Part shown: positions 1 through 64,000 of the stretch, piece by piece | Position numbering within the stretch: the first letter of the stretch is position 1 | Layout of the letters: each line of letters starts with the position of its first letter | DNA from: a virus | Length of the DNA stretch: 64,000 nt | IMG/VR virus record: IMGVR_UViG_3300045988_168437 | Direction: 5' to 3' (one strand) | Made by a program: the position numbers and the translations under genes | Notes under the pieces: generated by a model | Database searches by the model: none | Told to the model about the DNA's origin: nothing | The model's input: the letters and a program-made list of their open reading frames with translations, nothing else

Positions 1-2
1 AG

Positions 3-194
3 TTTATAAGCAGAGTACCATCTGGAATATATGGTGGTAAAAATGAAGACGGAGAAGAAGTTATAACAGTTGTATCTCAAGGATTTGGGATGACAATAAA
101 GACTAAACATCATGAGAAACCAAACTGGTGGGAATGTGTTGATTATGATGAACTTGGCTGCATGGAATGTGTAACATATGAAAGAGCAGATTAA
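3..194 (+). CDS. hypothetical protein, 3' fragment (gene starts upstream of window)
   Basis: Frame open from window edge to TAA 192-194; ends ...KPNWWECVDYDELGCMECVTYERAD*; co-oriented with downstream operon. Confidence 0.5.
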   Translation, partial: FISRVPSGIYGGKNEDGEEVITVVSQGFGMTIKTKHHEKPNWWECVDYDELGCMECVTYERAD

Positions 195-197
195 TTA

Positions 198-290
198 GAA
201 GGATAAATTCGAAACAGGTAGAATGAGGCAACTCATTTTACTTGTCTATAAGGTTAAGCTACTTATACTGACGAGATAGCTTAATCCTTC
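198..290 (+). ncRNA. type II hammerhead self-cleaving ribozyme (HH-1)
   Basis: Core CUGACGA 268-274 and GAAA 211-214; stem III 214-227/232-245 capped by GCAA tetraloop; GUC triplet 244-246 (predicted cleavage after C246); stem I 247-252/262-267; open stem II G275-C210, A276-U209, then 198-204/284-290; loop I 255-261 complementary to 277-283 (pseudoknot). Confidence 0.85.
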
Positions 291-312
291 AAAATGAAAG
301 GGGATAAAAAAG

Positions 313-840
313 ATGATGAAAAGAGAAAATGTTGTGAAATTTTTAGATTTATTACGTTCTGATGAAGTTAATGACGAAATAAAAGATTTATATATTGAAC
401 TATTAGAAGGACATATTCAAGATGCTCCAGGAACTCAAATTGAAATTATATTAGACTTAGACGGAGAAATTGATGAAAGATACTTTGTAGGAAATTCAAC
501 TAGAATGGATGTATATGAAGGCGATGCAATAGTTGTAGCAAGTATCAGATATGATGCAAACGTTACTTATGAAGACATGGGAGAATTATCAGATGCTTTA
601 GATGAATCTGAATATGAAAAATTCGTAGAATGGATATTTGCATACGAAGATATATCAGAAGATGATGAAAAAGAATATTTCGAAGAAAACTTTACATGGG
701 AAAATTTTTCAGAATTTAATCCTGATAGATTTAAAGAGCTAGAAGAAGAATCTTGGCAAGCAAATGTTGATTATTACGGATATGAAGAAATTGGGCAAAA
801 ATTATCTGAATGTATACAACAATTAGAAACTTTATTATAG
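313..840 (+). CDS. hypothetical acidic protein
   Basis: 175-aa ORF with SD-like aaagggga upstream; strongly D/E-rich; no family recognised. Confidence 0.6.
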   Translation: MMKRENVVKFLDLLRSDEVNDEIKDLYIELLEGHIQDAPGTQIEIILDLDGEIDERYFVGNSTRMDVYEGDAIVVASIRYDANVTYEDMGELSDALDESEYEKFVEWIFAYEDISEDDEKEYFEENFTWENFSEFNPDRFKELEEESWQANVDYYGYEEIGQKLSECIQQLETLL

Positions 841-856
841 GGGCAGCAATTGCTCC

Positions 857-913
857 TACTTTAAACCTACCAATGATGGTCCAAAGTCCATATGGAAAAA
901 GGTGATGGGAGTA
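857..913 (+). ncRNA. twister self-cleaving ribozyme (Tw-1, P1 type, no P3)
   Basis: P1 857-861/909-913; predicted cleavage U862/A863; P2 865-868/900-903; ACCAAUG linker; P4 876-879/888-891 with loop UCCAAAGU; 3' internal loop GAUGG 904-908. Nearly collinear with the rice Osa-1-4 twister as I recall it (..UAACACUGCCAAUGCCGGUCCCAAGCCCGGAUAAAAGUGGAGGG..). Confidence 0.8.
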
Positions 914-977
914 AATAAAGGCGAAGCTACTAAAATACTCGTCTATATATAAGAGTAGCAATTAAAAGGGGGTAAAA

Positions 978-1292
978 ATGAAGGTATATTTAGGGAATGC
1001 TTTTAGTTTACAAATGTTAGACACAACAAAGACTACAGATATAAAAGTAACACCAGTTGATGCATCAGTTGTAGCAAGTTCAGATTTTACATCAGTTATA
1101 GGTCATCCAGATACAGCTGCAGTAGTTTCAAACATCTTAGGAAAAGACGTAGCTTGTAATAGAGTTTCTGTTAGTTTAAGTAAAGGTGACATTTTATATG
1201 TAGCACAAGTTGTTGGTGGCAGACTTCCTGCTGGAGCTACCACTCTACCAGACGGATTTAGTTTAGTATTTTTAAAAGTTGTCATTCTATAA
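978..1292 (+). CDS. DUF1874 / STIV B116-like protein
   Basis: YLGNAFSLQML at N-terminus and IGHPDTAAVVSNILG...NRVSVSLSKGDILYV match the B116 pattern (FLTNAFSINML ... IGHDSTINLVNTL ... NRVEVKMNEGD) from memory; SD aaaaggggg. Confidence 0.75.
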   Translation: MKVYLGNAFSLQMLDTTKTTDIKVTPVDASVVASSDFTSVIGHPDTAAVVSNILGKDVACNRVSVSLSKGDILYVAQVVGGRLPAGATTLPDGFSLVFLKVVIL

Positions 1293-1357
1293 AAAGGTAG
1301 AAGGCTTATAGGAGTGTCTCAAACTCCTACATTATGTAAATGAAGGGAGAATTAAAA

Positions 1358-1495
1358 ATGAAAGTTAAAAAAGAAATTACAATTGAAGAAGAATTTGAAA
1401 TACATATGAAAAGCATGGAAGGGCATGTTTGCTATGGTTGCTCAGGTTGTAAGTTTGCTTACTATGGAGTTTGCCCATATGTTCAAGAGGGTTAA
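1358..1495 (+). CDS. small Cys-rich protein (45 aa)
   Basis: ATG 1358 preceded by SD gaagggaga; MKVKKEITIEEEFEIHMKSMEGHVCYGCSGCKFAYYGVCPYVQEG*; below ORF-track cutoff. Confidence 0.5.
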   Translation: MKVKKEITIEEEFEIHMKSMEGHVCYGCSGCKFAYYGVCPYVQEG

Positions 1496-1501
1496 TCCCT
1501 C

Positions 1502-1563
1502 TACTTTAAACTCACTTGACTAAGTCAAAAGGTCCAAAGTCCTTGAAAAGAGTGATGGGAGTA
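1502..1563 (+). ncRNA. twister self-cleaving ribozyme (Tw-2, with P3 hairpin)
   Basis: P1 1502-1506/1559-1563; predicted cleavage U1507/A1508; P2 1510-1513/1550-1553 (ACUC/GAGU versus ACCU/AGGU in Tw-1); extra P3 1516-1520/1524-1528; P4 1529-1532/1541-1544 (AAGG/CCUU versus AUGG/CCAU) with identical loop UCCAAAGU; GAUGG 1554-1558. Confidence 0.8.
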
Positions 1564-1583
1564 AATGAAAGGGGTAAAATGAT

Positions 1584-1859
1584 ATGAATAATTCTATTAA
1601 AAGATTAAAAGAAAAATTAATTGGAAAAGAATTCAAAGAAGAAGATTATAATAAAGAGTTAAATAATCTTGTAAAAGAATTTCATTTAGAGGCAAATACT
1701 TGTGATTTTGATTTTGACAGATTATATCACATTGGATATGAAGAAAAAGAAAATTGGGATGATGAATATGTTTGTAGTATACAAGTTAATTATATTCCTG
1801 TATATGATGAAAATGGATATCATGACTTTGATATCATAAAAATATTTGATGTGTTTTAA
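1584..1859 (+). CDS. hypothetical protein
   Basis: 91-aa ORF, SD aaagggg upstream. Confidence 0.6.
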   Translation: MNNSIKRLKEKLIGKEFKEEDYNKELNNLVKEFHLEANTCDFDFDRLYHIGYEEKENWDDEYVCSIQVNYIPVYDENGYHDFDIIKIFDVF

Positions 1860-1889
1860 TATAATTAAATCATATAGGGAGGTATGAAA

Positions 1890-2057
1890 ATGAGAACTTA
1901 CTTAGCAGATTATGAAGACGATAATTTTGAAACAATAATAGCGAATACAGATAATGAAGCTTACTTTGAAGCTCTTGACCATGAAGAAGAACATGGGACT
2001 TTATATAATCTTTTTGAAATTGATGATGACTACAATAAAATAAGAGAAGTTAAATAG
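1890..2057 (+). CDS. hypothetical small acidic protein (55 aa)
   Basis: ATG 1890, SD GGGAGG 1877-1882; MRTYLADYEDDNFETIIANTDNEAYFEALDHEEEHGTLYNLFEIDDDYNKIREVK*; stop TAG 2055-2057. Confidence 0.5.
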   Translation: MRTYLADYEDDNFETIIANTDNEAYFEALDHEEEHGTLYNLFEIDDDYNKIREVK

Positions 2058-2135
2058 AAGGCAAAATTCGAAACCGTGGTGGTCCACGGTCTGTAAGCAA
2101 TAGGCTACTTATACTGACGAGATAGCCTTGCCAAC
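2057..2135 (+). ncRNA. type II hammerhead self-cleaving ribozyme (HH-2)
   Basis: GAAA 2070-2073; stem III 2073-2079/2084-2090; GUC 2089-2091 (cleavage after C2091); stem I 2092-2097/2108-2113; CUGACGA 2114-2120; G2121-C2069; loop I 2102-2107 pairs with 2123-2128 (AGGCUA/UAGCCU versus AAGCUA/UAGCUU in HH-1). Confidence 0.85.
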
Positions 2136-2262
2136 AATAAAAAGGAAGGTAAGATAAAATAGCTATCAAGAACTCGTGAAAACGGGTGTTGAATAAATTA
2201 TCATTTTGGGAGAGGGTTGCCCTCTCCTATCCCCAATATAAATGGGAGAGAGGAGTATAATA

Positions 2263-2613
2263 ATGATAAATACTTATGCTTATGAAATAAAACCACATAT
2301 CTTTGACAGTATTATAGTTACTGTGAAAGATGATGATAATAACTATGTTGAATTATTAGCTATGAAAGATAAGACAATTGGGGATTATAGAACTTTTTTA
2401 CACGGTGAAGTAAATAGCACTATTTTCCAAAAAGATTATCGTAATAGTAAATATTATAAAAAGGTAGGCAGAGGTAGAATAAAGGACGAAAAAAGAACCC
2501 TAGATACAATTAGCAGATTAGTTGGGACAGGAAAACATATTATTCTTTTTCGTTTAGATAACTATATAAAAGATAATAATTTTGAAGGTGACATTAAAAT
2601 ATCATTTAAGTAA
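2263..2613 (+). CDS. hypothetical protein
   Basis: ORF track starts at 2242, but GGGAGAGAGGAG 2244-2255 looks like the SD for ATG 2263 (MINTYAYEIK...). Confidence 0.6.
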   Translation: MINTYAYEIKPHIFDSIIVTVKDDDNNYVELLAMKDKTIGDYRTFLHGEVNSTIFQKDYRNSKYYKKVGRGRIKDEKRTLDTISRLVGTGKHIILFRLDNYIKDNNFEGDIKISFK

Positions 2614-2623
2614 TATATATAAT

Positions 2624-2651
2624 AATCCCCTGATTGGGGGTTATTTTTTTG
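2624..2651 (+). terminator. intrinsic terminator ending the ribozyme operon
   Basis: Stem 2624-2630/2636-2642 (AAUCCCC/GGGGGUU) followed by AUUUUUUUG. Confidence 0.75.
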
Positions 2652-2683
2652 CTTAAAAATAATTTATTTTTTACAGAAATCAC

Positions 2684-2712
2684 TTGCAAGTTTTATATCA
2701 AAATGCTATAAT
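2684..2712 (+). promoter_or_regulatory. sigma70-type promoter
   Basis: TTGCAA 2684-2689, 17-bp spacer, TGcTATAAT with -10 at 2707-2712. Confidence 0.65.
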
Positions 2713-2734
2713 TAAATCAAAGGCGGTGAATAAT

Positions 2735-3025
2735 ATGAAAAATATTTCATTAGTGCAACTTAGAAAAGATTACAATTATCTAAATAGTAAAATTTCTTAT
2801 CATGTGTTAAATGAAGATGAACTATTAAATGAAGTTGTTCCTAAAATGTTGAGCGGGAAAATGGATTTAAAAAACTTTATTCTGTGGGCAATAAAAGATA
2901 CTATAACATATGTAGTAGAAGACAGAGAGGCAATGAATACAAAAGAAGACATTGAATTTATTGAATCAGATAAAAGATTTAAAAGGATTCTTGACAGATA
3001 CGATATTGATATAGAGGAGGTTTAA
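2735..3025 (+). CDS. hypothetical protein (tandem paralog A)
   Basis: ATG 2735 after SD aaaggcggtga; upstream part of the track ORF overlaps the promoter. Similar to the next ORF (LRKDYNYL.. / LRADFEYL.., NFILWAIKD / QFLLWSIWD). Confidence 0.6.
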   Translation: MKNISLVQLRKDYNYLNSKISYHVLNEDELLNEVVPKMLSGKMDLKNFILWAIKDTITYVVEDREAMNTKEDIEFIESDKRFKRILDRYDIDIEEV

Positions 3026-3026
3026 T

Positions 3027-3347
3027 ATGAATATAGAGCAACAATTAAAAGGATTAGAAATAAAACAATCTACAACTACTCTAAGAGCAGATTTTGAATA
3101 TTTAGATGATAATATCAATTGGTATCTAATTGATGAAGCAATATTAGTAACAGAAATTGCTCCAGGATTGCAATATGGAACACTAAATCTAAAACAATTT
3201 TTGCTTTGGAGCATCTGGGACATTATTGCTTTTGTTATTATAGAAAATCATGACGAAGATGATGTCAATTTTGTTAAAACAGACAGTAGGGTTAAAAGAA
3301 TCATAAGAAAATATGGTTTAAAAGAAAGTATAGAAAAATTACTATAG
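3027..3347 (+). CDS. hypothetical protein (tandem paralog B)
   Basis: 106-aa ORF, SD gaggagg; paralog of 2735-3025. Confidence 0.6.
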   Translation: MNIEQQLKGLEIKQSTTTLRADFEYLDDNINWYLIDEAILVTEIAPGLQYGTLNLKQFLLWSIWDIIAFVIIENHDEDDVNFVKTDSRVKRIIRKYGLKESIEKLL

Positions 3348-3352
3348 AAAGG

Positions 3353-4150
3353 ATGACAAAGATGTTAAAAAATAGTTACTGGAATCATACAGGAAAATAT
3401 CAAAATGAAAGTGAAGAATTAGAAAAATTAATACCTCACTGGGGTAGAACTACTAACCCTTATATGAACTTATTCATAGTTGCAAGTCAATTATACTATG
3501 ATGTTTATAACAATGGTGGTTGTAATATCGAGGATTGTTATGTTGATGATATTGAAAAATATATAAAACCTTATGCAAAGGAATTAGAAGGAATTAATTT
3601 TAAATGTTCATTAAGAACAATAGTTAATAATCTTATGAACGAAGAAAAATTAGAAAATTTCTTAAATTCCGTTATGGAATTTATTTCTGACAAAGACTTG
3701 TCTTATCGTAAATATTTAGCTTATTTTGATAGTAACAATCACCTTCTTTCTTATGATAAAAAAGAGGGTTATTATGAAATAAGTTTTGGTGAAAAAGAAG
3801 AATTTGAAAGATGGATAAACAACAGAAAAAATTCTGGGTATAAATTAATAGGAGGTATAGTGATGAAATATAGAGTTTGGTGGATACCGCAAATAGGTTA
3901 TGATGGTACTTTTTATGTACCTGTAAATTCTCCAGAAGAAGGACTAAAAATAATGTCAGTATTAGGTGCATATGATTTATTTCAATTAAAGAATAATATT
4001 AAACCAGACTTTTCAAATACAGGTGGCTTAGAAGTCTTTGAAGACGGAGAATGGGTAGATTACTATGATGAAGACGGCAGAGATATAGATGAACATTTTG
4101 AAGAAGATGTGAATATGCAAGATTTTATAGAAAAAGTTTATAATTTTTAG
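3353..4150 (+). CDS. hypothetical protein, possibly two fused modules
   Basis: 265-aa ORF; strong in-frame internal SD AGGAGG 3850-3855 plus ATG 3863 (MKYRVWWIPQ...). Confidence 0.6.
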   Translation: MTKMLKNSYWNHTGKYQNESEELEKLIPHWGRTTNPYMNLFIVASQLYYDVYNNGGCNIEDCYVDDIEKYIKPYAKELEGINFKCSLRTIVNNLMNEEKLENFLNSVMEFISDKDLSYRKYLAYFDSNNHLLSYDKKEGYYEISFGEKEEFERWINNRKNSGYKLIGGIVMKYRVWWIPQIGYDGTFYVPVNSPEEGLKIMSVLGAYDLFQLKNNIKPDFSNTGGLEVFEDGEWVDYYDEDGRDIDEHFEEDVNMQDFIEKVYNF

Positions 4151-4163
4151 AGGGGGTTTTAAA

Positions 4164-4466
4164 ATGAAGGTTTTAATTAAGAATATAGGAGAAAACACTA
4201 AAATTACAGATATTGAAAATGATTTACAATCATTGCAAAATCTAGTAGGAGGGTATATTGAGGCATTACCATTAACTAAAGATGTATTATTAATATGTAA
4301 TGAAGAAGGAAAGCTAAAAGGACTTCCTGTAAATTTCAACATAGTCATAAATGGAAAGATAGAATCTATCGTAGGGAATGTATTTTTCGTAGGAAAAAAT
4401 GATTCTGATTTCGATAGTCTCACTAATGAACAAATCATTATATTACAAGATTATCTTGATAATTAA
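4164..4466 (+). CDS. DUF3846-like protein
   Basis: MKVLIKNIGENTKITDIENDLQSLQNLVGGYIEALPL...ICNEEGKLKGLPVN fits the DUF3846 pattern seen on phages and conjugative elements (recollection). Confidence 0.6.
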   Translation: MKVLIKNIGENTKITDIENDLQSLQNLVGGYIEALPLTKDVLLICNEEGKLKGLPVNFNIVINGKIESIVGNVFFVGKNDSDFDSLTNEQIIILQDYLDN

Positions 4467-4500
4467 TATTCCAAAATAAAAAATAAAATATATAAGGGAT

Positions 4501-4531
4501 AGAGCAGCTTAATTGCTGCTTTATTTTTTTA
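4501..4531 (+). terminator. intrinsic terminator
   Basis: Stem AGCAGC 4503-4508 / GCUGCU 4515-4520, then UUAUUUUUUU. Confidence 0.7.
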
Positions 4532-4551
4532 TAAAAAATTCCATATAATAG

Positions 4552-4580
4552 TTGACATACTTACATAAAAGTATTAATAT
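4552..4580 (+). promoter_or_regulatory. sigma70-type promoter
   Basis: TTGACA 4552-4557, 17 bp, TAATAT 4575-4580. Confidence 0.6.
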
Positions 4581-4633
4581 ATAAGTATAGTTAGTTTTAC
4601 ACAAAAACAAAATTTCTAAAAGGGGATGAAGAT

Positions 4634-5368
4634 ATGTTTACACTAGGCAACAGTAAAATTAAAACGGCACTAAAGAATATATCACAAAGGAAGTATGATT
4701 GTGATGTGTTTAAAATGGAAGTAAATAGTATATCAGAAATATGTAAAAAAGAATTTCAAGCAGAATATAGTAAGATGGAAAAATTCTCTTTCAACAAAGG
4801 ATATCTTGAATTTACATTTAAAGACCAAGCAGTAATTGGTTATTTTGAAATACAAGGATTTAATATAAGTTTAATTATTGCTCCCACAAATAATGTTTAT
4901 GGCAGTAGTTTTATCTTTAATGTAAATATAAAAGATATGCAAGGAGAAGTTGGATATGTAAAGAATTCTTTATTAATATTAGTGGAAGAAGATGAATCTT
5001 TGCATAAGAAAATTGGTGGAATTGGGAAAGCATTATGCGAAGGAATTTTAGTTGCAAATTATTTAGCTCAAACAAATCCAACAATAATAAAAGACAATGA
5101 AACTAGGATTGTTAAAAAGTCAAATAAAAAGGGAAAACATAAAAATAAAACTATCAGGAAAATAAACCTTACTAATATAAGACATGTAAAAGAATACAGT
5201 AATACTAATATAAATACAGATAAAAGAAATTACGAAAGACATACTGAATCTTGGACTGTAAGAGGGCATTACAGACATTATAAAAGTGGTAAGGTAGTTT
5301 GGATAGAACCATCTACTAGAGGGACTGGAAAACCTCAAGGAAAAGTTTACAATATAAATGTTGAATAA
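4634..5368 (+). CDS. hypothetical protein with basic C-terminal motif (paralog of 57981-58715)
   Basis: 244 aa; C-terminus RHTESWTVRGHYRHYKSGKVVWIEPSTRG matches RRTESWKVKGFWRTYKNGKKVWIKPSVRG in the other copy. Confidence 0.65.
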   Translation: MFTLGNSKIKTALKNISQRKYDCDVFKMEVNSISEICKKEFQAEYSKMEKFSFNKGYLEFTFKDQAVIGYFEIQGFNISLIIAPTNNVYGSSFIFNVNIKDMQGEVGYVKNSLLILVEEDESLHKKIGGIGKALCEGILVANYLAQTNPTIIKDNETRIVKKSNKKGKHKNKTIRKINLTNIRHVKEYSNTNINTDKRNYERHTESWTVRGHYRHYKSGKVVWIEPSTRGTGKPQGKVYNINVE

Positions 5369-5381
5369 GGGGGACTAAAAC

Positions 5382-5756
5382 ATGGTAGAAGTAAATAAAT
5401 TATACAGATGCAGACAAGATATAGTTTTAAATCCAAGTACAGTTGATAAAATCAATATATCATTAGACTTAGATATGGGAAATACAGTTATGGCAACTAT
5501 TGATGATGTTGGGATATATAAACCTATAACAATTTCAGAATTTAATTTAGCAAAAGAAATACTTAAGAAAAAAGCAGAGCAGCTAATTATAGAGAATAAA
5601 GAAGTGGACCATGTAATATACTCTATAGTAGAAACTGACTATGAAGGTTATTGTAATCGAATAATTATATGTCTTATTCCTCTTACTCATGAAGAATATG
5701 TTAGAAGAATGAGACTTTTAAATGACACAACAAAGTGTTTTGTATTAAATAGATAA
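5382..5756 (+). CDS. hypothetical protein
   Basis: 124-aa ORF, SD aaggggga. Confidence 0.6.
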   Translation: MVEVNKLYRCRQDIVLNPSTVDKINISLDLDMGNTVMATIDDVGIYKPITISEFNLAKEILKKKAEQLIIENKEVDHVIYSIVETDYEGYCNRIIICLIPLTHEEYVRRMRLLNDTTKCFVLNR

Positions 5757-5770
5757 TAGGAGGGTTTTAT

Positions 5771-6718
5771 ATGAGTAATTGTTATAAAGAGTTTTTAGGA
5801 TATATGAAAGATGTGCAAGGAGTTGATAATAAAACTCTAGTATGTTACGAAAAAAATTTAAAAGACTTTAACGAGTATATTTTTGGCGGGAAAGCAGATA
5901 CTACTTTTGAAGAAATAGCAAACTTAAAAGTATCTGAAATACAAACAAAATGGCTCAATAGACTTAAAGATGAAAAAGGATATAAATCAAATACCTTAAA
6001 TAACCGCATAATTACACTTACAAGACTTTACACATATATGGTAGGAGAAAACTATACTACTGTAAATAAAGGCAAACTAATACCTCATTACAAAGGCGAC
6101 AAGAAAGTTAAAAAAGAAATATCAACTGATGATTATATATCTTTATTAGAAGAACTTAGAAAAAATAGAGATAAAAACTTCACTAGTCTTAGAAATTGGT
6201 TTATGGTAGAATTCTTTTTAGCAACTGGACTTCGTAGAGCGGAAATCATAGCATTAGACATCGAAGATGTAAATATTCTTACTGGTGAAATAAAAGTCAC
6301 TAGAAAATATGACGAAGGTGTTAAATTTGGTAAAGAAAGAATAGAGTATCTTCCAGAAATACTTTTAGATGATTTACACTATTATCTTTCACGCAGATTA
6401 GACATAGAAACAGATAGTGATGCTTTCTTTATTTCTACTCATAAGAAAAGAATGTGTGCATCTAATATCAATAAGTTGCTTAATAAGATAGCAGATAATA
6501 ACGGCATGAAAATACACCCTCATATGCTTAGAGCGGGATTTTCAAGCAATACCATTAATAGTGGTAGGGTAGAATCATATGAAGTCGCAGAAGCGATGGG
6601 ACACAGTAATAAGACTACTACTTTGAACTATTATCATAAGTCTAATACAGAAGTATTAAAGAAAGTTGCCAACAGTAATATGATATTTGACAAAAGACAA
6701 GATGATAATGTAATATAA
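5771..6718 (+). CDS. tyrosine recombinase / integrase (XerC/D-like)
   Basis: LATGLRRAEIIALDIEDV (Arg box), HPHMLRAGF (HxLR), GHSNKTTTLNYYH (GH..Y) catalytic signature. Confidence 0.85.
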   Translation: MSNCYKEFLGYMKDVQGVDNKTLVCYEKNLKDFNEYIFGGKADTTFEEIANLKVSEIQTKWLNRLKDEKGYKSNTLNNRIITLTRLYTYMVGENYTTVNKGKLIPHYKGDKKVKKEISTDDYISLLEELRKNRDKNFTSLRNWFMVEFFLATGLRRAEIIALDIEDVNILTGEIKVTRKYDEGVKFGKERIEYLPEILLDDLHYYLSRRLDIETDSDAFFISTHKKRMCASNINKLLNKIADNNGMKIHPHMLRAGFSSNTINSGRVESYEVAEAMGHSNKTTTLNYYHKSNTEVLKKVANSNMIFDKRQDDNVI

Positions 6719-6751
6719 AAATAGTATAAATAAAACATAGAGGTGATTAAT

Positions 6752-7441
6752 ATGATGAAAAACAAAAACTCAATTGGGTTCTATATAGAAAGTTTAGGAT
6801 TCGATTTAGATAAAGTTTGGGATTTTGAAAAGAATACAAAAAATCCTGATGAAGTGACAAAAATGTCAAATGTTGAAATATGGTTAAAATGTGTTAATCA
6901 TGATTATCACGGCAGTTATAAAACAACTGCTAAGGCTTACTATTATTCCTCTTCTACAGAGGGATATGGTTGCCCTTACTGTTCTAAAATAAGTCCAAAT
7001 AGAAAGGTCCACATACTTGATAGTTTTGCATATAAACATCAAGATTGGGCAAAATGGTGGGATAGTTCTAATAAGAAAACTCCTTTTGAATGCAAAGGAA
7101 ATGAACAACATGAGACATTTAAATTTACTTGTCCTGTTTGTGGATATAGTTTTGAAAGTACATTAATGTTCCTTTCCGATTTAAAATTTAAACATGTATG
7201 TGAATCAGATAAAACAAGAGGTAAGGGGTATGATGAATATCAAGACTATAGAAAACAACAACAGTTTGAAAGGGCAGCAAAGCATATAAAGAAATCTGGT
7301 AAAGGAGAATGGGAACTTATAGAATTCAATGGAACAAACAGACCTGGTACTGTTAAGCATCATTGTGGAGCAACTAAGACAGTTACTAGAATATCTTCTT
7401 TATATAATAAAAATATAGTTTGTCCTAATTGTGATAAATAG
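6752..7441 (+). CDS. zinc-ribbon protein (DUF4379-like repeats)
   Basis: ATG 6752 after SD GAGGTGA; W.KC...H.......GCPYCS plus CPVCG...CPNC motifs. Confidence 0.6.
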   Translation: MMKNKNSIGFYIESLGFDLDKVWDFEKNTKNPDEVTKMSNVEIWLKCVNHDYHGSYKTTAKAYYYSSSTEGYGCPYCSKISPNRKVHILDSFAYKHQDWAKWWDSSNKKTPFECKGNEQHETFKFTCPVCGYSFESTLMFLSDLKFKHVCESDKTRGKGYDEYQDYRKQQQFERAAKHIKKSGKGEWELIEFNGTNRPGTVKHHCGATKTVTRISSLYNKNIVCPNCDK

Positions 7442-7470
7442 TTGACATACTTATAAAAAAATAGTAAGAT
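7442..7470 (+). promoter_or_regulatory. sigma70-type promoter
   Basis: TTGACA 7442-7447, 17 bp, TAAGAT 7465-7470; 160-nt leader follows. Confidence 0.55.
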
Positions 7471-7631
7471 AAAAAAAAGAGGTAGATGTCGAACCCATCT
7501 ACCTTAAACAATATTGATATAATCAATCTTTAGAATTGTTTTTAGAGTTAATCTTTTTAAATTGTATTTTTATAATACCATAAAAGGATTGATTATGTCA
7601 AGAAGTACTGCTATTTTTTAAGGAGAATTTT

Positions 7632-8588
7632 ATGAAAAAAAAGGAAGAGAAATTAGAACACTTAAGAGAATACGGCATAGTCAATTTAAATGACGGCAGA
7701 TTAGTATTTTCGGCTTGTCATGATGTATCAAAAGAAGAAAATCTTACGATAATTAACGATTTAAACAAAGAAGACAAAGAAAAGAGAAACAAAATATTAG
7801 AATTCAAAAGATTTAATAGAAAGTTAGGAGGATTTTATTTTATGGTTTACAGTAATAACAAAGCTTTATTTTCTGAAATTCCAGAAGTTAAAAATGGGGA
7901 CTTACCTAAATTGCTTTATTTAGCCTCATACATGGATTATGAGAATAGACATGGGAATAAGATATGTAAGGTAATAGGAGGAAATAAAAAAGTCCCTATG
8001 CCTAAGAGAGAAGTTTTTAAGTTAATAAGATTTGCAGATTCAACAAAGGCAAAAAATTGGTTTTTAAAAATGGAGAAATTAGGACTATTATATATTTATG
8101 ATGATTCAGTAGAACTAAATGAAAAATATTTTATTAAAGGCTGTACTGGAACAGAATATAAATATAGTCGAGTTTATATTAACACGATAAGGGGATTATA
8201 TACTAATTGTGATTTAAGAAAACATAGACAAATTGGCTTAATATTAAGACTATTGCCTTATATGAATATAAATTCAAATATACTTTGTAGCACTAGTGAA
8301 GATGAAATTCACAAACTAGATAGATATGAAATTGCAGAAATACTTGATGTAAAAGACGATAAGAGAAATTTATCTAAAATGATAAGAACTCTTTTAAATC
8401 TTAAAGTTGATTTTGAAAATTATAAATTGCAGGTATTTAAATTAGTAAAAGTATATGACACCAATTTTGTTGAAGAATATTTTGTAGTCAATCCAATTTT
8501 AGCATATAAAGGAGATGACTATTATAAGATGCAAGAAATCCTAAAAACATATTTCTTTGATGAAGATGATATTAAAATAATAAGATAA
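7632..8588 (+). CDS. Rep-like replication initiator candidate (paralog 1)
   Basis: 318 aa; paralog of 16073-17008 (LGGFYFMVY/LGGFIHVCY, LLYLASYMDYEN/LIYLATYIDYNN, YFVVNPILAYKGDD/YFITNPLLIWKGND); followed by an iteron array. The Rep function is inferred from context only. Confidence 0.5.
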   Translation: MKKKEEKLEHLREYGIVNLNDGRLVFSACHDVSKEENLTIINDLNKEDKEKRNKILEFKRFNRKLGGFYFMVYSNNKALFSEIPEVKNGDLPKLLYLASYMDYENRHGNKICKVIGGNKKVPMPKREVFKLIRFADSTKAKNWFLKMEKLGLLYIYDDSVELNEKYFIKGCTGTEYKYSRVYINTIRGLYTNCDLRKHRQIGLILRLLPYMNINSNILCSTSEDEIHKLDRYEIAEILDVKDDKRNLSKMIRTLLNLKVDFENYKLQVFKLVKVYDTNFVEEYFVVNPILAYKGDDYYKMQEILKTYFFDEDDIKIIR

Positions 8589-8659
8589 ATAGATTCGCTC
8601 TGATTAATTTCAGGGCGATTTTTAATATTTTTGAACATTGGTGTATTTGAGGACGATTT

Positions 8660-8766
8660 TAAAAAAGTAAAAACCACTCTCAAAAGCCAATAAAGAGTGG
8701 TTCGCATAAATAATAGTTAATACTTCAAGAACTTCCACTCTACTACCAATAGAATGTAGTTCTCTT
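8660..8766 (-). ncRNA. candidate sRNA-1 (promoter to terminator, about 105 nt)
   Basis: Minus-strand promoter TTGTAA(8795-8800 rc)-16-TGaTATAAT(8773-8778 rc); terminator stem 8672-8680/8694-8702 followed on the minus strand by UUUUUACUUUUUU; no ORF or SD. Confidence 0.5.
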
Positions 8767-8772
8767 TTTTTA

Positions 8773-8800
8773 ATTATATCATATATGGAAAATTTTACAA
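8773..8800 (-). promoter_or_regulatory. extended -10 promoter of sRNA-1
   Basis: Reverse complement reads TTGTAA-16 nt-TGATATAAT. Confidence 0.55.
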
Positions 8801-8859
8801 TAGTTTTTTTACAAATAATAAATTTAATGTTTTTGAACCTTAGTGTATTTGAGGACGAT

Positions 8860-8966
8860 TTTAAAAAATAAAAAACCACTCAAATGCCGATAAGAGTGGT
8901 TTAAACTAAAAAAATTTTTATCTTAAGGAACTATCCATCTAAGGCTAAATAGAATGCAGTTCTCTT
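8860..8966 (-). ncRNA. candidate sRNA-2 (tandem paralog of sRNA-1)
   Basis: Promoter TTGCAA(8996-9001)-17-TGaTATAAT(8973-8978 rc); terminator stem 8873-8881/8894-8902 plus U-run; loop UUAUCGGCAUUU versus UUAUUGGCUUUUG in sRNA-1. Confidence 0.5.
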
Positions 8967-8972
8967 ATTTTT

Positions 8973-9001
8973 ATTATATCATGTATAGAAAAATTTTGCA
9001 A
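8973..9001 (-). promoter_or_regulatory. extended -10 promoter of sRNA-2
   Basis: Reverse complement reads TTGCAA-17 nt-TGATATAAT. Confidence 0.55.
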
Positions 9002-9521
9002 GAATTTATTTTTTAAACAACTTCATGTTTTTGAACATCAGTATATTTGAGGCAGACTTTTTTATATAAAATCCATGTTTTTAAACATTAGTGTATTTGA
9101 GGACGATTTTAAAAAAACACATTAAAAACATTGATATTTCAACGATTGCATAGCAATAGGATTTGATTAGGTTAAATTTAATGGTCTACTTTGAGGCAGA
9201 AAAAAACAACGATTTTGACACTTTGAGGCAGATTTTTAAAATGGCAGAGAATGTTGATATTTCAACAATAACTCCAATTTTAGGTAGTTGTATCATTATT
9301 ATTATTCTCTCTATATAGCTAACGCCAAATTCTTTTCCGATAAACGAGAAATATTCTTTAAATTTTCCCAAGCGATTAATTAGTTTTCGTGATATAAAAA
9401 CACATGGAAAATTCTGTTCAGATTTATTTTTATCTTCCCTCACTTCATAACAAATAGATAAGATAGAAACAACTAGATGTTCAGTCCAGCTAAAAAACAT
9501 CTGAACTTTTACAAATTATTC

Positions 9522-9550
9522 TTGACATTTTTATATTAAAATACTATAAT
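9522..9550 (+). promoter_or_regulatory. sigma70-type promoter
   Basis: TTGACA 9522-9527, 17 bp, TATAAT 9545-9550. Confidence 0.7.
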
Positions 9551-9582
9551 CTACTTATAAACAGTAAAGGAGAGATTCAATC

Positions 9583-9615
9583 ATGAAAAATAACTCTTCA
9601 TTTTATAGGAAATAA
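9583..9615 (+). CDS. 10-codon upstream ORF (MKNNSSFYRK)
   Basis: Strong SD aaaggagag 7 nt upstream of ATG 9583, located in the leader of the 9663 gene. Confidence 0.3.
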   Translation: MKNNSSFYRK

Positions 9616-9662
9616 GGGTTTTATACTTGTTGTATAATTCCCAAATAAAAAGGAGAAGGAAA

Positions 9663-10580
9663 ATGAAAGAAATCAATATTTATAACGAAAAAAAAGTAGA
9701 AGAAGTTATGTCAACATGGAAACCAACTGCAAGGAATTCTGCTAAAGGTGGTTATAAAAAATTACTTTTTTACTTAAAAAGAGAAGGTTCTTTAAAAGTA
9801 AAAGGGAAAAACTATTATACAACAAAAGACATGTTAGACAGATATTTAGAAGAGACAACAAATAAGAGTTCGTATCAGGCTATGAGTATTATTAAAACTT
9901 ATATGAACAAACTGTTTAGAGAGTTGGAAATTGATTATCAATTCGAAGCAATATCTAGTAAGCAATACATTAGAAATACAGACTTTTACAACAAAGAAGA
10001 AGTAAAACAAATAGCTCTATTAACTAGAAATGCACAGGATAGATTTATAATCTACGGACTGTTTAGCGGTCTAAAAGGCAGCAAGTTTTGTGAGTTATTA
10101 GATTTAAAAACGAAAGACATAGATTTTAAGCACAATCTAATTAAAATAAACAATAGAAAAATAGAAATGGATGAATTCATGACTATGATAGCTAAAGATA
10201 CAGTTAATCAAGAAATTTATTATAAGAAAGGGGAGAAAGAAAACACTAGTAAGTCATCTATGTTTTATGAACTTAATATGCATAGTGAATATGTTTTAAA
10301 ACCAAAGCCATACGCTAAAAACAATAAAGGTTTAAAGCCATTTAGTTTATGTGGATTTAAAACAAAGCTAGAAAAAATAAGTGCAGATTTAGAGGATTCT
10401 AGTTTTTATCCAGTTTTAGCAGACAAACTGTATAAGTCAGGAATCTTATATCAAATGAAAAAAATAGAAGAAGAAACAGGTATAGTATGGAAAAATAAAA
10501 ATCTTGATGACTGGAAAAAAACAGAAGGCTTAATTTTTGGTACTTCTGAAATTCTAAATATCTATAGACAAATGAATTAA
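9663..10580 (+). CDS. hypothetical protein, weak tyrosine-recombinase-like box
   Basis: ATG 9663 after SD aaaaggagaagg. IIYGLFSGLKGSKFCELLDLKTKDIDF resembles recombinase box I with K in place of R; no clear HxxR or Tyr box. Confidence 0.55.
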   Translation: MKEINIYNEKKVEEVMSTWKPTARNSAKGGYKKLLFYLKREGSLKVKGKNYYTTKDMLDRYLEETTNKSSYQAMSIIKTYMNKLFRELEIDYQFEAISSKQYIRNTDFYNKEEVKQIALLTRNAQDRFIIYGLFSGLKGSKFCELLDLKTKDIDFKHNLIKINNRKIEMDEFMTMIAKDTVNQEIYYKKGEKENTSKSSMFYELNMHSEYVLKPKPYAKNNKGLKPFSLCGFKTKLEKISADLEDSSFYPVLADKLYKSGILYQMKKIEEETGIVWKNKNLDDWKKTEGLIFGTSEILNIYRQMN

Positions 10581-10603
10581 CATTTCGGAAAGGGTTTTGT
10601 TGT

Positions 10604-10945
10604 ATGTTAAGAAATATTGAGGGAAATAATGTTTTAGATATGCTAAAAACATTAGAAAGAGTAGAAAAAAATAAAACAAATGAGGAATATTATATTCCTA
10701 AGTTTAAGCAACTAAAAGGGTTTTTATACAGAAAAGAAATACTTAAAGCAATAGAAGTATTCGAAGAACTTTTTAGTGAAAAAATCAATATCTGTTTTAG
10801 AGACATACTGACACAATATTTAAGAAACAAAACTAAGGCAGATATTGACAAAGACATTCAAAGATGGATGACAGAATATAAAAATAGAGCCGAATGGGGG
10901 TTCATAACTTGTATAGGAGCAGAAATGCATAAAAACATAGGCTAG
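10604..10945 (+). CDS. hypothetical protein
   Basis: 113-aa ORF. Confidence 0.55.
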   Translation: MLRNIEGNNVLDMLKTLERVEKNKTNEEYYIPKFKQLKGFLYRKEILKAIEVFEELFSEKINICFRDILTQYLRNKTKADIDKDIQRWMTEYKNRAEWGFITCIGAEMHKNIG

Positions 10946-10973
10946 GGTTCTCCCTAGTCTTTAGGAGGTAATT

Positions 10974-11501
10974 ATGGAGCAAAATAAATTACGTTGCAGT
11001 TGGTGTCAATATCATATTCATGAAGGCATAGGTTATAAGCCTTGTCCTAATTTAGACCATGATAAAATACAGTTAAGACCACAAGTGTTTAATGGGTATT
11101 CTGGGGCATATGACAGTTGTGAAATATGTTCACATTATAAGTCTGCGAAATGGATTAAAAATCCAACATTTACAAATATAGAAGATTATATAGAGTTCTT
11201 AGATAAAGAATGGTATGAACCTAGTAATTATCAAAAGGCAATCGGCATTAGTAATCTTAAACAATTCAGATATGTAAGCATAAGAATACCTTCTGAAGAT
11301 TTAGAAATAGAAGTACCTTTGATACATTGGTTAAAGGGCACTTGGAGAAACGAAAATAAAATAAGATATAAAAAAATTAGCAGATTAATCAAAAATAAAA
11401 AAGGCGAATATTATAAAATGGAATTAATAGATACTGTCAACATAAAAACCGATGAAGTTTATCATGGCGAGTTTAAATGGCATGAATTAAAGGAGAAATA
11501 A
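10974..11501 (+). CDS. hypothetical protein, Cys/His-rich N-terminus
   Basis: 175-aa ORF, SD taggaggt; CSWCQYHIH...CPNLDH...CEIC. Confidence 0.6.
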   Translation: MEQNKLRCSWCQYHIHEGIGYKPCPNLDHDKIQLRPQVFNGYSGAYDSCEICSHYKSAKWIKNPTFTNIEDYIEFLDKEWYEPSNYQKAIGISNLKQFRYVSIRIPSEDLEIEVPLIHWLKGTWRNENKIRYKKISRLIKNKKGEYYKMELIDTVNIKTDEVYHGEFKWHELKEK

Positions 11502-11503
11502 TT

Positions 11504-11701
11504 ATGAGAACTTTTAAATTCACAAAGAAAGAACAACAATTATTAAGAGATGTCTATGATATGGGGATGGGGCAGATGTGTCGTAGTGGTTGTTATATTG
11601 AGAAATATCAAAATAACCCAAGAATAAGTTGTTATACCAACTGTAAGTTTTATAAAGAAATGTGGGACTTATGGGAAAGATTAGAAAATGAATGTGAGTA
11701 A
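11504..11701 (+). CDS. hypothetical small Cys-rich protein
   Basis: 65-aa ORF coupled to the upstream stop. Confidence 0.55.
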   Translation: MRTFKFTKKEQQLLRDVYDMGMGQMCRSGCYIEKYQNNPRISCYTNCKFYKEMWDLWERLENECE

Positions 11702-11718
11702 GAAATGGAGATGATTAG

Positions 11719-12639
11719 ATGAATAATTACAGTACAGAAACTAAGAAAAGATTTTGTAAAGATTTTGATATTCCAATAAAAATTTTTAGCGAGCCTTACT
11801 GGAGTTACTTGACAAACTTATATGAAAACTATTTTGGATTGTCAGATAAGCTTGCTTTACTAGATGAAGAAATCAGTAAATGCAATTCAGAGCAAGAGTT
11901 TTTAGATAAAATGTTTCATCTTAGAGACGATATTATAACAAAAACAAAAGAGACGGATGCTTATAAACATTTTTTAGAAATGGATATGAATAAATATGGA
12001 GTTAAAACAAAATATTCTAGTAAACATATTTACAACAATCAGAATATTGGACAGGTGTTTATATCTATTGATTTAGTAAAGGCTAATTTCCAAGCATTAA
12101 AACATATAGACAAAGAACTTGTATTCGGCTCTAAAACCTACGGAGAGTATCTTGGTAGATTTACCAATAGTAAGTATCTAAAAGAGAGTAAAAGACTAAG
12201 ACAGGTCATTTTTGGGAATATGAATCCTAAGCGACAAGTTACAGTAGAAAAATTTCTAATGAAGCAAGTCCTAGACTTGTTAGAAAGAAAATATGAATTA
12301 GGGACAATAGTTTCTTTTTCTAATGATGAAATCATATATCAAGCAGATGATTTTGTTGCAGAATATTTAACTAATTTTCTTCCTGAAAATATAAAAAACA
12401 TAGTAAAGGCAAATTTAGGATTAGATGTTCGTGTTGAAATATTTAAACTTTGCAAAATAGAAAATTCAGACTTTTATGTAAAAGAAAATGTTAATACCAA
12501 TGATTATAAATTGATGTGCGTACCATCTAATTATTTTGCTCAAGCATATAAAAAATATAATGGACTAAAAATTATTGATATGGATTTGGCTTTTTGGTAT
12601 GAAAATCAATTATGTAAATTTATGAATCCATTGTTTTAA
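11719..12639 (+). CDS. hypothetical protein (faint family-A polymerase-like motifs)
   Basis: 306 aa; FISIDLVKANFQAL, KRLRQVIFGNMNPKR and VSFSNDEIIYQADD loosely recall PolA motifs A/B/C, but key residues and spacing differ. Confidence 0.55.
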   Translation: MNNYSTETKKRFCKDFDIPIKIFSEPYWSYLTNLYENYFGLSDKLALLDEEISKCNSEQEFLDKMFHLRDDIITKTKETDAYKHFLEMDMNKYGVKTKYSSKHIYNNQNIGQVFISIDLVKANFQALKHIDKELVFGSKTYGEYLGRFTNSKYLKESKRLRQVIFGNMNPKRQVTVEKFLMKQVLDLLERKYELGTIVSFSNDEIIYQADDFVAEYLTNFLPENIKNIVKANLGLDVRVEIFKLCKIENSDFYVKENVNTNDYKLMCVPSNYFAQAYKKYNGLKIIDMDLAFWYENQLCKFMNPLF

Positions 12640-12658
12640 CATAAATAGGAGGGAACAT

Positions 12659-12913
12659 ATGAAGTTTTATAAGACAAAAAGAAATGAGTTAAATGACAAA
12701 TTGAGGAATACAGAAACTATGGAGCAGCTACTCTCTTTAGAAGGTGAAGCTCTATGTTATGGATTCGGGTTTTATTCCAAACGTTGCCAAGATAGGCAAA
12801 TAGGAAACTTTAGAGATGGAGTTAACGACAAAGTCCAATATCTTTATATAGAGGATAAAAAAATAGGACATTCTCAAATAAAGAATTTATATAAATATTT
12901 TGAAATCAGATAA
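12659..12913 (+). CDS. hypothetical protein
   Basis: 84-aa ORF, SD taggaggg. Confidence 0.6.
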   Translation: MKFYKTKRNELNDKLRNTETMEQLLSLEGEALCYGFGFYSKRCQDRQIGNFRDGVNDKVQYLYIEDKKIGHSQIKNLYKYFEIR

Positions 12914-12924
12914 AGGAGGCTATC

Positions 12925-13623
12925 ATGAATTTTAAAACAGATGAAGAAAGAAATAACTTTGTAATAGACAATATGAGCCTTGTACCATTTTTAGTAAATA
13001 GATATTTCATGAATTATGTTGGAATAGATTCTGCATGGGGATATGAGGATATTTTACAGCTTGGATATATTTCATTAATAAAAGCTACAAATAAATTTGA
13101 TGAAGATGTAAATATAAAATTTTCATATTGGCTAAGACTTTTCATGAAAAGAGAATTTCAAAACACTTTTAGAGAAGTCAGATGTGGAATCAGATATAAG
13201 AGAGACATACCTAAGAAAAGAGATATGGTAATTAAATTAGCAAATAATGGGTTTACAGATAAAGAAATATCTAAAAAGACAGGAATGTCTTTAAAAGATA
13301 TAGATAGCATGAAACAAATCTCATATAATGGCATCAGTTTAGATGCATTAGACGATGACGGAGAAGAAACAGATTTTACATCTATTGACAGACTTATGTA
13401 TAAATCTAAGAATTATTCTACTTTAGATATAGAAGAAGATATCTTAGAAGGCTTTTCAGAGCGAGATAAAGACATTTTTAAATTAGCTAAAATAGGTGGG
13501 TTTACACATAAAGAAATTGCTAAAAAATATAATATGTCTGCTAAGAATGTTGGAAGAATAATATGCGATATAAAAAAAGGAATGAAAGAAAAGATAAATC
13601 CAGATATGAAAAAAGTTAGCTAA
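12925..13623 (+). CDS. sigma-70 family RNA polymerase sigma factor
   Basis: Region 2-like YEDILQLGYISLIKATNKFDEDVNIKFSYWLRLFMKREF and region 4 HTH FSERDKDIFKLAKIGGFTHKEIAKKYNMSAKNVGRII. Confidence 0.8.
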   Translation: MNFKTDEERNNFVIDNMSLVPFLVNRYFMNYVGIDSAWGYEDILQLGYISLIKATNKFDEDVNIKFSYWLRLFMKREFQNTFREVRCGIRYKRDIPKKRDMVIKLANNGFTDKEISKKTGMSLKDIDSMKQISYNGISLDALDDDGEETDFTSIDRLMYKSKNYSTLDIEEDILEGFSERDKDIFKLAKIGGFTHKEIAKKYNMSAKNVGRIICDIKKGMKEKINPDMKKVS

Positions 13624-13638
13624 ATTTAAAAAATAAAG

Positions 13639-13667
13639 TTGACAAACTAGTATAAAAAACATATAAT
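13639..13667 (+). promoter_or_regulatory. sigma70-type promoter
   Basis: TTGACA 13639-13644, 17 bp, TATAAT 13662-13667. Confidence 0.7.
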
Positions 13668-13735
13668 ATAATTAGTTAAATGCTTAATAGAATTTAACAT
13701 AAATAACAAATTTCCTCATATATCTTATCTATCTC

Positions 13736-13770
13736 GGCTCAAGATTATCCCCCTTGAGCCTATTTTTTTT
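13736..13770 (+). terminator. intrinsic terminator inside the 5' leader of the Bro-N gene
   Basis: Stem GGCUCAAG 13736-13743 / CUUGAGCC 13753-13760, loop AUUAUCCCC, then UAUUUUUUUU; lies about 70 nt downstream of the promoter and 40 nt upstream of ATG 13809. Confidence 0.7.
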
Positions 13771-13808
13771 AAGTATTTGACTGAACTATAAAGATTGGAG
13801 AATGTAAA

Positions 13809-14660
13809 ATGAATGAATTAATAAAAGTATTTAATTTTGAAGGAAAAGAATTAGAAGTATTAATGTATAACAATGAAGCTTTATTTAATCCAAGAGATGT
13901 TGGGAGATGTTTAGAAATCTCTGATGTAACAGTTAGAAGACATATGCAAAATATGAATCAAAAACAATTCATTAAGCTTACAAATTCAGATGTTCAAGAT
14001 ATGAACTTCCGAAAATTAAATAATGCAGGAGAAAATTTCTTAACAGAATCTGGTGTTTATAAGCTTATTTTTAAGTCCCATAAAGAATCCGCAGAAAAAT
14101 TTCAAGACTGGATAACAGATGAAGTTCTTCCAAGTATAAGAAAACATGGAACATATATGACAGATAATGTATTAGAACAAGCAATATCAAACCCAGATTT
14201 TTTAATAGGATTACTACAAAATTTAAAAGAAGAACAACAACAAAGAAAGATAGCAGAAGAAAAAGCTAAAGCATTAGAAATTGAAGTAGACCATAAAGAG
14301 GATGTTATTGTTGGTCTTTGTCAAGATATATCTTTAGCAGAAAAAAGACAAAGAATAAAACAAATTATAAATCATAATTCAAACGGCAGATATTCAGATA
14401 GATATAATCTTTTATATAAAGAATTCCAAGATAAATATCATATAGACTTAAAAAGACGTATGAATAATCTTGAAGTCAAATCAATTAGTGAGAATAGGCA
14501 TCATGAAGACATTAAGATTACATCAAAAATTAAGACTAACAAAATGGAGTACATAGATAAAATATTATGTATGATTCCTGAACTATACGAAATCAGCTGC
14601 AAGATATTTGAAAACGATGTCGCAGAACTAATGAAAGAATGGGAAACAACAATAGTATAA
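13809..14660 (+). CDS. Bro-N domain antirepressor-like protein
   Basis: FNFEGKELEVL...ALFNPRDVGRCLEI...FLTESGVYKLIFKSHKESAEKFQDWITDEVLPSIRKHGTYM is the typical Bro-N / phage antirepressor signature. Confidence 0.8.
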   Translation: MNELIKVFNFEGKELEVLMYNNEALFNPRDVGRCLEISDVTVRRHMQNMNQKQFIKLTNSDVQDMNFRKLNNAGENFLTESGVYKLIFKSHKESAEKFQDWITDEVLPSIRKHGTYMTDNVLEQAISNPDFLIGLLQNLKEEQQQRKIAEEKAKALEIEVDHKEDVIVGLCQDISLAEKRQRIKQIINHNSNGRYSDRYNLLYKEFQDKYHIDLKRRMNNLEVKSISENRHHEDIKITSKIKTNKMEYIDKILCMIPELYEISCKIFENDVAELMKEWETTIV

Positions 14661-14673
14661 ATTGGAGGCAAAA

Positions 14674-15000
14674 ATGGGAAAAGAAATAACTAAAAAAGAA
14701 TGGTTTCAATATGAATTAAAAGTACATTTTTCAGATGGAGCATATAGAAAAAGAACTTTAGAAGAATATAGTTTCTTAGATGAAGAGACCTTCTTATATT
14801 ATCAAATGAAATTACCAATTTGGAAAATGGACACAGGCGAATATTATAATACAAATTTTATTACATCTATAGAAATAGGAATTAAAGATATTCAATATGT
14901 AATTGGAGATTCAGAATTGGACCTTGGATTATATGCAACTCGTGAAGAAATAAAGAAATATAACGAGGAGGTTTTGAAAAAGAAAAAATGGCAATTTTAA
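14674..15000 (+). CDS. hypothetical protein
   Basis: ATG 14674 after SD GGAGG 14664-14668. Confidence 0.55.
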   Translation: MGKEITKKEWFQYELKVHFSDGAYRKRTLEEYSFLDEETFLYYQMKLPIWKMDTGEYYNTNFITSIEIGIKDIQYVIGDSELDLGLYATREEIKKYNEEVLKKKKWQF

Positions 15001-15926
15001 CGATAACTCAAAAAGATTACGATTTAATTAAGATTAAAAAGGGGGAAATAGGTTATACAACACTTGAAGATTTTTTAGATTATGGAAAAGAAAAATTTAA
15101 TTTAGAAGAAGAAAGAATTAAAGAAATATTTTTTGAAAACATTCAAGCAAAAATTTCAGATTTAATTTATTTAGATAATGAGAATAAATCAATTTGTGGA
15201 ATTCATATAACTCATTGTGAAATAGAGAATATAAAATTAGAAGGAATCAAACATTTAAGAATAAAAAAATCTAAAATAGGAACAGTTTGTGCAGAAGAAA
15301 TAAAAACAATAGGTCTTCTTAATTCAACAATTTTCTTTTTACAATTGTCTGAAAGTATTGTGAACATAACTCTTTCAGATACTACAAATATAGGAACATT
15401 ACATTTATTTTGTTGTATTTATAAAATTTTTACTGATTCTCCCTTCTGTACGCTAGAAAAGATTCATGTAGAAAATAGTTATGTTACAAATATATGTAGG
15501 AACACTTCTTTATTAATGAAGGAAAGTAAGAAAATAACTAATTGTGGAAACAATCTATATCCTATAGTTCCAGAAACGGGTTCTTTTATTGGATACAAAA
15601 AAGCACTTAGTTGTATTACTCCAGGAAGACATTTTCCTGTAATTATAAAGCTGGAAATACAAGAAGATAGTTTAAGAAATTCTGCTTGTGGGAGAAAATG
15701 CAGAGCAAGTAAGGTAAAAGTTTTAGATATTTATAGTATTAAAGATAAAAATATAAAATACGAAATTGCTTATAGTAAATTTGGTTTATGTTACGAAAAT
15801 TCATTAAAATATGAAATTGGGAAAATAGTTGAGCCAAATTCTTTTGAAGAAGATAGATGGATTGAGTGCGCTCCAGGTATTCATTTCTTTATAACAGAAG
15901 AAGAAGCAATAAATTATGATTTTTAG
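14988..15926 (+). CDS. hypothetical protein (repeat-rich N-terminus, conserved C-terminal domain)
   Basis: 312-aa ORF; C-terminus ...GRKCRASKVKVLDIY...CAPGIHFFITEEEAINY; family not assigned. Confidence 0.55.
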   Translation: MAILTITQKDYDLIKIKKGEIGYTTLEDFLDYGKEKFNLEEERIKEIFFENIQAKISDLIYLDNENKSICGIHITHCEIENIKLEGIKHLRIKKSKIGTVCAEEIKTIGLLNSTIFFLQLSESIVNITLSDTTNIGTLHLFCCIYKIFTDSPFCTLEKIHVENSYVTNICRNTSLLMKESKKITNCGNNLYPIVPETGSFIGYKKALSCITPGRHFPVIIKLEIQEDSLRNSACGRKCRASKVKVLDIYSIKDKNIKYEIAYSKFGLCYENSLKYEIGKIVEPNSFEEDRWIECAPGIHFFITEEEAINYDF

Positions 15927-15955
15927 TTGACAAACTTAAATAAAAAATATATAAT
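15927..15955 (+). promoter_or_regulatory. sigma70-type promoter
   Basis: TTGACA 15927-15932, 17 bp, TATAAT 15950-15955. Confidence 0.7.
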
Positions 15956-16027
15956 GTATATATACTCAATTAAATACTCTCCCCAGTATTTAGTTATCAA
16001 TAATATATATCATTAATATATTCCTCA

Positions 16028-16058
16028 GACCCAAGAATTCCCCTTGGGTCCATTTTTT
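16028..16058 (+). terminator. intrinsic terminator inside the 5' leader of Rep paralog 2
   Basis: Stem GACCCAAG 16028-16035 / CUUGGGUC 16043-16050, loop AAUUCCC, then CAUUUUUU; SD aaggag follows immediately. Confidence 0.7.
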
Positions 16059-16072
16059 AAGGAGATGAACAG

Positions 16073-17008
16073 ATGCCAAACTACAAAAGAATTTACAAAG
16101 AAAATGAAACAGAAGGGCAAGATGTTATTGGTTATATAAAACCCAATGAAACAGTAAGAGTTGTAAAGAATCTAACTCCTCAACAAATAGCTATTATAAA
16201 TCAAAAAGACGAACTTAAAGAGCATTGTAGAGAATTAGGTGGATTTATTCATGTTTGTTATGTAAAAAACGAATTGCTATTTAATAATTTAAATTTAACA
16301 AGACCCACAATCACGAGACTAATTTACTTAGCTACATATATTGATTATAATAACAGGGATTCAAATTTATTAGTAAAATACGGAAAGAATCACAAATTAG
16401 AACCATTGAAGAAAAAAGATATAGAAAATCTAATGAAACTTTCAAACCCATCTTTTCTTAAATTTTTTAATGAAATAAAAGAAAAGGGAATATTATTTGA
16501 AGACAATAAGAAATATTATTTATCAAATAAATATTTTTCTAAAGGGCAAAGTATTTATAAAAAGAAAGAATATACTAGAATTTTTATTGACTCTACTAGA
16601 TTTTTCTATCAAAATTCAACTAGTAGGCAACACACACAATTGTCATATGTTTTTCAATTAATTCCATTTTTGCATTACGAAACAAATATTTTATGTAGAA
16701 ATCCAGATGAACTAGATATAGATAATTTAGATATATTATCTTTGAGAGATATATGTGAATTACTTAAAATTAAAACAAGCTACGAACAAATGAGTAGAGT
16801 TGAAAATTCTTTATTAAAATTCAAGTTAATATTTAACAATAAAAAATACCATTTATTTAAAAGAATAATAGTCAAAGGAGAAGATGAAAAAGTAGATTAT
16901 TTTATAACTAATCCGCTATTGATTTGGAAAGGAAATGATGTGGATAAAAACAAAGAAACTATTGAAAAATTGTATTTTTCTAACAAAAATAACAAGGTCT
17001 CACACTAA
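16073..17008 (+). CDS. Rep-like replication initiator candidate (paralog 2)
   Basis: 311 aa, paralog of 7632-8588; direct repeats start on its stop codon. Confidence 0.5.
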   Translation: MPNYKRIYKENETEGQDVIGYIKPNETVRVVKNLTPQQIAIINQKDELKEHCRELGGFIHVCYVKNELLFNNLNLTRPTITRLIYLATYIDYNNRDSNLLVKYGKNHKLEPLKKKDIENLMKLSNPSFLKFFNEIKEKGILFEDNKKYYLSNKYFSKGQSIYKKKEYTRIFIDSTRFFYQNSTSRQHTQLSYVFQLIPFLHYETNILCRNPDELDIDNLDILSLRDICELLKIKTSYEQMSRVENSLLKFKLIFNNKKYHLFKRIIVKGEDEKVDYFITNPLLIWKGNDVDKNKETIEKLYFSNKNNKVSH

Positions 17009-17046
17009 GTTTTAAAAAATAGCCTAAAACCTCACACTAAGTTTTA
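16999..17046 (+). repeat. two 16-bp direct repeats CTCACACTAAGTTTTA
   Basis: Copies at 16999-17014 and 17031-17046, immediately 3' of Rep paralog 2. Confidence 0.7.
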
Positions 17047-17176
17047 TGTTAAAAACACTTAATTAGATAGAAAAATATAACCAGATAGTATATTTTTTAT
17101 TGCTCGACTGTTATTATTATTAGACTACACACTACTAAACCATTCATACAGTATAATATTTTTAAGGAGTAAAATT

Positions 17177-18142
17177 ATGAATAAATTTATAAAAGAAATT
17201 GAGAAAACAAATAAAATAGCCTTATTAACTTACGGAGGCAGCTATGCATATGGAACAAATGTAGAAGGCTCTGATATTGATTTAAGGGGTATATTTCTAC
17301 CTTCTAAATTAGAAATATTATCTATGACATCAGGAGACAAAGCATTGACTGACAATGAAACAGATACAGTTATGTACCCTTTAAAACAAATGATTCAACT
17401 GTTATGTAATGCAAATCCAAATACAATTGAAGTTTTAGGCACGAGAGAGCAAGATATATTCATAATATCAGAGGAAGGGCAAATGCTTAGGAAAAATGTA
17501 AATTTATTTTTAACTAAGAGTAAAGTTCATTCTGCCTTTTTAGGATATGCACAAAATCAATTAAGAAGACTTAAAAATGCAATAGCTCGAGATGATTTAG
17601 AACAGGCAGAAAAAGAGAAACATATTTTAAAATCAGTTGAAAAGAGAATGTCTGCTTTCGAACAGTCATATGCTCCAATAACAAATGGAAAATTAAAGCT
17701 GCACATAGAAAAATCAAATAAAGAAGATTTAGAAGAGGAAATTATGATAGACATGTGCTTAGAAAATTATCCATTACGAGACTGTAAAAAAATGTTAGAT
17801 GAAATGGCAATAACCTTAAAACAATATGGAAAATTAAATCACAGAAATAAAAAGAAAGACGAACAACATCTTCTGAAACATTCTATGCACCTTGTGAGAC
17901 TTTATTTAATGGGAATTGATATATTACAAGGAAATGGAATTAAAACTTACAGAGAGGACGACAGAGAGTTATTATTAGATATTAGAAATGGCAAATATTC
18001 TTATGAACAAATTTATAATATGGCAGAAAAATTAGAAGAAGAATTTAAAGATGTACTGCAAACAAGTAAATTGCCTGAAAAATTAGATTATAACAAAATA
18101 AATAACCTTGTTGCAGAAATAAATAAACAAATGTTAAAATAA
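17177..18142 (+). CDS. nucleotidyltransferase (Pol-beta superfamily, RlaP/PF10127-like)
   Basis: N-terminal TYGGSYAYGTNVEGSDIDLRGIF (GS...SD.D NTase motif). Confidence 0.7.
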   Translation: MNKFIKEIEKTNKIALLTYGGSYAYGTNVEGSDIDLRGIFLPSKLEILSMTSGDKALTDNETDTVMYPLKQMIQLLCNANPNTIEVLGTREQDIFIISEEGQMLRKNVNLFLTKSKVHSAFLGYAQNQLRRLKNAIARDDLEQAEKEKHILKSVEKRMSAFEQSYAPITNGKLKLHIEKSNKEDLEEEIMIDMCLENYPLRDCKKMLDEMAITLKQYGKLNHRNKKKDEQHLLKHSMHLVRLYLMGIDILQGNGIKTYREDDRELLLDIRNGKYSYEQIYNMAEKLEEEFKDVLQTSKLPEKLDYNKINNLVAEINKQMLK

Positions 18143-18163
18143 TTATTTTTTTTAGAAATTCAC

Positions 18164-18192
18164 TTGACAGTTTAATACAAAAATGCTATTAT
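18164..18192 (+). promoter_or_regulatory. sigma70-type promoter upstream of tnpB
   Basis: TTGACA 18164-18169, 17 bp, TGcTATTAT (-10 at 18187-18192); the cassette closely resembles the promoter at 2684. Confidence 0.65.
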
Positions 18193-18217
18193 TTATATAT
18201 GTAAAGGGGGTTATAAA

Positions 18218-18304
18218 ATGAGAATGACAAGTAGAAGATTCAATAATATAGTTAAGAAAATGATTAAGGAGTTGATAGAAGATGATACTTGCAAAGAAAG
18301 TTAG
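18218..18304 (+). CDS. possible 28-aa basic peptide overlapping the tnpB start
   Basis: ATG 18218 after SD aaaggggg; MRMTSRRFNNIVKKMIKELIEDDTCKES*. Confidence 0.25.
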   Translation: MRMTSRRFNNIVKKMIKELIEDDTCKES

Positions 18305-19397
18305 ATTGCGCCCAAGTGAACTACAAGAAGAAAAATTATGGAAATCAGTAGGGACTGCAAGATTTATTTATAATTGGACTTTAAATAGGCAAGAAGAAAA
18401 TTATAAAGGTGGTGGTAAATTCATACCTGATAGTGTTCTTAGAAAAGAAATAACTCAATTAAAGAAAACTGACTTAAGTTGGTTAAATGAAGTATCTAAT
18501 AATGTTGCAAAACAAGCTGTAAAAGATGCCTGTGATTCATATAAAAGATTCTTTAAAGGATTGTCAGGTAAACCTAGATTTAAAAGTAGGAAAAGAAGTA
18601 AGAAGTCTTTTTATCATGACAATGTTAAACTTAAAGTTAAAGATAATAAATTAGTTAAGATTGAAAAAGTTGGGTGGATAAAAACCAATGAACAATTACC
18701 TATTGGAGTTAAATATACCAATCCGAGAATTAGTTATGATAATAAGTATTGGTATTTATCTGTAGGAATTGAACAGGAAGGAATCCAAGAAGAATTAACA
18801 GAAATATCATTAGGAATAGATTTAGGGTTGAAAAACTTAGCAATTTGTTCCGATGGTGCAATATATAAAAATATAAATAAAACTTGTACAGTCAAAAAAA
18901 TCGAAAAGAAACTAAAAAGATTACAAAGACAAATAAGTAGAAAGTATGAAAAAAATAAAAAAGGAAAGGAGTATGTCAAAACTAAAAATATTATAAAACT
19001 TGAAAAGCAGATACAACAAGTACATAGAAGGTTGACTAACATTAGAAATAACTATCTTCATCAAACTACGACAAGTATAGTGAAAACCAAACCATACAGA
19101 GTTGTAATAGAAGATTTAAGTGTTTCTAATATGATGAAAAATAAACATTTATCTGATGCTATAAGGAAACAAGGATTCTATGAATTCAGAAGACAACTTG
19201 AATACAAGTGTAAATTTAGAGGAATTAAGTTAGTCGTAGCAGATAGATTTTATCCATCGTCAAAAATTTGTAGCCAATGTGGAGAGATTAAGAAGGATTT
19301 AAAGCTATCCGATAGAGTATACAAGTGTGATTGTGGGCTTGTGATTGATAGAGATTTAAATGCAAGTATTAATCTTTCTAAATATAAATTAGCATAA
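18282..19397 (+). CDS. tnpB: TnpB (IS200/IS605-family OrfB, RNA-guided nuclease)
   Basis: KKVRLRPSELQEEKLWKSVGTARFIYNWTL N-terminus; RuvC triad candidates GIDLGLKNLA, VIEDLSVSNM, DRDLNASINL; zinc ribbon CSQCGE...YKCDCG. Confidence 0.85.
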   Translation: MILAKKVRLRPSELQEEKLWKSVGTARFIYNWTLNRQEENYKGGGKFIPDSVLRKEITQLKKTDLSWLNEVSNNVAKQAVKDACDSYKRFFKGLSGKPRFKSRKRSKKSFYHDNVKLKVKDNKLVKIEKVGWIKTNEQLPIGVKYTNPRISYDNKYWYLSVGIEQEGIQEELTEISLGIDLGLKNLAICSDGAIYKNINKTCTVKKIEKKLKRLQRQISRKYEKNKKGKEYVKTKNIIKLEKQIQQVHRRLTNIRNNYLHQTTTSIVKTKPYRVVIEDLSVSNMMKNKHLSDAIRKQGFYEFRRQLEYKCKFRGIKLVVADRFYPSSKICSQCGEIKKDLKLSDRVYKCDCGLVIDRDLNASINLSKYKLA

Positions 19398-19560
19398 TAT
19401 CATTAATAAGATAATGCTAATATGTAGGATGTGTTGTATCCGAATTTACGCCCTTGGAGAGTTATATCAAACGAAAGTAGGTTGTTATTTATAATTTCCA
19501 AAATCGAATTCGTAGAACAGGGAATTAAACAAGATTTATAGATATTTATAGATTTTTGGC
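19280..19560 (+). ncRNA. candidate omega/reRNA scaffold of TnpB (boundaries not determined)
   Basis: By analogy with characterised TnpB loci, the guide RNA overlaps the 3' end of tnpB and the right end. Hairpins are visible at 19390-19420 and 19494-19527. No right-end boundary could be fixed by eye. Confidence 0.3.
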
Positions 19561-19595
19561 AACAGAGATTTTCTCCTCTTTATTTAAAAAATAAG

Positions 19596-19624
19596 TTGAC
19601 ATATTATTATAAAAATGCTAATAT
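19596..19624 (+). promoter_or_regulatory. sigma70-type promoter
   Basis: TTGACA 19596-19601, 17 bp, TGcTAATAT (-10 at 19619-19624). Confidence 0.65.
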
Positions 19625-19649
19625 ATAAATATGCAAGGGAGGTTGAAAA

Positions 19650-20600
19650 ATGCTAAAACTTATAACTCATAATGATTTAGACGGAGTTGGGTGTGGGATT
19701 ATTGCAAGTTATATACTGGGAAATGGAATAGACATAAGTTATTGTAGTAATCATCAAGTCGATAAAGTTTTTTCAGATGCTTTATCTAGTGGAGAATACG
19801 AAATGATAATTCTAACAGATGTAAGCATTAATAAAGAAAATGCAGAAAAGGTTAAAGAATCAGATATGAACGTTCTTTTATTAGACCATCATCCAACTGC
19901 ACTTTGGTTAAATGAATATCCGTTTGCTAAAGTTTTTATAGAAGATGCAGATGGAACAAAGACTTGTGGAACTCAACTATTTGCAAGTTTCCTTTATCAA
20001 TCAATAGAGGAAGACAAAGATTTCCACAAAGGCAGAAAAATGTTTGAAATGGTTACAAATAAAGTTCTTTGGAAATTTGTAAAACTAGTAACTTATTGGG
20101 ACACATGGCAATGGAAAGAAGAAAATATATTAGAAGCAAAAGAGCTTAATATGTTATTTGACATTTATGGACTTGAAGAATTTTCAAAGCTAATTAAAAA
20201 GAAATTTGAAAACTATGAGCTATATGGAGACGATTCTAGTTTCTTTGGAATGGCAGAAAGACATGTATTAAAATTAAGACAAAGAGAAATAGATGATTTG
20301 TTCAAAAAGAAAAATAAATCATTAAAGAAAACTAAATTCGAAGGTCATGATGTTGGAGTTATATTCTGTGATAGATTTTATTCAGAAATAGGAAATAGAA
20401 TTTGTGAAGAGAATTCTGACATAGATTTTGTGGTTATGTTACAAGACTATACTACAAGCCTTAGAGGTATAGATAAAGTTAATTTAGGAGATATCGCCAA
20501 AAAATACGGTGGTGGAGGACATAATAATGCTGCAGGATTCCCAATTGGTGCAGTAAATTTTATAGATGAAATATTGGGTGATATGAATGATTTCTTATAA
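19650..20600 (+). CDS. DHH-family phosphoesterase (NrnA/RecJ-core-like)
   Basis: HNDLDGVGCG, LLLDHHP and GGGGHNNAAGF (DHH and DHHA1 motifs). Confidence 0.8.
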   Translation: MLKLITHNDLDGVGCGIIASYILGNGIDISYCSNHQVDKVFSDALSSGEYEMIILTDVSINKENAEKVKESDMNVLLLDHHPTALWLNEYPFAKVFIEDADGTKTCGTQLFASFLYQSIEEDKDFHKGRKMFEMVTNKVLWKFVKLVTYWDTWQWKEENILEAKELNMLFDIYGLEEFSKLIKKKFENYELYGDDSSFFGMAERHVLKLRQREIDDLFKKKNKSLKKTKFEGHDVGVIFCDRFYSEIGNRICEENSDIDFVVMLQDYTTSLRGIDKVNLGDIAKKYGGGGHNNAAGFPIGAVNFIDEILGDMNDFL

Positions 20601-21153
20601 GGTTGCATTTACTGGACATAGACCAAATGGTTTATATGGATATGATATGAATGCCTATAAATATATTGAATTAGAACTTAAAATTGAGCAAACTATCAGA
20701 TGGTTAATTCAAAAGTATGGTTCTAATGATTTTTATACAGGTGGAGCTTTAGGATTTGATACGCTTGTAGCAAAAATCTTAATAAACTTTAGAAAAAATG
20801 AATATCCAAATATTCAAGATTATGTATGTGTTCCTTTCAAAGAGCAATATAAGGCTTGGAGTAAAGAACAAATAAAAGAATGGTTATATATTGTAAATAA
20901 TTGTTATAAATCATTTGCAATTGATACAATAGAAGGTTATACTTGTAATAAGGCAGAAATTGGAAAATATCATCCATATAAAATGGAATTAAGAAACCAA
21001 TATATGGTAGATAATTGCGATATTCTTATTGCTTGTTGGAATGAGGAGAAACATGGAGGAACTTACAACTGTGTTAGATATGCTTTAGAGAATAATAAAA
21101 AAGTTTTAGTCATAAACCCTCAAACCTTAAAAACAAATAAAATTAACTTTTAG
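20587..21153 (+). CDS. DUF1273 / SLOG-family protein (YoqJ-like)
   Basis: VAFTGHRPNGL...GGALGFDTLVAKIL...VCVPFKEQYKAWS...RNQYMVDNCDILIACWNEEKHGGTYN. Confidence 0.7.
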   Translation: MISYKVAFTGHRPNGLYGYDMNAYKYIELELKIEQTIRWLIQKYGSNDFYTGGALGFDTLVAKILINFRKNEYPNIQDYVCVPFKEQYKAWSKEQIKEWLYIVNNCYKSFAIDTIEGYTCNKAEIGKYHPYKMELRNQYMVDNCDILIACWNEEKHGGTYNCVRYALENNKKVLVINPQTLKTNKINF

Positions 21154-21167
21154 GAGGAGACAAAGAA

Positions 21168-21674
21168 ATGGAAGTTTACAAATTATTAGAAAAAGGAATT
21201 GGAAGTTTCCCAGGAGATAATGGGACAGAATGGATGAATAAAGAATTCGCCCTTATACACAAAGGAGCTATAGCTACTACATTATTTGGACCACTAGAGT
21301 CATCTGGTGCAGAATTATTTGGAATTTCAGAACTTACATTTAAAAATCACTTTGTAAGAACTGGAGAAACAAATAATCCAATAGTAAAAAAAATAGCAAC
21401 AATGTATAAAGAAATTTCAACAGATATAGAAAAAGATATATTATCTGATATGTTAAAAACAAAATTAGGAATATCTGATAAAGAAGAAAAGAAAAAGGAA
21501 ACAGTAAATAAGAGTTTAGATTTCTTAGACTTTTTAAATAAAATATTTGATGTAGATACTGATTCAGATGAAGAATGTGATGTAGATATAGAAGAAAGAT
21601 TAGACAGAATGGAGCAAAAATTAGATAGAATAGAATCTGTAATAGATAGAATAGCTGCTTTCTGCAAATTATAA
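21168..21674 (+). CDS. hypothetical protein
   Basis: 168-aa ORF, SD aggagga. Confidence 0.6.
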   Translation: MEVYKLLEKGIGSFPGDNGTEWMNKEFALIHKGAIATTLFGPLESSGAELFGISELTFKNHFVRTGETNNPIVKKIATMYKEISTDIEKDILSDMLKTKLGISDKEEKKKETVNKSLDFLDFLNKIFDVDTDSDEECDVDIEERLDRMEQKLDRIESVIDRIAAFCKL

Positions 21675-21684
21675 AGCATTTTAA

Positions 21685-21714
21685 GGTAGTCAAAATTTTG
21701 GCTACCATTTTTTA
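21685..21714 (+). terminator. intrinsic terminator
   Basis: Stem GGUAGUC 21685-21691 / GGCUACC 21700-21706, then AUUUUUU. Confidence 0.7.
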
Positions 21715-21723
21715 TAAAATCAG

Positions 21724-21752
21724 TTGACATACTAATACAAAAAATATATAAT
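21724..21752 (+). promoter_or_regulatory. sigma70-type promoter
   Basis: TTGACA 21724-21729, 17 bp, TATAAT 21747-21752; nearly identical to the promoter at 29304. Confidence 0.7.
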
Positions 21753-21777
21753 TAATATATACGAAAGGAGAATGAAA

Positions 21778-22551
21778 ATGTTAGAAGTTTTATATTGTGA
21801 CGAAAAGGTAATAATAGACACTTTAGCTGAAAGTTTAGTAATAGGTGGACTACCTATGAATGACAAAATTCCTACGCAAGAAGATTTAACTAATGAAATA
21901 GAGGATTTAAAACTTAAATTAAAGTTAATTTGGGCACATAAAAAGTTATTTAATTTTGACAAAAATAATAAAATTATAAGACTTAAAAAAGATTTAACAG
22001 AAGAGGACTTAAAAAAATCTTATATTGAACCAGAAGAAATACCTATGATAAATAAAATATGTGAACAGTTAGATGTCTATTGTAAAAGAGGTAGAACTCT
22101 TGGAAATGTCCCAACAGGAAGTGGACACAACTCTTTATTCAAAGGAGTTCAGTTTAATATGGTGGTTAACTTTCCATTATATTGGCTTAAAGAGTATCAG
22201 AGGTATCATTTTACAGATATAATATCTAGTCAATCTACTATGCATAAAATATTAAAATTTAATTTAGATGATATGTTCAGTAATGAAGTTGACCCAAGAT
22301 GTATCTCTGTAATCAAAGAATTAAAATGTGAGTATGAACAGGAAGAAAATAAAGACAAAAAGAAACAAATATGGAGAAGAATAATAAATAGTTTACCAGA
22401 CGGATTTACAATGTCTATGGGAATCACAATGAACTATTTGCAATTAACAACTATGATTCCCCAACGTAGACACCATAAATTATCTGAATGGTCCAAAGAT
22501 TTAATTCCTTTCTTTGAATCCTTACCATATTATGATTTCTTTTTAATATAA
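21778..22551 (+). CDS. divergent ThyX-like (flavin-dependent thymidylate synthase fold) protein
   Basis: HNSLFKGVQFNMVVNFPLYWLKEYQRYHFTDIISSQSTMH aligns by eye with ThyX ETPFEH..F.F.V.AP.....Q..RHR..S..E.S.RY. ITMNYLQLTTMIPQRRHHKLSEWSKDL aligns with N.RSL.NF..LR....AQWEI. The canonical RHR/RY residues are not conserved. Confidence 0.45.
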   Translation: MLEVLYCDEKVIIDTLAESLVIGGLPMNDKIPTQEDLTNEIEDLKLKLKLIWAHKKLFNFDKNNKIIRLKKDLTEEDLKKSYIEPEEIPMINKICEQLDVYCKRGRTLGNVPTGSGHNSLFKGVQFNMVVNFPLYWLKEYQRYHFTDIISSQSTMHKILKFNLDDMFSNEVDPRCISVIKELKCEYEQEENKDKKKQIWRRIINSLPDGFTMSMGITMNYLQLTTMIPQRRHHKLSEWSKDLIPFFESLPYYDFFLI

Positions 22552-22589
22552 AATTCATTAATAAAATAAAAAAACAGGAGGATTTTATA

Positions 22590-23453
22590 ATGGCGAAAGT
22601 AAATATGAAATCAACAAAAGCAGAGATTTTTGAAAAATTACAAGAAGTTGAAAAACAACTTGAAGCAGAAAGAAACTCTAAGAAAACAGCAGTAGATGTA
22701 GCTCAAGAAAAAGTTGCTACAGAAAGAAAAGTAAAGGTAAATAACCTAGTAGGGAAAGAAATTCTTTCACAAGAAATAATAGACGGATATAATGCTTTAA
22801 AAGAAGAAGAAGTGTCTATAAAGAAAAGAATAAAAGATTTATATGACATAGAAGTTAATTTAAATACTTTAGATGCTTTAAAAATAGTACATAAAGAAGA
22901 ACTAGAAAAACATAAAGCAGAATTAGAATCTATTAACGAAGAAATAAAAACTTCAAAACTTGAAACTCAAAGAGAAAGAGAAGAGGAAGAAAAAGAATAT
23001 ATATTCCAAAGAGATAAAAAGAGAAAAGCAGAACAAAGAGAATATGAAACTCAAAAGACAGAAAGAGAAATTGCTATCAGAGAAAAAGAAAGAGCAGTTG
23101 AAGTTAGGGAAAATGACATAGCAAATAAAGAAGAAGAAATTTCTAATTTATATAAAGAAATAACAGAGTTAAAACTTCTTGCAGAAGAAAAATACAAAGA
23201 AGGTTTAGAAAAAGGGAAGAAAGACGAATCTAAATCAAATGTATTTGAAAAGAGAGCTTTAGAAAATAAACATAGTGCTGAAATAGAAAAACTACAAAAT
23301 AAAATAGAAATCTTAGAAGATAGCTTATCAACTGAAAAACAAAGAAATATAGACTTATCTTCTAAATTAGATAAAGCTTATGAAAAAATAAATAATACTG
23401 CTTTAGAAGTTGCTAAAAACTCAGGCACTAAAATCTTGAATGACAATAAATAA
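22590..23453 (+). CDS. hypothetical K/E-rich coiled-coil protein
   Basis: 287 aa, heptad-like charged repeats throughout. Confidence 0.6.
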   Translation: MAKVNMKSTKAEIFEKLQEVEKQLEAERNSKKTAVDVAQEKVATERKVKVNNLVGKEILSQEIIDGYNALKEEEVSIKKRIKDLYDIEVNLNTLDALKIVHKEELEKHKAELESINEEIKTSKLETQREREEEEKEYIFQRDKKRKAEQREYETQKTEREIAIREKERAVEVRENDIANKEEEISNLYKEITELKLLAEEKYKEGLEKGKKDESKSNVFEKRALENKHSAEIEKLQNKIEILEDSLSTEKQRNIDLSSKLDKAYEKINNTALEVAKNSGTKILNDNK

Positions 23454-23476
23454 TATTTAGATGGGGGCTGATATAT

Positions 23477-24424
23477 TTGGCTAAAATAAAATTTAATGAA
23501 GTAGTTATATCTGGGGAAGTTCTTGATTTATTTAATCCAAGAATAACTCCAATTAAATCTAAAGATGCAGATGGAGTTGAATTTGACAATGAAATGTTAT
23601 CATATCAAATTCAAGTAGAAACAGGAAAAGACGAAAGTAAAGTTGTTGATATTAATTCAAGAAAATTTAACTTTGATGGAACACCTTCTCAAGATTATAT
23701 GAGAAAGAAAACTTTAGGGAATGACCTAGAAACTAGAGCAGAAAATGAAGAAGGTGGAGAATTAGTTAGATGTACAGGTTCTTTAATAGGAAATGTTTAC
23801 TACAATAAAGAGGGCGAATTAGTGCAAGGATATAGAATAGACTGCCAATTCTGTAATAGAAAATCAGACAGTAAATTCAATATCTATAAAACTCAAAACT
23901 GGAAAGCATATGCTCTTATAAAAGAAATTGTAGAAATGGAAGATTCTCTAAACGGACAACCTTATTTATTAGTTACTTTAGCTATAAACAAATGGGTTAA
24001 AAAAGACAGAACAAATGCTGCTTGGAGTATAGTTAAAGCTAGAACTTATGACAATATAGAAGTATTCAAAAAAATGTATAAAGTTGGAGATGTAGCTTTC
24101 TTTAAAGGAAAATTTAGTTCTCATATGGTAGAAGAAACAGGTGCATTTGGTGAATGCAATACTAGAAAAACAGAATCCTTTTTAGAAATAAAAGGAGGGA
24201 AACCACCTGTACAAGAAACTCTTGAAAATGGAGAATTTTCTGTATTAGATAAAGAAATATGTTCAGATGAAAAATATCCTTTTACAAAAGAACTTGTTGA
24301 AATACAAGAAAAAGCCTATGAAGAAGAATTAGCTAGAGCCAAAGAGAAATGGGTTAAAAAACAAGAAGAAGAAGTAAACACATCATCACAAATGGAAATA
24401 ACTGACGATGACATACCATTCTAG
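23477..24424 (+). CDS. SSB-like protein with canonical acidic C-terminal tip
   Basis: Ends ...EITDDDIPF*, the bacterial SSB protein-interaction tip; TTG start; sits directly upstream of the ERF annealase. Confidence 0.55.
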   Translation: MAKIKFNEVVISGEVLDLFNPRITPIKSKDADGVEFDNEMLSYQIQVETGKDESKVVDINSRKFNFDGTPSQDYMRKKTLGNDLETRAENEEGGELVRCTGSLIGNVYYNKEGELVQGYRIDCQFCNRKSDSKFNIYKTQNWKAYALIKEIVEMEDSLNGQPYLLVTLAINKWVKKDRTNAAWSIVKARTYDNIEVFKKMYKVGDVAFFKGKFSSHMVEETGAFGECNTRKTESFLEIKGGKPPVQETLENGEFSVLDKEICSDEKYPFTKELVEIQEKAYEEELARAKEKWVKKQEEEVNTSSQMEITDDDIPF

Positions 24425-24437
24425 GAAAGGAGAAAAT

Positions 24438-25055
24438 ATGGAAGAAGTAAAAGAAACACCAGTTGTTAATGAAGAATTAGAAAACCTTAAAAAAGAAAAA
24501 GAAACAGCACTTAAAAAAGTGACTGTTTTATCACAAGAAAATGAAATGTTGAGTTCTATAATAGAAGATTATCAAAAAGAATCGGGAGTTAAATTCAATC
24601 TTAACAAAGGAAAATTACTTCCTGCTTTGGTAGCTACACAAATGGAATTAAAAGAGGTTGAAAAAAGTAGTGAAAACCCTTTCTTTAATTCTAGTTATGC
24701 AGATTTATCTACGATAATAAAAGAGACAAGACCAATCCTAGCAAAACATGGCTTAGTAGTCGTACAAGCTCCGATTAATGGTAAAATGGGATTAGATAAG
24801 AAACCAACACTTACAGTAAAAACAATTCTTTTCCATGAGGATGGAGAATTTATAGAATATGATTCAACTACCTTTGCTCCAAAAAACCCAGCAGATATAC
24901 AGGCTTGGGGTTCTGCTATGACTTATTTAAAACGTTATACTTTGCAATCATTATTATGCATTTCTTTCAAAGTAGAGGACGATGACGGAAATTCAAATAG
25001 TGGAAAATCACCAGTTAAAGCTACTCCAACAAAGACAAAAGGTAATAGACTATAG
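24438..25055 (+). CDS. ERF-family single-strand annealing protein
   Basis: ATG 24438 after SD aaaggaga; NPFFNSSYADLSTIIKETRPILAKHGL...QAWGSAMTYLKRYTLQSLL. Confidence 0.8.
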   Translation: MEEVKETPVVNEELENLKKEKETALKKVTVLSQENEMLSSIIEDYQKESGVKFNLNKGKLLPALVATQMELKEVEKSSENPFFNSSYADLSTIIKETRPILAKHGLVVVQAPINGKMGLDKKPTLTVKTILFHEDGEFIEYDSTTFAPKNPADIQAWGSAMTYLKRYTLQSLLCISFKVEDDDGNSNSGKSPVKATPTKTKGNRL

Positions 25056-25061
25056 AAAAGG

Positions 25062-25093
25062 AATAGGTGAGCTTTCGGGTTCGCCTATTTTTT
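25062..25093 (+). terminator. intrinsic terminator
   Basis: 11-bp stem 25062-25072/25079-25089 (two G-U pairs), then UUUUU. Confidence 0.6.
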
Positions 25094-25630
25094 ATGGCTA
25101 GAACTGTTAAATGTAAATATTGTAATAAAAAAATTTTAAATACAGAGGCTTTTAAGCAAGAAGTTTCTGTAGGGAGTAAAACTCAAAACTGGTATTTTTG
25201 CAATAAAGAAGAGGCAAGACAGTATAGAATAGATTTAGACACATGGAAAACTATCATGTTTGCACTTGATGTCTTAGCAAAAGACAAAATAGCACATAGC
25301 AGTAAAGCAAAGAAAATGAATGATATTTTGAATCAAGGTTACACAAAAACAGATATATATTGTTGTTTAGTTGAAATGGTTAATGATATTTATCTTGAAA
25401 GTAAAATGAAGTATGACATAGAGACCCCTTATCAAAAATTGTGTTATCTTAGTGCAGTAATAGAAAACAACATAGCTAGGATTCACAAAGATAATACTAG
25501 AGCAAATATGGAGCAGCAATATACTCCAACTGTAGAAGTCTTTAAAGAGCAAACAAAGGTAAAAAATAATAGAAGAAAAACATTGAGGGATAAAATAAAT
25601 GAAAAACTTCAAGATAATAACAAAGAATAG
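25094..25630 (+). CDS. hypothetical protein, N-terminal zinc-ribbon-like motif
   Basis: ATG 25094 (MARTVKCKYCNKK...). An alternative GTG at 25067 would lie inside the terminator hairpin. Start uncertain, no clear SD. Confidence 0.5.
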   Translation: MARTVKCKYCNKKILNTEAFKQEVSVGSKTQNWYFCNKEEARQYRIDLDTWKTIMFALDVLAKDKIAHSSKAKKMNDILNQGYTKTDIYCCLVEMVNDIYLESKMKYDIETPYQKLCYLSAVIENNIARIHKDNTRANMEQQYTPTVEVFKEQTKVKNNRRKTLRDKINEKLQDNNKE

Positions 25631-27179
25631 AAAACAAATAGAATCTCTTGTTTTAGGAGGTTTCTTAAGCAACTTAGATTTTTATGGAACTTACAATAAA
25701 ATAAGCGACAAAGATTTTAGAATTGAAGAAATTAAATTCTTTTTTAACATAGCAAAAACTATCAGTAAAAAATATAAAGAATTAGATGAATTTAGCATCA
25801 TGGAATTAATTTCAGGAAACAAAGAATCTAAGATTAAATATGAAAAATATGGTGGTTGGGATGCAATAGAAGAATATATAGATAACTCAAATCCAAACAA
25901 TATAGATGCATATATAGATAATTTAGCAAAAAATAATTATTTATTATATTTAGATGAAAAAGGCATTGATTTAGTTGAAGAAATTGAAATAGAGGGAACT
26001 ATGATTTCTCCTTTAGATTTATTTTCTACATGGACTTGTGCAGAAGTTGGAGCTTTTTACGAAGGAATAGTTGCAAAAGGAGAAGTTCAGTCTATTAATA
26101 AAAAATACAAAAGAGAAAGTCTTCTGTTTAGTGATGAAGAAATAATAAACTTGCAAGATAAAGTCGAAGCAGGAACTCCATACAATGTCATATTTGAATA
26201 TACAGACAAAGAAATCGGGATGGGAGATTCAGAAGAGCCAAGGTATATTTATGGACTTCCTCTTACTTCTAATAAAACATCAGGAATGGGCAAAGGTGGA
26301 GGAGTTTCTTTTATAGCTGGTTATTCAGGTATAGGGAAATCAACTTTAACTTTCATTGATATTATTCTACCGCTTATCTATCAAGGAGAGAAAATAGTTA
26401 TGTTCTCCAATGAACAAGGCTCTTTATATTTTAAGACTATCTTATATTCATTTGTAGCTTATAATGTATTTGGATATAAAAACCTAAGAAGAAGTGACAT
26501 TGTTAATGGGGAATTTGATGCCGAAAGTCTTGAAATTATGAAAAAAGTTAAAAAATTCCTTCAAGATAGAGAATATGACGAATTATTGACTTTTTATGAG
26601 TTAGAAGACTTTGACATTAGTGAAATTCTAAAAGTGGCAACAAGTTTAGTAACTCATGAAGGATATACTGGAATACTGGTAGATACTTTCAAAAGTGAAG
26701 ATATGGCAGATGCACAATATGTTGGAAAAATATTAGAAAATGCGAAACAAATAGATAAATTTGGAAATAAATATAAAATATTAACTTTTTTAACTATGCA
26801 ATTAACTCCCGCTACTACTGATAAAAACGCTTATTTGACCGTAGGAGAGCTTTCTGAATGTAAGGCAATAGTTACTGTGGCAGATTTATTATTCCTCGTT
26901 AGAAGGGTAATAAACGACTTAGAACTAGATGAAAAAAATAAAAAATATTATTTAAATCCATATAGGCTTAAATACAACGAAGTAACAGAAGAATATGAAA
27001 GAGAATATATACAATTTAATGAAGAAGATTTAAAGAAAGACTATAGACTTGTATTTCTTACAAAATCACGAAGAGGGGGAGATGGAATGATTATTTTGTT
27101 AAGATTTAATGGGACAACAGGCTGGTTTAAAGAAATTGGCTATGTCAGTCATGTATATAGAGGGCCACTTAGCTATTGA
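25599..27179 (+). CDS. DnaB-type replicative helicase
   Basis: N-terminal ESLVLGGFL; Walker A IAGYSGIGKSTL; RecA-like C-terminal domain. Confidence 0.8.
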   Translation: MKNFKIITKNRKQIESLVLGGFLSNLDFYGTYNKISDKDFRIEEIKFFFNIAKTISKKYKELDEFSIMELISGNKESKIKYEKYGGWDAIEEYIDNSNPNNIDAYIDNLAKNNYLLYLDEKGIDLVEEIEIEGTMISPLDLFSTWTCAEVGAFYEGIVAKGEVQSINKKYKRESLLFSDEEIINLQDKVEAGTPYNVIFEYTDKEIGMGDSEEPRYIYGLPLTSNKTSGMGKGGGVSFIAGYSGIGKSTLTFIDIILPLIYQGEKIVMFSNEQGSLYFKTILYSFVAYNVFGYKNLRRSDIVNGEFDAESLEIMKKVKKFLQDREYDELLTFYELEDFDISEILKVATSLVTHEGYTGILVDTFKSEDMADAQYVGKILENAKQIDKFGNKYKILTFLTMQLTPATTDKNAYLTVGELSECKAIVTVADLLFLVRRVINDLELDEKNKKYYLNPYRLKYNEVTEEYEREYIQFNEEDLKKDYRLVFLTKSRRGGDGMIILLRFNGTTGWFKEIGYVSHVYRGPLSY

Positions 27180-28252
27180 TTGAACAAATAATAAATTCCT
27201 TCTCAAGTAACGATATCATTAACTTCATGAAAATAGTCTTTGATGCCGACATTTTATTTGAAAATAACGAGAGATTAGTCTTTTCTACAGAAGTTTGTCA
27301 TGGTGGAGATAGCCATAATTTAGTTTATTTTAAAAGTAATCATCTTTTCTTTTGTAGGACTCATTGTAATAATATTGGGTCACTTCTTGATTTAGTTATG
27401 AAAAATAAAAACTGTAATGAATCTGCTGCTACTGATATTATATTAGAATTTGTAAATCTTAGAAGAGAAGGTTATGAGTTTGATTTTGATTCAAGCATAG
27501 AGAATGTTGAAAAACAAACTGTAGATGACATTGAAATAGAATTTTTACCTACAATAGATAAACCATTCCTTCATAGAATATTTAGTAACAGAACTATTAA
27601 GTGTTGGGAATCTGAATTCATTACAAAAGAAACTATGCAAAAATATGAAATAAGATATGACATAGAACGTAATCAAATTATAATTCCACACTTTTGTTGG
27701 AACTCTCGACATAGAGTGGTAGGGATTAGAGTTCGAAATTTAGATTCTAAGGTATCTGAAAAATATGGAAAGTATATTCCTTTGACTTATCATGGAGTAT
27801 CTTATAATCATGCATTATCAAAGAATTTATATGGATTTAATTTTAATAAAAAGTTCATTAAAAAAAAGAAAAAGGTAATTATTTTTGAAGGTGAGAAATC
27901 TGTTTTACAGATGGATTCATTTTATAGAGATAAAAATTTAGCAGTAGCAGTTTGTGGAAGTGCTTTAAATATTTTTCAAAAGAAAATTCTTATAGATAAT
28001 GGAGTTAAAGATATTACAATAGCTTTTGATAAGCAATTTCAAAAAACGGGGGACGAAGAATATTATATTTGGAAAGAAAAAATAAAGAAAATTACAATGG
28101 ACTTAAGAGGGATTGTTGATGTTTATGTTATTTGGGATACCAATAATATCCTCGATTATAAGGATAGTCCATCAGATAAAGGTAAGAAAATATTTGAACA
28201 ATTGTACAAAGAAAGAATCAGATTGGAGGATTTTTATGAGCAAGAGCTTTAA
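27176..28252 (+). CDS. DNA primase (zinc finger plus Toprim)
   Basis: CHGGDSHNLVYFKSNHLFFCRTHC zinc-binding motif; Toprim IIFEGEKSVLQMDS; start codon uncertain (TTG 27176 overlaps the dnaB-like stop). Confidence 0.75.
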   Translation: MIEQIINSFSSNDIINFMKIVFDADILFENNERLVFSTEVCHGGDSHNLVYFKSNHLFFCRTHCNNIGSLLDLVMKNKNCNESAATDIILEFVNLRREGYEFDFDSSIENVEKQTVDDIEIEFLPTIDKPFLHRIFSNRTIKCWESEFITKETMQKYEIRYDIERNQIIIPHFCWNSRHRVVGIRVRNLDSKVSEKYGKYIPLTYHGVSYNHALSKNLYGFNFNKKFIKKKKKVIIFEGEKSVLQMDSFYRDKNLAVAVCGSALNIFQKKILIDNGVKDITIAFDKQFQKTGDEEYYIWKEKIKKITMDLRGIVDVYVIWDTNNILDYKDSPSDKGKKIFEQLYKERIRLEDFYEQEL

Positions 28253-28556
28253 GAAAATACCAATTTGTCTTGATAAAACAGGAAAGAAATATAAAAAATT
28301 AAGTAATAAAATCATTAGACGATATAATAGAGAGCTTGTACAAAATCTCCACTTAAACAACTATGATACAGATGATTATATTGGATTTTATGTAAAGGAA
28401 ATTCCAAACGGGAATACATATAAACATGTGTTTCAAAGTTGGGATATTTGTGATTGGAAGATTGAAATATCTTTTGAGGAATATCTTGATTTTTGGAATA
28501 TAGAATCCAATAAAGAGTCTTATAGAGATTGGTATACGAGATATATCATGAAATAG
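28236..28556 (+). CDS. hypothetical protein
   Basis: ATG 28236 after SD ggagga (MSKSFKKIP...); upstream part of the track ORF overlaps the primase. Confidence 0.55.
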   Translation: MSKSFKKIPICLDKTGKKYKKLSNKIIRRYNRELVQNLHLNNYDTDDYIGFYVKEIPNGNTYKHVFQSWDICDWKIEISFEEYLDFWNIESNKESYRDWYTRYIMK

Positions 28557-28587
28557 TTGACAAACTTAAACGGAAAGGAAATAAAAA

Positions 28588-29247
28588 ATGTATAATTATA
28601 AGTATGCTAGAATTATAGATTCTCTATGTACAAGACCAACATATACTGAATTTATTAGTAAATATTTTAAAGAATGGCTTCCTTCATTCTCTTATGATAA
28701 ATTACCTGAAAACGGAGAAAAAGTTGTTGTCTTAGGGAGTCAAGTAGAGGAAAATACAGAAGAATTGATTTATTTAGTTAGAAGTATTTTTACAGGGAAT
28801 GTTTATATGATAGATGACGAAGGAATTGACTTTACAAATATAAAAGATTTCTTATGTCCAGGAATGAATATACAGTTAAAAAATGGAACTTGGTATTTCG
28901 TTTCGCACAATAAAGAATCTCTTATAAAAGAGAAAAATTATAGAATCCCATTAAAGTCATATGATTCAAATTTAAGCCATATAGAAGGAATGGAACAATG
29001 GGATATATCATCTGTAGTTATTAATTTAAATGGCACTACATGGCGAATATGGGAACGAAAAAAGGTAGATTGGAGTAAAGTTCCAAAAGACACAAGAGTA
29101 TTTGTAAGAGATTCTACAGATAAAGAATGGAAGAAAGCTCATTTTGCTCTTTATGATAAAGGAACTTTTTATGTTTATCAAGAAGGAATGTCTTCTTGGA
29201 CGGCAGAGAAAATTTATCCATACAGATATTGCGAGTTAGCAAAATAA
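28588..29247 (+). CDS. hypothetical protein (C-terminal domain shared with 38714-39064)
   Basis: VDWSKVPKDTRVFVRDSTDKEWKKAHFALYDKGTFYVYQEGMSSWT versus IDWTKVPVDAKILVREFHNDRWLKRRFAKFENGKVYAFQLGMDSWT. Confidence 0.6.
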   Translation: MYNYKYARIIDSLCTRPTYTEFISKYFKEWLPSFSYDKLPENGEKVVVLGSQVEENTEELIYLVRSIFTGNVYMIDDEGIDFTNIKDFLCPGMNIQLKNGTWYFVSHNKESLIKEKNYRIPLKSYDSNLSHIEGMEQWDISSVVINLNGTTWRIWERKKVDWSKVPKDTRVFVRDSTDKEWKKAHFALYDKGTFYVYQEGMSSWTAEKIYPYRYCELAK

Positions 29248-29254
29248 TGCAATC

Positions 29255-29293
29255 AAGACTATTGGATTATTTCTAATAGTCTTATTTTATTTC
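29255..29293 (+). terminator. intrinsic terminator
   Basis: 9-bp stem 29255-29263/29275-29283, then AUUUUAUUU. Confidence 0.65.
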
Positions 29294-29303
29294 CAAAAAT
29301 TAG

Positions 29304-29332
29304 TTGACATACTAATATAAAAAATATATAAT
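29304..29332 (+). promoter_or_regulatory. sigma70-type promoter (probable leaderless transcript)
   Basis: TTGACA 29304-29309, 17 bp, TATAAT 29327-29332; ATG 29339 begins 7 nt after the -10 with no SD. Confidence 0.65.
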
Positions 29333-29338
29333 TAAGAT

Positions 29339-31021
29339 ATGAAGATAAAGTTAAATAAAACAACAGAAGACATTAAAACAAACATGTTGACTAATCGAGG
29401 ATTGACTGTAGAAGAAGTAAATAATCTTTTAAATCCAACTGGAAAAATGGTAGAAAGTATTTCTCATTATAATGTTGAAAAAGGGATTGATATGTATTTA
29501 AATTCAATAAAAAATAATGAATTAATTGCCACTTTAGTAGATGTAGATGCAGATGGTTATTGTTCTTCTTCTATAGTATATCAAGTTACAACAGACGAAT
29601 TTGGATATGAAAATATTGTTTATATACTTCAAGACGGCAAAACTCATGGACTTACAAGAAAGGTTGTAGATAAACTTCTAAATTCAGATGTAAAATTACT
29701 GATAATTCCAGATGCGGGTTCAGATAATATTAAATTATTAAAAGAAATTTCAACACATGGTATTAGTGTACTGATACTGGACCATCATATAATTGAATTG
29801 CCAATGGATGAATTAAATAGTTTACATAATATTGTTCTAGTAAACTGTCAGAATGGAATTGTAGAAAATAAATATCTATCAGGAACTGGAGTCACATATA
29901 AATTTTTTAGTGAAGTGGCTAAAAAACAAGGAATAAAGCTAAGAAGTAAATATTTAGACTTAGTTGCTCTTAGTCTTATTACAGATGTGTGTGATATGAA
30001 ATTTAGTTTTGAAAATAGATATTATCTTTCTCAAGGTTCGAAAATAAGCAAAATAACTAATCCATTAATTGAACTTTTCAAAGAAAAACTTAAAAAGAAA
30101 AGCAAAGATAAGTTTTCTATTACAGAGTTTGGATTTGAAATAGGCCCAAAGATAAATGCAATTATACGATATGGGACATTAGAAGAAAAAGAAATTCTTT
30201 TTAATGCAATGATTGGAGTTGAAGAATTACTACCGAATAAAAAGACATATCAACAAGAAACTTACACTATTGGTAGTAGATATCAAAGAATTCAAAGAGA
30301 ATCCAGTAAAGAAATTATTCCATTACTCAATGACATTGTAGAAGAGACAAAAGCAAATGAGAAACCTGTAATTTTTATAGATGGGACAGACATTGTTCCA
30401 AAGGAAATAAAAGGATTATTATGTAACAAAATGCTTGATATATATAAAAAGCCAATTATGATTTCCACTTTAGATAATGGAATTTATAGTGGTAGTAGCA
30501 GAAGTATAAAAACAGAACAATTATCTGATTTTAAATCTTTTTGTGAAAAAAGTCAATTGTTTGAATGGGTTCGTGGACATAATAATGCACATGGACATAA
30601 GATTAAAAAAGAAAACATACCTAAATTTTTAGAATACTGTGACAATAATTTAGATATGCAAGAGTATCAAGAGGAAGTAGAAAATATTTATGTAAATGAA
30701 ATACCTCTTGAAGATGTAGTAGAAATAGCTAATTATGAAGAATTATGGTGCAATCAAATAGAACCACCAAAATACCTTCTTAAAGGAGTTTGTTTAACTC
30801 CTGAAAGCATAGTTAGAGCAGGAAGTTCAACTTATAACATAATAATAGGAGATGTTAAATTTACTAAAGAATTTGGTTCTTTAGCTTGGTATAATGAAGT
30901 TTTAGATGAAATTTCAAAAACGGGATTATTAAATGTTGAACTTATTGTTGAATTTAGACAACAAAAGAATAAACAACCTTACGCAAAAATTCTTGAATTG
31001 AGGTGGGAACATGAAAGTTAG
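29339..31021 (+). CDS. RecJ-like single-strand DNA exonuclease (DHH/DHHA1)
   Basis: VDVDADGYCSS, LILDHHI and GHNNAHGH motifs; 560 aa. Confidence 0.75.
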   Translation: MKIKLNKTTEDIKTNMLTNRGLTVEEVNNLLNPTGKMVESISHYNVEKGIDMYLNSIKNNELIATLVDVDADGYCSSSIVYQVTTDEFGYENIVYILQDGKTHGLTRKVVDKLLNSDVKLLIIPDAGSDNIKLLKEISTHGISVLILDHHIIELPMDELNSLHNIVLVNCQNGIVENKYLSGTGVTYKFFSEVAKKQGIKLRSKYLDLVALSLITDVCDMKFSFENRYYLSQGSKISKITNPLIELFKEKLKKKSKDKFSITEFGFEIGPKINAIIRYGTLEEKEILFNAMIGVEELLPNKKTYQQETYTIGSRYQRIQRESSKEIIPLLNDIVEETKANEKPVIFIDGTDIVPKEIKGLLCNKMLDIYKKPIMISTLDNGIYSGSSRSIKTEQLSDFKSFCEKSQLFEWVRGHNNAHGHKIKKENIPKFLEYCDNNLDMQEYQEEVENIYVNEIPLEDVVEIANYEELWCNQIEPPKYLLKGVCLTPESIVRAGSSTYNIIIGDVKFTKEFGSLAWYNEVLDEISKTGLLNVELIVEFRQQKNKQPYAKILELRWEHES

Positions 31022-31433
31022 AGCAATACAAAATGTTGCTTTTATCAAAAAAGGTGAAATATACGATGCAACAGTCAATCATTGGGGAAATTATAGTATT
31101 TCTATAGATGGAGTGAGTCGTAGTTTCTCTCCTAAGTGGTTTGAGAAAATAACAAGAAAGGAACAAAAGCAAATGAAAAATAATAACACTATTTATGAAA
31201 TGCCGTCATATGTAACACTTCTTAGTGAAGGAGATGTAACTAAAGTTATATTTAACGAAGAAAAAGGAGTTACAGTTGTAAAACTTAATGATGGAACAAA
31301 AGCAACTGCAAGATGTAGTGAACATGATGTATTTTGTAGAGAAACAGGTTTTAGAGTTGCTTATGCAAAGGCAGAAATAAAACAACTTAAAAAAATGATA
31401 AAAGACAGAGAAGAATTTATAGCAAGAGTTTAA
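31011..31433 (+). CDS. hypothetical protein
   Basis: 140-aa ORF overlapping the upstream stop. Confidence 0.55.
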   Translation: MKVRAIQNVAFIKKGEIYDATVNHWGNYSISIDGVSRSFSPKWFEKITRKEQKQMKNNNTIYEMPSYVTLLSEGDVTKVIFNEEKGVTVVKLNDGTKATARCSEHDVFCRETGFRVAYAKAEIKQLKKMIKDREEFIARV

Positions 31434-31544
31434 AACTCAATAGAAAAATAAAAGTTGCCAACTGTCTATTGAGTTAATATAAAAAAGGTATGTGGATGTT
31501 TTAAATAGCTACATACCTTTAATCGTAAAAGGAGTGGTATTTTA

Positions 31545-32348
31545 GTGACATTAAAAGTATTTGAATCTTTTAGTGGTTATGGTTCACAATCTATTGCTTT
31601 AGAAAATATAGGCATTGATTATGAAGTAGTAGCAACTTCTGAAATTGATAAATATGCTATTATTGCTTATGATGCATTACATAGACATAATATGAATACA
31701 GAAGTAGAACAAAAAACAAAAGAAGAAATGGTAGAGTATTTACAAAATAAAAGAATAGCATGGGATTCAAAGAAAGAAAAATGTATGTTGCCGAAGTCTG
31801 AAAAACAAATAAGGCAGCTATATGAAGCCTGTGTTAGAAGTAAGAATTTGGGAGACATAAGTAACATCAAAGTAGAAGATATTCCAAAACACGATTTATT
31901 TACAGTAAGTTCTCCTTGTACTGATTTTTCAGTAGCAGGGAAAACAAAAGGAGCAATGTGGACTTGTAAAAAATGTGAAACTAAGTTTAATCCTTTTGAA
32001 ACAAATTTCACATCGAAATGTCCTAATTGTGGTTCAGAGGAAATAACAAAAACTGCTAGTTCATTATTAGTTGAATGCAGTAAAATCATTCAATATTGTC
32101 GTCCTAAATTTATATTTATGGAAAATGTAAAAAACCTAGTAGGAAAGAAATTTAAACCATTCTTTGATAAATGGTGTGAATACTTAGAATCTCTTGGATA
32201 TACAAATTATTATTCTGTTCTTAATGGAAAGGATTTTGGAATTCCACAAAACAGAGAAAGAGTTTTTATGATAAGTATACACGGAGAGCATACTCCGTAT
32301 GAATTCCCAAAAGGATTTCCTTTGAAATTAAGACTTAAGATATGTTAG
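31545..32348 (+). CDS. DNA (cytosine-5) methyltransferase, N-terminal part (motifs I-VIII)
   Basis: FESFSGYGSQ (I), SSPCTDFSVAGK (IV), ENVKNLV (VI), QNRERVFMISI (VIII); Cys4 zinc-ribbon insertion CKKCETKF...CPNCGS between motifs IV and VI; GTG start. Confidence 0.85.
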   Translation: MTLKVFESFSGYGSQSIALENIGIDYEVVATSEIDKYAIIAYDALHRHNMNTEVEQKTKEEMVEYLQNKRIAWDSKKEKCMLPKSEKQIRQLYEACVRSKNLGDISNIKVEDIPKHDLFTVSSPCTDFSVAGKTKGAMWTCKKCETKFNPFETNFTSKCPNCGSEEITKTASSLLVECSKIIQYCRPKFIFMENVKNLVGKKFKPFFDKWCEYLESLGYTNYYSVLNGKDFGIPQNRERVFMISIHGEHTPYEFPKGFPLKLRLKIC

Positions 32349-34348
32349 AAGATAAAGTAGATGAAAAATATTATTTGCCACAAGAAATGCACGATAGATT
32401 TCTTGCTTTTCCAAAGAACAGACTTAATAATGAAGACTTAGAAGTGATTGGAACTACTGCTCCCAATCCTTATGATAAAGAAGGAAATATAATTTATGAT
32501 AAATGTACTTCTGCATGGTGTTATAGTCCAGATAAATGTATTTCAACTTTATCTGCTAGAGATTATAAACAACCTAAACAGATAGTTGAATCAAATAATG
32601 ATAAATTCGTTTCTAAAAAATACAAAGAGTTTATTGATAAAAACGGATATATCCCAGAGATGTTTAATCCTTACAATTGCAAGGAAGTAAATGATATTTC
32701 TCCAACTCAAACAACTCAATGTGGAAGTACAACAAGTAGTGCTACTGTTTTAAAAACAGAAACAGATAGAGTTATTGTAGAAGGAAATGCATCTAAAAAT
32801 CCAAAATCACAGGCTAATCAAGTTGTTTCGGACAAAGGTATTTCAATGACTTTATGTTCAGGCACTCATGGGTATGCAATGGGATATGTAAAGGAATCAA
32901 AAGATTCTGCAAAAATAATAGAACATAAATTAATGCAAAATGTAAAAGTTAGAAAACATAAAGTAGACATTGAAAAATTAAAAGAAATTTTAAAAGTTCA
33001 GAAACAAAAATTAGGATTAACTATAAATGATATAAGTAATACCTTAAATGTCAATAAAACAACAGTAGAACATTGGTTTAGGAGCGATGATTGTTTTAGT
33101 ATTCCTGATGCAGAAATTTGGTTAGATTTAAAAAAATTACTTCAAATGGATACAGATGAATTCATGGATAAATCTATTATGGAATTTGAAATAAAACCAA
33201 ATGAGTATGATATGACAAATAGAGTTTATGATGAAAATGGTATTTCTCCAACTTTAACGTGTACTGGAGAAAGTGGAGCTAAAAAAGTCCTTCAATATAT
33301 AGAAGAATCAAAACCAATTAAACTTAATGAAAAAGAAAACTTCCAATTCAAGAAAAGTGGAGAGAATATAATAGGAGAATTAAGTGGAGAACTATGGGAC
33401 TCAAGACATGAACAAACAAGAAGAGTATATGATACAAATACGATATCTCCTACTATTCCAACCTCTCAAGGCGGAGGAGTTTGCCCCAAAATATTAGTGG
33501 AAAAACTAGGAAATATATATCCTAGTAATGGGCAAAATGGCAATATATATAGCTCAAATGGAATATCTCCAACAATTTCTGCTGGAACAGGAATAAAAGG
33601 AAATGGTATTGGAAGTAATAATGCTCCTAAAATATTAATAGATAAACTAAATTTTGTAGGTGGAATTGGAGAAAAAGATTGGGCAGGAGACGGCAAGAAA
33701 TTATCAAGAAATTACCCGCAAGGAAATAGAGTATATGACGAAAATGGAATAGCTTGCAGTCAAACCTCTAATGGCGGAGGATTAGGTGGCCCAACTGGAT
33801 TATATTTAACAGATAATAAAGATATAAATCCAATTCGACTAGGTGGAGTTTTTGACGATGAAAAATCAAGACATCAAGCAGGTAGTGTGCGGGATAAAGA
33901 ACAACTATCTCCAACTTTAGATACTGCACAAGGAGGTTATAGAGAGCCTTGTATAGTAGAAAAAGTCCAATTAAAAAATTCGGATATTGAGTTAACTCAA
34001 GAAGAATTACCTTGTTGCGTTGCTAGTCGAGGAAGAAATGTCGATAATCCATCTCGTAGAATCACAGGAGACGATTTGGAACAGAGATTAGAACCAAATA
34101 GAAATAACTGTACAAATACTCTTACAAGTGTATCTAAAGACAATTATGTTATGCAAAGAAATTTCAGAATCAGAAGACTTACTTGTCGAGAATGTTTTAG
34201 ATTAATGGGACTTAAAGATTATCAAATTGATTTAATTCAAAATGCAAAAATATCAGATACTCAACAATATAAAATGGCTGGAAATTCAATAATTGTAGAT
34301 GTTCTTGAATATATTTTTTCTAATTTATTCAAAGGGACTGATTTGTAA
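32342..34348 (+). CDS. DNA (cytosine-5) methyltransferase, C-terminal part (multiple TRD modules plus motifs IX-X)
   Basis: In the -1 frame relative to the N-terminal part (ATGTTAG overlap). At least 8 repeats of the TRD-like module (RVYDENGISPTLT, RVYDTNTISPTIPTSQGGG, NIYSSNGISPTISAG, ...). Ends FRIRRLTCRECFRLMG ... QYKMAGNSI (IX, X). Confidence 0.85.
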   Translation: MLEDKVDEKYYLPQEMHDRFLAFPKNRLNNEDLEVIGTTAPNPYDKEGNIIYDKCTSAWCYSPDKCISTLSARDYKQPKQIVESNNDKFVSKKYKEFIDKNGYIPEMFNPYNCKEVNDISPTQTTQCGSTTSSATVLKTETDRVIVEGNASKNPKSQANQVVSDKGISMTLCSGTHGYAMGYVKESKDSAKIIEHKLMQNVKVRKHKVDIEKLKEILKVQKQKLGLTINDISNTLNVNKTTVEHWFRSDDCFSIPDAEIWLDLKKLLQMDTDEFMDKSIMEFEIKPNEYDMTNRVYDENGISPTLTCTGESGAKKVLQYIEESKPIKLNEKENFQFKKSGENIIGELSGELWDSRHEQTRRVYDTNTISPTIPTSQGGGVCPKILVEKLGNIYPSNGQNGNIYSSNGISPTISAGTGIKGNGIGSNNAPKILIDKLNFVGGIGEKDWAGDGKKLSRNYPQGNRVYDENGIACSQTSNGGGLGGPTGLYLTDNKDINPIRLGGVFDDEKSRHQAGSVRDKEQLSPTLDTAQGGYREPCIVEKVQLKNSDIELTQEELPCCVASRGRNVDNPSRRITGDDLEQRLEPNRNNCTNTLTSVSKDNYVMQRNFRIRRLTCRECFRLMGLKDYQIDLIQNAKISDTQQYKMAGNSIIVDVLEYIFSNLFKGTDL

Positions 34349-34509
34349 TGTATAAAGTATTTTATAGTATTTTAATAATTATTTGGCTATTAGATGTTTC
34401 TAATTTCCTGCAAATGGAATTTTTAGATACAACATATCCAGTCAATGGAGTTCTTTGGTTTTTGATTTGGTGTATCTTACCAAGTCCAGATGAAAATAAA
34501 AAAGAATAA
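34348..34509 (+). CDS. small membrane protein (53 aa)
   Basis: ATG overlaps the MTase stop (TAATG); MYKVFYSILIIIWLLDVSNF...VLWFLIWCILPSPDENKKE*. Confidence 0.4.
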   Translation: MYKVFYSILIIIWLLDVSNFLQMEFLDTTYPVNGVLWFLIWCILPSPDENKKE

Positions 34510-34582
34510 AAAATACGACTCCCTAGAATCAATTCTAAGGGGTCTGCAATTTATTCATAATGTATTTATATGGAGGTTTGAA

Positions 34583-34657
34583 ATGGAAAGAATTATTACA
34601 GATTTCATTATGTTAATAATTTTAGTTATACTTGCGATATGTTTGCTAGGAGGATAG
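34583..34657 (+). CDS. 24-aa hydrophobic peptide
   Basis: SD GGAGG 34572-34576; MERIITDFIMLIILVILAICLLGG*. Confidence 0.4.
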   Translation: MERIITDFIMLIILVILAICLLGG

Positions 34658-34660
34658 ATT

Positions 34661-34978
34661 ATGGGTTGGGAACATTTAAAAGAAAGCATTGATAATCTTG
34701 GGAAAGACTCAAAAGAAAATGAAGTAAAAATAGCATTATGTCATTTTACTGGTGGGACAAAATTATATGCTTTCAAAACAATAGAACAGGAATTAAAGTT
34801 TGGAGATACAGTTATCGTAAATGTACTTGATGGATTTGAAATTGTTAAATTTATTGAATATACTGATTCAAGTCAAATGAGAAATATAGCATCTAAGTGG
34901 CTTATTGAAAAAATAGATATTCAAGGATTTTATAATAAAGTAAAAGAATTAGATAAATTAATAAACATAAGGAGATGA
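34661..34978 (+). CDS. hypothetical protein
   Basis: 105-aa ORF, SD aggagga. Confidence 0.6.
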   Translation: MGWEHLKESIDNLGKDSKENEVKIALCHFTGGTKLYAFKTIEQELKFGDTVIVNVLDGFEIVKFIEYTDSSQMRNIASKWLIEKIDIQGFYNKVKELDKLINIRR

Positions 34979-34988
34979 ATTATGAATT

Positions 34989-35201
34989 ATGAAATGTTTT
35001 AGAGGAATAAGTGGTTGTGTGGGATATTCAAATGGAGAATGTCATAGTATAGAGAATTGTAAGTATCAAGATTATTTTTATAATAGCACAACAAATGACA
35101 ACAGTTCAAAATCTACTAACGAATGCAGTAAGAAAGGATTTTGCCCATATAAATCAGGTGATTGGTGTACAGTGGTAAAAAATTGTGCTTATAAAGGTTG
35201 A
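34989..35201 (+). CDS. hypothetical Cys-rich protein
   Basis: 70-aa ORF with 8 Cys. Confidence 0.5.
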   Translation: MKCFRGISGCVGYSNGECHSIENCKYQDYFYNSTTNDNSSKSTNECSKKGFCPYKSGDWCTVVKNCAYKG

Positions 35202-35222
35202 GAATAATTGTGAGGGCAGACT

Positions 35223-35891
35223 ATGAAAATAGGAATAACTGGAGATGTTCATGGAGATAGGGATTTTAGACAAATATATAATGCCAAAAAACTTGGAATT
35301 ACCCATTTAATTATATGTGGAGATTTTGGACATATTTGGGATGGCTCATATAAAGAGCAAAAAAGACTTAATTACATGAACAAAATAGGAATAAAGATAT
35401 TATTTGTCGATGGAAACCATGAAAATTTTGACTTGTTATATAAATATCCTGTATCAGAAATGTATAGTGGGAAAGTTCAAGTCATAAGAGAAAATATTAT
35501 ACATCTTATGAGAGGAGAAATTTATACAATTAACAACAAGAAGTTCTTTGCTTTTGGTGGAGCAGCATCAACTGACAAAGAGTTTCGCACAGAAGGGAAA
35601 AGTTGGTGGGAACAAGAACTTCCTAGCATCGAAGAATATCAAAATGCAATACTTAATTTACAAAAACATAATTTTAATGTTGATTATATAGTAACACATA
35701 CAAGCTTTCCAAAAGCTTTGATTGAATTAGGTGGAGATTATAGAATTGACGATATGTCTAATTTTTTGAATTACGTGAAAACACAAACAAATTATAAATA
35801 TTGGTTCTTTGGACATATGCATACAAATACAGATATAAAAGGCTTAAATGCTATGTGTTTATATAAAAATATATATGTATTGGAGGAATAA
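35223..35891 (+). CDS. calcineurin-like metallophosphoesterase
   Basis: GDVHGD, CGDFG, DGNHENF, THT and GHMH motifs in canonical order. Confidence 0.8.
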   Translation: MKIGITGDVHGDRDFRQIYNAKKLGITHLIICGDFGHIWDGSYKEQKRLNYMNKIGIKILFVDGNHENFDLLYKYPVSEMYSGKVQVIRENIIHLMRGEIYTINNKKFFAFGGAASTDKEFRTEGKSWWEQELPSIEEYQNAILNLQKHNFNVDYIVTHTSFPKALIELGGDYRIDDMSNFLNYVKTQTNYKYWFFGHMHTNTDIKGLNAMCLYKNIYVLEE

Positions 35892-35895
35892 AAAA

Positions 35896-36696
35896 ATGGC
35901 AATATTAGGTGCAATTATGGGAGATATAGCTGGTTCTCCTTATGAGTTTCATAATATAAAATATCAATTAAAAAAAGAAGAGTTAATTACTAACAAATGT
36001 AAATTTACAGACGATACAGTTATGACGATTGCAGTTGCAGATGCTTTGCTTGATTGTAATATTAGAGGAATTGATTCAGATGAAACTATCAAATCAACTA
36101 TTTCAAGATATATGAAAAGTTATGGAAGAAAATATCCACATGTAGGATATGGAGGGAATTTTAGAACCTGGCTTAAATCAGATTCTCTCGAAGCATATAA
36201 TAGCTGGGGTAATGGTTCTGCTATGAGATGTTCTTATTGTGGTTGGATAGCGACAGATTTAAATGAGGCAAATAAATTTGGAAGACTATCAGCAGAGACA
36301 ACTCACAATCACCCAGAGGGGATTAAAGGAGCAGTAGTTATCTCTGAATGCATTTATCTTTTGAAAAATGGAGCTACTAAAGAAGAAATATTTAATCATG
36401 CATCAAAATATTATGATTTAAACTTTACTTTAGACCAAATTAGACCTTATTATATTTTTGATGTAAGTTGTCAAGGTTCAGTTCCTCAAGCAATAAAGGC
36501 ATTTTTAGAATCAAATGATTTTTATGATGCAATTTCTAAAGCTATATCAATAGGTGGAGATAGCGACACGATAGCTACTATTACTGGAAGTTTAGCAGAA
36601 GCTCACTATGGGATTCCTAATGACTTTAAAATAAAATTGCCATTGGATGATTTTTTATTTAAAAAAGTACTCAATTTAGAATTAGCAATTTCGTAA
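35896..36696 (+). CDS. ADP-ribosylglycohydrolase family protein
   Basis: ATG 35896 after SD tggagga; GAIMGDIAGSPYEF, FTDDTVMT, GNGSAMR and GGDSDTIATITGSLAEAHYG. Confidence 0.85.
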   Translation: MAILGAIMGDIAGSPYEFHNIKYQLKKEELITNKCKFTDDTVMTIAVADALLDCNIRGIDSDETIKSTISRYMKSYGRKYPHVGYGGNFRTWLKSDSLEAYNSWGNGSAMRCSYCGWIATDLNEANKFGRLSAETTHNHPEGIKGAVVISECIYLLKNGATKEEIFNHASKYYDLNFTLDQIRPYYIFDVSCQGSVPQAIKAFLESNDFYDAISKAISIGGDSDTIATITGSLAEAHYGIPNDFKIKLPLDDFLFKKVLNLELAIS

Positions 36697-36709
36697 AAGA
36701 GGGATTCAT

Positions 36710-37021
36710 ATGAATAGTATATTAGATTTAGGTTCAGTTTATGAAATAAGAAATATAAATTATGTAATAATAGAAGTTTATAAATTAGAGGACCATGATT
36801 GTGGTGGATGGGGTAATGGAGGCTGGATAACGTATTATTATAAAGCGATTCCATTAAGTATTATTAAAGCAGATACATATAATCTATTAGATTTAGATAA
36901 TAGGATTATTGAATTTAATTCTGATGATAAAGAAATAATGGAAAATATTAAAAAAGTAAGTGATATTAATTATGATGTTAAAAGTTGGACCATAAGTGGT
37001 TTTATTTTAAATAAAAAATAA
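36710..37021 (+). CDS. hypothetical protein
   Basis: 103-aa ORF. Confidence 0.55.
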   Translation: MNSILDLGSVYEIRNINYVIIEVYKLEDHDCGGWGNGGWITYYYKAIPLSIIKADTYNLLDLDNRIIEFNSDDKEIMENIKKVSDINYDVKSWTISGFILNKK

Positions 37022-37206
37022 TTGACAATTATTATCAATAAGACGACCTCATGAGAGCCATTTTAAAAATATGGTCGAGTGTTTATACCTTGAGATTCTT
37101 AGAATTGAAATTAGAAAAATTCAAAAGTTTAAACTTTCCGTTTACAATAAAAAATGTGTGAATAACACCATATTTTATATATTTTAATAAAAACATAATA
37201 AAATCC

Positions 37207-37236
37207 TTGCTAATAACCCCGTAATCTCTATATAAT
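37207..37236 (+). promoter_or_regulatory. sigma70-type promoter of the mini-integrase
   Basis: TTGCTA 37207-37212, 18 bp, TATAAT 37231-37236. Confidence 0.5.
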
Positions 37237-37265
37237 ATGGGTAATAGGGTAAAAGGAGATTTATT

Positions 37266-37856
37266 ATGGAAAGAAAAATTAAATCAAGAAAGATACCAGA
37301 GGTTCTTACTGATTATGAACAAAGACAATTAATTAATGTTTTTAATACAAGATATTTTTATCCGTACAGAAATCAAACTATGATTGAATTATTTTTATGT
37401 ACTGGATTAAGACTTTCAGAAATGACGCATTTAAAATGGAAAGATATAAATTTAATGACTGGGCAGCTTAAAGTTGTTCAAGGTAAGAATTCAAAAGATA
37501 GAATATTGTGGATTAGTGAAAATATGTTAAACAAACTTCAAATTTGGAAATCAAAAGAATTCGAAAGATTTGGAAAGTGTGAATTGGTTTTCTGTACTAG
37601 TAATCATAATCCAATAGATAGCAAGACTATGGATACTATGATAAAAACTTATTCAAAAAAAGCAGGAATAACTAAACATATTTCATGTCACACACTTAGA
37701 CATACTTTTGCTACAGACTTACTTAAAGCGACTAAAAATATACGATTAGTTCAAAAAGCATTGGGACATTCAGATATATCAACTACTATGATTTATACTC
37801 ATATTGTAGATGATGAATTGGAAGATGCTTTAAAAAACTTTAGAAGGGAGTTATAA
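37266..37856 (+). CDS. small tyrosine recombinase (196 aa, catalytic domain only)
   Basis: LCTGLRLSEMTHLKWKDI, HTLRHTFATDLL and LGHSDISTTMIYTH. Confidence 0.85.
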   Translation: MERKIKSRKIPEVLTDYEQRQLINVFNTRYFYPYRNQTMIELFLCTGLRLSEMTHLKWKDINLMTGQLKVVQGKNSKDRILWISENMLNKLQIWKSKEFERFGKCELVFCTSNHNPIDSKTMDTMIKTYSKKAGITKHISCHTLRHTFATDLLKATKNIRLVQKALGHSDISTTMIYTHIVDDELEDALKNFRREL

Positions 37857-37859
37857 ATT

Positions 37860-38219
37860 GTGATTGTAAAAGGTGATGAATATATTAAAAAAATGAGAAC
37901 ACAGATTCTTTTAAACAGTTCAGATGTAATGTCTCCTACTTTTTCTCATATTTCATATAGTGAGAAAATAAATAATGAAAAAGATATGACATTAATGAGA
38001 TATGTTGATTACGAAGAATTTACATTAAATGAAATGATTAGAATGTTCAAGAGTTTAATAAATCGCAATATTCATTTAGATACAGAAAAAATATTAAGTA
38101 AGAAAACTAGATATATAATTGGAGATTTAAGAATAGAAAATCCTAAAGTATCAAGTAGGTGTGGATTTATTGAGTTACCAATAAGAGTAATTGAGGAGGA
38201 ACAAATATGGCAGAAGTAG
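37860..38219 (+). CDS. hypothetical protein
   Basis: 119-aa ORF, GTG start, start uncertain. Confidence 0.5.
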   Translation: MIVKGDEYIKKMRTQILLNSSDVMSPTFSHISYSEKINNEKDMTLMRYVDYEEFTLNEMIRMFKSLINRNIHLDTEKILSKKTRYIIGDLRIENPKVSSRCGFIELPIRVIEEEQIWQK

Positions 38220-38614
38220 ATTATAAATTTCAACGTTGTGATAGAGATGAAAATGGCAATTTTAAATTAACAACTATTAAACCATTAGAAGATATCTTTA
38301 AAGATTTAGAAAATTACAATAAATATTTGGAAGATGTAATTGTTGATTTACGAAAAGAAGTAAAAAAATTAAAAAACTTTAATAAAGACGAAGAAATTGA
38401 AAAGCTTAAAAAAGAAATAGAAAATTTGGAAGAACAATCAGTTTATATCTTAACTAAATCTCAAAAAGAAAAAATGGAAAAATTCAGACACGAACACTAT
38501 AAAATGACAGGTCATAGTTATCATCAAGTTGTATTAAGACCCAACGAGATATTTACAAAGGTTGTAATACAATGTGATAAATGTGATGAAGAATTAGATT
38601 TGACTATATATTAA
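38207..38614 (+). CDS. hypothetical coiled-coil protein
   Basis: 135-aa ORF, SD gaggagga. Confidence 0.6.
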   Translation: MAEVDYKFQRCDRDENGNFKLTTIKPLEDIFKDLENYNKYLEDVIVDLRKEVKKLKNFNKDEEIEKLKKEIENLEEQSVYILTKSQKEKMEKFRHEHYKMTGHSYHQVVLRPNEIFTKVVIQCDKCDEELDLTIY

Positions 38615-38628
38615 GTGGAGAAAATATA

Positions 38629-38697
38629 ATGTATTTATTGTGTTTTTTGTTTGGAATAGTAATTGGAATGGCTATTTTAAGTATTTTAGAAAAATAG
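38629..38697 (+). CDS. 22-aa hydrophobic peptide
   Basis: SD gtggag; MYLLCFLFGIVIGMAILSILEK*. Confidence 0.35.
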   Translation: MYLLCFLFGIVIGMAILSILEK

Positions 38698-38713
38698 AAA
38701 TTGAGGTGAAAAT

Positions 38714-39064
38714 ATGAATAGAACACAATTAAATGACAGATTTGATAAATATTGTGAACAAAAAGATTGTGAGAGAATCTGTACATTAGAAAACTATAGA
38801 GATTGTTTTATTGGTTATTTATTAGATAATTATGATTTAAAATTAAAAGAAGAACCAAAAATTGACTGGACAAAAGTTCCAGTCGATGCTAAAATATTGG
38901 TAAGAGAATTTCATAACGATAGATGGCTTAAAAGACGATTTGCAAAATTCGAAAATGGAAAAGTATATGCTTTTCAACTTGGAATGGATTCTTGGACAAC
39001 AGGAATTAAATCTCCGATAAGTTGGAATTTTGCAAAATTAGTTGACAAACTTGAACAAAAATAA
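38714..39064 (+). CDS. hypothetical protein (shares C-terminal domain with 28588-29247)
   Basis: 116-aa ORF, SD gaggtga. Confidence 0.6.
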   Translation: MNRTQLNDRFDKYCEQKDCERICTLENYRDCFIGYLLDNYDLKLKEEPKIDWTKVPVDAKILVREFHNDRWLKRRFAKFENGKVYAFQLGMDSWTTGIKSPISWNFAKLVDKLEQK

Positions 39065-39095
39065 TGTTTTTAAATAATAAAACGGAGGAAATGAA

Positions 39096-39890
39096 ATGGG
39101 ATTATTTAACAAATTGTTTGGAAAACAAGAAAACAAAGAAGAATCTTTGAAAGTGGGAACACAAAATATAACGCCACAAGGTATTACAGATGTTGAATTT
39201 AAAATGCCAGATAGCACTGAACAAATGAGAAAAATCAATCTTAGAAAAGAAACTTTAAATAAGGTATGCTTAACTAAAGAGCCTTTGAATAACTTAACAG
39301 CAAGAGTTGTTGTAGCACTTGACTATTCTGGCTCAATGAGAAGTTTATACAAAAATGGAGCAGTACAAGATGTTTTGAATAGATTATTACCTTTAGGATT
39401 AAAATTTGATGATAACGGAGAAGTTGAGCTACATTTATTTTCAAATAAATCTTGGCAAATTCCTTCATTAAATATAAACAATTTTTACAATTATATAAAT
39501 AAGAATAAAATTTTAAAAAAATACGAAATGGGCGGAACTAATTATGCTCCTGTCATGGAATCAATAATTAAAGAACATTCGTCACATAAAGACAAAGTAC
39601 CAACTTTTGTTATTTTTATTACAGATGGAGATGCATGGGATAAGCCTAAATCAGAAAAAGTTATTAAAGATGCATCAAAATTAGGAATCTTTTGGCAGTT
39701 TGTTGGAATTGGATATGAAGATTTTGATTTCTTAGAAAAACTAGATGACATGACTGGAAGAGTTGTTGATAATGCAGATTTTTTAAATGTAAATAAAATA
39801 GCAAACCTATCTGATGAAGAACTATATGCTAAATTATTAGGAGAATTTCCAAACTGGATTCAAGCTGCTAAAAATAAAAACATAATTTAA
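39096..39890 (+). CDS. vWA-domain protein (TerF C-terminal-like / TerY-like)
   Basis: MIDAS-like VVALDYSGSM, GGTNYAPV and VIFITDGD; WQFVGIG. Confidence 0.7.
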   Translation: MGLFNKLFGKQENKEESLKVGTQNITPQGITDVEFKMPDSTEQMRKINLRKETLNKVCLTKEPLNNLTARVVVALDYSGSMRSLYKNGAVQDVLNRLLPLGLKFDDNGEVELHLFSNKSWQIPSLNINNFYNYINKNKILKKYEMGGTNYAPVMESIIKEHSSHKDKVPTFVIFITDGDAWDKPKSEKVIKDASKLGIFWQFVGIGYEDFDFLEKLDDMTGRVVDNADFLNVNKIANLSDEELYAKLLGEFPNWIQAAKNKNII

Positions 39891-39944
39891 CAGACGGTGA
39901 GAGAGTAATTTACTCTCTCATTTTACTAGAAAGGAATAATTTTT

Positions 39945-40712
39945 ATGAGCAAAAAAATAGATAGGACAGGAGAAGAAAGACATAATAATTTTGGAAGCAA
40001 AATGATTATAAAGGAATACAGAAACAATATGGATATAGATGTATATTTCCCAGAATATAATTACACAAAATATAATGTTAAATATAAACCATTCCAAACA
40101 GGGCAAATTCGCTGCCCTTATGAAAAGAGAGCATACGGAAAAGGATATTTAGGGGAAGGAAAATATCCAACAAAGATAAACAAAAAAAGAACAAAACCAT
40201 ATCTCAAATGGACTCAAATGTTATTAAGATGTTACGATGAAAATTATAAGAAAAAACAAAAAACATACGAAAACTGTAAAGTTTGTGACGAATGGTTAAA
40301 TTTCCAAAATTTTGCAGAATGGTATGAAGAAAATTATTATGAGATAAAAGGACAAAATATGCAATTAGATAAGGATATATTAATTAAAGGGAATAAAATA
40401 TATAGTCCTAAAACATGTGTATTCGTTCCCCAAGATATAAATCTTCTTTTTGTTAAGAGAGAAACATGTAGAGGAGATTTACCGATTGGAGTACATTGCG
40501 ATAAAACTAAAAAGAAAGTATTTATATCTAGCATTGGAATAAACAATAACACTATTTCTTTAGGAAGATATAAAACTCCAGAAGAAGCATTTGTGGCATA
40601 TAAAGAATATAAAGAAAAAATAATTAAGGAATTTGCCAATAAATATAAAACTCAAATACCACAAAAACTTTATGATGCTATGTATCAATACGAAGTAGAA
40701 ATAACAGATTAA
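39945..40712 (+). CDS. free-standing homing-endonuclease-like DNA-binding protein (AP2-like C-terminus)
   Basis: W..MLLRCYDENY...CDEWLNFQNFAEWYEENYY...LDKDIL.KGNKIYSPKTCVFV...LPIGVH...ISLGRYKTPEEAFVAYKEYKE; typical phage endonuclease architecture; catalytic class not assigned. Confidence 0.5.
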   Translation: MSKKIDRTGEERHNNFGSKMIIKEYRNNMDIDVYFPEYNYTKYNVKYKPFQTGQIRCPYEKRAYGKGYLGEGKYPTKINKKRTKPYLKWTQMLLRCYDENYKKKQKTYENCKVCDEWLNFQNFAEWYEENYYEIKGQNMQLDKDILIKGNKIYSPKTCVFVPQDINLLFVKRETCRGDLPIGVHCDKTKKKVFISSIGINNNTISLGRYKTPEEAFVAYKEYKEKIIKEFANKYKTQIPQKLYDAMYQYEVEITD

Positions 40713-40723
40713 GGAGCGATTTT

Positions 40724-43700
40724 ATGAAAACATATGTTAATTATCACAAACATAGTTATTACTCAAATGCTTTTGTGCAAGATTCAACTGTATCTGTAGA
40801 ACAATATTTAGAAAGAATTGCAGAATTAGGGCATAAAGCATATTCGACAGTAGAACATGGATACATGGGAATGTTTTACAATCATTACTTAGAAGTAGAA
40901 AAATTTAATAAAAAAAGAATTGATAGAGGTTTAGAGCCTATAAAAATAATTGCAGGATGTGAGGCATATTGGGTTCAAAATCGTTTCGAAAAAGATAAGG
41001 CAAATGGACATATAGTTCTTTTGGCTAGAAATAATAACGGAAGAAAAGCCATAAATAGAATTACAAGTCAGGCGAATAAAGACGGATACTATTATAAGCC
41101 TAGAGTTGATTTAGAACTTCTTATGACCCTTCCTCCAAATGATGTAATGATAACAACGGCTTGCATCGCTTTTAATAGATATGAAGACATAGATGATATA
41201 ATACTTATGTTAAATGATAGATTTCCACATTTTTATTTAGAAGTTCAAGCACATAATGTAGAAACTCAAAAGAAATGGAATCAACACCTTTTAGATTTAA
41301 GCTATGAGTATGATTTAAAAATAATTGCAGGGTGCGATTCTCATATGATAAATAAAAGTCAAGAGATTGAAAGAGATAATTATTTAAAAAGTTATAAAAT
41401 ATCATATGAAGAAGAAAGTGGTTGGGATTTAACATATCCAGACTACGATACTTTGTTTAAAAATTTTCAAAGACAAGGAGTTTTATCGGACGAAGAAATA
41501 TCTATTGCTATAGATAACACGAATAAAATTTTGGATTTTGAAGATATAATATTAGATAAGAATTTGAAATTACCAAATGTATATCCTGATTTATCTCAAG
41601 AAGAAAGAAATATAAAGTTGAAAAATCTTGTATATGAAAATTGGGAAAAGGAAAAAATAAACATACCTCAAAAAGAATGGAAACATTATAAGGAACAAAT
41701 TGAATATGAGTTATCTGAAATAATAGGTTGTCATATGGCAGATTATTTCTTATTAAATGAAAAAATAGTTGGATTAGGAATTAAGAAATATGGGGGAATT
41801 TTAACTCATAGTTCAAGAGGTTCTGCTGGTGGATGTTATATAGGCAAACTGTTAGGATTTACAAATATAGATAGAATAAATGCCCCAGTTCCTCTGATAT
41901 TTGAAAGATTCCTTACAAAAGACAGAATATTAAAAAGTAAAAGTCTAGTAGATATAGATTGGAATGTTGCAGACAGACAACCATTTATAATGGCTCAAAA
42001 AGAGTTATTAGGAGAAAAAAGTTCATATGATTTATTAGCATTTGGAACATTAAAAACAAAAGCTGCTTTTAAACTCTATTGTAGAGCTTGTAATGTAAAC
42101 CCAGAAGAGGCCAATGAAGTTTCTAAACAAATTGAAAAGTACGAAGAAAAACTTAAATATGCAGAACGAGACGATACAGGAGAATTATTAGAAGAAATTA
42201 ATATTGAAGACTTTGTTGAACCTAAGTATTCTTATTTAATAGAAGAAAGTAAAAAATATCTTGGGATAAAAACAAATGCGAGACCACACCCTTGTGGGTT
42301 TTGTACGACTTCAATCAATTTAGAGGAAGAAATTGGAATTATAAAAGTTAAATCAGAGGCTACGAGAAATGAGGTTTTATGCGTCTGTATAGAAAGTGGA
42401 GATATGGATGCATTTCAATTTGTAAAAGAAGATTTCTTAAAAGTTGAAGTGGTAAAAACAACAAATGAAATATACAAAAGAATAGGAATCTCACAACCTT
42501 CTGTTTCAGAATTATTAAATATTGTAAAAAACAATGATAAAGTTTGGAATATCTATGCAAAGGGATTAACATTAGGAATTAATCAAGTAGAACAAGAGGG
42601 AAGTAGAAATAAATGTAAAAAATATAAACCTAAGAATATCGTAGAATTAACAGCTTTTGTTGCTGCGATTAGACCATCGTTTAAGTCTTTAGTAAAACAA
42701 TTTATATCAAGAAAATCTTTTGAGTATGGAATAAAAGAATTGGACGAACTTTTACAAACAAAAGAAATGCCATATTCCTATATCTTCTATCAAGAACAAT
42801 TAATGAAAATACTCGAATTTGCAGGATTTCCAATGAAGGAAACATATGACATTATCAAAATGATTAGTAAGAAAAAAACTTATTGTGCAAATTGTGGAAC
42901 TATAGGTAACGATGGAATGACAATTTGTCCTTCTTGTAAGGGACGAGTAATAAAACCTTTAGTTGATAAATATAAGGAACAATTCGTAGAAGGATTTATT
43001 AAGAGAACTGGAGAAGGTAATTCGGACATGGCCCTTAAAGTATATCAAATAGTTGTTGATTTTGCTAAATATGGATTTAACTGTTCGCATAGCTATGCGA
43101 TGGCTTTAGATTCAGTAGAACAAGCATATTTAAAAGCATATTATTCAGGAGAATTTTATGAGGTAATGTTAAGAACATATACTGAAAAAGGAGAAAAAGA
43201 TAAAGTAAGCGCCTTTAAACAAGAAATGAAAAACTTTGGCATCAAATTAGGTAAAATAGCTTTTGGAGAAAATAATTATGAGTTTAAATACATTCCTGAA
43301 AAGAATGAAATAACTCAAAATATAACTTCTTTTAAAAATATAAATCAACAATGTGCGATAGAGTTATATAAACTTTCTCAAGCTAAACGCTATAATAATT
43401 TTTTAGAATTATTAAAAGATATAAAAGAAAAAACTTCAATCTCAAAAAGACAATTAGACCCACTTATAGATATGGGATATTTTGCAGAATTTGGAAACAC
43501 ACAATATATTAGAAAATGTTATGAAGTATTTGAAATGTTTTATAAAAAAGTACAATTTAGTAATACAAATCCATATTCTTATATTATTGAAAAATACGCT
43601 AATAAAAAAACTCTTAAGCAATACAGAGAAGTAGATACAGATAAAGTAATGTTAGATATCATGAGTAACTATGATAAAGCTGTGAGCGACATTGAAAAGG

Positions 43701-43996
43701 TTATATACGATTTTAAAAAATACAATGAAACAAGTCACATAACAGAAAATAAATATTATGTCGTTATGGATTTAGATACAAAATATTCTCCAAAACTTAC
43801 TTTGTATAATACTAAAAATAAAAACAAACAGGTAGTAAAAATAAGTAAAGCTTTGTTTAATAAAATACCATTGTCAGAGTATGATGCAATTAAAATAAAA
43901 AAAGTAGTTCCAAAACCTAGAAAGAAAAAAATTGACGGAGAATGGACTAATTTATCTGTAACAGATTATTGGATAATAGACTATGAAAAAGTATAG
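40724..43996 (+). CDS. dnaE: DNA polymerase III alpha subunit (DnaE-type, PHP domain)
   Basis: PHP motifs YVNYHKHSYYS and TVEHGYM; 1090 aa; internal Cys4 insertion CANCGTIGNDGMTICPSCKG. Confidence 0.8.
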   Translation: MKTYVNYHKHSYYSNAFVQDSTVSVEQYLERIAELGHKAYSTVEHGYMGMFYNHYLEVEKFNKKRIDRGLEPIKIIAGCEAYWVQNRFEKDKANGHIVLLARNNNGRKAINRITSQANKDGYYYKPRVDLELLMTLPPNDVMITTACIAFNRYEDIDDIILMLNDRFPHFYLEVQAHNVETQKKWNQHLLDLSYEYDLKIIAGCDSHMINKSQEIERDNYLKSYKISYEEESGWDLTYPDYDTLFKNFQRQGVLSDEEISIAIDNTNKILDFEDIILDKNLKLPNVYPDLSQEERNIKLKNLVYENWEKEKINIPQKEWKHYKEQIEYELSEIIGCHMADYFLLNEKIVGLGIKKYGGILTHSSRGSAGGCYIGKLLGFTNIDRINAPVPLIFERFLTKDRILKSKSLVDIDWNVADRQPFIMAQKELLGEKSSYDLLAFGTLKTKAAFKLYCRACNVNPEEANEVSKQIEKYEEKLKYAERDDTGELLEEINIEDFVEPKYSYLIEESKKYLGIKTNARPHPCGFCTTSINLEEEIGIIKVKSEATRNEVLCVCIESGDMDAFQFVKEDFLKVEVVKTTNEIYKRIGISQPSVSELLNIVKNNDKVWNIYAKGLTLGINQVEQEGSRNKCKKYKPKNIVELTAFVAAIRPSFKSLVKQFISRKSFEYGIKELDELLQTKEMPYSYIFYQEQLMKILEFAGFPMKETYDIIKMISKKKTYCANCGTIGNDGMTICPSCKGRVIKPLVDKYKEQFVEGFIKRTGEGNSDMALKVYQIVVDFAKYGFNCSHSYAMALDSVEQAYLKAYYSGEFYEVMLRTYTEKGEKDKVSAFKQEMKNFGIKLGKIAFGENNYEFKYIPEKNEITQNITSFKNINQQCAIELYKLSQAKRYNNFLELLKDIKEKTSISKRQLDPLIDMGYFAEFGNTQYIRKCYEVFEMFYKKVQFSNTNPYSYIIEKYANKKTLKQYREVDTDKVMLDIMSNYDKAVSDIEKVIYDFKKYNETSHITENKYYVVMDLDTKYSPKLTLYNTKNKNKQVVKISKALFNKIPLSEYDAIKIKKVVPKPRKKKIDGEWTNLSVTDYWIIDYEKV

Positions 43997-44005
43997 TTTT
44001 CTTAG

Positions 44006-44034
44006 TTGACATACCGAAATAAAAATACTATAAT
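44006..44034 (+). promoter_or_regulatory. sigma70-type promoter
   Basis: TTGACA 44006-44011, 17 bp, TATAAT 44029-44034. Confidence 0.7.
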
Positions 44035-44157
44035 TAACTTATAAAATACATAAGCAAATAAATAATTAATATGCCACCTATTAATGCAGAATGTGTTTTA
44101 ATTAGGGTAATATGTTTTATTTTTCTTGTGATTAGGTGGCATATGGAAAGGATGTAA

Positions 44158-44412
44158 ATGACAAAAGAAAAACCTATAAGAGTTCTTTTTGGAAATGAAA
44201 GTGGTAGAATCCTCGTAGATAAAGACTACTTAGAAATTGAAAATGGATTATATAAAGTTTCTTCAAATGCAGAAGATGTAACAGGTGATGCAATATTTGC
44301 AGTCGCCAAATTCTTAGAACAAGGAAAATGGAAATTTGAATTTGAAGAAGACGGGAAAATCTATCAGTTGAAATTAAAGACAAAGAAAAAAATCAGAAAG
44401 AGAAATGATTAG
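44158..44412 (+). CDS. hypothetical protein
   Basis: 84-aa ORF, SD ggaaagga. Confidence 0.6.
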   Translation: MTKEKPIRVLFGNESGRILVDKDYLEIENGLYKVSSNAEDVTGDAIFAVAKFLEQGKWKFEFEEDGKIYQLKLKTKKKIRKRND

Positions 44413-44414
44413 AC

Positions 44415-45872
44415 ATGAAAAAGAAAAACAACGATGTTATCATTGAGTTTTTAGGGACCAGTAGAGACGAAGTTACTGGCTCATGTGTGCTAGTTTCATA
44501 TGTAAATTCAGATAACGAAAGGGAAAATATCCTAATCGAATGTGGAATGAATCAGGGGTGTCCTACTATATTATCTGACTATAATACAAATAAAAGAATG
44601 GTTGAGAAAGTTCCGTTTTCAAACATTAAATATATATTTGTTAATCATGTCCATGTAGACCATATAGGAAACCTTCCTACTGCCTTCAACAGAGGATTTA
44701 CAGGAGAGGTAATAACAACAGAAGACAATAGAGAATTAATGATTCCCTTACTTAATGACACATATACAATACATTTAAAAAATGTAAAAAAAATAAATGA
44801 AAAAGGAAAGAATTTAGATTTACTCTTTAATAAAATAGATGTACATACTGCTATTCATAAAACTAGAATCTTTGAAAAAAATATTATTCATAAATTAAAT
44901 GAAACTCTTTCTTTTAGATTCTTGCCAAATAATCATTGCGTAGGAGCTTGTCAATTAGAATTGTTTATTAAGAAACCAAGTGGGAAAATTGCTAAAATAT
45001 TTTATTCATCAGATTTAGGCTCTAATTACAATTCTAAGTACTCTCCTTTCTTGGATGATATAGTATATTCAACTACTTCTGACATAGCTATATTCGAAGC
45101 GACATATGGCAATAAAGACAGAAATTTTGCTAAGAAAAACGTAATCAACGAAAGAAAAGATTTAATTACACAAATAAAAAAATATACTAGTATGAATCAT
45201 CGAGTTTTAATACCTTCTTTTTCATTTAGTAGAAGTCAAATGCTTATGTCATTTTTATATGATAATTTAAAAGACGATAAAGATTTTGACAACATTTCAG
45301 TTATAGTCGATTCTAAACTATTAAATGACATTAATGGAGTTTATAGCAAAATACTTAAAGGAGAAAATAAAGAATATTGGGAACAGGTTTTAAGTTGGAG
45401 CAATTTTCATTTTGTTAAGGAATTTAAAGATACCGAAACCATTATTAAGAAGAAAGATATCCCAATGGTGATAATTTCAAGCGCTGGAATGTGTAATGCA
45501 GGGCATGTAGTAAGTTATGCTAAATCTATATTGCTAAATCCTAATGACTGCATGATATTTGTTGGTTATTGTGGCTTAAACACTTTAGGAAGTATGATTC
45601 AGAATAATAGACTAAATAGCGTTACAATAAACAGAGAAATATACGAAAAAAAATGCGATATCATTTCTTACAAAACTTTTTCTTCTCATATACAACAAGC
45701 AGAACTTATTGATTATATGAAAAAAATCAATACAGGAAAAATTTTATTGCATCATGGTAGTACTAGCAGTAAAGAGGAACTTAAATTAGCAGCTAAAGAA
45801 GAATTGTTCAAGGCAAATAAAACAACTCCTATTGAAATAGTAACAAATAAGAACAAGGAGTTTAGAGTTTAA
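44415..45872 (+). CDS. MBL-fold beta-CASP nuclease
   Basis: NHVHVDHIGNLP (HxHxDH); beta-CASP-like D, H (FSSH) and H (LHHGS) positions. Confidence 0.7.
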   Translation: MKKKNNDVIIEFLGTSRDEVTGSCVLVSYVNSDNERENILIECGMNQGCPTILSDYNTNKRMVEKVPFSNIKYIFVNHVHVDHIGNLPTAFNRGFTGEVITTEDNRELMIPLLNDTYTIHLKNVKKINEKGKNLDLLFNKIDVHTAIHKTRIFEKNIIHKLNETLSFRFLPNNHCVGACQLELFIKKPSGKIAKIFYSSDLGSNYNSKYSPFLDDIVYSTTSDIAIFEATYGNKDRNFAKKNVINERKDLITQIKKYTSMNHRVLIPSFSFSRSQMLMSFLYDNLKDDKDFDNISVIVDSKLLNDINGVYSKILKGENKEYWEQVLSWSNFHFVKEFKDTETIIKKKDIPMVIISSAGMCNAGHVVSYAKSILLNPNDCMIFVGYCGLNTLGSMIQNNRLNSVTINREIYEKKCDIISYKTFSSHIQQAELIDYMKKINTGKILLHHGSTSSKEELKLAAKEELFKANKTTPIEIVTNKNKEFRV

Positions 45873-46075
45873 TGTATGACTTAGAATTTTATGACATTTT
45901 AGAACAAAGAAACGACTTATTACGAGAAGTCGAAGAACTTAAAGATGAAATTCGTTTTCTTACAGAAGAAATAGAAGATTATCAAGAAGCTCTTGAACAA
46001 CGGAATAACTTTAGAGACGAAATACAAAAAGAAAAAAAGTTTAAATCTCTTTACGAAAAAATAAAAGATTTCTAA
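45872..46075 (+). CDS. hypothetical small coiled-coil protein
   Basis: 67-aa ORF, ATG overlaps the upstream stop. Confidence 0.55.
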   Translation: MYDLEFYDILEQRNDLLREVEELKDEIRFLTEEIEDYQEALEQRNNFRDEIQKEKKFKSLYEKIKDF

Positions 46076-46084
46076 GGAGAAACT

Positions 46085-46243
46085 ATGGAAAGCAAAATAA
46101 AGACTTATATTGGAGAAGATATAAGATTTAAAAATAAAAAAGTAACAATAAAATCAACTAGAGGAAATAAAAAACGTATATTTATTAATGATGAAATATA
46201 TGGGAAAATTTATGCAACAGTTGATAAAAAATATTTGAAATAG
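46085..46243 (+). CDS. hypothetical small basic protein (52 aa)
   Basis: ATG 46085 after SD aaggaga; below ORF-track cutoff. Confidence 0.45.
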   Translation: MESKIKTYIGEDIRFKNKKVTIKSTRGNKKRIFINDEIYGKIYATVDKKYLK

Positions 46244-46251
46244 GAGAAAAT

Positions 46252-46734
46252 ATGAGCTTTGACAAAGACATTATACTCGGAAACGTTGGAGAAGAATTAA
46301 CTTTAAAATTACTTAAACAAGATAAAACTATAACAAAAATTAAAGATGTTAGGACAGAGAGAAAATTTCAAAAATGGGATATTGATTTTATTATATATAA
46401 AGGAGATAAAAAAATAAAACTAGAAGTCAAAACAGACAGATTGGCTTTTGAAACAGGAAATATTATATATGAAAAATATAGTAATATAAAATACAATTCA
46501 ATCGGTTGTTTTGAGAAGACTAGAGCAAATTATATTCTTTATTATATTTTATATACAAATGTTTTGTATATCATTAATGTATTAGAATTTAATTTTTGGG
46601 TTAATAGTCATAAACCTAATGAGTTAGAAGTTATTAGAATGGGCGATAATGCAATAGGTTATTTATTTTCATTAGAAGAATTAGAAGAACATTCTTTTAT
46701 TGAGAAAGTATATTTAAGGGAGCGATTGATATGA
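46252..46734 (+). CDS. PD-(D/E)xK nuclease-fold protein
   Basis: WDIDFIIYKGDKKIKLEVKTD fits the D...(D/E)xK motif. Confidence 0.5.
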   Translation: MSFDKDIILGNVGEELTLKLLKQDKTITKIKDVRTERKFQKWDIDFIIYKGDKKIKLEVKTDRLAFETGNIIYEKYSNIKYNSIGCFEKTRANYILYYILYTNVLYIINVLEFNFWVNSHKPNELEVIRMGDNAIGYLFSLEELEEHSFIEKVYLRERLI

Positions 46735-47051
46735 ATAATTGTGCAACATGTTCAATGAGAGTAAAGCCTTATATTTCAAAAGAAATTGACTCACAATTAA
46801 TGGATAAAGGCTTTAAATTTGACAATGGAGCTATCTATTATGATGATTCTGAAAACAATATTCATTTTACTATTTCAGTCTTTAGAAAAGATATAATAAT
46901 AGGAAATGATTTAGACGATGGATATTCTGTACAATGTATAGTAGAAAAAGAAAAAATTACAAGTATTGATAAAATATTTGAAATATTTGAAACAATTAAA
47001 AAAAGCAAATTTAAATTAAAAGATGATTTTAATGACGAAATTTTTAAATAG
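46731..47051 (+). CDS. hypothetical protein
   Basis: 106-aa ORF. Confidence 0.55.
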   Translation: MNNCATCSMRVKPYISKEIDSQLMDKGFKFDNGAIYYDDSENNIHFTISVFRKDIIIGNDLDDGYSVQCIVEKEKITSIDKIFEIFETIKKSKFKLKDDFNDEIFK

Positions 47052-47065
47052 GAAGAAGGAGTTAA

Positions 47066-49324
47066 ATGTTTGTAATAAAACGTAACAACAGTTTAGTAGA
47101 TTTTGATTTAAATAAAATAAAGGTTGCTATTTCAAAAGCAATGAAAGAATGTGATAAATACGATAAAGCAGATTTAGATAAAGTCGTTGAAAAAATAGAT
47201 AATGAAATATCGGATTGGAATAAAGAATACAACGAAGACTTAATTCATATTGAAGATATTCAAAATATAATCGAAAATCAATTAATGAAAAATGGCTTAA
47301 CAGAAGTTGCTAAGGCTTATATTTTATATCGTGATAATAGAAGAAAAATAAGAGATGAACAAGCTCATTTATACAAAGAATCTCAAGATAGAATTAAAGA
47401 AATTATAGAAATGAAAAATATAGAAAATGCAAATGCAAATGTAGACGAAGGTTCTTTTAGTGGTAAAAATGCCAAAATAACTTCTTATTTTTTAAAAGAA
47501 TATGCATTAAATAATTTAATAGATAAAGAGGTAGCTAAAGCACATAGAGAAGGCAGATTATATACTCATGATTTAGATAGTTATTGTTGTGGACAGCATA
47601 ATTGTTTGTTTATAGATTTTCAAGATTTATTTGACAACAATAAAGGTTTTGAAACAAGAAATGGAGATGTAAGAAAGCCAAATGATATCATGACTTTCTT
47701 TCAACTCGTAGCAGTTGTATTTCAATGTGAGAGTCAAGTCCAATATGGAGGAGTTGGAGCAAATAAAATAGATTATGATGCTGCACCATATGTCGCAATA
47801 ACTTTTAGAAAGACTTTCGTAGATGCCTTAGTTGACTTAAGAGATATTACAGAACAAGAAGCTAAAAAAATAGTTGAATCAATTAAAGACAAAGTTAAAT
47901 TAGAAAGCTCTTATTTGAAAGATTACTATCCAAAAGAATATGAAGTCGCAAAACGACATACTATAAAAAAAACAATGCAAGGAGCAGAAAGTCTTTATCA
48001 TAACTTAAATACTCTCGAAAGTAGAGCTGGAAGCCAAGTTCCGTTTACATCTATAAACTTTGGAACAGATACTTCTCCAGAAGGACGATTAGTTTCTAAA
48101 TCTTTATTACAAGCGAGTATAAACGGTATTGGAAAATTTCATAGAACATCAATCTTTCCAATCTCAATATTTAAATATAAGAAAGGTATTAACGATAAAA
48201 AAGGAACTCCAAACTATGATTTAAAACTATTAGCTATTGAAAGCTTAAGTAAAAGAATCTATCCTAATTTTTGTAATGTAGATATATCTTATCAGAAAGA
48301 AATAAATTGTCCAGATGACGAGTTTTCTACTATGGGATGTAGAACAACAGTAGGTAAGGATATAAACGGATTAGGTTGGAGTAAAGGTGGCAGAGGAAAC
48401 ATTTCTCCAGTTACAATAAATTTAGTTGATATCGGTATTAAAAATGGAATATGTTTAGGAGAAAGAAATAAAGCAGATATAGAAGGCTTTTGGAAAGACT
48501 TAGATGATATGCTTAAATTATCTGAAAAGGCTTTATTAGATAGATACGAATGGATATGCTCTCAAAAAGCCAAAAGCGGATTCTTTTTACATCAAAATGG
48601 ATTAATGAAAAACACAATAGGTAGAAAATTAAATTTAGAGGAAGATGTAAGAGAATCAATGAAACATGGAACGCTTGCAATTGGCTATATTGGTATAGCA
48701 GAAACAATGGTCGCTATGTTTGGAGAAACCCAAACTAATAATGATAAAATATATGATTTTGCATATAAAATCGTAGAAAGAATTTATAATTTCACAAAAG
48801 AGTGTACAGAAAGAAATTCATTGAACTTTAGTTGTTATGCTACTCCTGCCGAAAACTGCTGTAAGACATTACGAAATGATTTAGTTAAAAGATATGGAGT
48901 AATAAAGGGAGTTACGGATAAAAAATATATTACAAATTCACATCATATTCCAGTATATGATGAAATTACTATTAAAGATAAAATCGACAAAGAAGCTCCT
49001 TTTAGTAAATTAGCTACGGGCGGAAATATAATGTATGTAGAATTAGAATCTAGCATGATAAATAATTTAAAAGCTATTGAAAAAATGATTGATTATGCTA
49101 TGTCTAAAGATGTTTCATATTTCGCATTAAATTTCCCAATTGATACATGTATGAATTGTGGATATTCTTCTGAAATAAATGACAAATGCCCTCAATGTGG
49201 TAGTAAAGATATTGAAAGACTTAGACGCGTAACAGGTTACTTAACTACAGATTATAGAAAATTTAATGAAGGAAAAATAGAAGAAGTCCACGATAGAGTT
49301 AGACATTCATTAGGAGAGATGTAA
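47066..49324 (+). CDS. nrdD: anaerobic ribonucleoside-triphosphate reductase
   Basis: ATP-cone-like N-terminus VIKRNNSLVDFDLNKI; C-terminal CMNCGY...CPQCGS zinc site and glycyl-radical RRVTGYL. Confidence 0.9.
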   Translation: MFVIKRNNSLVDFDLNKIKVAISKAMKECDKYDKADLDKVVEKIDNEISDWNKEYNEDLIHIEDIQNIIENQLMKNGLTEVAKAYILYRDNRRKIRDEQAHLYKESQDRIKEIIEMKNIENANANVDEGSFSGKNAKITSYFLKEYALNNLIDKEVAKAHREGRLYTHDLDSYCCGQHNCLFIDFQDLFDNNKGFETRNGDVRKPNDIMTFFQLVAVVFQCESQVQYGGVGANKIDYDAAPYVAITFRKTFVDALVDLRDITEQEAKKIVESIKDKVKLESSYLKDYYPKEYEVAKRHTIKKTMQGAESLYHNLNTLESRAGSQVPFTSINFGTDTSPEGRLVSKSLLQASINGIGKFHRTSIFPISIFKYKKGINDKKGTPNYDLKLLAIESLSKRIYPNFCNVDISYQKEINCPDDEFSTMGCRTTVGKDINGLGWSKGGRGNISPVTINLVDIGIKNGICLGERNKADIEGFWKDLDDMLKLSEKALLDRYEWICSQKAKSGFFLHQNGLMKNTIGRKLNLEEDVRESMKHGTLAIGYIGIAETMVAMFGETQTNNDKIYDFAYKIVERIYNFTKECTERNSLNFSCYATPAENCCKTLRNDLVKRYGVIKGVTDKKYITNSHHIPVYDEITIKDKIDKEAPFSKLATGGNIMYVELESSMINNLKAIEKMIDYAMSKDVSYFALNFPIDTCMNCGYSSEINDKCPQCGSKDIERLRRVTGYLTTDYRKFNEGKIEEVHDRVRHSLGEM

Positions 49325-49819
49325 ATGAATTTAGGTGGAATAATATACGATTCTGTTGTAGATGGAGACGGAATTAGAAATACAATTTTTGTTAGTGGTT
49401 GTTTACATAAATGTAAATCCTGTCAAAATCCTCAAACATGGGATTTCAATTATGGTTATCCATTTACTTATGAACTGCAAGAATCCTTCATAGAGGAATG
49501 CAAAGAAAATATTATGCTAGATGGCATAACAATAAGTGGAGGAGACCCAATATATAGCTACAAAGACCTTGTTCCTTTTTTAACAAAATATAAAGAAAAA
49601 AATCCAACACATACAATTTGGTTATATACAGGATTTAGATTTGAAGAAATTAAAGAAAATCCAATTCTTAAATATATAGATGTATTAGTAGATGGAGAAT
49701 ACATAAATGAATTAAAAGACTTAACCTTAAGGTTTAGAGGTTCATCAAATCAAAGAATTATAGATGTTCAAAAATCTTTAAAGCAAAATAAAATAATAGA
49801 ATATATAGGTGAGAATTAA
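49325..49819 (+). CDS. nrdG: anaerobic RNR activating protein (radical SAM)
   Basis: GDGIRNTIFVSGCLHKCKSCQNPQTW. Confidence 0.85.
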   Translation: MNLGGIIYDSVVDGDGIRNTIFVSGCLHKCKSCQNPQTWDFNYGYPFTYELQESFIEECKENIMLDGITISGGDPIYSYKDLVPFLTKYKEKNPTHTIWLYTGFRFEEIKENPILKYIDVLVDGEYINELKDLTLRFRGSSNQRIIDVQKSLKQNKIIEYIGEN

Positions 49820-49822
49820 TTT

Positions 49823-50293
49823 ATGAATAGAAAATTATGTATTGAAGATTTAATAATATATGCTCTAAGAGGAATTGATTATGCCGAAACTAAGAAGGGA
49901 GGTGAATTAATGCGAAAATTAGATACAATACAAACTAAAGAAAACTTAAACGACATTTATGCAATAGATAATATTGGACCAGGTGGAGCAAATCATCAAT
50001 ATATGATTGTTCCAAATGGAACTCAGGTAACAGAAGAAACACTCAACTATGGATATTTAAATAAAATCCAAATGCAATGCGGCCCAAGAAATGAGACAAA
50101 TCTAGCAAATGGATTACTCCCTAATGATTTATTAGAGATAGCTAGAGATGTGCTAAAGGGTTTTCAATCAAGTGACTTTGCAAATATATATAATGAAAAA
50201 GCATTAGGACATATTGAAATAGCTTTACTATATCTTAATAAAAGAGTAGAAGACAGAATAAAAAGACAGGTGTTAGGCAAATATGAAAAATAA
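49823..50293 (+). CDS. hypothetical protein
   Basis: 156-aa ORF; the better start may be ATG 49910, preceded by GGGAGGTGA. Confidence 0.55.
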   Translation: MNRKLCIEDLIIYALRGIDYAETKKGGELMRKLDTIQTKENLNDIYAIDNIGPGGANHQYMIVPNGTQVTEETLNYGYLNKIQMQCGPRNETNLANGLLPNDLLEIARDVLKGFQSSDFANIYNEKALGHIEIALLYLNKRVEDRIKRQVLGKYEK

Positions 50294-50495
50294 TCATGAA
50301 ACATCTAAATATATAATATCAATTCTTGCAGTAGTTGGAATTATGTCTATTACTGTAGTAACAATTGCATATATATGTGTAATATTTAATCTTGACGTAA
50401 ACAACTATGAATCATTTGTTAAAGTATTACTTATAACAATTTTAATAGGCGGAACTTTATTTATAGCCAATGAAATAGACAAAATATCAAAATAG
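50283..50495 (+). CDS. small membrane protein (2 TM)
   Basis: 70-aa ORF, hydrophobic segments. Confidence 0.5.
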   Translation: MKNNHETSKYIISILAVVGIMSITVVTIAYICVIFNLDVNNYESFVKVLLITILIGGTLFIANEIDKISK

Positions 50496-50537
50496 AAAAA
50501 GTGGGAACAAAGAAAAATAATAATTAGGAGTGATAAT

Positions 50538-50774
50538 ATGAAAATATATCCAAAAACTTTTAAGGTACTTGATGTAGTTAAAGGTAAATATAACCACATC
50601 ACTGCATTAAAAGGAGCTACATTACAAATAGTTTCTTTTGGAAAACTAAGTTATCTATTATTTGATAATAAAATATGGATAAAAGAATTTAACAAACAAA
50701 TAACTTATTTAGAATCTAAAAATGTATATCACTTAGAGTCTAAAGTAGGATTATTTGTATTGGCAGAAGTTTAG
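50538..50774 (+). CDS. hypothetical protein
   Basis: 78-aa ORF, SD aggagtga. Confidence 0.55.
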   Translation: MKIYPKTFKVLDVVKGKYNHITALKGATLQIVSFGKLSYLLFDNKIWIKEFNKQITYLESKNVYHLESKVGLFVLAEV

Positions 50775-50782
50775 GAGGCAGT

Positions 50783-51346
50783 ATGAATCTATTTTTAATA
50801 TGTGGAAAATCAAATAGCGGTAAAGATAGTTTAGTAAATGCTTTAATACAAAATCCTTTTTGTCATGTAGAAAAAGCAATAAACTTTACCACTAGACCAA
50901 AAAGAGAAGGAGAAGTTGACGGACTTACATATAATTTCATTACAGAACAAGACTTTGAAGAAAAGCTTAGAAATGGAGAAATACTAGAATACGAATCATA
51001 TCAAATAGATTCAGAAAACACTAACTGGCTATATGGCTCTATAAAAGGTGAGTTGACTAAATCAGATAATGTAGTAGTAATAGTAAATCCAAAAGGCTTA
51101 AAATCCATTCTAGCAACTGATTTAGTCCCTTATATAACCACAATACTAATAGAATGTGATGACAAGATTCGCCTACAAAGAGCTTTAGTCAGAGATTCTA
51201 ATGTTAAAGAAATTATTGATAGATATTTGCGTGATGAAAAAGACTTTGAACATACAGATTTATATGACTATAAAATAAATAATAAAGACTTTTGTAAAGC
51301 TTATAATGAGCTTTTAGCAATAATAAAATCTAAACAAGGAGAATAA
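50783..51346 (+). CDS. guanylate-kinase-like dNMP kinase
   Basis: P-loop CGKSNSGKDSL; TTRPKREGEVDGLTYNFI...GEILEY. Confidence 0.75.
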   Translation: MNLFLICGKSNSGKDSLVNALIQNPFCHVEKAINFTTRPKREGEVDGLTYNFITEQDFEEKLRNGEILEYESYQIDSENTNWLYGSIKGELTKSDNVVVIVNPKGLKSILATDLVPYITTILIECDDKIRLQRALVRDSNVKEIIDRYLRDEKDFEHTDLYDYKINNKDFCKAYNELLAIIKSKQGE

Positions 51347-51347
51347 T

Positions 51348-51725
51348 ATGGATAAAGAAAATTATTTAATTATGACGAAGATATTAAAAAATGAAGGAAA
51401 GACTTTATTAGATTGCAAAGAAGAAACTGTTTCAAATTTTTTAGAATTTATAGGATTTAAATTAACTTTTCAAAGTTCAAAAATTTGTTATCAAAAATAT
51501 ATTGTAATTAACAAATCTCAATATAGAATAACGATATCTCCAAAAACATATAACGAATGTGATATATCTATTTGGAATATTACTAAAAATTCTCCATTTG
51601 AACACACAGAAAAAATAATTTTTGAAGATGGGAAAAGCAGAGTAATTCCTATTTGTAATAAAATTATGCAAGGATTTGAAGACTTAGAGGAAGACTTAAC
51701 TGAATTAAAATTAAAATATAAGTAA
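51348..51725 (+). CDS. hypothetical protein
   Basis: 125-aa ORF. Confidence 0.55.
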   Translation: MDKENYLIMTKILKNEGKTLLDCKEETVSNFLEFIGFKLTFQSSKICYQKYIVINKSQYRITISPKTYNECDISIWNITKNSPFEHTEKIIFEDGKSRVIPICNKIMQGFEDLEEDLTELKLKYK

Positions 51726-51735
51726 GGAGAATAAT

Positions 51736-51978
51736 ATGGATATTAGAGATTTAGAAAAAAGAATAAGTAATGAAATAGAATATGTTAAATTGCTCCTTAA
51801 TGAAAGACTTGATGAAGTGAATATTTTAATAAAAAAAGAATCAAATTATTTACAACCTAAAACAATAGAACAACTAAATTTAGAAAAGAAAATAGTAAGC
51901 AAAGAATTAATTGTATTACAAGAGTTAGAACGTAGAGTTATGGGAAGTTTTAAAGAGTTTAAAAAAGGCAGAGTATAG
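51736..51978 (+). CDS. hypothetical protein
   Basis: 80-aa ORF, SD aaggaga. Confidence 0.55.
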   Translation: MDIRDLEKRISNEIEYVKLLLNERLDEVNILIKKESNYLQPKTIEQLNLEKKIVSKELIVLQELERRVMGSFKEFKKGRV

Positions 51979-51980
51979 GA

Positions 51981-52481
51981 GTGATTGACATAAAAATATT
52001 AGGATTAGATGCATCCCTGTCTTGTACAGGGCGGTGTATATTAGAAAACAATAAAGTAATTTCATATGGTAAAATTCAAACAAAGAAATCAGACTTTGAT
52101 AATGACTTACAGAGATTAAAACATATTACAGACGAAATTGAAAAAATAGCTATACAAAATAAAATTAAAATAGCAGCTCTTGAAGACAGTATCCCAGTTA
52201 AAAGTAGTAGAAGTGTTATGCAGCTTAATATATTAAAAGGAGAGCTTATAAGAGCCTTACAGATGAATCAGATTGACATCGACCTAATATTCCCTTCTTC
52301 TGTTAAAAAACTTGTAACAGGCAATGGGAGAGCCACAAAGGAAATTGTAGCTAAATACATTCAAGAAAACTACATTGACATAGGTGAATATAGCGATAAG
52401 CAAGGAAAGAATAAAACATCTGATATATACGATGCAATAAGTATAGCAATAGCACATAATAATAAAATGTCAAAAGAGTAG
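51981..52481 (+). CDS. RuvC-like Holliday junction resolvase
   Basis: ILGLDASLSCTG, AALEDSIP and DIYDAISIAIAH; start codon uncertain (GTG). Confidence 0.7.
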   Translation: MIDIKILGLDASLSCTGRCILENNKVISYGKIQTKKSDFDNDLQRLKHITDEIEKIAIQNKIKIAALEDSIPVKSSRSVMQLNILKGELIRALQMNQIDIDLIFPSSVKKLVTGNGRATKEIVAKYIQENYIDIGEYSDKQGKNKTSDIYDAISIAIAHNNKMSKE

Positions 52482-52500
52482 GATTTTTCCTACTTTTTTT
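52478..52500 (+). terminator. intrinsic terminator
   Basis: GUAGGA 52478-52483 / UCCUAC 52488-52493, then UUUUUUU. Confidence 0.75.
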
Positions 52501-52501
52501 G

Positions 52502-52530
52502 TTGACATACTATTACAAAAATATTATAAT
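52502..52530 (+). promoter_or_regulatory. sigma70-type promoter
   Basis: TTGACA 52502-52507, 17 bp, TATAAT 52525-52530. Confidence 0.7.
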
Positions 52531-52562
52531 AAACTCATAGAAATAAAAAAGGAGGAATCGAA

Positions 52563-53132
52563 ATGAGCGAATTTCAAGATTTAGTAAAAGGTCAAAAAGT
52601 TGACTTAACAAAAGGAAATCCAGGATTAACTAAAATTCAAGTTGGACTTGGTTGGGATGTAAAAGCAGGAAATGGAGCAGACTTTGATTTAGATGCAGTT
52701 GCTTTATGTTTAACAAATGATAAACTAGTAGATAAATCAGATATGGTATTCTATGGAAATCTTACACATACTAGTGAAGCAATAAAACATAGTGGAGATA
52801 ACCTTACAGGAGTAGGAGAAGGTGTTGACGAGGCTATAAACATAGATTTATCTAAAGTTCCTGATTCAATAAATAAAATAGTATTTGTTGTAAGTATATA
52901 TCAAGCAAATGCAAGAAGACAAAATTTTGGACAAGTCAATAATGCTTTTATTCAATTAGTAAATTCAGAATCTAATGAAAACTTAGTTAAATTTGATTTA
53001 TCAGAAGATTATTCAGTTGAAACTTCTATGATTCTAGGAGAAATATACAGACACAATGGAGAATGGAAGTTTAGTGCTAAAGGAGAAGGAATAGAAGGAG
53101 AGCTTGGAGATGTTAGAGCAAAATATTTGTAA
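52563..53132 (+). CDS. terD: TerD-family stress protein
   Basis: GLGWDV....GADFDLDAVALCL...MVFYGNL...SGDNLTG.GEGVDE.I.IDL..VP..I.KIVFVVSIY; full-length TerD-domain signature. Confidence 0.85.
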   Translation: MSEFQDLVKGQKVDLTKGNPGLTKIQVGLGWDVKAGNGADFDLDAVALCLTNDKLVDKSDMVFYGNLTHTSEAIKHSGDNLTGVGEGVDEAINIDLSKVPDSINKIVFVVSIYQANARRQNFGQVNNAFIQLVNSESNENLVKFDLSEDYSVETSMILGEIYRHNGEWKFSAKGEGIEGELGDVRAKYL

Positions 53133-53139
53133 GAGACTT

Positions 53140-53478
53140 ATGAGATGTCCTAAAAAAAGACGAGTATATGTTTCTGCTAAATATGGAGGAAAACAAGAAA
53201 ATAAAGATATTATAGAAAAACAAATAAAAGAATTAATTGAATATGATAAAGAAATGGGAGTAGACGATATTATTTATATTTCTCCAGTTCATTGTTTCGG
53301 ATATTTGTATGATGTAGTTCCTTATGAAGAAGGACTTGATATGTGCTTAGAATTATTAAAAACATGTGATGAAATAATATTTTTAGATTCTTGGCAAACT
53401 AGCAGAGGAGCTAATGTCGAATATGGATTTGCAAAAGGTATGAGAATGCCAATGTATTATAAAACATCAAGAAAATAA
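53140..53478 (+). CDS. DUF4406 / nucleoside 2-deoxyribosyltransferase-like protein
   Basis: VYVSAKYGG...YISPVHCFGYLYD...CDEIIFLDSWQTSRGANVEYGFAKGMRMP; family call from recollection. Confidence 0.45.
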   Translation: MRCPKKRRVYVSAKYGGKQENKDIIEKQIKELIEYDKEMGVDDIIYISPVHCFGYLYDVVPYEEGLDMCLELLKTCDEIIFLDSWQTSRGANVEYGFAKGMRMPMYYKTSRK

Positions 53479-53506
53479 GACATAAATAAGACAATTGAGA
53501 CAATAT

Positions 53507-53534
53507 AGGGACTGGAGATTTTCTAGTCCCTTTG
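53507..53534 (+). terminator. hairpin / weak terminator
   Basis: 10-bp stem 53507-53516/53522-53531, followed by UUGUAAU (poor U-tract). Confidence 0.4.
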
Positions 53535-53549
53535 TAATAGGAGGGTTTT

Positions 53550-54050
53550 ATGAAAGTTAAAATTAAAAAAACACACAAAGATAGTAAGATACCAGAATAT
53601 AAAAATGGAAATTGGATGGATGCTTATGTTGCAGATGTGGCAATTGTATCTAATAACCAAGATTTCAAAATGAGTAATTTAATATGGACAAGTGAAATAT
53701 GTGAAGATGCAAAAACAATATATGTTCCTAGCAATGCGGTAGTTGTTATAAATCTAGGATTTGCAATAAGTCTACCAGAAGGTAAAGAAATGCACATATT
53801 ACCTAGAAGTGGGACATTCCGTAAATATGGACTTTTACTTACAAATAGCGAAGGCATAATAGACAATAACTATAATGGGGATACAGATGTTGTAATGGCT
53901 ATGTTTTATTCAACAAGACAAACAAGAATTTCAATTGGAGAAAGACTTGTACAATTAAAAATAGAAGATGTTATGGAACAATATGAATTTGAAGAAGTGG
54001 ACGACCTTGGTAATGAGGCTAGAGGTGGTTTTGGAGGAACTGGTCGATGA
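53550..54050 (+). CDS. dut: dUTPase
   Basis: LPRSGTFRKYGLLL, GIIDNNYNGD and C-terminal ARGGFGGTG. Confidence 0.8.
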   Translation: MKVKIKKTHKDSKIPEYKNGNWMDAYVADVAIVSNNQDFKMSNLIWTSEICEDAKTIYVPSNAVVVINLGFAISLPEGKEMHILPRSGTFRKYGLLLTNSEGIIDNNYNGDTDVVMAMFYSTRQTRISIGERLVQLKIEDVMEQYEFEEVDDLGNEARGGFGGTGR

Positions 54051-54409
54051 TTAGTTCAATAAAGAATACAGAACTTGTTAGAATTGCAAATACAAGGCTT
54101 TCTCAAATAACTAGATTTTCTTCTGATTTAAAGGTTAATTACGTAATTTGTGATGAAAAAGTTACAGAATCTAATTGTGATTATTGTCATTATCTAAAAA
54201 CTGTTTGGGATACTTCCACTTTTGAATTACAAAATGCTTTATTGGGAATATATTTAAAATTAATTACAAAAGAAATACTTCCTAAATACGGAAATAAAAA
54301 TTTTGGAAACAGAGATTTTAAATATTTAATCGGAAATGTGCAGCTTGATTTAGATTTCGAGGGTAGACTAATGACAATTAAGTTACCAATAAAATTTGAG
54401 GAGATATAA
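54047..54409 (+). CDS. hypothetical protein
   Basis: 120-aa ORF overlapping the dut stop. Confidence 0.55.
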   Translation: MISSIKNTELVRIANTRLSQITRFSSDLKVNYVICDEKVTESNCDYCHYLKTVWDTSTFELQNALLGIYLKLITKEILPKYGNKNFGNRDFKYLIGNVQLDLDFEGRLMTIKLPIKFEEI

Positions 54410-54411
54410 AT

Positions 54412-55062
54412 ATGGCATTATTAGGAATTGGATATCAAAACAAATGGACTTCTAGATGTATAGTTCATGAAAATAAAGTAATGCAATTAACAAATTTTTA
54501 TAACGAAAAATTTGACGATATTGCTTATACAGTAAGTAAATATATTGAAATGTATAATGTAAATAAAATTCTTTTAGATAAAACAGAATCAGATTTATTT
54601 GAAGAATTATGCAAAGAAGTTGGACCATCAAAAGTATATCAATATGTTAGAGACAAACAAAGAGAATTAGAGCTTTATGATATATTAAAAAATAACTCTT
54701 TTGTTGAAGAGTTAGGACATAAGATTTACAGAAAACAACCAGATTTTTTAGGAGATAAACAACTAGATAGAAGTAAATATACTGATTCAGAAATAGCCAC
54801 TTTAGATGCTATAGATTGGGCATTTTATCAAAAAGAAGAAACACATAAAGCTCCTAAGCCATATAATTATAGCTATTTTGTTTCTTATCATTATAAAGTA
54901 GATGAAGGATTTGCAATTGGAAATACTATTATAGGAAGAAAAACAGAAATAAAAACAGTAGCAGACTTTAGAGACGTAGAAAAAGAAATTCTTGATTATG
55001 TGATAGGAGAGGATTGTGAAGTAGATAAAATAATTATCTTAAATTTCCAAAGAATGGAGTAA
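54412..55062 (+). CDS. hypothetical protein
   Basis: 216-aa ORF. Confidence 0.55.
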   Translation: MALLGIGYQNKWTSRCIVHENKVMQLTNFYNEKFDDIAYTVSKYIEMYNVNKILLDKTESDLFEELCKEVGPSKVYQYVRDKQRELELYDILKNNSFVEELGHKIYRKQPDFLGDKQLDRSKYTDSEIATLDAIDWAFYQKEETHKAPKPYNYSYFVSYHYKVDEGFAIGNTIIGRKTEIKTVADFRDVEKEILDYVIGEDCEVDKIIILNFQRME

Positions 55063-55066
55063 TTAA

Positions 55067-55183
55067 GTGACAAAATACAAAAGAATTATTGAAAAAGGAG
55101 TAATTGGTAGAAATGATTTCTTTGCAATCAATCCTTGTGTAATTTGGAAAGGTTCTGATATTATTAGACACACTACAGGTTAA
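55067..55183 (+). pseudogene. remnant of a third Rep-like paralog (38 codons)
   Basis: VTKYKRIIEKGVIGRNDFFAINPCVIWKGSDIIRHTTG*. FFAINPCVIWKGSD matches the C-terminal YFVVNPILAYKGDD / YFITNPLLIWKGND of the two full-length paralogs, and KYKRI matches the N-terminus NYKRI of paralog 2. Confidence 0.5.
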
Positions 55184-55243
55184 GTCATTTAAAAATAAAT
55201 TAGGTTGCTCTAATTATAGGGCGACCTATAGAAAGGAGAAAAT

Positions 55244-55606
55244 ATGGCAAATGAAATAATAAAAGTCTTAGATAATCTTGGTGAGAAATTTGGTATAGCT
55301 ATAGATTGGTCATCTGCAAATATTATGCCGTATCTTCAAGATTTGATGACAAGAATTGTAAAATATGAAACATACACTAGCATAGCTTGGATTATATTAT
55401 TTATCTTAGGAATATTAATATTATTTGCTATAAAAAAACTTATAAAAGATGAAGAAATTAAAGAATATATAAGCATGGGGTTAGTGATATGGATAGTATT
55501 GTCGGCTTTAGTATTTTCAAAACAAGTACTTGACATTATAGAAGTAAATACAATTCCTGAAAAATATGTTATTCATATGATAAATAATGAATTAGATAAT
55601 GAATAA
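55244..55606 (+). CDS. membrane protein (2 TM)
   Basis: 120-aa ORF, SD aaaggaga. Confidence 0.6.
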   Translation: MANEIIKVLDNLGEKFGIAIDWSSANIMPYLQDLMTRIVKYETYTSIAWIILFILGILILFAIKKLIKDEEIKEYISMGLVIWIVLSALVFSKQVLDIIEVNTIPEKYVIHMINNELDNE

Positions 55607-55653
55607 TTAGACAAAGAAAGAAACAGGTTGATTTTACATAAGGAGGGTATAGC

Positions 55654-56001
55654 ATGAAATTAATGAGTTGTTTTGATAATTTTCAAGCAGATAGAACTTG
55701 TGAATTATGTAAGATTGCAAACCATATGCAATATAGATATTGTAAACAATTAATGCAACTAAAGAAAGAAATTGAAAAATGTTGTCGTGTTTCAGAATGT
55801 GAATATGCAAAAGAAAGATATGAAGAATGGCAACCTTATACCGAATGTGTATATTTTAAATGTGATTGTAAACCTAGAGAACTTTGTATGAAATCAGAAT
55901 ACGATAAAGCCGTTAGTGAATATAATACACTCAAAGAAGGAGCTCTAAAATCAATTAGAAATCAAATAGGAACATATGTTCTTAATGACGAAGGGAGATA
56001 A
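55654..56001 (+). CDS. hypothetical Cys-rich protein
   Basis: 115-aa ORF, SD aaggaggg. Confidence 0.6.
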   Translation: MKLMSCFDNFQADRTCELCKIANHMQYRYCKQLMQLKKEIEKCCRVSECEYAKERYEEWQPYTECVYFKCDCKPRELCMKSEYDKAVSEYNTLKEGALKSIRNQIGTYVLNDEGR

Positions 56002-56004
56002 CTT

Positions 56005-56490
56005 ATGAAGTTACCAAAGTTTAGAGCATGGAATAAAAAACAAGAAAAAATGTATTATAATGTAAGTATATTATCAGATACTAATAGTGTAGCAATTGAA
56101 AATAGTTCTGTTTTGTATTCTAATTGTGGACAATTTTCTTGCTATAGAGAATATTGCATATATGAAACAGATACATTTAAATTTGAAGATATAGAATTAA
56201 TGCAATATATAAACAAAAAAGATATTAAAAAACAAGAAATATATGAAGGAGATATAGTTGAAATAGTTGGAAATCCAAGCATGCATCCGAACCTTTGTTA
56301 CATAGGAACTAAATTTAAAGTCTTCTACAATAAAAAAAGTTGCAGCTTTATGATGCAAGATATCTCTAATAAAAATAATGTACAATACTTCGATTTAGAT
56401 TTAGGAGGGATACCTTCAAAAGATTTACTTGTTATTGGAAATATCTATAAAGATAAAAAGGTATTGGAGGAAAATAATGAGAGAGTATAA
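56005..56490 (+). CDS. YopX-family protein
   Basis: MKLPKFRAWNKKQEKMYY...EIYEGDIVE. Confidence 0.7.
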   Translation: MKLPKFRAWNKKQEKMYYNVSILSDTNSVAIENSSVLYSNCGQFSCYREYCIYETDTFKFEDIELMQYINKKDIKKQEIYEGDIVEIVGNPSMHPNLCYIGTKFKVFYNKKSCSFMMQDISNKNNVQYFDLDLGGIPSKDLLVIGNIYKDKKVLEENNERV

Positions 56491-56860
56491 ATTTAAAGGA
56501 TTTTCTAAGTCAAAAAATGCTTGGATTATTGGATTTGGAGCAAAAGAAATAAGAGTTAAAGAAGAAAATATCGCTATTTTATGTACTAACAAAGGATATG
56601 AACAAGTTTATCCAAATAGTGTGGGACAATATACAGGAATAAAAGATATAAACGGACAAGAAATATATGAAGGAGATTTAATTAGAATGGATATTGACTC
56701 AATGGCAGATTTAGATTCAACTCCTTCTGACTATGTATTTTATGGAGAAGTTAAATTTTATGATGGATGCTTTTATATAGATAATGGAATAGATGCTCAT
56801 TTATTGTTTCAAGAAATTAATCAAATAGAAATAGTTGGACATAAACTTATAGTTCCATAA
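56477..56860 (+). CDS. YopX-family protein (second copy)
   Basis: ATG 56477 after SD ggagga; MREYKFKGF...QYTGIKDINGQEIYEGDLI. Confidence 0.7.
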   Translation: MREYKFKGFSKSKNAWIIGFGAKEIRVKEENIAILCTNKGYEQVYPNSVGQYTGIKDINGQEIYEGDLIRMDIDSMADLDSTPSDYVFYGEVKFYDGCFYIDNGIDAHLLFQEINQIEIVGHKLIVP

Positions 56861-56877
56861 AGAAAAGAGGTGAATTT

Positions 56878-57030
56878 ATGACTTTATCAGGAGTTATTAC
56901 AGTAGTGTTACTTGTATTAAAAGTGTTAAACATAATTAATATTTCATGGTGGATTGTGTTTGCTCCAGTAGTAATAGTTGCATTAATACAAATAATAATA
57001 TTTGTTGTTCTACATTTAATTTTAAAATAA
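56878..57030 (+). CDS. small membrane protein (50 aa)
   Basis: ATG 56878 after SD agaggtga; two hydrophobic segments. Confidence 0.45.
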   Translation: MTLSGVITVVLLVLKVLNIINISWWIVFAPVVIVALIQIIIFVVLHLILK

Positions 57031-57040
57031 GGAGAAACGT

Positions 57041-57205
57041 ATGAAAATGTATGAAATTGAATGGAAATATAAAATATATAATACCATTAATATATCTTTC
57101 GTGGCAGGAAGAAATACTAGAGCTGCGATAAAATCATTTCTAGATGTAACAAAAAACTTTTCTCCAATAATAATTGTTGGAGTTAATAAGGTAAAGGATA
57201 TATAA
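57041..57205 (+). CDS. hypothetical small protein (54 aa)
   Basis: ATG 57041 after SD aaggaga. Confidence 0.45.
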   Translation: MKMYEIEWKYKIYNTINISFVAGRNTRAAIKSFLDVTKNFSPIIIVGVNKVKDI

Positions 57206-57207
57206 AA

Positions 57208-57426
57208 ATGGATAATACTACATTACTAGATAAATACATAGACATAAGAAATAAAGTAAAAAATAATAAATCTGTATCTCAAAATGAATTAATAATAAAA
57301 GACTTATTAGAAACTCTGTTTGATATTATAGAATATAAAACATCTTTAGATAAGTCACATATTTCAGAAGATGTGTTTATAGATAAATTAGATAAGGCTT
57401 TAAATGTAATAGATAAGAAATATTAA
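57208..57426 (+). CDS. hypothetical protein
   Basis: 72-aa ORF. Confidence 0.55.
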   Translation: MDNTTLLDKYIDIRNKVKNNKSVSQNELIIKDLLETLFDIIEYKTSLDKSHISEDVFIDKLDKALNVIDKKY

Positions 57427-57447
57427 GTGTTTAGAAAGGAGAATAAA

Positions 57448-57885
57448 ATGAAATTAACAATAAAGCAAATGGACTTGTTTAAAAGTAAAAGAAAAGTATT
57501 AGTTCATTGTATTTCACAAGATTGTGCTATGGGTGCAGGAATTGCTAAAACATTTGATAAAAAGTTTCCAAACATGAGAAATGCCCTTTTATATGAGTTA
57601 TCTGAAAACAAAATTAAATATCCAGTTTCCATTCCATATTGTGAAAAGGATATGGTTGTTATAAACATGATAACTAAGCCAAGATACTTTAATAAACCTA
57701 CATATTCAGAGTTTAGAAAGGCTCTAATAGAGGTTAAATATATTTGTCTTATGAATGGTTATAAAGAAATTGGAATGCCTAAGATTGGATGTGGGTTAGA
57801 TAAACTGTCATGGAAGAAAGTTGAAAAAATGATAAGAGAGATATTTGACGATACAGATATTGATATATTGGTATGTTGGAAATAA
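57448..57885 (+). CDS. macrodomain (ADP-ribose binding/hydrolase) protein
   Basis: ATG 57448 after SD aaaggaga; VLVHCISQDCAMGAGIAKTFDKKFP...IGMPKIGCGLDKLSW. Confidence 0.75.
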   Translation: MKLTIKQMDLFKSKRKVLVHCISQDCAMGAGIAKTFDKKFPNMRNALLYELSENKIKYPVSIPYCEKDMVVINMITKPRYFNKPTYSEFRKALIEVKYICLMNGYKEIGMPKIGCGLDKLSWKKVEKMIREIFDDTDIDILVCWK

Positions 57886-57947
57886 GGTAATTTAGTTATC
57901 TTGAAATAATAATTTCAATAATTTTCATATTAAAAATATTATTTTTA

Positions 57948-57956
57948 TGCTAATAT
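57948..57956 (+). promoter_or_regulatory. extended -10 element TGcTAATAT
   Basis: Same aTGcTAnnAT element as the promoters at 2704, 18184 and 19616; no good -35. Confidence 0.4.
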
Positions 57957-57980
57957 AATATCAAAAAAAGAGGTGAAAAT

Positions 57981-58715
57981 ATGAAATTTAAAAAGAAAGA
58001 ACAAATAATACTTCTTCTTAATAAAATGAAAAAAAATAATTATGATTTAGATGTTATTAAAGCTAATCCTAATTGTTTTACAGATTCATATTCAATAGAT
58101 ACATACTATAAATCATTAGGGAATATGTTCATTGAAGAAGGTTATTATATATATACAATAAGTCAAGATAATTTTATTAAATGTTATTTTAAAAAACAAG
58201 AAAACAATATTTATGTACTTATATTTGTATCTGAAAAACATTTTAATATATATTTTGAAATAATTTATGATATTGATAAAATTAATGCACAAATAAATGT
58301 TGATGATAAAATTTTTATAAAGAATAAAGAAGAAATGGAACAGGTAATTAAAGAAGTCTCTGAAATGGTTATGGTTCAAATTGCTTGCATTAATTATTAT
58401 GCCACAAATAGTGATGTAACATATTATCAAAAAGTTGAAAGAAAAATAGTAAACAAATATTCTAATGTTTCTAGTAAAAAAAATAAAACAAAGAATAAAT
58501 CTAAAAAAATAACTTTATCTACTAAAGTAATCACTATTCCGAATAATTTGAATAATAATCCAATTAAAAGAAGTTATATCAGAAGAACTGAAAGTTGGAA
58601 AGTCAAAGGTTTCTGGAGAACTTATAAAAACGGTAAAAAAGTATGGATTAAACCTAGTGTTAGAGGAGAAAAAGATAAAAAAGCAGAATCAAATATATAT
58701 GAATTAGAAAAATGA
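57981..58715 (+). CDS. hypothetical protein, paralog of 4634-5368
   Basis: 244 aa, same length and same C-terminal basic motif. Confidence 0.65.
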   Translation: MKFKKKEQIILLLNKMKKNNYDLDVIKANPNCFTDSYSIDTYYKSLGNMFIEEGYYIYTISQDNFIKCYFKKQENNIYVLIFVSEKHFNIYFEIIYDIDKINAQINVDDKIFIKNKEEMEQVIKEVSEMVMVQIACINYYATNSDVTYYQKVERKIVNKYSNVSSKKNKTKNKSKKITLSTKVITIPNNLNNNPIKRSYIRRTESWKVKGFWRTYKNGKKVWIKPSVRGEKDKKAESNIYELEK

Positions 58716-58717
58716 CA

Positions 58718-58746
58718 TTGACATATTTTTATAATTATGATATTCT
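58718..58746 (+). promoter_or_regulatory. promoter of sRNA-3
   Basis: TTGACA 58718-58723, 17 bp, TGaTATTCT (-10 at 58741-58746). Confidence 0.55.
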
Positions 58747-58752
58747 ATATGC

Positions 58753-58886
58753 ATAGAAATATTTTTGCTTTGAGTGAATGTTCTCAAAAATATTACTTAT
58801 TATAGAACACTCTTATTGGCATTTGAGTGTTCCTTTCGCAATAAGAAAAAAATTAGGGACGGGAGTTACCCCGTCCCTTTTGCTTT
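58753..58886 (+). ncRNA. candidate sRNA-3 (inverted homolog of sRNA-1/2)
   Basis: Hairpin 58805-58812/58825-58832 with loop UUAUUGGCAUUU, the same loop as the sRNA-1/2 terminator hairpins; ends at terminator 58855-58886; no ORF. Confidence 0.5.
58855..58886. terminator. bidirectional intrinsic terminator between convergent blocks
   Basis: 9-bp GC-rich stem AGGGACGGG 58855-58863 / CCCGUCCCU 58870-58878; U-runs on both strands. Confidence 0.8.
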
Positions 58887-58908
58887 AGTTTTTTATAATA
58901 TAAAACAA

Positions 58909-59724
58909 TTATCTTTCAAATACTTCTATATATTTACTTGATGCAGTTACATAAATTCCTGATTTAGTAAGATACATATCAGTTCCAGTTCTTTCTATTT
59001 TCTTTACTATAGTTAATACTGTTCCAACTTCAAGTTTTCCACATACAGAATCTTTATTGAAATTTGGAGCATTATGCATATTTATTTCCTTAATTACTCT
59101 TAAGTATTTAGTTTTAGTAGTTGTAGTATTTGGAACTTGAGTTACTTTACCTTTCCCATTTGTACAATTTACTATATCGTTGACTTTTATTTTTCCTTTT
59201 GTTAAATTATAACAGTCTAATTTAAACTGTTCGTATTTTTTAGGATTTAAAACCATATATATTGGACATAACTTATAAGCTCTACCAACAACATCTGTAT
59301 GTCTTATTATATCCTTTTTACAATTTAGTCCTTTTCTATCACATAGCCATGCACATAATTGAACCATACTTCTATAAGTTGCATCTGTATAATGATTATC
59401 TTTACCTGTTGTCGCAACTTCAATTCCAACCGCATATGAATTAGCACTATTTGTAGCATAACACATTTCATTAATTGGTATTAATTGATATATAGTACCA
59501 TCAAGGTCTATTACATAATGAGCAGATGCATAAATATATCTACCATTTACTTTAGTTCCATTTGCAACGACATTGTTAAAGTAAGAGACTGTTGCACTTC
59601 CTTTTACATCTGCTTGACCTGTGTAATGAATGGCAACCTTTGTATAATTTAATGATGTTCCAGGTCTACCATATTTGTTTTTCTTTTGCCATTTTTCAAC
59701 TATTGTTGGTTTTTTAACTGACAT
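58909..59724 (-). CDS. N-acetylmuramoyl-L-alanine amidase endolysin (amidase_2/PGRP plus SH3-like C-terminus)
   Basis: VAIHYTGQ...SAHYVIDLDGTIYQLIP...YAVGIEV...RHTDV....KLCP. Confidence 0.85.
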   Translation of the reverse strand: MSVKKPTIVEKWQKKNKYGRPGTSLNYTKVAIHYTGQADVKGSATVSYFNNVVANGTKVNGRYIYASAHYVIDLDGTIYQLIPINEMCYATNSANSYAVGIEVATTGKDNHYTDATYRSMVQLCAWLCDRKGLNCKKDIIRHTDVVGRAYKLCPIYMVLNPKKYEQFKLDCYNLTKGKIKVNDIVNCTNGKGKVTQVPNTTTTKTKYLRVIKEINMHNAPNFNKDSVCGKLEVGTVLTIVKKIERTGTDMYLTKSGIYVTASSKYIEVFER

Positions 59725-59784
59725 TTAACATCACCTTTCTTTAATTATTTTTATGTAAATTTGTCAACTTATTTTGTTTGATTG

Positions 59785-60192
59785 TTATTTATCTTTATTT
59801 TCAGTTGAATCTCTTAGTTGTTCTAAAACATCTTTTAATGCATCAGGAATAGGAATGAATTCGCTTGCATTCTCTAATAAGCTTATAGATTCATTTGCAA
59901 TAAAAAACATTATAACCATTTCTCTTATAGCAATATTACTTGCAGTTACTTTTTGTATTTCGTATGCAACAGCTATCACTATAAATATGAATACTTTTCT
60001 AATTATTCCCCTATATCCAATTTTGCTAGATAATTTTTTATTATATATAGCTTTTAAAACACCTGCTATATAGTCTAAGACAACCAGAGTTAGCATTGTG
60101 CTTAATAACATATCCCAACCTCCTAAGTGCTGTCCTATGAATCCACCTAATATGGCTGCAAAAATACTTATAGTATTAAAATATTTTTCCAT
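59785..60192 (-). CDS. holin (phage_holin_4_1 / TcdE-like)
   Basis: Three TM segments; LVVLDYIAGVLKAIYNKKLSSKIGYRGIIRKV; directly upstream of the endolysin. Confidence 0.8.
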   Translation of the reverse strand: MEKYFNTISIFAAILGGFIGQHLGGWDMLLSTMLTLVVLDYIAGVLKAIYNKKLSSKIGYRGIIRKVFIFIVIAVAYEIQKVTASNIAIREMVIMFFIANESISLLENASEFIPIPDALKDVLEQLRDSTENKDK

Positions 60193-60293
60193 AAAAATCT
60201 TCCTTTCTAATTTTATTACAATAAATTACTGTTTCTTTCTTTAAACTTCCACCTCCTTTATATAAAATATCTATATTAAAATCCTAAAATAGA

Positions 60294-60321
60294 CAATAAA
60301 AAAGCCACCATAAAAGGTGGC
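60294..60321 (-). terminator. intrinsic terminator (minus strand), about 100 nt upstream of the holin
   Basis: Reverse complement reads GCCACC-UUUUAU-GGUGGC followed by UUUUUUAUU. Confidence 0.7.
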
Positions 60322-60399
60322 AAGCTCCATAAGTGTATCTTTCTTTTTTTGGCAAGTAGGAGCAATATATGTAATAATACCATAATTACCCATGTATTT

Positions 60400-60426
60400 C
60401 AATAAAAAAATTGCATAAAGCAATTT
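60400..60426 (-). terminator. intrinsic terminator-like hairpin (minus strand)
   Basis: Reverse complement reads AAAUUGC-UUUAU-GCAAUUU followed by UUUUAUU. Confidence 0.5.
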
Positions 60427-60445
60427 AATATTTGGAATTATTTGC

Positions 60446-60479
60446 ATATATAAAACAAACCCAGATTAATTTCTAGGTT
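60446..60479 (-). terminator. intrinsic terminator-like hairpin (minus strand)
   Basis: Reverse complement reads AACCUAGA-AAUUAA-UCUGGGUU plus UGUUUUAUAU. The U-G wobble on the minus strand would be a C-A mismatch on the plus strand. Confidence 0.55.
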
Positions 60480-60744
60480 CATTTCCGTATCCTGTATGGT
60501 AAAAGTGTATATTCATATTATATTTGTCTAAATAGATTTTATGCTTTAAATTATATGTTAAAATTTTGTAAAATTGGAATATTTCTAAAGACAAAAATCA
60601 TATGCTATGATATGTGTAACGATTATATAGGGAGCGATAGCGACCGAGAGTAATCGTGAAACGGTCATATCAAGGTTATAGCAATTTAGGATATCTATGT
60701 CTTTTAAAGTCTTTTAAAATCTTTACATAGAATTATATATTTTT

Positions 60745-60772
60745 CCAGAAAAATAAGGAGATTTCTCTCCTT
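60745..60772 (-). terminator. intrinsic terminator of the ATPase gene (minus strand)
   Basis: Reverse complement reads AAGGAGA-GAAA-UCUCCUU plus AUUUUUC, immediately after the stop at 60774. Confidence 0.7.
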
Positions 60773-60773
60773 T

Positions 60774-63029
60774 TTATTTTGGTAATTTAACCACAAATGC
60801 AGAATATACTTTTTCATCACTCTTAACCAAACAGAGTGCATGAAATCTTTTCAAATTAAGGAAATCAGACTCTGTATAGCCTTCCTTGATAAATAGTTCC
60901 TTAAGTTCAAAGAAGTTTCTTATATCCGCTCCAGCAATGAGTATGAAACTCATACCACTACTTAATATTGCTTCTTTACACTTCTTATTACATTGATTAA
61001 GAAAATGCAAGCTTATTGTTGGAATAAAAGAGAATTTTCTACATTCAGTTAAAATGTCTTGGAATATGATTTGAGCAGTTGGAAATAAATTAATTTCATC
61101 AATAAATATATGAGTTTTAGTCTTGGAGCTAATTTGTTTAGCTAACCATACTTTGCTAAGATAAAATGTAGCAATTAAATCTCTTATACTTCTATTTGTA
61201 AAATCTTCTTCTCTAGCCTTTATTAATATAATTTTATTTTCATTAAGAGCTTTAACAAAATTAATATTATTTGCAGCAGATTTATTAAAAGCTAATTTAG
61301 TATATAAGTTTGTTTTTAATATACTGATTCTATCTATAATTCCATCAATTTTTGTATCATAATTTTCAACATTTCCGTTTTTATCTACTTTATCTAATTC
61401 CATTAAGTCATTTATTTCATCTTCTAATAATACCTTGTCATCGCTACTTAAACCATGTAGTAAGTCTTCTCTTGAATTAGGACTCATTAAAACTCTTATA
61501 ATGTCTTTAAAACTTGAATTTGAGTCTTTATAAAAAGATATTGTACATGCTGCATTAAAATATCTTAACATTCGTGGAGTTAATTTTGTTTCTGCATTTA
61601 TAGTATTTAAAAGCATATAAAGTTGAGATGATTTTTCCATACATTTCGCTATTTTTCTATACTTATCAGGACTATTACAGGTAAGTTCGTTAAAACAAAA
61701 TCCTTGCAGTTGATGAACATCTGAACAATCTATTTCTATTAATCTATTCTTTGGAGTTACTGCTTTAATATTTTCTGCTAATTCGCAGTCTTTTATGATG
61801 TCTAAAACTACTAAGCCATCTCCTTTTTGTATTATACTCTCTGCTAAACGAGTCATATTATTAGTTTTACCTGAACCCATTCCTCCTATTAAAACTCTTC
61901 CCAATCTACTAAAGTTTTTATCAGTAGAATAATATACTTTTTCTCCTTTTAAGGAATGTGCCATAAATAAATCTCCTGTTTTCAAAGAATTTGGAATGGC
62001 TTTATCATATATATCATTGTGTTCAATACTTTTATATTGTTTAATAATAGAATCTCCAGGTAATGCTACGAAATTAGCATCTTCATATATAGAAGTATTA
62101 AGAACTTTTACATATGGTAATACTGGTTTAGTGATGTCTATTTCTTTTTTTAATCTTTTGCTAACAAGTTCATTGTCATTACTCACTTCACTATATGTCC
62201 CTATGAGACTCTCTGCAATCGTTTTAGAGCGACTTTTGGAGTTTCCGTTAGTAGTTATTAGTATTTGTGTTTTACAAATGTCAGAATTGCTTTTATCAAG
62301 TGTCTTTTGACTTAACTTATCAAATACAACTTTTCTTTCAGTTTGTTTTATATCAAATATAAAATCTAATGTAGAGTTTATAAAATCAATACTATAATCT
62401 AATATTTTTATTACTATATTAAGGAGTTTATTAGATGTATATTTTACAGAACTTTCTTTATATTCTTTTATGAATTTTTGACAAGAAGCTTTAAAATAGT
62501 TTAGCTGCTTTTCAGAGGTAGGAATAAAATTATATAGAATGCTAACTTCTTCATCACTTTGTAAAAGTTCTATAATTGTCATATTTGCATTAAGAAGCTC
62601 ATTGTTTCTCATATCTGCATTAGTAGAGAAAAAATCTTTTTTCTTGTACATAAGTTGATATTGAATTCCATTTTCTATTAGTGGAATATTATCAAGTTCT
62701 TCTATTTCTACCGACTTCCAAACCTCTTTGAATTTTACTTTAAATTTAGAATAAAAGATTTTTGGAACAATGAAATAGAAATTAATTTTTTCTTTAGTAA
62801 TATAGACATAATAGCTAGCTTTAAGTTGCGTTTTTATTACTAATTTTTTATCTTCTATACATATTAATTTATTTAGGCTTATAAACATTTTATTGACTAA
62901 TCTTAAAATATCATGAGTTTTATTGTTTTTTATAGATTTTGTAGGAATGAGCTTAAGATAAATATATTCCTGATTTTTTATTTCAAAATATTTAGATATA
63001 GGAATACTAAGCATTTGTAATAACTCCAA
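60774..63029 (-). CDS. FtsK/HerA/TraD-like P-loop ATPase (751 aa)
   Basis: Walker A LIGGMGSGKTNN followed by GLVVLDIIKD; Walker B HIFIDEINLF; exact family not assigned. Confidence 0.65.
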   Translation of the reverse strand: MELLQMLSIPISKYFEIKNQEYIYLKLIPTKSIKNNKTHDILRLVNKMFISLNKLICIEDKKLVIKTQLKASYYVYITKEKINFYFIVPKIFYSKFKVKFKEVWKSVEIEELDNIPLIENGIQYQLMYKKKDFFSTNADMRNNELLNANMTIIELLQSDEEVSILYNFIPTSEKQLNYFKASCQKFIKEYKESSVKYTSNKLLNIVIKILDYSIDFINSTLDFIFDIKQTERKVVFDKLSQKTLDKSNSDICKTQILITTNGNSKSRSKTIAESLIGTYSEVSNDNELVSKRLKKEIDITKPVLPYVKVLNTSIYEDANFVALPGDSIIKQYKSIEHNDIYDKAIPNSLKTGDLFMAHSLKGEKVYYSTDKNFSRLGRVLIGGMGSGKTNNMTRLAESIIQKGDGLVVLDIIKDCELAENIKAVTPKNRLIEIDCSDVHQLQGFCFNELTCNSPDKYRKIAKCMEKSSQLYMLLNTINAETKLTPRMLRYFNAACTISFYKDSNSSFKDIIRVLMSPNSREDLLHGLSSDDKVLLEDEINDLMELDKVDKNGNVENYDTKIDGIIDRISILKTNLYTKLAFNKSAANNINFVKALNENKIILIKAREEDFTNRSIRDLIATFYLSKVWLAKQISSKTKTHIFIDEINLFPTAQIIFQDILTECRKFSFIPTISLHFLNQCNKKCKEAILSSGMSFILIAGADIRNFFELKELFIKEGYTESDFLNLKRFHALCLVKSDEKVYSAFVVKLPK

Positions 63030-63258
63030 TGATTATATTTAAAATTAAGTATATGCAAGGAATCATAAATGCCCATTTTTTACCTTTGTCGTAGCCAAAA
63101 ACATACAATAATAGTGCTACAAATCCTGCAACAAGGCAAACATTAAATGAAAATTTTTCAATAAGAATTAAAAGCTCATATCCAGTTTCTTTTAAACTTT
63201 CTATCGGATGTAAAAGAATATCCAATTTATCCATAACTTGCATAAATTTTTCTTCCAT
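63007..63258 (-). CDS. small membrane protein (2 TM)
   Basis: 83-aa ORF overlapping the ATPase start. Confidence 0.55.
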   Translation of the reverse strand: MEEKFMQVMDKLDILLHPIESLKETGYELLILIEKFSFNVCLVAGFVALLLYVFGYDKGKKWAFMIPCIYLILNIIIGVITNA

Positions 63259-63271
63259 AACTTTCTCTCCT

Positions 63272-63658
63272 TTACATTTTTATCATTGAAAATAATTTTG
63301 GGTAAAATGTTAAAAGTATATATATCAAAAAGTATTGGATTCCTGCTGTTGTAGCTTGACGGAAGTCTGCTCCTTGCAATGCATTTTCTATAATGCTTTT
63401 AATCCCCATGCACATGCAACCATATTGTGCAAATATCATTAATAAATCGAGTATTTGATTTGCTACATTTGATATTTCAGCTTCAGTTGTTATTCCATAA
63501 GAAATAAATCCTTTATGCATAAATATAGCTATTAAAATAATAATTTTTTTATATTCTACTTTACTTAGGCTATTAAGAAACTTTTCAACAATAATATATT
63601 TACTAATATTTTCATTTTCTATCATTTGTTTATATTCTGAAAATGTATAAGATTTCAT
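63272..63658 (-). CDS. membrane protein (about 3 TM)
   Basis: 128-aa ORF, SD aaggagg (reverse complement of 63666-63672). Confidence 0.6.
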   Translation of the reverse strand: MKSYTFSEYKQMIENENISKYIIVEKFLNSLSKVEYKKIIILIAIFMHKGFISYGITTEAEISNVANQILDLLMIFAQYGCMCMGIKSIIENALQGADFRQATTAGIQYFLIYILLTFYPKLFSMIKM

Positions 63659-63739
63659 GTATAATTTACCTCCTTTTGGCTATACTAAAAAATAAAACGA
63701 GGTGATATAACAATGGGTGAAGCTTTATTTTGGTTTGGA

Positions 63740-63928
63740 CTATCTTTTGCTTTCAACTGCTTGCGTAGTTTGATTTAGCTCTGAATACATTTTCTCTCTT
63801 AAAACATATTTGATATAGGCACTCTTATTCCCATATGCAGAAAATTTTTCTTCTAACCAGGAATATAAAAGAGTGTCTTCCATATTATTCTTGAAACTTA
63901 CCTCAAACGATTTTTTATTTTTACGCAT
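63740..63928 (-). CDS. ribbon-helix-helix-like small DNA-binding protein
   Basis: KKSFEVSF (beta strand) followed by two predicted helices; SD aaggaggt upstream; fold assignment by pattern only. Confidence 0.45.
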   Translation of the reverse strand: MRKNKKSFEVSFKNNMEDTLLYSWLEEKFSAYGNKSAYIKYVLREKMYSELNQTTQAVESKR

Positions 63929-64000
63929 GAATTTTACCTCCTTTTACTGTCTTTTAATAAAAAATATGTAAAAGTACTGAAAAATATTCCAAAAAAAAAT

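Follow-up and report, generated by a model that had tools for sequence, protein, structure and literature searches.

A predicted type-P1 twister ribozyme with A-U pairs in both pseudoknots, located in a ribozyme array of a human-gut phage

Genomic setting of the ribozyme array

The analysed stretch of DNA, 64 kb in length and referred to as the window, stems from a large uncultured human-gut phage. Its genes include those for a DnaB-like helicase, a RecJ-like exonuclease, a DnaE-like polymerase, NrdD and an integrase, and the DnaE-like polymerase showed 35-38% identity to Geobacillus virus E3 and C. difficile phiCD211-type phages. The first 6 kb of the window are an array of small genes on one strand, and four spacers within the first 2.2 kb hold, in this order, a hammerhead ribozyme, the two twister copies Tw-1 and Tw-2, and a second hammerhead (Table 1). 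That twisters occur together with hammerheads and phage genes has been described before (PMC6765202).

Tw-2 occupies an 88-nt spacer between two small genes of the same strand. A stop codon (1493-1495) lies on its 5' side, and on its 3' side a ribosome binding site (RBS) AGGGG (1570-1574) is followed by an ATG (1584-1586). For the proteins encoded by the two flanking genes (51 amino acids with CxxC motifs and 91 amino acids) no family match was obtained. Other small genes near the ribozymes (978-1292 and 3353-4466, plus strand) encode STIV B116-like (PF08960) and DUF3846 proteins and a protein with a GP17 superinfection-exclusion domain. With its intergenic spacer, small phage genes and hammerhead neighbours, the setting of Tw-2 is typical for its class.

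Both hammerheads are complete type II elements, in which GAAA, the stem III hairpin, UC, the stem I hairpin and CUGACGA occur along with a pseudoknot between loop I and stem II. In the element at 199-289, GAAAC is followed by a stem III hairpin of 14 bp, stem I is UAUAAG/CUUAUA, stem II is AAGGAU/AUCCUU and the loop-I pseudoknot is UAAGCU:AGCUUA; its fold has a z-score of -6.6. The element at 2060-2132 has ACCGUGG/CCACGGU as stem III and AGGCUA:UAGCCU as pseudoknot. Neither of them was listed by the Rfam scan. A third hammerhead with a compensatory stem III was seen in relatives, 5' of the position where the window starts (L032, about 525-606).

Directly 5' of an RBS and 3' of Tw-1, a further conserved motif of the form UAAAGGCGAA-stem-N5-6-CUCGUCU-N8-9-stem' was observed (916-962, plus strand). 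It also occurs in related contigs with different genes downstream (L001 2822, L002 2942, L015 2956, L016 1121 and L032 2442), and its stem exists in four compensatory versions (GCUACU/AGUAGC, GUUACC/GGUAAC, GUUGAC/GUCAAC and CCCAC/GUGGG). GGCGA and UCGUC of this motif could pair into an H-type pseudoknot. No Rfam family matched it, and the loose pattern AAGGCGAA...CUCGUCU gave chance matches only, among the matches listed.

Two more RNA-related loci were detected elsewhere in the window. Within 18282-19524 (plus strand) lies a TnpB-like ORF of 371 amino acids with OrfB_IS605 and Cas12f1-like TNB domains, and 3' of it a RAGATH-18 RNA (19451-19524) scored 67.6 bits, above gathering. The two probably represent an IS607-type TnpB inserted in the phage, together with its guide reRNA (PMC11061315). 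The ORF at 17177-18142 (plus strand) carries an RlaP 'RNA repair pathway' nucleotidyltransferase domain (PF10127), which may have a bearing on the RNA ends that ribozymes produce.

Table 1. Ribozymes of the array and the parts of Tw-1 and Tw-2 (positions in the window)
Feature	Position	Strand	Sequence	Basis and remarks
Type II hammerhead	199-289	+		hand and regex search; cut C246/U247; spacer before ORF 313..840
Tw-1 twister, with P0, without P3	840-913 (ribozyme 857-913)	+		Rfam twister-P1; minimum free energy (MFE) fold reproduces helices
Tw-1 P0	840-845/851-856	+	GGGGCA/UGCUCC	directly 5' of P1
Tw-1 P1	857-861/909-913	+		
Tw-1 predicted cleavage site	U862/A863	+		
Tw-1 P2	865-868/900-903	+		
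Tw-1 L2	869-870	+	AC	
Tw-1 linker		+	CAAUG	
Tw-1 P4	876-879/888-891	+		
Tw-1 L4	880-887	+		
Tw-1 L1, 3' strand	904-908	+	GAUGG	
Tw-2 P0 hairpin	1487-1491/1497-1501	+	GAGGG/CCCUC, loop UUAAU	adjoins P1; read from sequence
Tw-2 P1, 5' strand	1502-1506	+	UACUU	pairs with 1559-1563; Rfam alignment, isolated MFE
Tw-2 L1, 5' strand	1507-1509	+	UAA	matches the model's invariant UAA in the alignment
Tw-2 predicted scissile phosphate	U1507/A1508	+		corresponds to U6/A7 of Osa-1-4; definition PMC6154101, PMC5408937
Tw-2 P2, 5' strand	1510-1513	+	ACUC	pairs with 1550-1553; Rfam alignment, MFE
Tw-2 L2 dinucleotide	1514-1515	+	AC	T2 with G1539, U1540; consensus GC:GC; definition PMC5408937
Tw-2 P3 hairpin	1516-1528 (stem 1516-1520/1524-1528)	+	UUGAC/UAA/GUCAA	optional stem; sequence, Rfam, MFE
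Tw-2 P4	1529-1532/1541-1544	+	AAGG/CCUU	Rfam alignment; 100% paired in alignment A4
Tw-2 L4	1533-1540	+	UCCAAAGU	closed by P4; base roles from PMC5408937
Tw-2 L2, 3' strand	1545-1549	+	GAAAA	Rfam alignment; AUAAA in L031, L032
Tw-2 P2, 3' strand	1550-1553	+	GAGU	Rfam alignment, pair counts
Tw-2 L1, 3' strand	1554-1558	+	GAUGG	Rfam alignment; G1554 = catalytic guanine G45, A1555 = A46 (PMC5113685)
Tw-2 P1, 3' strand	1559-1563	+	GAGUA	Rfam alignment
Type II hammerhead	2060-2132	+		hand and regex search; cut C2091/U2092

Class assignment and scoring of Tw-2

Tw-2 comprises 62 nt (1502-1563, plus strand) with the type-P1 twister fold: P1, P2 and P4 follow each other in the type-P1 order, together with the optional stems P0 and P3, and the termini lie in P1. 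In E-value mode, the Rfam model RF03160 (twister-P1, clan CL00120) aligned end to end (model positions 1-68) to 1503-1562 with 46.6 bits and matched Tw-1 (858-912) with 34.4 bits. The E-value of Tw-2 over the whole 64-kb window was 3.5e-7; a local Rfam scan gave 4.7e-9 for Tw-2 and 1.6e-5 for Tw-1. Neither copy reaches the gathering score of 67.2 bits, which is a database cut-off and not a property of the ribozyme, and at gathering thresholds the scan of the window reported RAGATH-18 alone and no twister. Other Rfam families in the local scan at E <= 10 were noise only, and twister-sister was not listed. A generic descriptor consisting of the L4 loop, P4 and T1 and T2 complementarity recovered both sites; its three further matches had AT-only T1 triplets and all lay within listed ORFs.

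In the rice twister, for which the numbering and mutational data of Kobori and Yokobayashi are used here (PMC5113685), the scissile phosphate is located between U6 and A7 (PMC6154101, PMC5113685, PMC5408937). Pseudoknot T1 joins L4 25-27 to L1 47-49, and T2 joins L2 13-14 to L4 30-31 (PMC5408937). Both are formed by Watson-Crick pairs in Tw-2, T1 by C1534-G1558, C1535-G1557 and A1536-U1556, and T2 by A1514-U1540 and C1515-G1539. The conserved active-site and scaffold bases are also in place. All bases named as critical in the literature (A7, A8, G23-C32, U24, A28, A29, G45 and A46; PMC5408937, PMC5113685) have their equivalents in A1508, A1509, G1532-C1541, U1533, A1537, A1538, G1554 and A1555. 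In L4, C1534, C1535 and A1536 serve T1, U1533 and A1538 correspond to the conserved U-A pair, and A1537 to A28.

The first, sequence-only reading had described Tw-2 as a twister cleaving at 1507/1508. Its class assignment, helix boundaries and P3 position all match the twister-P1 alignment, and the cleavage position agrees with this alignment and with U6/A7 of the rice numbering (PMC6154101, PMC5113685). The strands that it gave as common to both copies were found as stated, GGTCCAAAGTCC (878 and 1531) and GTGATGGGAGTAAAT (902 and 1552) each occurring exactly twice in the 64-kb window; for CTACTTTAAAC the sequence was right, but the strand starts at 1501 (856 in Tw-1) and not at 1502.

Four upper-case consensus positions differ in Tw-2 (G13 to A, C27 to A, C31 to U and G47 to U). 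Since all of them fall in T1 or T2 pairs, they amount to two compensatory swaps, A1536-U1556 and A1514-U1540. The low Rfam score is partly due to these A-U pairs in place of G-C in both pseudoknots, because a covariance model without pseudoknots penalises compensatory swaps in T1 and T2. A score below gathering is the norm for phage twisters: only 2 of 22 twister-P1 matches at 20 viral loci taken from the census described below reached 67.2 bits, and several viral twisters with canonical pseudoknots at the same loci scored 38-65 bits.

Folding energies contributed little. The helices of Tw-2 are short and AU-rich, and its folding energy is no better than in shuffles, with a z-score of -0.33; this value and a second z-score of -0.49 are uninformative. 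The MFE structure of isolated Tw-2 contains P1-P4; with the flanks included, the nested-only MFE favours a different interior fold.

Covariation in the pseudoknots

Pairing was counted in an alignment (A4) of 10 distinct sequences, cut to fixed-length segments, which comprised both copies of the window, relatives and the rice reference. The sequence of the latter (Osa-1-4) was checked against the numbering of PMC5113685 only. The twister at L001 1195-1258 was left out of the pair counts, as a deletion of one base makes its P2/T2 register ambiguous. In A4, whose sequences were hand-trimmed to fit the proposed structure and which represents few independent lineages, 96.7% of the cells form standard pairs, in comparison to 74% in shuffles and 35-48% with slid partners. 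Pairing amounts to 94-100% in the helices, 100% in T1 and 95% in T2. Double changes were found in 15 of the 18 pairs, among them pairs of both pseudoknots, all five pairs of P1 and all four of P2.

As an independent census, viral contigs were searched with a degenerate pattern in which L2 was unrestricted and positions 27, 47 and 31 could be A/C, G/U and C/U, respectively. Among 123 twister-like viral matches, positions 27 and 47 were C-G in 93, A-U in 26 and mismatched in four, so that 119 of 123 form a Watson-Crick pair. For the matches with parsable P1 and P2, the combination of L2 with position 31 was GC-C in 56, AC-U in 12 and another one in four (68 of 72 consistent); U31 occurred with AC in 12 of 13 cases and C31 with GC in 56 of 59. 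The 53 unique parsed sequences included 27 canonical ones, 10 with the T1 swap, eight with the T2 swap and three with both. Two of the three double-swapped sequences are found in L074 and L099, contigs unrelated to this phage. Subtypes with an A-U-swapped pseudoknot account for about one fifth of the pattern matches. Exhaustive mutagenesis of the rice twister showed that the ribozyme keeps its activity when other Watson-Crick pairs take the place of C14-G30 in T2 or of most T1 pairs (PMC5113685).

Optional stems and relationship of the two copies

In both copies a short GC-rich hairpin, P0, adjoins P1; that of Tw-2 was overlooked in the sequence-only reading. The 30 nt 5' of Tw-2 fold with -7.2 kcal/mol, P0 is retained in a 100-nt fold, and the UAA stop codon of ORF 1340..1495 lies within its loop. 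Equivalent hairpins with other stem sequences precede most of the related twisters. P0, P3 and P5 are carried by 21%, 78% and 1% of the annotated twisters, respectively (PMC6154101, citing Roth 2014). The optional 5-bp stem P3 is present where it had been proposed; its description as an insertion does not hold, as P3 is the majority state (78%, PMC6154101). By this measure Tw-2 is assigned to the commoner form with P3 and Tw-1 to the rarer form without it. In L032 the P3 loop is UAAA, and this change of loop length leaves the stem untouched.

Tw-1 and Tw-2 have the same P1, L1 with its 3' strand, L4 and 3' flank (AAAU), which marks the two as paralogues within this phage lineage. P2 and P4 differ in the compensatory manner claimed earlier: ACUC/GAGU of Tw-2 (1510-1513/1550-1553) stands against ACCU/AGGU of Tw-1, i.e. 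two pairs swapped on both sides, and AAGG/CCUU (1529-1532/1541-1544) against AUGG/CCAU, with one such swap. A Tw-2-type sequence (2758-2820) lies at the position of Tw-1 in the related contig L001. The comparison indicates that the copies were duplicated or exchanged between spacers and subsequently diverged with preservation of the structure. Selection on structure, which had been proposed from the two copies, is supported by the compensatory swaps, which extend to the pseudoknots that had not been discussed there and that were maintained through A-U swaps. The contrast with duplication drawn at the same time needs qualification: the copies are paralogues, and a Tw-2-type copy occupies the Tw-1 site of L001.

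A covariance model of our own (R1), built from an alignment of four sequences, scored Tw-1, which was absent from its training, with 52.5 bits. A full-length MAFFT alignment (A1) misaligned Tw-1 and L001_1195.

Relatives and decay of the ribozyme

Over 3.8 kb, identity to the human-gut metagenome contig OLOX01000258.1 amounts to 99.6%; two others show 96.5% and 92% identity. Within these three close relatives, Tw-2 is changed only in the loop of P3, in the 3' linker of L2 or at one P1 pair. More distant IMG/VR contigs contain syntenic twisters with CUA:UAG and GC:GC pseudoknots (L002/L015 type, L009); the twister at L001 3409 has CCA:UGG and GC:GC, and that at L001 1195 probably CGC:GCG and AG:CU. 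Megablast of positions 1-8000 against GenBank phages gave no match, and a protein-based metagenome scan yielded only 18 loci, of which most of the distant ones are without a twister. When a variant pattern was run over genome contigs, the three matches (in GC-rich Acidimicrobiaceae and Alphaproteobacteria) were dismissed as chance, as R1 does not match them.

Decay does occur in this phage group. In the L014 relative, C14A breaks T2, so some copies may be dead. Three further elements, L022 552-615 (minus strand), L026 2818-2881 and L025 7102-7165, have a twister-like P1, UAA and GAUGG (UGCUU UAA ... GAUGG AAGCA), and the GUCCAAAG loop is absent from them. They lie about 600 nt 3' of a bona fide twister and may be decayed twisters or a rearranged form.

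Matches below threshold to the HDV-like ribozyme of F. prausnitzii (gathering 44) were observed in L032 (121-184, 38.6 bits), in another spacer upstream of the window start, and in L009 (2832-2905, 30.8 bits), upstream of the B116-like gene, where other loci have a twister. In the latter case one ribozyme class may have been replaced by another at the same site.

Alternative explanations

Judged by its sequence and fold, Tw-2 is a genuine but ordinary type-P1 twister, for which cleavage is predicted. Three other explanations were weighed against this. It is improbable that Tw-2 is a decayed relic with a recognisable fold, whose pseudoknots, weakened by A-U pairs, and short AU-rich helices no longer allow cleavage and which now acts only as a structured spacer or is neutral. 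The score below gathering, the insignificant z-scores, the competing folds brought in by the flanks and the decay seen in L014 and in the L4-less remnants of L022, L025 and L026 would fit such a relic. However, the catalytic and tertiary-contact bases are all intact, and every helix difference, whether from the consensus or between the copies, is compensatory. Viral twisters often belong to the same A-U subtypes, the rice ribozyme stayed active after base-pair swaps in T1 and T2 (PMC5113685), and most viral twister-P1 matches stay under gathering as well, including those with canonical pseudoknots.

It is even less probable that the copies are recent duplicates drifting apart, in which the twister likeness of the variable parts was inherited and not selected. 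The identity of P1, L1, L4, the L1 3' strand and the AAAU flank and the Tw-2-type sequence at the Tw-1 site of L001 speak for this; as the sequence of P1 is not conserved across twisters in general, an identical P1 indicates duplication or gene conversion within the genome. Yet the three differing helix pairs changed on both sides and still pair, single changes do not occur in the helices, the optional P3 site is precisely where the lengths differ, and orthologues at 92% overall DNA identity vary in loop or linker bases only. That Tw-2 is a chance resemblance, belongs to another RNA class (e.g. twister-sister) or is a cluster of protein-binding hairpins can hardly be credited at all. AT-rich phage DNA does contain many weak hairpins, and the loop sequence of twister-sister resembles that of twister (PMC5408937), but an E-value of 3.5e-7 over the 64-kb window was obtained for one of two copies, both pseudoknots, which twister-sister does not possess (PMC5408937, PMC6154101), are present, and apart from noise no other Rfam family appeared at E <= 10. 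The intact core, the census and the fact that the helix changes are exclusively compensatory speak against each of the three explanations.

Proposed mechanism and significance

The best overall explanation, to which we assign a probability of about 0.85, is that Tw-2 is a P1-type twister that cuts a polycistronic phage mRNA during transcription. Sequence, fold-level match, covariation and context are what the analysis shows; from them we infer catalysis, end chemistry and biological purpose. Most likely, Tw-2 cleaves itself co-transcriptionally at U1507/A1508. The RNA would fold as the polycistronic transcript emerges, and L4 would dock on L1 via T1 (C1534-G1558, C1535-G1557, A1536-U1556) and on L2 via T2 (A1514-U1540, C1515-G1539). 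The 2'-OH of U1507 would then attack the adjacent phosphate, with G1554 and A1508 acting as G45 and A7 do in rice. On the upstream mRNA, the P0 hairpin and UACUUU with a 2',3'-cyclic phosphate would form the 3' end; the first base of the downstream mRNA would be A1508 with a 5'-OH, and the compact ribozyme fold would lie 7 nt 5' of its RBS. Together with Tw-1 and the two hammerheads, Tw-2 would cut the early-gene transcript into units that differ in stability and translation. Processing of polycistronic transcripts is the hypothesis held in the field (PMC6765202).

A more far-reaching idea, which we regard as unlikely, is that P0, ribozyme and 5'-UTR hairpin form exchangeable 'punctuation cassettes' that move between gene boundaries, with cleavage perhaps coupled to translation termination. 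The succession of hammerhead, twister, twister and hammerhead in four consecutive spacers and the Tw-2-type sequence at the Tw-1 site of L001 would fit such cassettes. The coupling idea derives from the stop codon within the P0 loop, since a terminating ribosome must melt P0. The alternative pairing that a translation-coupled switch needs, between the 3' strand of P0 and GGGAG, was rejected as the main model: it is a 9-bp helix in the MFE of Tw-1 and only about four weak pairs in Tw-2.

Thousands of twisters are already known, and Tw-2 adds one to them. Why twisters and hammerheads lie between small phage genes is a question dating from 2014, for which this locus is a compact natural test bed. 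It combines four ribozymes of two classes in four spacers within 2.2 kb, and every one of them has hairpins, a stop codon and an RBS next to it. Moreover, the Rfam twister-P1 model cannot take pseudoknot covariation into account, and its cut-off misses Tw-2 and most of the sampled phage twisters, which leaves a blind spot in annotation.

Comparison with known ribozymes

The type II hammerheads of bacteria and phages share the genomic niche and the presumed role of Tw-2, whereas their fold and active site are unrelated. Twister-sister resembles Tw-2 in its stem-loop scaffold and, vaguely, in the sequence of the P4 loop. In contrast to Tw-2, in which T1 and T2 are present and covary and whose UAA strand matches twister, it lacks both pseudoknots, and its cut lies in the opposite strand of the internal loop (PMC5408937); Tw-2 is therefore not a member of this class.

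The rice ribozyme Osa-1-4 (PDB 4OJI) has the core positions U6, A7, A8, G45 and A46 and the L4 scaffold in common with Tw-2, and shares with Tw-1 the design without P3 and the CAAU linker after L2. It differs by its GC-rich helices, its CCC:GGG and GC:GC pseudoknots, the lack of P0 and its eukaryotic origin.

The closest likeness is that to the type-P1 twisters with P3 of RF03160, with which Tw-2 shares the order P1, L1 UAA, P2, L2, P3, P4/L4, L2', P2', L1' GANGG and P1', the two pseudoknots, the U-A cleavage dinucleotide, the optional P0, and phage genes and hammerheads in the neighbourhood. The differences lie in its AU-rich helices and in the A-U pairs at 27-47 of T1, where RF03160 has C-G, and at 13-31 of T2, where it has G-C.

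Follow-up and report, generated by a model that had tools for sequence, protein, structure and literature searches.

Genes and ribozymes around HH-2

The window analyzed here is the whole 64,000-nt stretch of viral DNA, in which all open reading frames (ORFs) between 1 and 58 kb lie on the + strand and which carries the phage replication genes DnaE, NrdD, RecJ, DnaB and primase. Nearly every intergenic gap of the operon under study holds a hammerhead or a twister ribozyme. The near-identical contig L087 contains seven hammerheads and three twisters within 7.5 kb, and many of the retrieved viral contigs carry hammerhead arrays, with about eight hammerheads in L001 and six in L076. A RAGATH-18 RNA is also present in the window.

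HH-2 lies between an ORF of 55 codons (ORF55) and one of 116 codons (ORF116). The length that an earlier note on this DNA had assigned to ORF55 holds with a start at ATG 1890, while a start at ATG 1884 would give 57 codons; the TAG stop at 2055-2057 was confirmed. Searches of PHROG and Pfam with ORF55 gave no match, and neither did a family search with ORF116. The same 55-codon ORF also precedes the HH-2 orthologues in L086, L088, L089 and L095. Downstream of the terminator-like hairpin at the end of the operon, a promoter-like site was found at 2684-2712 (TTGCAA, 17 nt, TG-n-TATAAT). The opposite strand of the HH-2 locus holds just a 39-codon ORF beginning with TTG and Rfam matches at noise level. 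The features of the region are the following:

196-291, + strand: HH-1, type II hammerhead paralogous to HH-2; long stem III, pseudoknot of 8 bp, distal helix of 7 bp (54.5 bits with covariance model R1, see below; type II descriptor)
858-912, + strand: twister-P1-like ribozyme 1, in a neighbouring intergenic region (Rfam twister-P1, 34.4 bits, gathering score 67.2, E 5.4e-5)
1503-1562, + strand: twister-P1-like ribozyme 2 (Rfam twister-P1, 46.6 bits, gathering score 67.2, E 1.6e-8)
1890-2057, + strand: ORF55, 55 codons, TAG stop at 2055-2057 (GGAGG 8 nt before ATG 1890)
2060-2064, + strand: HH-2, 5' strand GGCAA of the distal closing helix (stem II extension), pairing with 2128-2132
2068-2073, + strand: HH-2, 5' strand of proximal stem II (U2068, C11.1 = 2069) and core G12 A13 A14 A15.1 (GAAA) at 2070-2073 (sequence, Rfam alignment, R1 alignment)
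2073-2090, + strand: HH-2, stem III hairpin 2073-2079/2084-2090 with loop UGGU 2080-2083 (7 of 7 pairs canonical)
2091-2092, + strand: HH-2, predicted cleavage site between C17 (2091) and U1.1 (2092), GUC triplet (hammerhead consensus position)
2092-2113, + strand: HH-2, stem I hairpin UGUAAG 2092-2097/CUUAUA 2108-2113, loop I 2098-2107 being CAAUAGGCUA
2102-2107, + strand: HH-2, pseudoknot strand AGGCUA of loop I, pairing with UAGCCU 2123-2128 (isolated duplex -7.9 kcal/mol)
2114-2122, + strand: HH-2, core C3-A9 (CUGACGA) at 2114-2120 and 3' strand of proximal stem II, G10.1 = 2121 and A2122 (sequence, pattern search, covariance-model alignments)
2123-2132, + strand: HH-2, 3' tail with pseudoknot strand UAGCCU 2123-2128 and distal-helix 3' strand UUGCC 2128-2132
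2162-2240, + strand: conserved leader with hairpin 1 at about 2166-2192 and hairpin 2, GGGAGAGGG 2208-2216/CCCUCUCC 2220-2227
2251-2613, + strand: ribosome-binding site (RBS) AGGAG at 2251-2255 and ORF116, 116 codons, ATG at 2263, stop ending at 2613
2621-2650, + strand: intrinsic-terminator-like hairpin with T run, operon end

Fold, statistical support and covariation of HH-2

Every element of a type II hammerhead can be read directly from the sequence of HH-2 at 2060-2132 on the + strand. The catalytic core is complete, comprising CUGACGA (2114-2120), GAAA (2070-2073), the pair A2073-U2090, C2091 and the pair G2121-C2069, and the permutation is that of type II, with stem III (7 bp) and stem I (6 bp) closed and stem II (2 bp) open. 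The pseudoknot between loop I and the strand 3' of stem II amounts to 5-6 bp, where type II calls for at least 4 bp; U2128 can be assigned either to the pseudoknot strand or to the distal-helix strand. At position 17, 65 of 68 family members have C and the other three U.

As the earlier note had described, stem III consists of an A-U pair plus six further pairs under a UGGU loop, and stem I contains a single G-U pair (2093-2112). The note had also stated that HH-1 and HH-2 share the same core, and we found that CTGACGAG and TTCGAAAC match the + strand only at these two sites, which have 23 identical nt in common. Its placement of the ribozyme start at G2057, on the stop codon, has to be corrected, since the outermost helix starts at G2060, 3 nt past the stop, and the minimal ribozyme at U2068. 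Stem III was also considered as a transcription terminator, which was ruled out: a U run is absent 3' of the hairpin, and the terminator scan gave none there.

Stem III appears in the minimum free energy (MFE) fold. Stem I is weak, being A/U-rich with one G-U pair, and in the nested MFE fold (-25.1 kcal/mol) it is replaced by the pseudoknot helix; the active nested fold has -17.3 kcal/mol with the pseudoknot not yet counted. HH-2's own distal helix comprises only 5 bp, which by itself does not exceed chance expectation.

Both strands of the window were scanned with a generic descriptor of type II hammerheads, which required C-GAAA, a stem III that has 4 bp or more and includes A15.1-U16.1, H17, a stem I that likewise has 4 bp or more, and then CUGANGA-G. 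Exactly two sites matched, at 210 (HH-1) and 2069 (HH-2). The same descriptor gave a mean of 0.01 matches in 200 dinucleotide-preserving shuffles, with one match in two of the shuffles and two matches in none. Rfam hammerhead models did not report HH-2 in scans of the whole window (64 kb) or of 3 kb, at either gathering or E-value thresholds; in a 111-nt scan only, Hammerhead_II aligned end to end with 2066-2131 at 28.8 bits (E 1.7e-4). This is below the Rfam gathering score of 37 bits, which is an annotation criterion and not a biological one. HH-1 had no Rfam match even in a narrow scan.

Covariance model R1, which was built from 51 viral-contig homologues with the window and L017 left out, gave 60.4 bits (E 3e-12) for HH-2 and 54.5 bits for HH-1, and found nothing further in the 64 kb. 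The covariance-model check that the earlier note had called for had a mixed outcome, negative with Rfam at its threshold and positive with R1. Since R1 gives HH-2 such a score, we read the sub-threshold Rfam result as a limit of the Rfam seed. Part of the R1 score is a retrieval effect, since about 20 of the 81 positions of the model were fixed by the search pattern, which was derived from HH-1 and HH-2. R1 was built from a MAFFT alignment of the family (A1) in which half of the rows are one column off register near the GUC; pair counting was done on an N-padded structural alignment in place of A1.

An exact-pattern scan of IMG/VR returned at least 80 loci. Among 68 members of the family, 93.6% of cells were paired, compared with 62% in shuffled controls (0 of 500 shuffles reached the observed value) and 32-39% when the partner strand was slid. 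Changes on both sides were seen in 16 of 21 pairs, and stems I and III as well as the pseudoknot all covary. The parsing of these sequences made use of stems I and III and not of the pseudoknot columns, which were 83.8% paired with five of six pairs changed on both sides. Similar counts were obtained for the 20 distinct hammerheads of this phage group (92.9% paired, 19 of 29 pairs with changes on both sides), whose distal helix was 85% paired, with all nine pairs changed on both sides. In the broad family, the best helix at this place had a mean length of 5.1 compared with 4.5 nt, and 12 of 68 members, compared with 6.7% of controls, had a helix of 7 bp or more. The distal helix is a trait of sub-lineages and not of the whole family, in which its enrichment is modest.

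The positional orthologues of HH-2, which likewise come after the 55-codon ORF, differ from it in stem sequence yet fold in the same way. Their stem III reads AAGAGC/GCUCUU or AGGGAC/GUCCUU, their stem I UAUGGG/CUUAUA or UACGGG/CCCGUA, and their distal helix AGGCAA/UUGCCU or AUAGUCUA/UAGACUAU. An extra U (CUGAUGA-U-GAUAG) is present in 8 of the 20 phage-group hammerheads, including most of these orthologues; HH-2 itself has the canonical core and no extra U. Against cultured phages, megablast gave no match and blastn trivial matches only, and the sub-lineage pattern was found once in the genome collection, on an unrelated gut MAG contig. A protein search with the neighbouring ORF at 313-840 returned only 35%-identical relatives (L081-L083). 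No hammerhead was found near this gene in these three contigs, one of which (L082) had no Rfam match at all, which means that such genes can do without the ribozymes.

The sub-threshold Rfam score and the weakness of stem I and the distal helix might suggest that HH-2 is a chance or decayed hammerhead-like sequence without activity. We consider this extremely improbable, given a descriptor expectation of 0.01 per window, the intact core, the compensatory changes in orthologues and paralogues of HH-2, and the presence of a second hammerhead copy and two twisters in adjacent gaps. The assignment of HH-2 as a type II hammerhead with the architecture of HH-1 is upheld by the intact core and by the covarying helices of its homologues, and is further backed by the fold kept in orthologues with other stem sequences and by a setting typical of phage hammerheads and twisters. 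Like other type II ribozymes, HH-2 is located on the sense strand, between genes, in phage DNA, with several per locus and twisters alongside. The motif, its significance over chance, its covarying conservation and its genomic setting are matters of observation.

Stop codons, the downstream leader and gene cassettes

Members of the family fit between the stop codon of one gene and the RBS of the next. The distance from the stop codon to UUC is 0-1 nt in 30 of 61 members and at most 5 nt in 46 of 61, and the next start codon lies 16-44 nt past GAUAG in 32 of 54. With 9 nt between stop and UUC, HH-2 is looser than most members. Since stops adjoin the ribozyme across the family, the stop-codon adjacency of HH-2 is a generic property.

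This adjacency, in which the earlier note had seen a physical coupling of translation termination and ribozyme folding, could reflect a translation-coupled ribozyme. A ribosome terminating on ORF55 would then cover or unfold the 5' strand (distal helix, stem II and G12) and thereby gate cleavage. From the TAG at 2055-2057 it is 2 nt to the distal helix and 10 nt to U2068, and a ribosome at a stop codon covers about 12-15 nt downstream, a span that at the ORF55 stop includes 2060-2069. Coupling would also be consistent with the systematic nature of the adjacency in the family and with the phage group, where stop codons overlap the distal helix or precede it by a few nt. However, tight packing explains the adjacency equally well, the downstream RBS being just as near the 3' tail, and the conserved AA before UUC is present whether it is part of a stop codon or not. 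The spacing of HH-2 is moreover among the looser ones, and a single folding event, between ribosome passages or ahead of the first ribosome, suffices for a hammerhead. We therefore regard translational gating as quite doubtful.

The earlier note had placed about 125 nt of structured leader between the cleavage site and the next start codon. This length applies from the 3' end of the ribozyme (about 2135) to the start codon at 2263, while the distance from the cleavage site is 171 nt. The putative structured leader corresponds to a conserved element at 2162-2240 with a fold z-score of -3.4, which is separate from the ribozyme. A metagenome scan with the leader pattern gave 11 matches, from which L085, L090, L091, L092 and L094 were discarded as GC-rich chance matches. 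The leader is nearly identical in L017, L086, L087, L088, L089, L093 and L095, always just 3' of a hammerhead. In L017, hairpin 1 shows one compensatory change (G-C to A-U) and one change from U-G to U-A, and L017 is the only viral contig with the exact 20-mer of hairpin 2. ORF116 is missing at the corresponding place in L017, L089 and L093. Rfam found nothing better than E 0.76 in the leader region (2128-2270).

These observations raise the question of whether HH-2 serves as a 5'-end maker for the leader, which would then act as a regulatory RNA or as a translational leader of ORF116. Each of the seven leader contigs has a hammerhead whose end lies 17-40 nt before the leader, and whereas the hammerhead stems vary, the leader hardly does. 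In L017, the leader is followed by a terminator and not by an ORF, suggesting a discrete RNA of about 200 nt. The start-codon region is predicted to pair with AUUAUCAU (2198-2205). Nevertheless, this role seems quite improbable to us. Since almost every gap in the operon has a ribozyme, the association of leader and ribozyme is unspecific; the leader also shows almost no sequence variation and belongs to no known family. Furthermore, the usual partner of the leader in relatives is a different hammerhead, and HH-2 came to lie next to it by loss of a gene cassette. In L086, L088 and L089, an RBS comes directly after the HH-2 orthologue.

Close relatives of the window, which are 92-99% identical where sequence is shared, differ by whole cassettes with junctions at ribozymes. 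Between the HH-2 orthologue and the leader there are no extra ORF-plus-ribozyme units in the window and L095, one in L086 and L088, and two in L089. The segment 917-1530 of the window is absent in L086, L089 and L093, with the crossover located within the 3' half common to twister 1 and twister 2. The best sequence match of HH-2 in L017 (366-449) is not at its positional orthologue, which is found at 3691-3789.

According to one explanation of these patterns, the ribozymes act primarily as cassette boundaries at the DNA level, where the repeats mark single-gene cassettes and promote their turnover via homologous recombination, RNA cleavage being secondary or insulating. The junctions at ribozymes including the twister crossover, the variable number of units upstream of the leader, the 23 nt shared by HH-1 and HH-2 and the L017 match at a non-orthologous gap all agree with this explanation. 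On the other hand, such junctions are expected from any dispersed repeat, and they amount to a handful from few related contigs, some of them probably of shared ancestry. The junction between HH-2 and the leader is just 3' of the ribozyme and not inside it. The strong covariation and the invariant catalytic core show that selection acts on the RNA and not merely on DNA homology. Taken together, we regard a primarily DNA-level role as possible, if somewhat unlikely.

Both levels could also be combined, with ribozymes delimiting exchangeable single-gene cassettes (RBS, ORF, stop codon, ribozyme) by insulating cistrons at the RNA level and by providing DNA homology for deletion, insertion and reshuffling among related phages. 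Under this reading, which we put forward tentatively and consider unlikely, type II stands out as the sole permutation in which both newly formed ends are closed hairpins. If true, the stop codon against the ribozyme would be part of a compact module design, and the phage early regions would hold a ribozyme-bounded counterpart of integron-like cassette arrays.

The explanation that we favour is that HH-2 is very probably a functional, pseudoknot-stabilised type II hammerhead within the polycistronic mRNA of the + strand early genes of a phage that is large, uncultivated and similar to phages of Bacillota. Stem II (2068-2069/2121-2122) would be held by the pseudoknot of 5-6 bp (2102-2107/2123-2128) together with the closing helix (2060-2064/2128-2132), and self-cleavage would take place between C2091 and U2092. 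On the upstream side this would leave an ORF55 mRNA that terminates in the stem III hairpin and bears a 2',3'-cyclic phosphate 34 nt beyond its stop codon. The RNA released downstream would have a 5'-OH and the stem I hairpin at its start, followed by the conserved leader and ORF116. We infer that HH-2 cleaves in vivo and affects expression, its most likely role being to split the multi-gene transcript into single-gene RNAs, each with a stability and translation independent of its neighbours.

HH-2 is one of about ten ribozymes between small early genes and a well-supported, ordinary member of a known family, a classification that is unaffected by the wider questions. At standard thresholds, Rfam overlooks a large sub-lineage of A/U-rich type II hammerheads (at least 80 loci by exact pattern in IMG/VR), along with the twisters found beside them. 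The locus illustrates, in compact natural form, a long-standing open question, namely the role of clustered self-cleaving ribozymes in phage operons. With about ten ribozymes per 7.5 kb, one to each intergenic gap, packing from stop to RBS and near-identical relatives that differ by cassettes, it offers a practical test system for the uncoupling of cistrons, and it is equally suited to asking whether ribozyme repeats drive cassette turnover.

Comparison with known ribozymes

The ligand-dependent glmS ribozyme is located in a 5' UTR, and its 5'-OH product is degraded by RNase J1 in Bacillus. It is thus a precedent for ribozyme cleavage in a bacterial mRNA that alters the fate of the downstream RNA via a 5'-OH end. 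Unlike glmS, HH-2 has no apparent ligand site, and its predicted downstream product starts in a hairpin. The hammerhead of chrysanthemum chlorotic mottle viroid, as De la Pena and Flores are said to have described in 2001, has an extra nucleotide between A9 and G10.1. The extra U in 8 of the 20 phage-group hammerheads is found at the same place.

Type II hammerheads with a pseudoknot between loop I and the 3' tail have been known since 2011, and the pseudoknot is their defining tertiary contact (PMC3088659). Pseudoknotted type II hammerheads, multiple of them around prophage genes, cleave in vitro and in vivo (PMC3088659). HH-2 resembles the type II hammerheads described there and in RF02276 (Hammerhead_II) in its permutation, core, 2-bp stem II and pseudoknot immediately 3' of stem II, as well as in its intergenic location in phage or prophage DNA, often in multiple copies (PMC3088659). 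It differs in scoring below the gathering score of RF02276 (28.8 against 37 bits) and is part of an A/U-rich sub-lineage that has UUCGAAAC and CUGAYGAGAUAG. The phage group in addition has a covarying closing helix outside the pseudoknot strand, which is lacking in the Rfam model and of which no description was found in the accessible part of Perreault et al. (2011, PMC3088659). Since changes near stem II or the pseudoknot can strongly lower activity (Perreault et al., 2011, PMC3088659), activity of the particular geometry of HH-2 is not guaranteed.

Processing of polycistronic transcripts is a proposed function of such ribozymes that is still unproven (PMC6765202). Three type II hammerheads of Desulfovibrio vulgaris have been found by cyPhyRNA-seq to cleave in vivo (PMC8782182). 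They are of the same class as HH-2, are located near phage-like genes and are active in cells (PMC8782182). They come from another organism and another sequence sub-lineage.

The gene neighbourhoods of hammerheads and twisters reportedly led Roth in 2014 and Weinberg in 2015 to the RAGATH motifs. Clustered hammerheads flank single prophage genes, as in the triple arrangement around ardA of Agrobacterium tumefaciens (PMC3088659). Cassette turnover with junctions at ribozymes was not found in the accessible parts of the literature on clustered hammerheads and twisters. Like those arrays, the phage operon described here has a ribozyme in almost every gap between small genes, with hammerheads and twisters mixed, but unlike them it reaches a high density, with about ten ribozymes in 7.5 kb.

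Structure of HH-2 and its scores with covariance models

Reading of positions 2041-2140 located every element that the earlier note had assigned to HH-2, the second hammerhead of the window, namely the stop codon, both stems, the UGGU loop, the G-U pair, C17 and the core. All base pairs were verified by script, and the elements are as follows.

2055-2057 (+), stop codon TAG of the upstream 55-codon ORF
2060-2064 / 2128-2132 (+), short closing helix, GGCAA with UUGCC
2067-2069 (+), UUC, with C11.1 at 2069
2070-2073 (+), core GAAA
2073-2079 / 2084-2090 (+), stem III, loop UGGU
2091 (+), C17
2092-2097 / 2108-2113 (+), stem I, UGUAAG with CUUAUA, one G-U pair
2098-2107 (+), loop I, CAAUAGGCUA
2102-2107 / 2123-2128 (+), pseudoknot, AGGCUA of loop I with UAGCCU of the 3' tail
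2114-2120 (+), core CUGACGA, followed by G10.1 at 2121

The pseudoknot (-7.9 kcal/mol as an isolated duplex) and the closing helix are two contacts beyond those noted earlier. The core is indeed shared with the paralogue HH-1, as CTGACGAG and TTCGAAAC occur on the plus strand of the window at these two sites alone. A generic type II descriptor (C-GAAA, A15.1-U16.1 closing a stem III of 4 bp or more, any base but G at 17, stem I of 4 bp or more, CUGANGA-G), free of any feature particular to the HH-1/HH-2 sub-lineage, matched only HH-1 and HH-2 on both strands of the 64 kb, while 200 dinucleotide-preserving shuffles gave a mean of 0.01 matches and never two.

Scoring with hammerhead covariance models, which the earlier note had set as a check that could refute HH-2, gave a divided result. 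Rfam searches with gathering thresholds, and scans by E-value over 64 kb and 3 kb, gave no hammerhead, and HH-1 drew no Rfam match even when scanned narrowly. In a 111-nt scan, Hammerhead_II (RF02276) aligned end-to-end with 2066-2131 at 28.8 bits, below its gathering score of 37 (E 1.7e-4, valid for this small search). To ask whether the low score reflected the motif or the model, IMG/VR was searched with the pattern TTCGAAAC-N25-55-CTGAYGAGATAG. At least 80 loci were retrieved, and 68 of their 73 distinct sequences parsed as canonical type II hammerheads. A model built from 51 of the retrieved sequences (R1), leaving out the window and its relative L017, gave 60.4 bits for HH-2 (E 3e-12) and 54.5 bits for HH-1, although about 20 of its positions are fixed by the search pattern and the scores are thus partly due to retrieval. 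R1 had no further match in the window. The independent evidence for HH-2 is structural.

When the 68 sequences were aligned by structure, with N padding so that MAFFT kept the assigned columns, the hammerhead fold with pseudoknot was 93.6% paired, compared with 62% after shuffling (none of 500 shuffles reached 93.6%) and 32-39% when partners were slid, and 16 of 21 pairs changed on both sides. The pseudoknot columns, which were not used in parsing the sequences, were 83.8% paired and covaried in five of six pairs. Perreault et al. (PMC3088659) describe this type II pseudoknot and, by mutation and compensation, its requirement for fast cleavage. Judged by sequence, HH-2 is a type II hammerhead that shows every structural feature of the family and falls short only of the Rfam score threshold.

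Orthologues of HH-2 and the adjoining leader

L017 is a 138-kb IMG/VR contig syntenic with the window, and a metagenome scan with a pattern derived from the leader (2162-2240, +) yielded six true relatives (L086, L087, L088, L089, L093 and L095). L087, which reaches 5.2 kb further upstream, shares 99.4% identity with the window. These related contigs hold 20 distinct hammerheads, whose alignment is 92.9% paired over the whole structure. Positional orthologues of HH-2, preceded by the same 55-codon ORF, keep the core and the pseudoknot with changed stems:

Stem III, window and L086: CCGUGG/CCACGG
Stem III, L088 and L089: AAGAGC/GCUCUU
Stem III, L095: AGGGAC/GUCCUU
Stem I, variants: UGUAAG/CUUAUA; UAUGGG/CUUAUA; UACGGG/CCCGUA

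In the 20 hammerheads, pairing of the distal closing helix reaches 85%, with a slight bias toward pairing as its register was picked per row from six options, and all nine pairs change on both sides; on these comparative grounds, the helix is genuine in this phage group. It is weakest in HH-2 (5 bp), and only modestly enriched across the broad family. In eight of the 20, an additional U stands between A9 and G10.1 (CUGAUGA-U-GAUAG); it occurs in L017 (1718-1815 and 3691-3789), L088, L089, L093 and L095, including most HH-2 positional orthologues. The variant recurs in copies whose stems differ, so it probably is tolerated or has a function.

The structured leader that the earlier note had placed after HH-2 is retained as two predicted hairpins, but it is a separate element, outside HH-2. 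Its roughly 80 nt are nearly invariant in seven related contigs, always just 3' of a hammerhead, and the adjoining hammerhead stems are divergent; hairpin 1 shows one compensatory change (L017). In L086, L088, L089, L093 and L017 it follows a different hammerhead, with closing helix AUAGUCUA/UAGACUAU, and in L086, L088 and L089 the HH-2 orthologue is directly followed by an RBS and another gene. HH-2 adjoins the leader because the intervening cassette or cassettes are missing from the window and, independently, from L095. Downstream of the leader lies the 116-codon ORF (window, L086, L087, L095), a terminator (L017) or a different gene (L089, L093). No Rfam family matched the element, which may act as a regulatory leader or be a small RNA.

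The ribozyme array and its cassettes

Between 1 and 58 kb, every ORF of appreciable size lies on the plus strand, and the window carries phage replication genes for a DnaE-type polymerase (with 35-38% identity to the enzymes of large phages of Bacillota, e.g. Geobacillus virus E3 and phiCD211), NrdD, a RecJ-like exonuclease, a DnaB-like helicase and a primase. A search of cultured phages with the ribozyme region gave no match. The first 2.6 kb consist of small genes without assigned function, with ribozymes between them; both twister-P1-like elements occupy intergenic gaps that neighbour HH-1 and HH-2.

196-291 (+), HH-1, type II hammerhead
858-912 (+), twister-P1-like element 1, Rfam 34.4 bits, below gathering score 67.2
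1503-1562 (+), twister-P1-like element 2, Rfam 46.6 bits, below gathering score 67.2
2621-2650 (+), terminator ending the operon
2684-2712 (+), promoter-like site after the terminator
L017, hammerheads at 366, 768, 1718, 2099 and 3691
L017, twisters at 1195, 2759 and 3410
917-1530 and 2136-2160, window regions of cassette difference from L086, L088, L089, L093 and L095

With L087 included, the array comprises seven hammerheads and three twisters in about 7.5 kb. The retrieved viral loci often carry such multi-hammerhead arrays, and Perreault et al. (PMC3088659) note multiple hammerheads per locus in prophages. Some array junctions are without a ribozyme, as one is recognisable neither in the gap at 1293-1339 (between ORFs 978-1292 and 1340-1495), which holds just a small hairpin, UAGGAGUGUCUCAAACUCCUA, nor in the 24-nt gap at 1860-1883. 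Directly after twister 1 lies a hairpin, GCUACU...AGUAGC (926-959), whose L017 counterpart (about 2826-2865) has a compensatorily changed stem, GUUACC...GGUAAC, and a conserved loop, AAAAU(A/G)CUCGUCUA. Elsewhere, the sole Rfam match of the window above threshold is a RAGATH-18 RNA (19451-19524, 67.6 bits), 54 nt after a TnpB-type gene (18282-19397) with OrfB_IS605 and Cas12f1-like TNB domains; guidance of TnpB by RAGATH-18-derived RNA has been described (PMC11061315).

Pairwise comparison showed that near-identical genomes differ by whole cassettes with junctions at ribozymes. The segment 917-1530 is missing in L086, L089 and L093, with the crossover within the 3' half common to both twisters, and zero, one or two extra ORF-plus-ribozyme cassettes separate the HH-2 orthologue from the leader. 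In the distant relatives L081-L083 (133-140 kb, IMG/VR), which encode a homologue of ORF 313-840 at 35% identity, no hammerhead was found within 5 kb of that gene, and an Rfam scan of L082 returned no match of any kind, twister included. The ribozymes are thus an accessory feature of some lineages, travelling with the cassettes and dispensable for the genes. The pattern suggests, short of proof, that ribozyme repeats promote cassette turnover.

Stop-codon spacing and predicted cleavage products

In the family, the distance from the end of the upstream same-strand ORF to UUC is 0-1 nt in 30 of 61 cases and at most 5 nt in 46, so a ribozyme starting at the stop codon is the rule. The stop is TAA in 50 of the 61, and downstream start codons lie 16-44 nt past GAUAG in 32 of 54. 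HH-2 itself, which had been thought to begin on the stop codon, is spaced more loosely than most: TAG is nearby, but the closing helix starts 2 nt and UUC 9 nt after it. The twisters, like the hammerheads, begin right at the stop codon, given that short hairpins (842-856 and 1486-1502) lie between the upstream stop and P1 of each; the TAA at 1493-1495 is in the loop of the latter.

A terminating ribosome would cover approximately 2058-2070 and transiently block formation of stem II. A functional coupling of HH-2 to translation termination seems unlikely; the stop-codon adjacency reflects modules that fill precisely the space from one stop codon to the RBS that follows. Cleavage at the predicted site (2091/2092) would leave 34 nt past the stop codon, so termination on the upstream mRNA should still be normal. 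The upstream product would end in stem III and the downstream product begin with stem I. Type II is, by its topology, the one permutation that would place an intact hairpin immediately at each new end, and this would suit it to producing cistrons that are stable independently of each other.

For the clustered hammerheads of bacteria and phages, the literature describes no established role and usually suggests processing of polycistronic mRNA (PMC6765202). What gives this locus its value is not the motif itself but the density and clear limits of the array, the variant closing helix, the extra-U cores of the orthologues and the cassette junctions. HH-2 is a further, predicted self-cleaving example of the known type II family, other members of which have been demonstrated to cleave in vivo (PMC8782182).

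Follow-up and report, generated by a model that had tools for sequence, protein, structure and literature searches.

The window, which is the whole stretch of 64,000 nucleotides of viral DNA that was analyzed, is part of a genome of roughly 138 kb and carries a rep-like gene followed by a cluster of iteron-like direct repeats. Two predicted sRNA units on the opposite strand, designated u1 and u2, lie between the first three long repeats, 3' of the rep-like gene, so that the initial annotation had correctly described them as embedded in the iteron region. The features are as follows.

7632-8588, plus strand: rep-like gene, followed by a terminator of its own at 8595-8618
8621-9232, plus strand: iteron-like direct repeats, including four long copies, each about 36-59 nt, that start at 8621, 8823, 9021 and 9071
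8661-8767, minus strand: predicted sRNA unit u1, with SL1 (5', bipartite), an A/U-rich linker, the terminator stem-loop SL2 and a U-run
8672-8702, minus strand: SL2 of u1, a hairpin with the stem AACCACUCU/AGAGUGGUU and a loop of 13 nt, and then UUUUUACUUUUUU
8773-8800, minus strand: predicted promoter of u1, TTGTAA, a 16-nt spacer and a TG-extended TATAAT
8863-8967, minus strand: predicted sRNA unit u2, with the same architecture as u1
8874-8901, minus strand: SL2 of u2, a hairpin with the stem AAACCACUC/GAGUGGUUU and the loop UUAUCGGCAUUU of 12 nt, and then a U-run
8973-9001, minus strand: predicted promoter of u2, TTGCAA, a 17-nt spacer and a TG-extended TATAAT

From context only, we infer that the product of 7632-8588 is a Rep protein. 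Its sole match was phrog_9501, and searches of Pfam, NCBIfam and PDB returned nothing. Two C. difficile phage-plasmids, phiCD211 and phiCDIF1296T, encode a hypothetical protein with which the rep-like product shares 31% identity, and homologues were also found on small plasmids of 6.7 and 11 kb, with short direct repeats downstream of the rep-like homologues. The iteron core, TTTGAGGMMGA, occurs at 8646, 8848, 9046, 9096, 9190 and 9222, always on the plus strand (0.16 occurrences expected), and nowhere else in the 64 kb. A near-identity search of 25 kb against phages and plasmids matched only an IS607/TnpB element, and the window does not correspond to a described phage or plasmid. An Rfam search of the whole window at the gathering score returned RAGATH-18 alone (19451-19524), while a permissive search restricted to 8500-9700 yielded nothing beyond sub-threshold noise.

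Two predicted sRNA genes

The initial annotation had proposed two minus-strand sRNA genes in units of about 200 bp, each with a TG-extended -10 promoter followed roughly 100 nt on by a hairpin and a U-run, and the present analysis bore this out. Both promoters scored 10/12 in the promoter scan, with TG before both -10 boxes. Promoter-like sites were not enriched in the AT-rich window (18 found, 15.5 expected), so that what supports these promoters is that they are placed identically in the two units and are conserved in relatives. The hairpin pattern AACCACTC..GAGTGGTT was found at 8672-8702 and 8874-8901, where no match was expected by chance, and each hairpin is followed by a T-run on the minus strand. 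Judged by consensus match alone, both units have a sigma-A-type promoter and a Rho-independent terminator. The SL2 hairpins were not listed by the terminator scan because the scan takes loops of 3-8 nt and those of SL2 have 12-13 nt. Loops of this size are long for an intrinsic terminator.

The predicted transcripts of about 105-107 nt, which would run from about 8767 to 8661 (u1) and from about 8967 to 8863 (u2), agree with the earlier estimate, as does their non-coding nature, since the units share no open reading frame and have no SD. A 61-residue reading frame at 8522-8707 crosses the terminator, and its ATG is missing in u2. The fold of u1 had a free energy of -29.9 kcal/mol (z = -4.0 relative to shuffled sequence), and that of u2 had a z of -3.0. 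The loop motif UUAUyGGCwUUU, previously described as conserved, was present in most members of the family described below. The supposed compensatory changes between the u1 and u2 stems, on the other hand, proved to be a register shift with indels around a common core, AACCACUC/GAGUGGUU; genuine compensatory changes were seen elsewhere in the family, as in the stem GAACACUC/GAGUGUUC (58805-58832) of a third unit, u3. The search for targets of the loop that the annotation had suggested yielded exact matches to the loop complement in the window only inside u1, u2 and u3. When the three sRNAs were scanned for duplexes with 86 translation-initiation regions, there was no credible outlier and no rep region stood out; the top matches were artefactual, produced by long AT-rich duplexes or by a spurious reading frame overlapping the units. 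As far as sequence analysis can establish it, u1 and u2 are confirmed as real, separately promoted and terminated non-coding minus-strand sRNA genes.

Relationship to C. difficile type I antitoxins

A covariance model, R1, built from toxin-less units alone, gave 98 bits for u1 (E about 1e-16) and 108.5 bits for u2 (E about 1e-18), and also recovered toxin-linked antitoxins at 53-64 bits. As a specificity control, 742 kb of loci, mostly from a 15-mer scan, gave three matches, all of them deliberately added toxin loci. The generic hairpin and 15-mer patterns themselves were rejected, their occurrences in viral contigs being mostly unrelated terminators or chance matches. R1 finds the family specifically, and public phage and plasmid records leave the family unannotated. 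A blastn search with u2 matched unannotated DNA of C. difficile phages and plasmids in the public records, and at those loci the same hairpin forms the 3' end of the coding sequence for small toxins (such as phiCD38-2 gp33 and those of phiCD506 and pCd1_2). gp33 was named a type I toxin by Peltier et al. 2020 (PMC7699646). The family toxins match the NCBIfam model NF047374 (CD_typeI_toxin), gp33 with 94 bits against a cut-off of 60; short toxin variants fall below the cut-off, yet with E values of 4e-7 to 4e-12. Moreover, the published cloning primers for CD0904.1-RCd13 and CD0956.3-RCd14 matched toxin-linked loci exactly.

The structure is conserved across the family. Among 43 distinct members, 89.9% of the cells pair (36-55% in slid controls), with a compensatory change in 14 of the 22 pairs. 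The toxin-less units alone gave 94.2% and 10 of 22 pairs, respectively, the division into toxin-linked and orphan units being rule-based and approximate. MAFFT with RNAalifold on the mixed family recovered SL2 alone, and SL1 required a model-based alignment. [quoted passage not shown] Published data indicate that antitoxins of this family act in trans and tolerate at least 3 mismatches, and also that they are highly specific, tolerance having been shown for only about 3 mismatches. A loop-loop (kissing) intermediate was suggested experimentally for RCd9 (Maikova et al. 2018, PMC5961336), and type I TA modules stabilize prophages and plasmids in C. difficile (PMC7699646). The antisense, kissing-loop part of the initial annotation thus survives, in that the units descend from true antisense RNAs, whereas the copy-control role attached to it is not supported. 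Homologous units in other phages follow an endolysin gene, lie beside CRISPR-like mini-arrays or occur among tail genes, and in relatives there are promoter-sharing tandem arrays of 2-4 different units.

Toxin remnants and a third unit

The strand opposite each unit retains the end of a toxin reading frame.

8663-8713, plus strand: toxin-frame remnant opposite u1, KSKNHSQKPIKSGSHK and a stop codon, with an in-frame TAA at 8660-8662
8865-8909, plus strand: toxin-frame remnant opposite u2, KIKNHSNADKSGLN and a stop codon, with an in-frame TAA at 8862-8864

These remnants comprise only 14-16 C-terminal codons of the toxin, directly behind the in-frame stop. The intact toxin of the contig L313, for comparison with u1, ends in KIKNHSNRPKSGSHK, and the C-terminus of the u2 remnant, KNHSNADKSGLN, is identical to that of the toxin on contigs L308 and L320. 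Neither remnant has a start codon, SD, hydrophobic segment or membrane helix, and no convergent gene for a small hydrophobic toxin overlaps u1 or u2; the units are therefore not complete TA modules. The possibility that the iteron supplies the toxin N-terminus was rejected, as the peptide MFLN(I/L)SVFEDDFKK is in another frame, with an in-frame TAA between, has no SD and, being so short and acidic, would not make a membrane helix. A tblastn search of the 64-kb window with three toxins gave noise apart from the remnants, and a scan of a 138-kb relative contig with the motif KNHS[NKS][ARD][DNP]K detected no toxin bearing it. Neither this genome nor any known host yielded a toxin gene, so that the target of the sRNAs is hypothetical.

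A weak tblastn match, KEHSNANKS, led to a third and more divergent unit.

58718-58746, plus strand: predicted promoter of u3, TTGACA, a 17-nt spacer and a TG-extended TATTCT, from sequence and alignment
58753-58844, plus strand: toxin-less sRNA unit u3, 3' of an endolysin/amidase gene

R1 scored u3 at 43.7 bits (E about 6e-6), the next match in the window having an E of 0.1. The GAACACUC/GAGUGUUC stem of its SL2 is followed by a weak U-run and then by the endolysin terminator hairpin. Its toxin frame, LPSLIFFLLRKEHSNANKSVL, has no start codon. The unit is conserved in the relatives L125 and L145. No near-cognate of u3 was found among the toxin-linked antitoxins, the best match being 74-78% identical.

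Near-cognate toxins and variation among relatives

For u1 and u2, intact modules with closely similar antitoxins were found on other contigs, encoding two types of toxin.

L313-type toxin: MDNFIVGVCSSIFAAAICGLAKKIYIKIKNHSNRPKSGSHK
L308-type toxin: MDMREILSLIADLVTIATPIVAYIRKTAKNHSNADKSGLN

The first 76 nt of u1 are identical to the antitoxin of the intact L313 module, and u2 is 88% identical, with an exact run of 43 nt, to that of the L308/L320 module; over the unit, u1 and u2 are at most 88-90% identical to the nearest toxin-linked antitoxin. The calculated duplexes were -146 kcal/mol for u1, against -174 for the cognate L313 antitoxin, and -128 kcal/mol for u2, against -172 for the cognate L308 antitoxin. 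The slot-1 sRNA of the relative L315 is closer still, being 98% identical to the L313 antitoxin. Among 64 distinct toxin-less units, 26 shared 90% identity or more with a toxin-linked antitoxin elsewhere, and 13 shared 95% or more. The toxin-bearing contigs are from the human gut. L308 and L318, the two for which the gene neighbourhood was examined, look phage-like, and no toxin-bearing contig resembles the window outside the sRNA unit. The window thus carries antitoxin genes without a toxin, while near-cognate intact toxins exist on other gut contigs.

The iteron core shares the motif GGACGATTT with the loop of SL2 in the L313-type antitoxin. Relative to the unit, the two copies are on opposite strands, and the match is probably due to chance.

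The relatives L314 and L315 retain the arrangement of two sRNA genes and iterons. The rep coding sequence differs from theirs at 2 of 957 nt (0.2%) and the u1 and u2 promoters at 0-1 of 38 nt, yet the sRNA bodies differ at up to 30 of 107 nt (u1) and 24 of 105 nt (u2). Overall, bodies are 3-28% different between genomes in which rep, promoters and iterons are 98-100% identical. The u2 promoter is identical in L314, L315 and a further relative, L005, which lacks u1 and one iteron. In addition, about 70 nt of u1 are identical to unit A of L142, so that the u1 allele is seen in a different genomic context. Among gut phage-plasmids that are otherwise identical, the sRNA bodies vary in the manner of cassettes that can be swapped.

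Interpretation

We consider it somewhat more probable than its competitors taken together that u1, u2 and u3 are orphan type I antitoxin sRNA genes that act in trans on near-cognate toxins, in an anti-addiction or anti-exclusion role. The homology, toxin loss, conserved structure, cassette-like variation and near-cognate toxins were computed here; expression, action in trans and benefit to the phage-plasmid are what we infer. In the modules from which the units descend, the gene for a small membrane toxin overlaps at its 3' end with that of a convergent antisense RNA (about 105-150 nt), and the antitoxin terminator hairpin also supplies the codons for the toxin C-terminus (KNHS..KSG). Here the toxin gene was lost up to the hairpin, leaving an sRNA gene with its strong sigma-A-type promoter, two-hairpin fold and terminator. 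The iteron and orphan unit may then have been duplicated together in the origin region and the sRNA bodies replaced by recombination with other alleles, so that the u1 and u2 slots would now differ in specificity. The sRNAs would be made constitutively and act in trans, pairing with the 3' part of near-cognate toxin mRNAs from prophages or plasmids resident in the same cell. Pairing would begin at a hairpin loop and extend to a duplex, with translation blocked or the mRNA cut by RNase III. The outcome would be neutralization of post-segregational killing or of abortive-infection-type exclusion, that is, anti-addiction or counter-defence.

A bolder form of this proposal, which we put forward tentatively, is that in gut phage-plasmids and related phages toxin-less type I antitoxin sRNAs constitute a dedicated, rapidly exchangeable arsenal that silences toxin mRNAs of rival prophages and plasmids, its specificity diversified by cassette swapping. 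Single sRNA cassettes are found both at the replication origin and after the lysis genes.

The alternative that survives best is neutral persistence: after TA modules at this site had lost their toxins, the antitoxin genes, which may still be transcribed, would simply have yet to decay, and the differences between alleles would come from gene conversion with homologous TA modules in co-infected cells, with no benefit to the carrier. We regard this as unlikely. A module can decay viably only if its toxin goes before its antitoxin, so that orphans are expected as an intermediate, and phiCD211 has such an intermediate, a toxin-like frame with no start codon; yet u1, u2 and u3 all have near-consensus TG-extended promoters, and u1 and u2 also retain the terminator hairpin and U-run. 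Toxin-less units are common (about 20 of 38 distinct units in one set, 67 distinct units in another), but they have kept the fold, with compensatory changes, although the internal units of tandem arrays have degenerate hairpins. Allele swapping could reflect frequent gene conversion instead of selection; against this, the variation is limited to the transcribed body, with promoters and flanks fixed in genomes that are 98-99% identical, and the u1 allele recurs in different genomic contexts. The units have also been multiplied, to three in this genome and to arrays of 3-4 elsewhere, whereas the failure of tblastn and the duplex scan to find a target within the window is what neutral remnants would predict.

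The initial annotation had likened the arrangement to that of plasmid copy-number or incompatibility RNAs. A role in replication control or origin insulation, acting on copy number or incompatibility or blocking rep read-through towards the recombinase gene by antisense or convergent transcription, now appears highly improbable. The units alternate with iteron-like repeats immediately 3' of the rep-like gene, towards which they would be transcribed, in an arrangement retained in L314 and L315, and a plus-strand read-through transcript would be fully complementary to them, but the rep-like gene terminates at 8595-8618, before the units. Lying 3' of rep and beyond its terminator, u1 and u2 are not complementary to a rep mRNA leader or primer, and no rep translation-initiation region was prominent in the duplex scan. 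Their bodies diverge by 3-28% between genomes with essentially invariant rep and iterons, which would not be expected of an RNA that pairs with a fixed rep target, and L005 manages on one unit. The best Rfam ctRNA match was ctRNA_pND324, with 21.8 bits against a gathering score of 45 (E = 2.4) and on the plus (wrong) strand. Homologues in other phages are located away from rep genes, and the whole family traces to TA modules.

Equally improbable is that the orphan sRNAs were re-purposed as trans-acting riboregulators of non-toxin host or phage mRNAs: the fold, the strong promoters and a conserved exposed loop suited to a seed region would fit, and expressed orphan antitoxins exist in E. coli (the orzP-only loci, PMC11264685), but the exact loop complement is confined to u1, u2 and u3 in the window, the 86 translation-initiation regions gave no convincing outlier, and a fixed cellular target fits poorly with the high allelic turnover of the body.

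If orphan antitoxins do act in trans on near-cognate toxins, they would represent an antisense-RNA form of anti-addiction or anti-abortive-infection counter-defence and would account for the ability of mobile elements to displace 'addictive' residents or to co-exist with them. Some type I modules, such as hok/sok, exclude phages. Literature searches found no antisense-RNA countermeasure carried by a competing element and no type I antitoxin mimic. The locus offers a concrete case to test, having strong promoters, cassette variation and matches to the antitoxins of intact toxins in the same habitat.

Comparison with known systems

Like CopA of R1, RNAI of ColE1 and the ctRNAs of pIP501, pT181 and pND324, u1 and u2 would be small structured antisense RNAs near rep. 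Copy-control RNAs of this type are constitutive and pair by loop-loop kissing. They are, however, complementary to the rep mRNA leader or primer and lie upstream of or within rep, whereas u1 and u2 lie 3' of it, match no ctRNA model and have bodies that vary while rep is constant.

The orzP-only loci of E. coli, unlike u1 and u2, are chromosomal and single-copy and belong to an unrelated family. We know of no reported link between them and phages, cassette exchange or arrays. What they have in common with the present units is an antitoxin sRNA gene that is kept without its cognate toxin gene, and they are expressed in MG1655 (PMC11264685).

The closest counterparts are the CD0904.1-RCd13 and CD0956.3-RCd14 modules (PMC7699646, PMC5961336), whose sRNAs are homologous to u1 and u2 from the -10 box to the terminator. 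Modules of this type share with u1 and u2 the two-hairpin fold, the TG-extended -10 promoter type and the hairpin AACCACUC..GAGUGGUU, which encodes KNHS..KSG where the module is intact, and they occur on phages and plasmids, and beside CRISPR-like arrays in relatives. The present units differ in having no toxin gene, only 14-16 C-terminal codons being left behind the in-frame stop, in their shorter predicted RNAs (about 105 nt, compared with the 134-150 nt reported), in being embedded between origin iterons, and in the cassette-like exchange of their bodies.

The proposed function has its nearest parallels in antitoxin mimics. The pseudo-ToxI RNA of phage PhiTE, directed against type III ToxIN, is likewise a repeated antitoxin half only (PMC3475682), and the orphan antitoxin-like proteins that counter DarTG follow the same antitoxin-only logic, the toxin being encoded elsewhere in the cell (PMC11825919, PMC11481870). 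Both kinds of antitoxin bind toxin proteins, whereas the target of u1 and u2 would be a toxin mRNA, reached by antisense pairing; action in trans would thus extend the antitoxin-mimic idea to type I systems.

Two sRNA genes among the iterons

Units 1 and 2 prove to be genuine genes for structured sRNAs that belong to the type I antitoxin family of the C. difficile type; both are toxin-less, lie in a probable origin and vary in a cassette-like fashion. The two units, each of about 200 bp, lay within 8621-9020 at a spacing of 202 and 198 bp, and the TG-extended -10 promoters, the hairpin followed by a U-run and the location among iterons described in the initial annotation were all found.

8800..8773, minus strand: promoter-like site of unit 1, TTGTAA-16-TATAAT, TG-extended -10 box
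9001..8973, minus strand: promoter-like site of unit 2, TTGCAA-17-TATAAT, TG-extended -10 box
8702..8672 (unit 1) and 8901..8874 (unit 2), minus strand: terminator hairpins (SL2), 9-11-bp stem, 12-13-nt loop, then a T-run
8767 to 8661, minus strand: predicted RNA of unit 1, fold z = -4.0
8967 to 8863, minus strand: predicted RNA of unit 2, fold z = -3.0

Promoter-like sites as a class were not enriched in the AT-rich window (18 found, 15.5 expected), so the promoter scan alone is no evidence. The SL2 hairpin, about 70 nt past the -10 box in each unit, is a pattern with no match in 100 shuffles. In the predicted fold of each RNA, an A/U-rich linker joins a long bipartite stem-loop at the 5' end (SL1) to SL2; in agreement with the proposal that they are non-coding, the two RNAs had no ORF or SD in common. 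The compensatory changes reported between the two SL2 stems were not borne out: their core, AACCACUC/GAGUGGUU, is the same, and what distinguishes the stems is register and indels.

The motif TTTGAGGMMGA, in six direct copies, was interspersed with the units and confined to 8646-9232 (0.16 expected), with an irregular core spacing of 202, 198, 50, 94 and 32 bp. When the window was compared with contig L313 and with unit A of contig L142, nine nucleotides of the iteron core, GGACGATTT (8646-8660, 8848-8862), were also seen to form the loop of SL2 in the L313-type antitoxin (UUGGACGAUUU), where they lie on the other strand with respect to the unit; this recurrence is probably due to chance. The only match of the gene at 7632-8588 was phrog_9501. 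Homologues of this gene, 31% identical, were found in phiCD211 and phiCDIF1296T, two phage-plasmids of C. difficile, and on small plasmids (6.7 and 11 kb), with short direct repeats just downstream, so that 'Rep plus iterons' is a plausible, though not a proven, reading.

The origin region lies between two tyrosine-recombinase-like genes, a clear phage integrase at 5771-6718 (+) and a weakly XerA-like gene matching phrog_10004 at 9663-10580 (+), and a sigma-70-family factor gene lies downstream at 12925-13623 (+). An IS607/TnpB-type insertion element at 18245-19570 was about 74-75% identical to copies on plasmids of Clostridium botulinum and C. sporogenes and on phage c-st. The sole Rfam match in the window was RAGATH-18 at 19451-19524 (+), with 67.6 bits.

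Relationship to type I antitoxins

In a sensitive blastn search with 7600-9700, only 8848-8982, i.e. unit 2, had matches, all of them in intergenic stretches, without annotation, of phages and small plasmids of C. difficile. In phiCD38-2, phiCD506 and plasmid pCd1_2, the coding sequence of a small hydrophobic protein (for example MDNFLLNVLAGVIASLIFYIISKLFRQVKNHSAQKSGWEF... and MAIDFLLSILAGIISAFIYEKIKNHSNANKSGSKK) has the hairpin of the unit at its 3' end, and the conserved TTATTATATCA, some 100 nt further downstream, serves as the -10 box for a convergent RNA. These peptides match NCBIfam NF047374 ('type I toxin-antitoxin system toxin'). The phiCD38-2 protein gp33 and its relatives are type I toxins with antisense RNA antitoxins, for which toxicity, neutralisation and plasmid stabilisation were shown, as was trans-protection despite 3 mismatches (Peltier et al. 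2020, PMC7699646). The published cloning primers of CD0904.1-RCd13 and CD0956.3-RCd14 matched the toxin-linked loci used here exactly.

The alignment showed homology between the window units and toxin-linked antitoxins along the whole sRNA, from -10 box to terminator. A covariance model trained solely on nine toxin-less relatives found exactly three copies in the window, unit 2 (108 bits), unit 1 (98 bits) and 58753-58844 (+) (43.7 bits), the next best match having E = 0.1. The same model scored toxin-linked antitoxins at 53-64 bits and, in a 742-kb control set consisting mostly of loci fetched by an unrelated 15-mer pattern, matched only three toxin loci, all of them added on purpose. Among 43 distinct sequences, 89.9% of cells paired and 14 of 22 pairs had both-sided changes, values reached by no shuffle (slid controls, 36-55%), in an alignment that, being fitted to the model, somewhat favours the structure.

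The third copy belongs to a divergent gene of the same type:

58718-58844, plus strand: toxin-less antitoxin-type sRNA gene (unit 3) including its promoter, TTGACA-17-TGaTATTCT

Unit 3 sits just downstream of an endolysin/amidase gene (58909..59724, minus), and its stem GAACACUC/GAGUGUUC has two true compensatory changes relative to other units. Contig L125, from a MAG of an uncultured Clostridium, carries it with 99% conservation, and contig L145 has it as well; the post-endolysin slot holds sRNA units in relatives too.

Loss of the toxin

All that remains of the toxin in units 1 and 2 is the last 14-16 codons (read in its frame, TAA|KSKNHSQKPIKSGSHK* and TAA|KIKNHSNADKSGLN*, respectively). 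Upstream of these remnants there was no start codon, SD or hydrophobic segment, but iteron sequence instead. The iteron-hairpin junction is identical in both units, indicating that the toxin was lost before the unit was duplicated. No toxin was found by tblastn across the whole 64-kb window, nor by a motif-based scan of a 138-kb IMG/VR contig 98% identical to the region.

By a rule-based and approximate split from toxin-linked units, toxin-less units were frequent in the family (about 20 of 38 distinct units; 67 distinct in a larger set), and as a group they retained the fold (94.2% of cells pair; 10 of 22 pairs compensatory). In phiCD211 (L003, about 2900-3130), a toxin-like frame without a start codon (..INLNIATSLIACYIYDKAKNHSNANKSGFKR) adjoins an antitoxin gene whose sequence is identical in relatives with an intact toxin (METVVFNICLNIATSLIACYIYDKAKNHSNANKSGFKR), and appears to be an intermediate stage in toxin loss.

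Cassette-like variation

Three relatives, L005 (IMG/VR) and the human-gut metagenome contigs ODJZ01000308.1 (L314) and OLOX01000258.1 (L315), were 98-99% identical to the window overall. The rep-like CDS had 2 differences in 957 nt from L314 and L315, the sRNA promoters differed at 0-1 of 38 nt and the iteron spacers likewise at 0-1, whereas the body of unit 1 differed at 30/107 positions in L314 and 9/107 in L315, and that of unit 2 at 24/105 in L315 and 3/105 in L314. In another phage contig, L142, an array of three units lies at an unrelated position, and its first unit was identical to the unit 1 body over about 70 nt. This divergence within a constant frame, together with the recurrence in L142, indicates that the transcribed bodies are exchanged as cassettes. 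L005 lacked unit 1 and one iteron (8646-9232, with six core copies, versus L005 4975-5400), as expected from (unequal) recombination between iteron copies; its single unit differed from unit 2 at 9/148 positions, most of them in apical SL1 by reading of both sequences, between flanks 98-99% identical to the window. Unit 1 itself looks chimeric, with SL1 and linker of the L313 type and an SL2 loop complementary to the L310-type toxin mRNA loop.

In relatives, 2-4 different units also formed tandem arrays, with a promoter at the first unit only, a good terminator at the last only and degenerate internal hairpins. The L142 array holds both a unit 1-type and a unit 2-type unit; the L142 and L136 arrays, whose positions were examined, occupy the post-endolysin slot. 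The sRNA units immediately downstream of CRISPR-like mini-arrays echo the known association of these modules with CRISPR arrays (PMC5961336).

L142 212-507; L136 5119-5314; L309 2094-2481; L306 1578-1868; L319 2944-3230: head-to-tail sRNA arrays
L136 4893-5077; L134 913-1082: three-repeat CRISPR-like mini-arrays, repeat GTAACAGAATATATTCCAGTAAAACAAGGATTAAAAC, immediately upstream of sRNA units or arrays

Matching toxins on other elements

A degenerate SL1 pattern retrieved 22 human-gut metagenome contigs, several of which carry intact toxin genes with an SD.

L313: toxin MDNFIVGVCSSIFAAAICGLAKKIYIKIKNHSNRPKSGSHK, TTG start, NF047374 match with E = 1.5e-9, below the cut-off
L308/L320: toxin MDMREILSLIADLVTIATPIVAYIRKTAKNHSNADKSGLN
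L310, L317, L318/L322: further toxins

Unit 1 was identical to the L313 antitoxin over the first 76 nt (90% overall), with a predicted duplex energy of -146 kcal/mol versus -174 for the cognate. Unit 2 was 88% identical to the L308 antitoxin, with a 43-nt exact run spanning linker and SL2 (predicted duplex energy, -128 versus -172 kcal/mol for the cognate). The first slot of L315 was 98% identical to the L313 antitoxin; unit 3 had no close toxin-linked partner (best match, 74-78%). Among 64 distinct toxin-less units, identity to a toxin-linked antitoxin of another element was at least 90% in 26, at least 95% in 13 and 100% in some. Neighbouring genes were examined in two toxin-bearing contigs, and both contigs looked phage-like: L318 encodes a repressor, a DnaB helicase, an HNH endonuclease and a major head protein, and L308 a repressor and an HNH endonuclease. 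Six toxin-bearing contigs had nothing else in common with the window beyond the sRNA unit.

Discussion

We infer that units 1 and 2 are expressed and that their RNAs target, in trans, the near-cognate toxin mRNAs of other elements in the same cell, which would confer protection against post-segregational killing or exclusion. In the main rival reading, the units may be neutral remnants whose variability is maintained by gene conversion; against it, the promoters are intact, the fold is conserved in toxin-less lineages, variation is limited to the transcribed body, the units have multiplied and one allele is re-used in different contexts. The units may act, independently of their sequence, as a convergent-transcription barrier at the origin. 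The copy-number or incompatibility RNA proposed in the initial annotation is disfavoured, since an RNA that pairs with an unchanging target in rep would not be expected to differ by up to 28% between genomes in which rep differs by 0.2%, only a single unit is present in one relative, the homologues elsewhere are unrelated to rep genes and no ctRNA model matched.

The hypothesis of trans-acting orphan antitoxins is directly testable. The literature searches turned up no account of type I antitoxin genes that lack a toxin on phages or phage-plasmids, nor of such genes in arrays or turning over like cassettes. The toxin-antitoxin family itself is already known, the orzP-only loci of E. coli are a precedent for orphan type I antitoxins (PMC11264685), and antitoxin mimicry by phages is already known for type III ToxIN and for DarTG (PMC3475682, PMC11825919).
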